From a virus: DNA of 12,818 nt. Positions 1 through 12,818 of this stretch are shown here, piece by piece. The stretch is from the UHGV virus genome UHGV-0342252. One strand, 5' to 3'. The notes under the pieces are model-generated. The model saw only the letters and a list, made by a program, of their open reading frames with translations. It was not told the DNA's origin and searched no databases. Position 1 is the first letter of the stretch; each line of letters opens with the position of its first letter. A program made the position numbers and the translations under genes.

Positions 1-28
1 TTCTCTGCCGCGCGCTTCTTTGCGTAGA

Positions 29-241
29 TTAGCCATTTACCTTCCCTCGCAATTGAAGAATTGACTGAAGGTCTTTTTTAATAAATATGCGAGTGCGGAT
101 TGAGCAGTAGTTTTCCTTCATTCTGGCGTAGTAATAGTCCTTTCGTTGTTTAAGCTTGTTGGCATCCGCTGTCATCCAGTCTTTTACAGCAAACTTAATT
201 AACCAGCGGTGGCAGAGATACCATTTCAGGTAATCACTCAT
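29..241 (-). CDS. hypothetical nin-region protein (70 aa)
   Basis: ORF-track ORF; ATG at 241..239 overlaps the stop of the upstream gene by 8 nt (ATGAGTGA), consistent with translational coupling in a minus-strand operon. No motif recognised. Confidence 0.4.
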   Translation of the reverse strand: MSDYLKWYLCHRWLIKFAVKDWMTADANKLKQRKDYYYARMKENYCSIRTRIFIKKDLQSILQLRGKVNG

Positions 242-410
242 CGTCTTCTTCCTCGTACATTGAGCTATTCGGATCGCTCATCAGTTCTGCGCAGCAGTGC
301 TCACACACATGAACTTCCAGCACATGCAGCTTCTGACTGCAGTTAGCGCACGTTAAAGCCCGCTCGACGCTTTCTTTCTGGTATTGAAGGGATTGGGATG
401 GGCTAAGCAT
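234..410 (-). CDS. small C4 zinc-ribbon protein with acidic C-terminus (58 aa)
   Basis: CxxC-x11-CxxC pattern (TCANCS...VCEHCC) and EEEDDE tail. Start chosen at ATG 410..408 (GGTGA upstream, 8-nt overlap with upstream stop); the ORF-track ORF extends to 464, so the start is uncertain. Confidence 0.45.
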   Translation of the reverse strand: MLSPSQSLQYQKESVERALTCANCSQKLHVLEVHVCEHCCAELMSDPNSSMYEEEDDE

Positions 411-810
411 GGCTTTCACCATTAAAAAGTCGCTTGTAAGCATCAATGTCTCGTTTTGCTTCACCGAGCTTTCGTCTTAATTCCATGTTTTCTGATTCAA
501 GCTTTTCCATGTCTTGTTGGTATCGATCGCGGTGTTCTTTCCATGCTTTTTGATACGCCTTCATGTATGTCATGTTGGCCTTTCTCTTTGCCTGACGAAC
601 TGCGTGGTGGTTTTCTACAAACCACTCAGGGTCGTTAAATGCTGCTCTGGCGCATGTATACCAATAATTTGTTGCCTCCCTGTTTAGCCAATAAATACTG
701 ATAAATGGCAACTGGATAGACACCATTTTTCGTTGAGACTCTTTCTCGCCAAACATGTGTCCTTTTTTGATGCTAAGGCCAAATCCAGGTTGAATTAAAA
801 GCATTGTCAT
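403..810 (-). CDS. hypothetical protein (135 aa), charged/helical C-terminal half
   Basis: ORF-track ORF; ATG at 810..808 overlaps the upstream stop (ATGA). No family recognised. Confidence 0.5.
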
Positions 811-983
811 TTCCTCGCACGATGTCTAAGCCACCGGATATCCCACAGGTGAGCCGTGTAATTGAAGGTTTTTACGTCAGATTCTTTTGGGATTGGCTTG
901 CGTTTATTTCTGGAGCGTTTCGTTGGAAGGTATTTGCAGTTTTCACAGATTATGTCGGTGATACTTCGTCGCTGTCGTCTCAT
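807..983 (-). CDS. small basic nin-region protein (58 aa), possibly NinE-like
   Basis: Internal ATG at 983..981 overlaps the ninB stop (ATGA); product [20 protein letters not shown]... is Arg/Lys-rich. Position directly after ninB matches where ninE sits in lambdoid prophages; the family assignment is a guess. Confidence 0.4.
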
Positions 984-1441
984 TCGTACCTCCTGTCGGT
1001 AAATCTGACACCCTGACCAATAGCCCATGCTGTTGTGTACTCGATCAGACTTGCCATACGCTTCACGCTCATCTGCGCGCTGCTTTCGCGAATGTTGACG
1101 TATTCGCCTTCAAGGCCGGGCAAAACATCAGCTTCCTGCTTTGTTGCCACTGCATGACCGCTTATCAACAAAACCTTCCATTGTTCTGGTTTTAACCATT
1201 TGCCGCACCATTGAACCTGACTTGCGATATCCGCCAGCATCGCGTGAAATTTTGCGTTCTGGTCAAGGTTGCGCTTGTAGTCAGTAATGCGGATGGTAAC
1301 TGGCTTGTCTTTATCGAGTGGTGTTGCGAGGATGGCGTCGTGCAGCAGGTGAATGCTCATACAACTCATCAATCGGCAAACTGGACGATGAACGATACCG
1401 ATACCAACGCACCAACTCTTCACGAAAATTAGCCCTGACAA
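980..1441 (-). CDS. ninB: NinB-like recombination protein
   Basis: Central region ([44 protein letters not shown]) resembles lambda NinB as I recall it (KPIVVTIQERNRSLDQNRKLWACLGDVSRQVEWHGRWLDAESWK). Maximal ORF begins with TTG at 1441; real start may be an internal ATG (1369 or 1360). No convincing SD at any candidate. Confidence 0.6.
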
Positions 1442-1489
1442 GCTCAGCTATCGTACTCATTTCTTAAAGCCTCCAATTCCCTCTCCCCC

Positions 1490-1521
1490 AAATAAAAAGG
1501 CCTGCGATTACCAGCAGGCCT
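1490..1521 (-). terminator. intrinsic terminator after the primase-helicase gene (tR2-like position)
   Basis: On the minus strand: 8-bp perfect stem AGGCCTGC / GCAGGCCT (1521..1498) with 8-nt loop, followed by TTTTATTT (1497..1490), about 30 nt after the helicase stop. Confidence 0.6.
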
Positions 1522-1550
1522 GTTATTAGCTCAGTGATGTAGATGGTCAT

Positions 1551-3431
1551 TTAATACTCCGTCACGTTTTCCTGTCGCCACGCCTCGTCATATTCCGATT
1601 TCGGCATATTGGCGATGTAGCTATAAGGCGATCCTGATTCAAGTTGCAGGAACTGGTGCGATTGCTCGTCAAGGAACAAAGGGACGCCACCTTCCCAACC
1701 TTCGCCGTTACGTTGTTTTTCAAGCATCAAAACAGATGCCGGAGATGCCAGTAGCTGTTCGTCCTTCTCTGACATCTTTTCACCACTCTGAACTCTCTGT
1801 AACGCTCTCTCGCGAGCCTTGTTACGCCAGATGATGAAAAGGTTGTCTGTCAGGTCTGTTATCGCTCCAGAGCCTTTTACGTCCATTTTCCCGGTTGGTT
1901 TTTCTTCGCTGTCTCCTTTTCGCGAGTGAGTAACGAGAATGACGTGGGAGTTTGTTTTGTTTTTGAAGTCGCAAATCGAGTCAACAAACGCCTTCTGCCC
2001 GTTATAGTCATCGTCGCCTATGCCACATTTCATCAGGCTGTCGATGATGAATAACTGGATCCCGTATCGGCGGCGAGCGTAGTCGAATATTTCGATCAGC
2101 CTGTCGGCTTTCGCCGTTCCGGTCAGACCAAACACCCAAAGTCTTTCGTCATAAAATTTAAATGCAGAGTCAATTTCCAGCACTGGCGGCATCTTGCAGC
2201 ACGTCGCCTGACGGGTAAGGCGCTTAAGGAGAATACCAGGCTTCAGCTCAAGTGACGCGATGCACGTCTTCACACCCTGACGCATTGCCTCAAGTGCCAT
2301 ATGCCCGACAACCTCCGTTTTTCCGTGACCGTTCACACCATTGACCAGCGTCAACTCTGCCTCACGGAACTGGAATTTATCTGCCAGAGATTCCCACGGT
2401 GGATTAAACAGATACTGCTGCTTGCCGTAGAAAGCGTTGATAGTGTCCTGGTAAAACTCTCGCGCGCTGTAGAGTTCTTCAGGATCGAAGTAGGATGCCG
2501 TGCCGATGTACTGCCAGATTTCATCCTCGGTAACACCGTTCATCAGGCATTCGTTGATGTCTTTGTACGGCAGAGTAACAAGACGGCAACGATGTTCACC
2601 GAGTCGGCTTGCGATTTCCCTTGCGGCTTCACGACCAACATCATCAACGTCCATCGAGATGAATATTTCCTCAAACCTGTCGAGGTTGTGATACTCAAAC
2701 TCAATCCACTGTTGCTTAGCGCCTTTCCCGCCACCAAACGGCACGGATAACGCCGAGATGCCGTATTGCGCATAGCTCATACAATCAATTTCGCCTTCGC
2801 AAAGTACAACCGCCCTCACGCCAGCGTCCAGAGCCTGCCATCCGAACAGACAAGGTTCGCAATCACCTTCTGCCATAATGACTTTCTTCCCGTCCGGGCG
2901 CTCAGTGCTGATTCGCTTGACCTGCAACAACTCACCATCGCGTTTGTACGGAATCACCAGAGCATCCAGTTCTCGCTCTCCATTCCACACCTTGCCGCTG
3001 ACAACCTCGTAGCGCTTTACGACTTCTGGCGATATGCCACGCGATTGCAGGTACTCAAGATGGGATTCTGTTCTGGTAACGTAGCGGGCGATTTTCTTGC
3101 GATCAGGTCTGGAGAATTTCTTCTCACGTTTGGCATCGAAATGGTGATCGTCATCCTTGATACCGAGAAATGCTTTCGCTTCCTGCATAGCCTGATGCAG
3201 GTTAATTCCTCGACATGCCATCCACAAATCAAGCATGTCACCGCCGTCCCCCTCAGCGAAATCAGCCCATTTTTTCTTGCCGCTAAGGTTGACCTTAAGG
3301 CTGTTTCCCTTGTCACCGTTGACGTTACCGGCAACCCACTCATGCCCCTCTTTCTTGCCGTTTGGCAACAGGTGCGGAGCCACCCTGTCAACCTGCGCCC
3401 AAAGCAGGTCGCTAAGTTCACTTGGCGTCAT
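1551..3431 (-). CDS. primase-helicase fusion (Toprim primase + DnaB/T7 gp4-type SF4 helicase), 626 aa
   Basis: Toprim motifs (VVLCEGEIDCMS; ISMDVDDVGREAA), Walker A (NGVNGHGKTEVV), Walker B-like (QLFIIDSLMK). N-terminal region resembles a primase zinc-binding domain but has no cysteines. ATG overlaps the stop of a small upstream ORF (ATGA). Confidence 0.85.
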   Translation of the reverse strand: MTPSELSDLLWAQVDRVAPHLLPNGKKEGHEWVAGNVNGDKGNSLKVNLSGKKKWADFAEGDGGDMLDLWMACRGINLHQAMQEAKAFLGIKDDDHHFDAKREKKFSRPDRKKIARYVTRTESHLEYLQSRGISPEVVKRYEVVSGKVWNGERELDALVIPYKRDGELLQVKRISTERPDGKKVIMAEGDCEPCLFGWQALDAGVRAVVLCEGEIDCMSYAQYGISALSVPFGGGKGAKQQWIEFEYHNLDRFEEIFISMDVDDVGREAAREIASRLGEHRCRLVTLPYKDINECLMNGVTEDEIWQYIGTASYFDPEELYSAREFYQDTINAFYGKQQYLFNPPWESLADKFQFREAELTLVNGVNGHGKTEVVGHMALEAMRQGVKTCIASLELKPGILLKRLTRQATCCKMPPVLEIDSAFKFYDERLWVFGLTGTAKADRLIEIFDYARRRYGIQLFIIDSLMKCGIGDDDYNGQKAFVDSICDFKNKTNSHVILVTHSRKGDSEEKPTGKMDVKGSGAITDLTDNLFIIWRNKARERALQRVQSGEKMSEKDEQLLASPASVLMLEKQRNGEGWEGGVPLFLDEQSHQFLQLESGSPYSYIANMPKSEYDEAWRQENVTEY

Positions 3432-3535
3432 GATTCCCTCAGATTGAGATTTTTAAACCAGAAATCGACAAACGAAATACTTAACCAGCCGTGGTTATAA
3501 CCAGCGACCAGTAGCGATTTGATTTTTGATTTCAT
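3428..3535 (-). CDS. possible small hydrophobic peptide (35 aa) bridging O-like and helicase genes
   Basis: ATG at 3535..3533 begins 3 nt after the O-like stop; stop TGA overlaps the helicase ATG (ATGA). Product MKSKIKSLLVAGYNHGWLSISFVDFWFKNLNLRES. No independent SD; could be non-coding spacer. Confidence 0.3.
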   Translation of the reverse strand: MKSKIKSLLVAGYNHGWLSISFVDFWFKNLNLRES

Positions 3536-3538
3536 GGT

Positions 3539-4399
3539 TCACCTGTCGAAAAACACGTAGCCAGTTTTCGATACGGTGATTGCGGATGATGGTTTGGATT
3601 GTGGTTGAATGGTTTCTGGCTTTTCGTCGTTCCAGCGCTGACCGTTCAGGTAGCTCGATGGTAACAACCTGTCGAATCCGAACTGCTTACCATTCCTGCA
3701 TGCGATGTCTTCTGCCAGCATCGTGGCAAACTCGCTTGCCGTACCCCTGGTAGTTTTACGCCATTCCCTGAACTGTGTTCTGAATGCCGAAGCTGCGTTT
3801 TTCTTCCCGGCTTTCCGCATGCCTGCACACCAGAATATTTCCTCGAATGCCTTGTCGGTTTCTTCGTGACGGTCATGTGATTTTTCACACTCCGTCCGAA
3901 CACTTTCGGACATAGTGTTTTTATTATTTCTTTTTTCTTTTGTAATAGTTTCTTTTGTGTGTCCCTGTTTTGGTGACAGCGCTGTCACCGTTTTGGTGAC
4001 ACTTTTTGTCACCAATGCAGTGACATTATCACCAGAGTAGTGACACCCTTCTATTTGCCATTCCTCGATGTTCTTGTTAGGCCCGATTTGCTGGCCTTCG
4101 CGAAGGATAACCTTCATCGCGATAAGCTCATTCTTGGCCTTGTTTACCTTCTGTCTTGGCAGCCTGGTAATTTGAGCTAACTGACTATCAGAGATGCGAT
4201 CCATCTTTTTACCGTAGCCGTATGTTTTACGGCATATGGCGTGGGCAACCTTGCTCTGATTTTTCGTTAAATCTGCGCCGATAAGCTCTTCATACAGGGC
4301 ATTTGCAAGACGGGTATAACCATCTTCAACTTCTGCCACACGACGCTCCACAGGCCGTTGTGAAGGCCTTAAATGTGTTACGGTTGCAAGATTACTCAT
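3539..4399 (-). CDS. replication initiator, lambda O-like N-terminal domain with a distinct C-terminal domain (286 aa)
   Basis: N-terminus ([55 protein letters not shown]...GPNKNIEEW) closely parallels lambda O as I recall it; iteron repeats and an A+T-rich tract lie mid-gene; strong SD (AGGAG) before the ATG. The C-terminal half does not resemble lambda O. Confidence 0.85.
3915..4047. other. ori-like element inside the O-like gene: GTGACA-type iterons (3972..4047) next to an A+T-rich tract (3915..3960)
   Basis: About seven copies of GGTGACA/TGTCACC in alternating orientation, including perfect palindromes GGTGACAGC/GCTGTCACC, followed in gene direction by a T/A-rich stretch; same layout as lambda ori within O. 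Iterons encode the VT-rich linker ([17 protein letters not shown]). Confidence 0.7.
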
Positions 4400-4538
4400 G
4401 ACCTTTCTCCTTCTGCATCAGCTTCACTTTTTCCAACTCAGCCCGGAATCGACCAGGCTGCTTGAAGCTGGACAGGAAGCGATCACGTAGTATGTGTTTG
4501 TGAATTTTGTCCTGGTAAGGACTGAGTTGTTTTGTCAT
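4392..4538 (-). CDS. small basic ORF (48 aa) between cII and the O-like gene
   Basis: Strong SD (AGGAG) 6 nt before ATG 4538..4536; stop overlaps the O-like ATG by 8 nt (ATGAGTAA). Product [48 protein letters not shown]. The SD+ATG appear to be those used by O in lambda. Confidence 0.4.
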
Positions 4539-4548
4539 AATGACTCCT

Positions 4549-4626
4549 GTGGATTGATCCAGTAATGACCTCAGAATTCCATCTGGATTTGTTCAGAACG
4601 CTCGGTTGCCGCCGGGCGTTTTTTAT
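4549..4626 (+). ncRNA. oop: OOP-like antisense RNA overlapping the 3' end of cII
   Basis: Plus-strand sequence ...GAACGCTCGGTTGCCGCCGGGCGTTTTTTATT matches the lambda oop terminator region as I recall it (GC-rich hairpin plus T-run ending about 4624); a CATAAT -10 candidate lies at 4536..4541. The -35 is not convincing, so the 5' end is approximate. Confidence 0.45.
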
Positions 4627-4864
4627 TGGTGAGAATCGAAGCAACTTGTCGTGCCAATCGAGCCATATCGTCGTCAACGACGCCCCATTCAAGAACAGCA
4701 AGCAGCATTGAGAACTTTGGAATCCAGTCCCTCTTCCACCTGCTGATCTGCGACTTATCAACTCCCACAGCTTCCGCTGTCTTCTCAGTTCCAAGCATTG
4801 CGATTTTGTTAAGCAACGCACTCTCGATTCGTAGAGCCTCGTTGCGTTTGTTTGCACGAACCAT
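4571..4864 (-). CDS. cII: transcriptional activator CII (97 aa)
   Basis: Translation from ATG 4864..4862 ([97 protein letters not shown]) matches lambda CII from memory nearly residue for residue. The ORF-track ORF 4571..4924 extends upstream without support. Confidence 0.95.
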
Positions 4865-4880
4865 ATGTAAGTATTTCCTT
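4842..4880 (+). promoter_or_regulatory. pRE-like promoter with CII box TTGC-N6-TTGC
   Basis: TTGCGTTTGTTTGC at 4842..4855 on the plus strand (the CII recognition repeat), followed by AAGTAT -10 candidate about 4870..4875; reads through cro in antisense toward cI, as in lambda. Confidence 0.7.
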
Positions 4881-4943
4881 AGATAACAATTGATTGAATG
4901 TATGCAAATAAATGCATACACCATAGGTGTGGTTTAATTTGAT

Positions 4944-4976
4944 GCCCTTTTTCAGGGCTGGGATGTGTAAGAGCGG
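4944..4976 (-). promoter_or_regulatory. nutR (boxA + boxB), with the rho-dependent tR1 region expected between it and cII
   Basis: Minus strand reads CGCTCTTACACATCCCAGCCCTGAAAAAGGGC: boxA CGCTCTTA (4975..4968) and boxB hairpin GCCCTGAAAAAGGGC (4958..4944), just downstream of the cro-like stop. Confidence 0.85.
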
Positions 4977-4983
4977 GAATGTC

Positions 4984-5199
4984 TTAAGCGGCTTTGTGTT
5001 CCGGCGGGAACAAGCCATCTAGCGTTGTCTTGCTCCCCAATTTATTCAGCGCCTTTACCAGGCGACGGCACGACTCTAAATCTGGAGTCCGGATACCTGA
5101 CTCGTAGTTAGCTAAGCGGGACTGGTTCCAGCCACACGCGCCTGCTAACGCAGATTGAGTGATGCCAAGCTTTTTCCGTTCGTTGGCAATGTTGTTCAT
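4984..5199 (-). CDS. cro: Cro-like HTH repressor (71 aa), not lambda Cro type
   Basis: First gene downstream of pR, divergent from cI; SD AAGGA before the ATG. HTH (LAGACGWNQSRLANYESGIRTP) is very similar to the cI HTH (LAELCGWASQSRIGNYESGTRSV), as expected for proteins sharing operators. Confidence 0.75.
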   Translation of the reverse strand: MNNIANERKKLGITQSALAGACGWNQSRLANYESGIRTPDLESCRRLVKALNKLGSKTTLDGLFPPEHKAA

Positions 5200-5303
5200 A
5201 GGTTTCCTTAAGAGCTAGTTCACTCAGTCTTTATTAAACACATATTGTGATTGATAGTCAACACAAATCGTGTAAAGCCTTAAACCACGGAATGTGATAT
5301 AAA
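5200..5303. promoter_or_regulatory. oR / pR / pRM control region with three operator-like sites
   Basis: Three sites with a CAC-N5-GTG core (ACACATATTGTGAT 5238..5251; ACACAAATCGTGTA 5261..5274; CCACGGAATGTGAT 5284..5297) spaced about 23 bp apart. pR on the minus strand: -35 TTGACT (5261..5256), 17-bp spacer, -10 TTTAAT (5238..5233). A weak pRM -10 candidate (GATATA near 5296..5301) would give a near-leaderless cI transcript. Confidence 0.7.
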
Positions 5304-5945
5304 ATGCGCATGAACAGAACAGAAACTATCGCCGCGCGTATCAAGCGATTACGGGAAGATAAAGGGCTTTCACAGAAGGCTCTGGCGGAGCTTTGCGGCT
5401 GGGCTTCACAATCTCGGATCGGCAACTATGAATCAGGAACCAGAAGCGTTAGTGTTGATGACGCAGAGGTAATAGCTAAAGCTTTGGGCGTCGCTCCGGC
5501 AGAACTGCTTTTTGGCGACAACTATCAGGGACAATACAAGCCAGGGGAAAAGTTTCCGTTGATTAGCTGGGTTAGCGCAGGTGCATGGAGTGAGGCCGTA
5601 GAGCCGTACAACCCTCAGGCAGTGGATGAGTGGTATGAATCAGATTGTCACGTTGTCGGTGACGCCTTCTGGCTCAGGGTTCAGGGCGACTCAATGACAG
5701 CTCCTACCGGCCTTAGCGTTCCTGAGGGTATGCTGGTTCTGTTCGACACTGGAAAGGAAGCCGTTAATGGAAGCCTGGTAGTTGCGAAGCTGACAGATGC
5801 TAATGAAGCCACGTTCAAGAAGCTAATCATTGATGGCGGTAACAAATACCTGAAAGGGCTTAACCCTGCCTATCCGTTGATCCCAATCGACGGCAACTGC
5901 AAGATAATCGGCGTAGCAGTGCAGATGATGATGAAATTCTCCTGA
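5304..5945 (+). CDS. cI: CI-type prophage repressor with LexA-like S24 autopeptidase domain (213 aa)
   Basis: N-terminal HTH; C-terminal domain with Ala-Gly cleavage site (SWVSAGAW), Ser (QGDSMTAP) and Lys (VVAKL) resembles the P22 C2 / lambda CI family. Alternative start at ATG 5310. Confidence 0.9.
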   Translation: MRMNRTETIAARIKRLREDKGLSQKALAELCGWASQSRIGNYESGTRSVSVDDAEVIAKALGVAPAELLFGDNYQGQYKPGEKFPLISWVSAGAWSEAVEPYNPQAVDEWYESDCHVVGDAFWLRVQGDSMTAPTGLSVPEGMLVLFDTGKEAVNGSLVVAKLTDANEATFKKLIIDGGNKYLKGLNPAYPLIPIDGNCKIIGVAVQMMMKFS

Positions 5946-5968
5946 TATCCCAGCCACTTAAAAACATC

Positions 5969-5993
5969 AAACCCGCTTCGGCGGGTTTTTTGT
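5969..5993 (+). terminator. intrinsic terminator directly after cI
   Basis: ACCCGC-TTCG-GCGGGT hairpin (5971..5986) followed by a T-run. Confidence 0.7.
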
Positions 5994-6032
5994 TGCCCAA
6001 AGAAAATTAAATTACCTTAAAAATCAATGAAA

Positions 6033-6095
6033 ACACGTGTTGTGATAAAAACAATCACATTTCGTGTTGACAGCACGAACACAATTTGTGATTAT
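6033..6095 (+). promoter_or_regulatory. oL / pL: three operator-like sites and the leftward early promoter
   Basis: -35 TTGACA (6067..6072), 17-bp spacer, -10 GATTAT (6090..6095). Three sites with the same CAC-N5-GTG core as oR (6033..6046, 6055..6068, 6079..6092) overlap the promoter elements. Confidence 0.75.
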
Positions 6096-6134
6096 CTAGC
6101 CATCAGCAGGACGCACTGACCACCATGAAGGTGA

Positions 6135-6165
6135 CGCTCTTAAAAATTAAGCCCTGAAGAAGGGC
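6135..6165 (+). promoter_or_regulatory. nutL (boxA + boxB)
   Basis: CGCTCTTAA (6135..6143) and GCCCTGAAGAAGGGC (6151..6165), matching lambda nutL as recalled. Confidence 0.85.
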
Positions 6166-6433
6166 AGCATTCAAAGCAGAAGGCTTTGGGGTGTGGTGAA
6201 GCCAGCTAGTCACTGGCAAGTGCTTACCTACTGTTGAGCGGTGAAGCGCTCCCAACGCTAGCAATAGCGTGGACGAGATGGGGAGCCGCGGGCGATAAGG
6301 CCGCCATAACGCGCACGTTGTCGCATGGAAAAATCGCTGGGGTGCCGGTTATACCCCTCCGAATGAGACTCAACAAGCTGGAGCTAGACTACCAGCCACC
6401 ACACCACCAAAGCTAACTGACAGGAGAATGACC

Positions 6434-6565
6434 ATGAATAACGAAGCGCTTAAAGAAATGATTGCGAAACTCCTTGAGGACGCACGCCGAATTCAAGAAG
6501 TGGAGCCAAACGCAGGGACACAATCACGTATTGATGAAGCGATGAAGTTGCTCAAAGGAGAATAA
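6434..6565 (+). CDS. small ORF (43 aa) immediately upstream of N
   Basis: SD AGGAG (6422..6426) 7 nt before the ATG; stop TAA lies between the SD and ATG of N. Product MNNEALKEMIAKLLEDARRIQEVEPNAGTQSRIDEAMKLLKGE, predicted helical. Below the ORF-track size cutoff. Confidence 0.45.
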   Translation: MNNEALKEMIAKLLEDARRIQEVEPNAGTQSRIDEAMKLLKGE

Positions 6566-6566
6566 A

Positions 6567-6893
6567 ATGGATGCACAAGCACGCCGCCGCGAACGTCGCG
6601 CAGAGAAACAGGCTCAATGGAAAGCAGCAAATCCCCTGTTGGTTGGGGTAAGCGCAAAACCAGTTAACCGCCCTATTCTCTCGCTGAATCACAAACCGAA
6701 ATCACGAGTAGAAAGCGCACTGAATCCGATAGACCTTACGGTGCTGGCTGAATACCACGAACAGATTGAAAGCAACCTGCAACGTATTGAGCGCAAGAAT
6801 CAGCGCACATGGTACAGCAAGCCACGCAGTGAAATGGGTGTGACTTGTGTTGGTCGCCAGAAAATGAAATTAGGCAGCAAGCCACTTATTTGA
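6567..6893 (+). CDS. N: antitermination protein N (108 aa)
   Basis: MDAQARRRERRAEKQAQWKAANPLLVGVSAKPVNRPILSLN... matches lambda N from memory over almost its whole length, including the Arg-rich boxB-binding N-terminus; cognate nutL and nutR boxB sites are present. Confidence 0.95.
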   Translation: MDAQARRRERRAEKQAQWKAANPLLVGVSAKPVNRPILSLNHKPKSRVESALNPIDLTVLAEYHEQIESNLQRIERKNQRTWYSKPRSEMGVTCVGRQKMKLGSKPLI

Positions 6894-6901
6894 GGTGAGA
6901 T

Positions 6902-7372
6902 ATGACAAAATCATGGAGCGTACCTTTTCCTGAATCAGAAACTGAACATGATGGAATGCCTGTTTTCTGGAGATTCCAGGCGACAGTTGAAGAAGATGGA
7001 ATCAAAATATTCGCACTTCAATATATAGCTTTTCATCAGACAGAGCATTATGCATGGTTGGTTCCTGCGCATTGGATTGTTAATTTTAAACCAGCACCAA
7101 ATCAGTGGTTACAGGAATGGAAACAAAAGAGAAATAGATATGCAATTAAGAAAGTAGCAAAAAATGCAGAAAGATCTTTTGCATTCCCAACGAAGAAACT
7201 TGCCATTGAAAGTTTATTGCGCCGGAAGAAATACCATTTAATGAGAATCAAACAAGATTTGGCTGTTGTATCAACTCTTGTTGATGGGATGAAGAATATT
7301 GATACATCAACACCAGATATTGAATATAACTTTGGACACAACCAAGAAACAGAAAATTGGGTATTTTATTAG
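6902..7372 (+). CDS. hypothetical protein (156 aa) encoded by an A+T-rich insert after N
   Basis: SD GAGGTGAG directly after the N stop, ATG 8 nt downstream. Coding sequence is visibly A+T-richer than N and cIII (judged by eye, not computed). No motif recognised. Confidence 0.65.
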   Translation: MTKSWSVPFPESETEHDGMPVFWRFQATVEEDGIKIFALQYIAFHQTEHYAWLVPAHWIVNFKPAPNQWLQEWKQKRNRYAIKKVAKNAERSFAFPTKKLAIESLLRRKKYHLMRIKQDLAVVSTLVDGMKNIDTSTPDIEYNFGHNQETENWVFY

Positions 7373-7476
7373 TACAAATAAGCACTGTGTATTCATTCCA
7401 ACGAGTGAATACACGGAGCAATGTCGCTCGTAACTAAACAGGAGCCGACTTGTTCTGATTATTGGAAATCTTCTTT

Positions 7477-7503
7477 GCCCTCCAGTGTGAGGGCAATTTT
7501 TTT
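7477..7503 (+). terminator. intrinsic terminator between the 156-aa gene and the coiled-coil gene (tL1-like position)
   Basis: GCCCTC-CAGTGT-GAGGGC hairpin (7477..7494) followed by AATTTTTTT (7495..7503). Confidence 0.65.
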
Positions 7504-7515
7504 GACGGAGGATAT

Positions 7516-8484
7516 ATGAGTGAAGTAACAGATTTAGTTGTTATTGAAAAAGCAAATGCAATGACTGTATTTCAGTCTGCCGACCAGATTGAAGAAATCC
7601 TTCAAAAGGTTGAACGTGAAGTTATGTCCTTTGTGCCTGATATCACAACGGCAAAGGGCAGAAAGGAGATCGCTTCTCTGGCGTATAAAGTTGCGCAGAC
7701 GAAAACATATCTCGATGGTCTTGGAAAAGACCTTGTTGCTGAACTGAAGGAAATTCCAAAGCTAATTGATGCCAACCGCAAGACAGTGCGTGATCGCCTT
7801 GATGAGCTGAAATCCAAGGCACGCCAGCCTCTTACTGATTATGAGGAAGAACAGGCGCGTATTAAAGCCGAAGAAGAAGCTAAGGCAGCAGCTGAAGCTC
7901 TCGCAAAGCAAATTGAGTCTGACCATGAAATAGCGATTTTGATGGATCGCGAATTTGACCGCCAAAGAGAAGAGGCAAGACTCAAAGCGGAGCAGGAAAA
8001 GCGAGAGCATGAAGAACGCTTAAAAAGAGAAGCTGAAGAGAAAGCCAGAGCAGAAGCCGAAGCAAAGGCAAAAGCCGAAATTGAAGCAGCAGCAAGGCGA
8101 GAGGCAGAAGCTAAGGCCGCAGCGGAACGTGCAGAGCGTGAACGCATTGAAGCCGAGCAACGAGCACAGCGCGAAGCAAAAGAGGCAGCAGAACGAGCTG
8201 AAAGAGAAAAGCAGGCAGCAATTGAAGCAGAACGCAGAAAAGCACAGGAGGAGGCTGAACGAATCCGTCGCGAGGCTGAAGCAAAAGAGCAAGCCAGAAT
8301 AGCAGAAGAAAAAAGAATCAAGGACGAAGAAGAGCGCAGAGCAAAGGATAAAGCTCACCGGAAAGAAGTAAATAACAAAATACTTGCTGACCTTATCAAG
8401 GTTGGCGCATCAGAAGATGTTGCTAAAAATATCATAACAGCCATCGTAAAAGGCGAAGTATTCGCAACAAAAATAACCTACTAA
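7516..8484 (+). CDS. coiled-coil protein with long Glu/Ala/Lys/Arg-rich helical domain (322 aa), function unknown
   Basis: Start set at ATG 7516 (SD GGAGGA, downstream of the terminator) rather than the ORF-track start 7462, which lies upstream of the terminator hairpin. About 110-aa N-terminal domain, about 175 aa of EAEAKAKAE / ERAERE-type repeats, short C-terminal domain. Confidence 0.7.
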   Translation: MSEVTDLVVIEKANAMTVFQSADQIEEILQKVEREVMSFVPDITTAKGRKEIASLAYKVAQTKTYLDGLGKDLVAELKEIPKLIDANRKTVRDRLDELKSKARQPLTDYEEEQARIKAEEEAKAAAEALAKQIESDHEIAILMDREFDRQREEARLKAEQEKREHEERLKREAEEKARAEAEAKAKAEIEAAARREAEAKAAAERAERERIEAEQRAQREAKEAAERAEREKQAAIEAERRKAQEEAERIRREAEAKEQARIAEEKRIKDEEERRAKDKAHRKEVNNKILADLIKVGASEDVAKNIITAIVKGEVFATKITY

Positions 8485-8507
8485 TAAACCAACATAAGGA
8501 ACCACCC

Positions 8508-8654
8508 ATGATTTACGCAATCGCGGGAGGCGCTCGCATGGGTGCCTTCCAACTAAATGAATCTTTACTTGAACGAATCACCCGTAAATTACGTGACGGA
8601 TGGAAACGACTCATCGACGTACTTAATCAGCCAGGAGTTCCAAAAAATGGATAA
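8508..8654 (+). CDS. cIII: CIII, FtsH inhibitor (48 aa)
   Basis: ...ESLLERITRKLRDGWKRLIDVLNQPGVPKNG matches the lambda CIII core as recalled; SD AAGGA before the ATG; stop overlaps the kil start. Confidence 0.85.
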   Translation: MIYAIAGGARMGAFQLNESLLERITRKLRDGWKRLIDVLNQPGVPKNG

Positions 8655-8760
8655 AACACTTATGGCTATCCAGACTAAATTCGCTATCGCCACTTTTATT
8701 GGCGATGAAAAGATGTTTCGTGAGGCTGTCGAAGCCTACAGGAAATGGAGGTCAAAATGA
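8647..8760 (+). CDS. kil: Kil-like host cell-division inhibitor (37 aa)
   Basis: MDKTLMAIQTKFAIATFIGDEKMFREAV... resembles the lambda Kil N-terminus as I recall it; overlaps the cIII stop as in lambda. The ORF-track ORF 8557..8760 shares this frame, but the upstream part lacks a start signal. Confidence 0.65.
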   Translation: MDKTLMAIQTKFAIATFIGDEKMFREAVEAYRKWRSK

Positions 8761-8963
8761 TTACGGTAGAACTGGCGAAAACCCCAGAGTTAAGTCGATT
8801 AAAAAGAGAGTATCACATTGCTGAGGCTCGTTACTGGCGTAAAGCGGGAGATAAATCAAAGAAACAACTTTGTTTATGGCAAGCACAAAGAGAGCGCATG
8901 AATGAGCGCGAATTTCTTTCCTCCCCATCCGAATTACCATTCGGAGGTGAATTATGGATTTGA
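8757..8963 (+). CDS. hypothetical small protein (68 aa) at the position of lambda gam
   Basis: ATG 8757 overlaps the kil stop (ATGA), SD GGAGG upstream. No resemblance to lambda Gam noted. Confidence 0.5.
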   Translation: MITVELAKTPELSRLKREYHIAEARYWRKAGDKSKKQLCLWQAQRERMNEREFLSSPSELPFGGELWI

Positions 8964-9661
8964 ACAAATTCGATGAGCCATTCAGCCCTGAAGATATCGA
9001 ATGGCGAATACAGCAAAGCGGTAAAACACGCGATGGCAAGGTGTGGGCTATGGTGCTGGCTTATGTCACGAACCGGGCAATCATGAAGCGCCTGGACGAT
9101 GTTTGCGGCAAAGCAGGATGGCGCAATGAATACCGCGATATTCCCAACAACGGCGGAGTTGAATGCGGCATATCAATCAAGATTGATTCCGAATGGGTAA
9201 CCAAATGGGATGCTGCTGAAAACACGCAGGTAGAAGCCGTCAAAGGTGGTCGTTCCGGTGCAATGAAGCGCGCTGCCGTTCAGTGGGGAATCGGTCGGTA
9301 TCTGTATAACCTTGAGGAAGGTTTCGCACAAACATCTCTCGATAAAAAGCAGGGATGGCACAGGGCAAAACTCAAGGATGGAACAGGATTTTACTGGCTC
9401 CCTCCATCGCTGCCGGGATGGGCAATCCCAGCATCAGATAACAAACCATCACCAGAAAATACCAACCAGAAATCTCCATCGGTTGACTGCGAACAAATCC
9501 TGAAAGACTTCAGCGATTATGCATCAACAGAAACTGACAAGAAAAAACTCATCGAGCGTTATCAGCGTGACTGGCAATTAATGGCTGGCAACGAGGAGGC
9601 GCAGGCTAAATGCGTTCAGGTAATGAACATCAGAGTTAACGAACTAAAACAGGCGGCATAA
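8954..9661 (+). CDS. single-strand annealing protein, Rad52/Rad22-type core (235 aa)
   Basis: Strong SD GGAGGTGA; motif GAMKRAAVQWGIGRYLYN resembles the Rad52-family annealing signature; sits where bet/erf lie in lambdoid phages. Pro/Ser/Asn-rich linker precedes a separate C-terminal domain. Confidence 0.7.
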   Translation: MDLNKFDEPFSPEDIEWRIQQSGKTRDGKVWAMVLAYVTNRAIMKRLDDVCGKAGWRNEYRDIPNNGGVECGISIKIDSEWVTKWDAAENTQVEAVKGGRSGAMKRAAVQWGIGRYLYNLEEGFAQTSLDKKQGWHRAKLKDGTGFYWLPPSLPGWAIPASDNKPSPENTNQKSPSVDCEQILKDFSDYASTETDKKKLIERYQRDWQLMAGNEEAQAKCVQVMNIRVNELKQAA

Positions 9662-10168
9662 ATGGCAAGCAGAGGCGTAAATAAGGTGATTATCCTTGGT
9701 CGGGTAGGACAAGACCCGGAAGTTCGATACTCACCATCAGGAACAGCGTTCGCTAACCTGACAATAGCCACGTCAGAACAATGGCGAGATAAAAATACTG
9801 GCGAGCAAAAGGAATTGACTGAATGGCATCGTGTTGCTGTATCCGGGAAACTGGCTGAGGTCGTGGGGCAGTATGTGAAAAAAGGTGATCAGATTTATTT
9901 CGAGGGAATGCTGAGAACCAGAAAGTGGAAAGACCAGTCAGGACAAGACCGTTACACAACCGAGGTTCATGTCGGAATTAATGGCGTGATGCAAATGCTT
10001 GGCGGCATTGGCGACAGCAAACAACAAGCAGCCAGCAGGCAATCACAGAAGCCACAGCAGCAATCATCACCAGCACAACACAACGAACCTCCGATGGATT
10101 TTGACGACGATATACCCTTTGCACCAGTAACTCTCCCCTTCCCTCGTCACGCTATTCACGCAATTTAA
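9662..10168 (+). CDS. ssb: single-stranded DNA-binding protein SSB (168 aa) with extended C-terminus
   Basis: OB-fold region parallels E. coli SSB ([16 protein letters not shown]...[15 protein letters not shown]...[17 protein letters not shown]), Gln/Pro-rich linker, acidic tail [10 protein letters not shown]; ORF continues 15 codons beyond that tail. Confidence 0.9.
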
Positions 10169-10244
10169 TCAGGAGAAAATCATGCCAGCGCCTCTGTATG
10201 GTGCGGATGACCCGCGCCGCTGTTCCGGCAATTCCGTATCGTAG

Positions 10245-10478
10245 GTGCTGGAAAGTATCAAGAATAATCTCGGCGCGTTTCTTGCTCTGCCACCAGAAAC
10301 AAAAGCAGAACGGAAGTACCGACGCGATATACAACTCGCAGAAAAACAGGAAAAAGACCGAATAAACGAAACATCAATCCGACCATTACGCAAAGCCACA
10401 TATACCCACTTCCCTGAATATATCGACCCGCGCCTGCGTAATTACCGCTCACGCTATGGCGCTATCAGTAATGACTGA
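10245..10478 (+). CDS. hypothetical protein (77 aa from GTG), possibly the 3' part of a gene interrupted by an amber codon
   Basis: A strong SD (AGGAG, 10171..10175) and ATG at 10182 open a frame that hits TAG at 10242..10244; the same frame continues from GTG 10245 with no SD of its own. Confidence 0.4.
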
Positions 10479-10653
10479 GGAATTTACAATGAGAGGAATT
10501 GCATACAATCCCGGCATTCTTCCGGCAGAAATGATTATTCGCCAACGCGTAAAGCCAATGCCATCGAGAGAGGAATTGCTTAAGAGAAAGAGTTTCGGTT
10601 CTGTTAATGACAACAAATATCTGAATGCTATGTGGCGGAGTGGGAAGAAATGA
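10471..10653 (+). CDS. hypothetical small protein (60 aa; 54 aa if from ATG 10489)
   Basis: ATG 10471 overlaps the upstream stop (ATGACTGA); ATG 10489 has SD GAGG. Same frame either way. Confidence 0.45.
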
Positions 10654-11249
10654 AACAAATGACACTAATTGAGATGGATGGCTTTCTGAAAGGTAAATGC
10701 ATCCCACGAGATTTAAAGGTTAACGAAACAAACGCTGAATATCTGGTGCGTAAATTTGCTGAACTTGAATCAAAGCTGGAAACGGCGTTGCGTGAGTTTC
10801 GTTCTGCTGGAATCACGATTGATAACCTTGAGGCCAAGTGCACTGCGCTGGCAGCGGAGAATGCGGGGATGAAGTCGGTCATTGAATACTGCATTAATCC
10901 CGACAATCAGCCTGAATACCATGACCAGGGCATGGGATGTGGAGTTGAAGACCACGGCTACCAGCGCGACGGCTATTCGGCTTGTTACTACGGATGGGAG
11001 TCGGCAATGGAACGCGTCTACTCAGAGGTTATTCCAGACGCCATTCCAGAAACCCCAGCCACCGATGCTTTTCTGGCTGAAGTGCGTGCGCAGTGCCTCA
11101 ACGCTTTCATCCAGCATCACAGTGCAGAACTGGATGCGCATATTAAAAACAGTGGTGAGCAGTTCGACGAAAAATCAGTACGCATCAGAGACATCATCGT
11201 CTCAGCCCGCTTGTTCAGGGAGCAAATTCGCAAAGGAGCCGCGCTATGA
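10650..11249 (+). CDS. hypothetical protein (199 aa) with Cys/His/Tyr-rich central segment
   Basis: ATG overlaps the upstream stop (ATGA); the ORF-track ORF starts 18 nt earlier in the same frame. No family recognised. Confidence 0.6.
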
Positions 11250-11518
11250 GCAAATCGTACATCGTCATTCAGCAATATCTGTGTTGCAACGAAAACGGTC
11301 ATTGGATTGAGTATGTGTCTGACTGCGTTGAATTTGATAAGCGCGACAAGGCCATCAAGCATGGATTCAAACAGCAAGGTAGCGATGATTTCAATATCGG
11401 CGTTATCGAAAATGAACGCCTAGTGTCATTCGACTGGATGAATAAGTCGATTGATGAAAGCGCAGAAAAACTTGCTGAAATTGCAGAAGCCATCGGTTAC
11501 GAAGGAGCAGCCCAATGA
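11246..11518 (+). CDS. hypothetical protein (90 aa)
   Basis: SD AGGAG and ATGA overlap with the upstream stop. Confidence 0.6.
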   Translation: MSKSYIVIQQYLCCNENGHWIEYVSDCVEFDKRDKAIKHGFKQQGSDDFNIGVIENERLVSFDWMNKSIDESAEKLAEIAEAIGYEGAAQ

Positions 11519-11928
11519 GCAACATCAACAAACAGGCACTGCGTGAAGCGGCTGAGAAGGCCACTCCTGGCCGCGTCGGTGACCGTATCGACGGAAGCGG
11601 TAGCATCAAATACGAATGCCATGGTTATGATGGGTCTCTGGTCTTACGTACAGACCATAAAAACATGGAGTACGGATTTATTGGTGATAACAGTAACGCC
11701 GATGAGCTGTTCTTCAGGTTGTGTGTGCCAGATGTAATTCTGGCACTGCTGGATGAACTGGAAGCCGCAGAGAAGCGGATTGCTGAGCTGGAGCGTAAAG
11801 AACAGCACAGTGACCGACAGTCAGTAATTGATGCGTTGGCTAGTTCGGGTGAGGAATGGAGTGATATCGAAGAATACATGCAGAAGTGGGACGCGGAACG
11901 CGCCGCCGCAGCCGGTAAAGGAGAGTGA
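11515..11928 (+). CDS. hypothetical protein (137 aa), possibly Ead/Ea22-like
   Basis: SD GAAGGAG and ATGA overlap. N-terminus MSNINKQALREAAEKATPG... is reminiscent of prophage Ead/Ea22-like proteins; assignment is from memory and tentative. Confidence 0.55.
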   Translation: MSNINKQALREAAEKATPGRVGDRIDGSGSIKYECHGYDGSLVLRTDHKNMEYGFIGDNSNADELFFRLCVPDVILALLDELEAAEKRIAELERKEQHSDRQSVIDALASSGEEWSDIEEYMQKWDAERAAAAGKGE

Positions 11929-11929
11929 A

Positions 11930-12211
11930 ATGGCTAAATTTACAGACGTACACGACCTGTTAACTGCTTATCAAAAACAGGCCCGAAAAGTACCGCCTAA
12001 GGGAGTTTACGCATCAAAGCAGCGACAACAGGAAGTCCAGGCGGCGCACACGAGAAAGGTAATGCGCCAGCGTAAGCGCTCTGTTGGAAAGTCTAACAAA
12101 TTAGGATTTCGTCGCCGGGCAGAAACTACGGCGGCGCTGATTTGCGAAATGAATTTTTGGGCGCTGGTGTGTCGTTCAAACCGCAAGAATTCCATCCAGG
12201 GTGAGGGATAA
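11930..12211 (+). CDS. hypothetical basic protein (93 aa)
   Basis: ATG 11930 preceded by SD AAGGAGAG; the ORF-track ORF 11828..12211 extends upstream in frame without support. Confidence 0.5.
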   Translation: MAKFTDVHDLLTAYQKQARKVPPKGVYASKQRQQEVQAAHTRKVMRQRKRSVGKSNKLGFRRRAETTAALICEMNFWALVCRSNRKNSIQGEG

Positions 12212-12213
12212 CC

Positions 12214-12818
12214 ATGAGCACTATTACCAAAGAATTAACCAAAGAGCAGTTACAGCAAATTATCGAAACTGACCACGTTCAATGCGGTGAGGCTTCTTCG
12301 CTGGCGCGTATCGCGCTGGCATCGCTCGAAGCGGAGCCTGTGGGTGAGGTTTCCGAGCAGCGTGATGGGCTGGTTATGGACGGCATGGTAGATCTCGGTG
12401 GAGCATCAACTCACCGAATTATTAAGGGAGCTAGCAAGATGAAACGGTTGCCGCTTGGCACGAAGTTTTACACCGCCCCGCTAGCGCCGGTATCTGTGCC
12501 TGATGCGATGGAAATGGATGATGACTTTGACAGCGCGTTTGAACACGGAAAAGCTGTCGGCTGGAACGCCTATCGCGCCGCCATGCTTCAGGCCGAACCC
12601 GTAAGTAATCGTGATGAGTTGCCGTTGGACTATCTGCAAGGTCACAAAGACGGCCTTGAATGGGCGGCACAATTGGCAGAAGCCAATCATCCGCAAACAG
12701 GTGACTGGTTGTACGACGACCCAATCGATCTTGCCAGGGCGATTCGCAAAGGTCCGGATATGCCTACTGTTCAGGGTGGCAGCTCTCCGGTAACTCCGGA
12801 TGGTTGGATAAGCTGTAG
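12214..12818 (+). CDS. hypothetical protein, 3'-truncated by the window end (at least 201 codons)
   Basis: ATG 12214 with SD GAGGGA, 2 nt after the upstream stop; frame stays open to the window edge by manual translation (MSTITKELTKEQLQQIIETDH...). Missing from the ORF track because it has no stop. Confidence 0.5.
   Translation, partial: MSTITKELTKEQLQQIIETDHVQCGEASSLARIALASLEAEPVGEVSEQRDGLVMDGMVDLGGASTHRIIKGASKMKRLPLGTKFYTAPLAPVSVPDAMEMDDDFDSAFEHGKAVGWNAYRAAMLQAEPVSNRDELPLDYLQGHKDGLEWAAQLAEANHPQTGDWLYDDPIDLARAIRKGPDMPTVQGGSSPVTPDGWISC

Follow-up and report, generated by a model that had tools for sequence, protein, structure and literature searches.

Gene content and layout of the block

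The window, i.e. the whole 12,818 nt stretch of virus genome UHGV-0342252 that was analysed, carries a block of seven + strand genes (g1 to g7) downstream of ssb, the last of which is open at the window end (12818). The genes are as follows.

9662–10168, + strand: ssb (context), a 168-aa ORF, middle gene of a Rad52-like SAP/SSB/Abc2 recombination module
10182–10478, + strand: g1, abc2, P22-type anti-RecBCD protein 2 (PF11043, phrog_656), amber-interrupted
10489–10653, + strand: g2, DUF2737 protein of 54 aa (pI 10.7), homologue of P22 orf56 and HK97 gp38
10650–11249, + strand: g3, 199-aa acidic helical mosaic protein, HK97 gp37/P22 EaE-like (phrog_614)
11246–11518, + strand: g4, 90-aa acidic alpha/beta protein of an orphan family limited to Enterobacterales prophages
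11515–11928, + strand: g5, Ead/Ea22-like protein of 137 aa (PF13935)
11930–12211, + strand: g6, 93-aa very basic (pI 11.0) orphan, strongly conserved across Enterobacterales
12214–12818, + strand: g7, opening 201 codons of a predicted 265-aa DUF551 protein, open to the window end

An earlier note, made from the sequence alone, had described these ORFs as genes. In agreement with this, homologues in phages or prophages were found for all of them (7/7), and the three smallest gave dN/dS values of 0.08–0.18 when compared with distant homologues. Genes g2 to g7 were intact and identical or near-identical across many genomes, and the integrase, repressor and replication genes of the prophage were intact as well. 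The products of g3, g4, g5 and g7 had pI values of 4.6–5.0, and those of g2 and g6 were very basic; searches of all seven products against NCBIfam and PADLOC gave no match. The Cys/His-richness ascribed to some of the products turned out to be weak, with Cys and His together accounting for 11 of 199 residues in g3, 5 of 90 in g4 and 4 of 93 in g6. Upstream of the block, ssb was identified by its annotation as such in the ECONIH4 prophage (99.5 % identical) and by a PF00436 match on the identical gene in L020, a 99.98 %-identical metagenome scaffold, and the preceding gene (8954–9661) matched Rad52_Rad22.

The g2/g3, g3/g4 and g4/g5 pairs overlap by 4 nt each in an ATGA motif, and the last two junctions are gaps of 1 nt and 2 nt. 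Wider gaps separate ssb from g1 (13 nt) and g1 from g2 (10 nt), and none of the junctions is an 8-nt overlap, which corrects the description of every junction as a 1–8 nt overlap or a 2-nt gap. A Shine–Dalgarno site of its own precedes each of the seven genes. A consensus scan of 8500–12818, which would miss weak promoters and Rho-dependent terminators, detected neither a sigma-70-like promoter nor a terminator motif on the + strand, and an Rfam search of the same region found no family. The + strand genes upstream of the block are cI, N, cIII/kil and Rad52. Given the lack of internal promoter and terminator motifs, the block reads as one early-left transcript driven from pL, and we infer that a single message spans it; the geometry of the junctions suggests translational coupling. 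The single unit proposed earlier is therefore retained as a tightly packed, putatively co-transcribed array, as indicated by the Shine–Dalgarno sites, the ATGA overlaps and the lack of internal signals, but not as one functional unit, because the cassettes exchange independently (see below).

The unit also extends beyond these seven genes. In L020, g7 is followed by three more + strand genes and then by a divergent integrase, and in near-identical prophages the downstream region comprises the DUF551 gene, three small genes, including one for an AlpA/Xis-like HTH protein, the integrase and an attachment site beside sbcB. An apparent truncation of the integrase in L020 was due to a difference in gene calling and not to a mutation.

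An abc2 gene interrupted by an amber codon

The earlier note had treated the genes of the block as being of unknown function, a description that does not hold for g1. It matched PF11043 over profile positions 1–97 of 97 (139 bits, cut-off 25; E-value 5.8e-41) and phrog_656, 'abc2 anti-RecBCD' (7.8e-47). The sequence was 67 % identical to P22 Abc2, with residues 1–20 all identical, and retained I66-R67-P68, Pro68 being the residue engaged by the host PpiB in the RecBCD–Abc2 structure (PMC9836394). The Shine–Dalgarno sequence AGGAG is located 7 nt before the gene. Instead of an uninterrupted frame of ~97–98 codons, g1 contains an in-frame stop.

10242–10244, + strand: TAG stop at abc2 codon 21, where P22 and nearly all relatives have GAG (Glu)

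Over 351 nt, the sequence differs from that of ECONIH4 at two positions, one of them the G>T change at codon 21. The TAG was shared with L020 only, six near-identical prophages had GAG, and the 61-mer around the TAG had no exact match among 5,426 complete E. coli genomes. Judged by its sequence, g1 is abc2 by descent yet not an intact gene, and it is probably a recent pseudogene.

As the G>T change creates an amber codon, full-length Abc2 would not be made. Amber suppression, or re-initiation at the GTG directly after the stop (10245) to give an N-terminally shortened Abc2, could in principle occur; the stop would strip residues 1–21 from a re-initiated protein, and P22 Abc2 binds RecC via residues 3–52 (PMC9836394). 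The prophage lineage is probably left with its annealing protein and SSB and with no RecBCD modulator.

Near-identical prophages also showed further stop-codon polymorphisms, which affect the stop codon of g4 and a small arf-like ORF.

Protein families of g2 to g7

The product of g2 belongs to DUF2737, as it matched PF10930 over profile positions 1–52 of 53 (98.6 bits, cut-off 25; 1.8e-28), and it also matched phrog_1117. It was 70 % identical to P22 orf56 (dN/dS 0.17) and 91–96 % identical in six phages with differing flanks. A literature search for DUF2737 turned up a single, incidental mention.

One product had been said to carry an Ead/Ea22-like N-terminus, which was confirmed for g5 by its match to PF13935 (68.6 bits, cut-off 27; 1.1e-18). 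A pairwise BLASTP comparison with lambda Ea22 gave an E-value of 5e-6 over residues 2–89, with a 38-residue insertion, indicating that the N-terminal signature is common to both proteins. No similarity was found past approximately residue 90, and the C-terminal dimeric alpha/beta domain of lambda-type Ea22 is absent from g5; likewise, other phages keep only the N-terminal ~90 residues of g5. Since the published Ea22 variants differ in their C-terminal domains, this absence does not exclude g5 from the wider family. Ea22, which affects the lysis–lysogeny choice (PMC7093339, PMC10834534), is mosaic in nature, and DUF551 is a portable domain carried by Ea22_V2 of Stx phages (PMC10834534). The Ea22 proteins of lambda and Stx phages have also been reported to form tetramers.

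For g7, the 201 residues inside the window were 99.5 % identical to an ECONIH4 protein in which PF04448 lies at residues 197–262 (74.5 bits), which would place the DUF551 domain of g7 just past the window end. g7 also matched phrog_60, and its residues 1–43 resembled the N-terminus of P22 EaA (49 % identity), with a second match of 14 residues at g7 188–201.

The g3 protein consists of an N-module, a coiled coil, a middle module containing Cys and His, and a C-module. It matched phrog_614 (5.6e-52) and no Pfam family, and it has more than 7,336 relatives; module swapping is visible in a protein alignment. The AlphaFold2 (AF2) model was all-helical, with a pLDDT of 76. g3 did not match PF13935 (Ead_Ea22), a segment present in only 2 of 48 mosaic relatives, and comparisons with lambda Ea22 and with g5 gave nothing significant; phrog_368 and phrog_14548 are common to g3 and g5 through different parts of the profiles. 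Sequence searches of the PDB with g3, g4 and g6 gave chance-level matches only (E ≥ 0.14).

The model of g4 predicted a small, confident alpha/beta domain for which no structural relative was found. In Klebsiella, its homologues are located in the nin region, between the replication genes and NinB/NinE/NinG. The g6 product had no match in Pfam, PHROGs, NCBIfam or PADLOC; its family comprises 204 cluster representatives, all named 'hypothetical', with 37 columns invariant across genera and dN/dS values of 0.08–0.12. An exhaustive profile search of 1.84 billion representatives with g6 returned only 14 clusters, all belonging to this one small family, and thus no remote relative with a known function. 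The g6 homologues of Hafnia and Klebsiella also lie in the nin region. On the basis of sequence comparison, g4 and g6 appear to represent narrow families of Enterobacterales prophages that are under strong purifying selection, and each moves between the ea and nin regions as a single-gene cassette.

Mosaicism and conserved joints

A matrix of the presence and identity of each gene across related loci showed that every gene is an independently exchangeable cassette. A fixed travelling cassette of g3 to g7 was also considered and rejected, as the Klebsiella loci share g4 only. Similarity at the DNA level broke off repeatedly at the same places (10874, 11049–11093, 11502–11547 and 11758–11793), and three short conserved segments coincide with such recurrent breakpoints.

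10836–10874, + strand: joint 1 in g3 (K-C and 11 further residues), nearly invariant alignment columns 63–75
11049–11093, + strand: joint 2 in g3 (15 residues), with invariant T135, T138, F141 and E144
11502–11547, + strand: g4/g5 junction patch, comprising the Shine–Dalgarno site and first codons of the Ead/Ea22 N-terminus

At joint 1, similarity to five related loci (L001, L011, L012, L014 and L015) stopped at 10851–10876. At joint 2, similarity began at 11043–11052 in L001 and L011–L015, and ended at 11093 in L014, L015 and L016. The g4/g5 patch appeared in L011, L013 and L015 as isolated matches of 46–63 nt (80–94 % identity) with unrelated sequence on both flanks. The coincidence of the joints with the breakpoints suggests that they may serve as recombination substrates; they could instead be conserved for protein function. 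Rad52-like recombinases are known to drive mosaicism on short, diverged homology, and the minimal pairing segment of Red-beta is 23–27 bp (PMC3945230).

Interpretation of the block

Very probably, the block forms the distal end of the early-left (pL) operon in a lambdoid E. coli prophage of the P22/HK97 type, in which accessory cassettes follow a broken abc2. One long, N-antiterminated delayed-early message from pL would carry N, cIII, kil, the recombination module and the 'ea' genes towards the excisionase gene, each cistron being translated from its own Shine–Dalgarno site, and the ATGA overlaps and 1–2-nt gaps would allow ribosome hand-over. An intact Abc2 binds RecC and reprogrammes RecBCD, which leaves recombination to the phage annealing protein. 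Genes g2 to g7 would be non-essential accessory cassettes and not one machine. Two of the cassette proteins, one of them Ead/Ea22, would combine an N-terminal signature with segments that are helical or form coiled coils and with a C-terminal module that varies. The genes, and the domains of g3, would be swapped singly among phages at short (~36–46 nt) conserved joints, a length that phage Rad52-type recombinases can use. Early after infection or induction, g2 to g7 would likely modulate host physiology or the lysis–lysogeny decision, as Ea22 does in lambda and Stx phages, or alternatively counter host defences; 'accessory modulator' names a class for them and not a mechanism.

This placement agrees with the position claimed in the earlier note, that of a non-essential early-left accessory region, P22, HK633, HK140 and mEp213 being laid out alike. 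As for the host-takeover genes expected there, the block holds one bona fide example, abc2, which is probably inactivated here. The region is well sampled: the existence, mosaicism and poor characterization of ea/exo-xis blocks have been documented, and the exact proteins occur in public genomes. The block is thus an ordinary one that was already catalogued, and the outcomes of the analysis are a corrected gene map and the recognition of its first gene as a broken abc2.

With respect to the role of g2 to g7, at least one of them might inhibit a bacterial immune system, the block then being a counter-defence arsenal beside the anti-RecBCD gene, a reading that we put forward tentatively. The block adjoins a known counter-defence gene, and accessory regions containing abc2 hold other host-interaction genes, e.g. 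abc1, which triggers an abortive-infection locus (bioRxiv 2023.04.06.535777). Moreover, the products are small and acidic or very basic, the genes swap fast and hop between both accessory regions, and a small, confidently predicted fold with no relatives, such as that of g4, is typical of many inhibitors. However, general profile libraries and fold searches revealed no likeness in sequence or fold to characterized anti-defence proteins, and Ea22, the sole family member with experimental data, acts on lysis–lysogeny and not on defence (PMC7093339, PMC10834534). Five motifs from g2 to g6 were also absent from the supplement text of the accessory-gene screen cited above, a text that is perhaps free of sequences. 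It is conceivable, if doubtful, that g4 and/or g6 inhibit a host defence or act in host takeover, each protein being directed at one conserved target in the host, and both are reasonable candidates for host-interaction screens of lambdoid accessory genes.

Another possible, rather uncertain, reading is that the block tunes lysogenization and induction as the exo-xis region does in lambda and Stx phages, where Ea22 is pro-lysogenic and ea8.5, orf60a, orf61 and orf63 favour the lytic pathway. Plasmid and deletion experiments have shown that the exo-xis region affects lysogenization and induction (PMC3824215, PMC7093339), and the block occupies the same genomic place, between the recombination genes and xis. 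In addition, g5 is a member of the Ead/Ea22 family with the N-terminal signature of lambda Ea22, and g7 would share DUF551 with Ea22_V2. Against this, g5 has no lambda-type C-terminal domain and is the only product that matched the lambda locus, orf60a, orf61, orf63 and ea8.5 having no counterpart.

That the block is non-functional, drifting DNA in a domesticated prophage is very improbable: the amber codon in abc2 and the additional stop-codon polymorphisms in near-identical prophages would fit decay, but g2 to g7 are intact, near-identical in many genomes and under purifying selection, the prophage has kept its integrase, repressor and replication genes intact, and the genes of the block also occur in plaque-forming phages such as Louie, HK140 and mEp213.

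Almost certainly mistaken are the names 'hNH endonuclease' and 'antitoxin' (of a toxin–antitoxin pair) that NCBI records attach to proteins identical to g3 and g4, respectively. Neither g3 nor any of 48 relatives examined matched a Pfam or NCBIfam HNH profile, comparison of the g3 model with PDB folds gave no match and no nuclease, and a model with no beta strand implies that the beta-beta-alpha-metal fold is absent; g4 matched no antitoxin family in Pfam or NCBIfam and, since it is flanked by entirely different genes in E. coli, in Klebsiella and in more distant loci, it has no conserved toxin partner. Both names were rejected as unsupported and should not be propagated.

Comparison with known systems

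The reading of the block as a distal early-left operon can be set against five known arrangements. In lambda and Stx phages, the exo-xis region (ea22, ea8.5, orf60a, orf61 and orf63) occupies the same place in the pL operon and also includes an Ead/Ea22 member; the likeness to lambda is confined to the N-terminal Ead/Ea22 signature of g5. The nin region carries homologues of g4 and g6, packed just as tightly and in many cases adjacent to a DUF551 gene, but belongs to the other early operon (pR) and has unrelated neighbouring genes.

The early-left 'ea' region of P22 (abc2-orf56-eaE-orf45-eaF-eaD-eaI-eaA-eaG-eaC-xis-int) shares position, orientation and packing with the block, and EaE matches the central part of g3 (34 %). 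P22 differs in having an intact abc2, in carrying Erf, Arf and Abc1 where the block has a Rad52-like protein and SSB, and in lacking homologues of g4 and g6 and any match to g5 at an E-value of 0.01.

Phages of the HK97/HK022/HK620/Sf6 type share a common order, (abc2 or other)-DUF2737-gp37-like-Ead/Ea22-like-small gene-DUF551-...-xis-int, and the architecture of the block recurs in HK633, HK140, mEp213, VSe13, Louie and CurroJimenez. As compared with the block, g2 is 91–96 %, g3 49–62 % and g7 58–68 % identical in HK97-type phages, and Louie carries a g4 homologue (78 % identical). In contrast, none of the six phages examined carries g6, g3 and g5 have different middle and C-terminal modules, and in DNA comparisons each phage record covers at most 45 % of the block.

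Finally, the recombination genes correspond to the HK75-type Rec module (Genome Res 2025, PMC12315714), with the Rad52-like SAP, SSB and Abc2 in the same order. ECONIH4 carries an additional HNH gene between SAP and ssb, and the premature stop in Abc2 is a feature of the block described here.

Gene content and organization of the block

The window covers the part of a lambdoid prophage that holds its immunity and early genes. Its minus strand carries NinB-, primase/helicase-, O-, cII- and cro-like genes, and its plus strand carries cI, N, the gene of a long protein rich in Glu and Ala, cIII, kil, a small arf-like ORF and the gene of an annealing protein of the Rad52/Rad22 family (PF04098), followed by ssb and then by the seven-gene block:

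ssb, 9662-10168, plus strand, directly upstream of the block
g1, 10182-10478, plus strand, 98 codons
g2, 10489-10653, plus strand, 54 aa
g3, 10650-11249, plus strand, 199 aa
g4, 11246-11518, plus strand, 90 aa
g5, 11515-11928, plus strand, 137 aa
g6, 11930-12211, plus strand, 93 aa
g7, 12214 to window end, plus strand, 201 codons, frame still open

The window was compared with a human-metagenome E. coli scaffold (L020; 99.98 % identity over 8,169 nt) and with the E. coli ECONIH4 prophage (99.5 % identical). In both, g7 is a 265-aa DUF551 protein, of which the window holds the N-terminal 201 residues. Beyond g7 lie three further plus-strand genes, including an AlpA/Xis-like one, and next a divergent tyrosine integrase with an attachment site adjoining sbcB. 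On the basis of these flanking genes, we place the block in the distal part of the early-left (pL) operon, after the recombination module and before xis/int.

All seven genes start with ATG, and each is preceded by a Shine-Dalgarno-like motif (AGGAG, GAGGA, GGAG, AAGGAG or GAGGG) approximately 5-9 nt upstream. Gaps of 13 and 10 nt separate ssb from g1 and g1 from g2; the next three junctions are 4-nt ATGA overlaps, and the last two are gaps of 1 and 2 nt. This bears out the tight packing described in an earlier note but not its account of every junction as a 1-8-nt overlap or a 2-nt gap. Consensus scans of 8500-12818 detected neither a sigma-70-like promoter nor a plus-strand intrinsic terminator (shuffles expect about 5 in each case), and no Rfam family matched within the same interval.

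Two further features of the region were observed. The 322-aa protein encoded between N and cIII (7516-8484) is extremely Glu/Ala/Lys/Arg-rich, has no Pfam match and is named 'cell envelope biogenesis protein TolA' in RefSeq; it probably belongs with the Sf6 gene 33 type of low-complexity coiled-coil proteins. ECONIH4, the closest complete genome, carries an inserted HNH endonuclease gene (L001 4063-4530) precisely at the junction of the Rad52-like gene with ssb (window 9661/9662), and its g3 homologue has a shorter middle module; the window has neither.

g1 is abc2 interrupted by an amber codon

g1 aligned from end to end with Pfam Anti-RecBCD_p2 (139 bits, cut-off 25) and also matched PHROG 656, 'abc2 anti-RecBCD'. 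P22 Abc2 is 67 % identical to it, with residues 1-20 identical and Pro68 kept. The combination of a Rad52-like SAP, SSB and Abc2 constitutes the 'HK75-type' Rec module (PMC12315714), and since the window has all three, g1 belongs to the recombination module, so the 'unknown function' previously given to it no longer applies. By its sequence, however, this abc2 is predicted to be broken: codon 21 is an in-frame TAG (10242-10244), where GAG stands in P22, in ECONIH4 and in six near-identical prophages. Among 5,426 complete E. coli genomes none contained an exact copy of the 61-mer around the TAG (722 records fell in the 95-99 % identity band), and only L020 has the TAG in common with the window, indicating a genuine nonsense allele of recent origin that is restricted to this lineage. 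P22 Abc2 contacts RecC with residues 3-52 (PMC9836394). A GTG lies directly 3' of the TAG, and a product re-initiated there would lack part of this RecC interface. The sole gene of the block with a known mechanism would thus be inactivated here.

Stop codons also differ elsewhere among the near-identical prophages. L020 and comparison locus L029 show three differences in 12,600 nt, all touching stop codons: at 8943, a change by which the window and L020 lack the codon-63 stop of the small arf-like ORF (8757-8963); at 10242, the abc2 amber; and at 11518, the g4 TGA stop, lost in L029. ECONIH4 has an extra nonsense change, E18*, in the arf-like ORF (8808). Several of the scattered differences, in small numbers, are G/T transversions. 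The window also has a private non-synonymous change in g7 (12482; Leu90, with Pro in 6/6 relatives compared).

Products of g2 to g7

g2 is a DUF2737 protein (98.6 bits), homologous to P22 orf56 (70 % identity) and 91-96 % identical in six phages with differing neighbour genes. g3 matched no Pfam family but PHROG 614, with more than 7,336 relatives, whose alignment shows three exchangeable modules split by two nearly invariant joints:

g3 joint 1, residues 63-75, plus strand, K-C followed by 11 residues
g3 joint 2, residues 134-148, plus strand, 15 residues

Its AlphaFold model (pLDDT 76) is all helical, with one 57-residue helix and the Cys/His-containing segment as a low-confidence loop, and has no PDB counterpart. 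NCBI records name the identical protein 'hNH endonuclease', which we reject, as g3 and 48 relatives have no HNH family and the model has no beta strand. The g4 family (106 clusters, confined to Enterobacterales) has no Pfam domain and a confident model (pLDDT 91.9; beta-beta-alpha-beta-beta-alpha). All clusters are labelled 'antitoxin', which we also reject: neighbours in Klebsiella and more distant loci are unrelated, and therefore there is no conserved toxin partner. Unsupported by profile, fold or neighbourhood, both names look like propagated misannotations.

g5 belongs to the Ead/Ea22 family (68.6 bits, cut-off 27), as the earlier note had suggested for one product; its likeness to lambda Ea22 is limited to the N-terminal signature. 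g6 is very basic (pI 11.0) and had no match in four libraries. It is strongly conserved: 37 alignment columns are invariant among homologues from E. coli, Klebsiella, Cronobacter, Hafnia and others. When 1.84 billion representatives were searched exhaustively with its profile, only 14 clusters were returned. For g2, g4 and g6, comparison with distant homologues gives dN/dS of 0.08-0.18, which marks them as genuine genes kept by purifying selection. The g7 homologue of phage Louie (L012 4113-4901) is annotated 'Lar-like restriction alleviation protein'; its families (phrog_60, 924 and 7704) are of unknown function in PHROGs v4, and the basis of the name was not found.

Mosaicism of the block

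At the DNA level, phage records each cover at most 45 % of the block. In a per-gene matrix, g2 was present in all, g3 at 49-95 % and g7 at 58-68 %, g4 only in ECONIH4 and Louie, g5 only by its N-terminus and g6 in 0/6 phages. Homologues of g4 (Klebsiella) and g6 (Hafnia, Klebsiella) occur in the nin region, in the pR operon, and therefore the same accessory cassettes circulate between two early operons. These nin-region homologues (L002-L004, L007-L010) often lie beside a DUF551 gene.

DNA similarity to independent phages starts or ends recurrently at about 10874, 11049-11093, 11502-11547, 11758-11793, 12301-12343 and 12469. The first two coincide exactly with the g3 joints and the third extends across the boundary of g4 and g5. 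Several of these places are isolated matches of 36-46 nt (85-97 % identity) with unrelated sequence on both sides. Rad52-type phage recombinases build mosaics on short, diverged homology, and the minimal pairing segment of Red-beta is 23-27 bp (PMC3945230). The most economical reading is that cassettes and domains would have been swapped by homologous recombination at conserved joints. We read the block as an operon whose genes do not make up one functional unit.

Possible functions and comparison with known phages

Experiments in lambda and Stx phages support a pro-lysogenic effect of the Ea22 family, that of g5 (PMC7093339, PMC10834534), consistent with the block genes being putative early modulators of host physiology or of the lysis-lysogeny choice, a reading we hold only tentatively. 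Abc2-containing accessory regions have yielded other host-interaction genes (bioRxiv 2023.04.06.535777), so that at least one gene might, with similarly low probability, be a putative anti-defence gene. Given these two lines of evidence, we rate the readings equally, and they are mutually compatible. The observation in the earlier note is partly confirmed, and its interpretation partly supported.

What novelty remains is in g4 and g6, two well-behaved orphan families, and in the broken abc2. Many public E. coli assemblies encode exactly these block proteins, and published work already describes Ea22 proteins as mosaic and DUF551 as portable (PMC10834534). Blocks of this kind are standard in lambdoid phage genomes and have been catalogued before: P22, HK633, mEp213, HK140, VSe13, Louie and CurroJimenez have the same architecture, (abc2)-DUF2737-gp37/EaE-like-Ead/Ea22-like-small gene-DUF551-...-xis-int.
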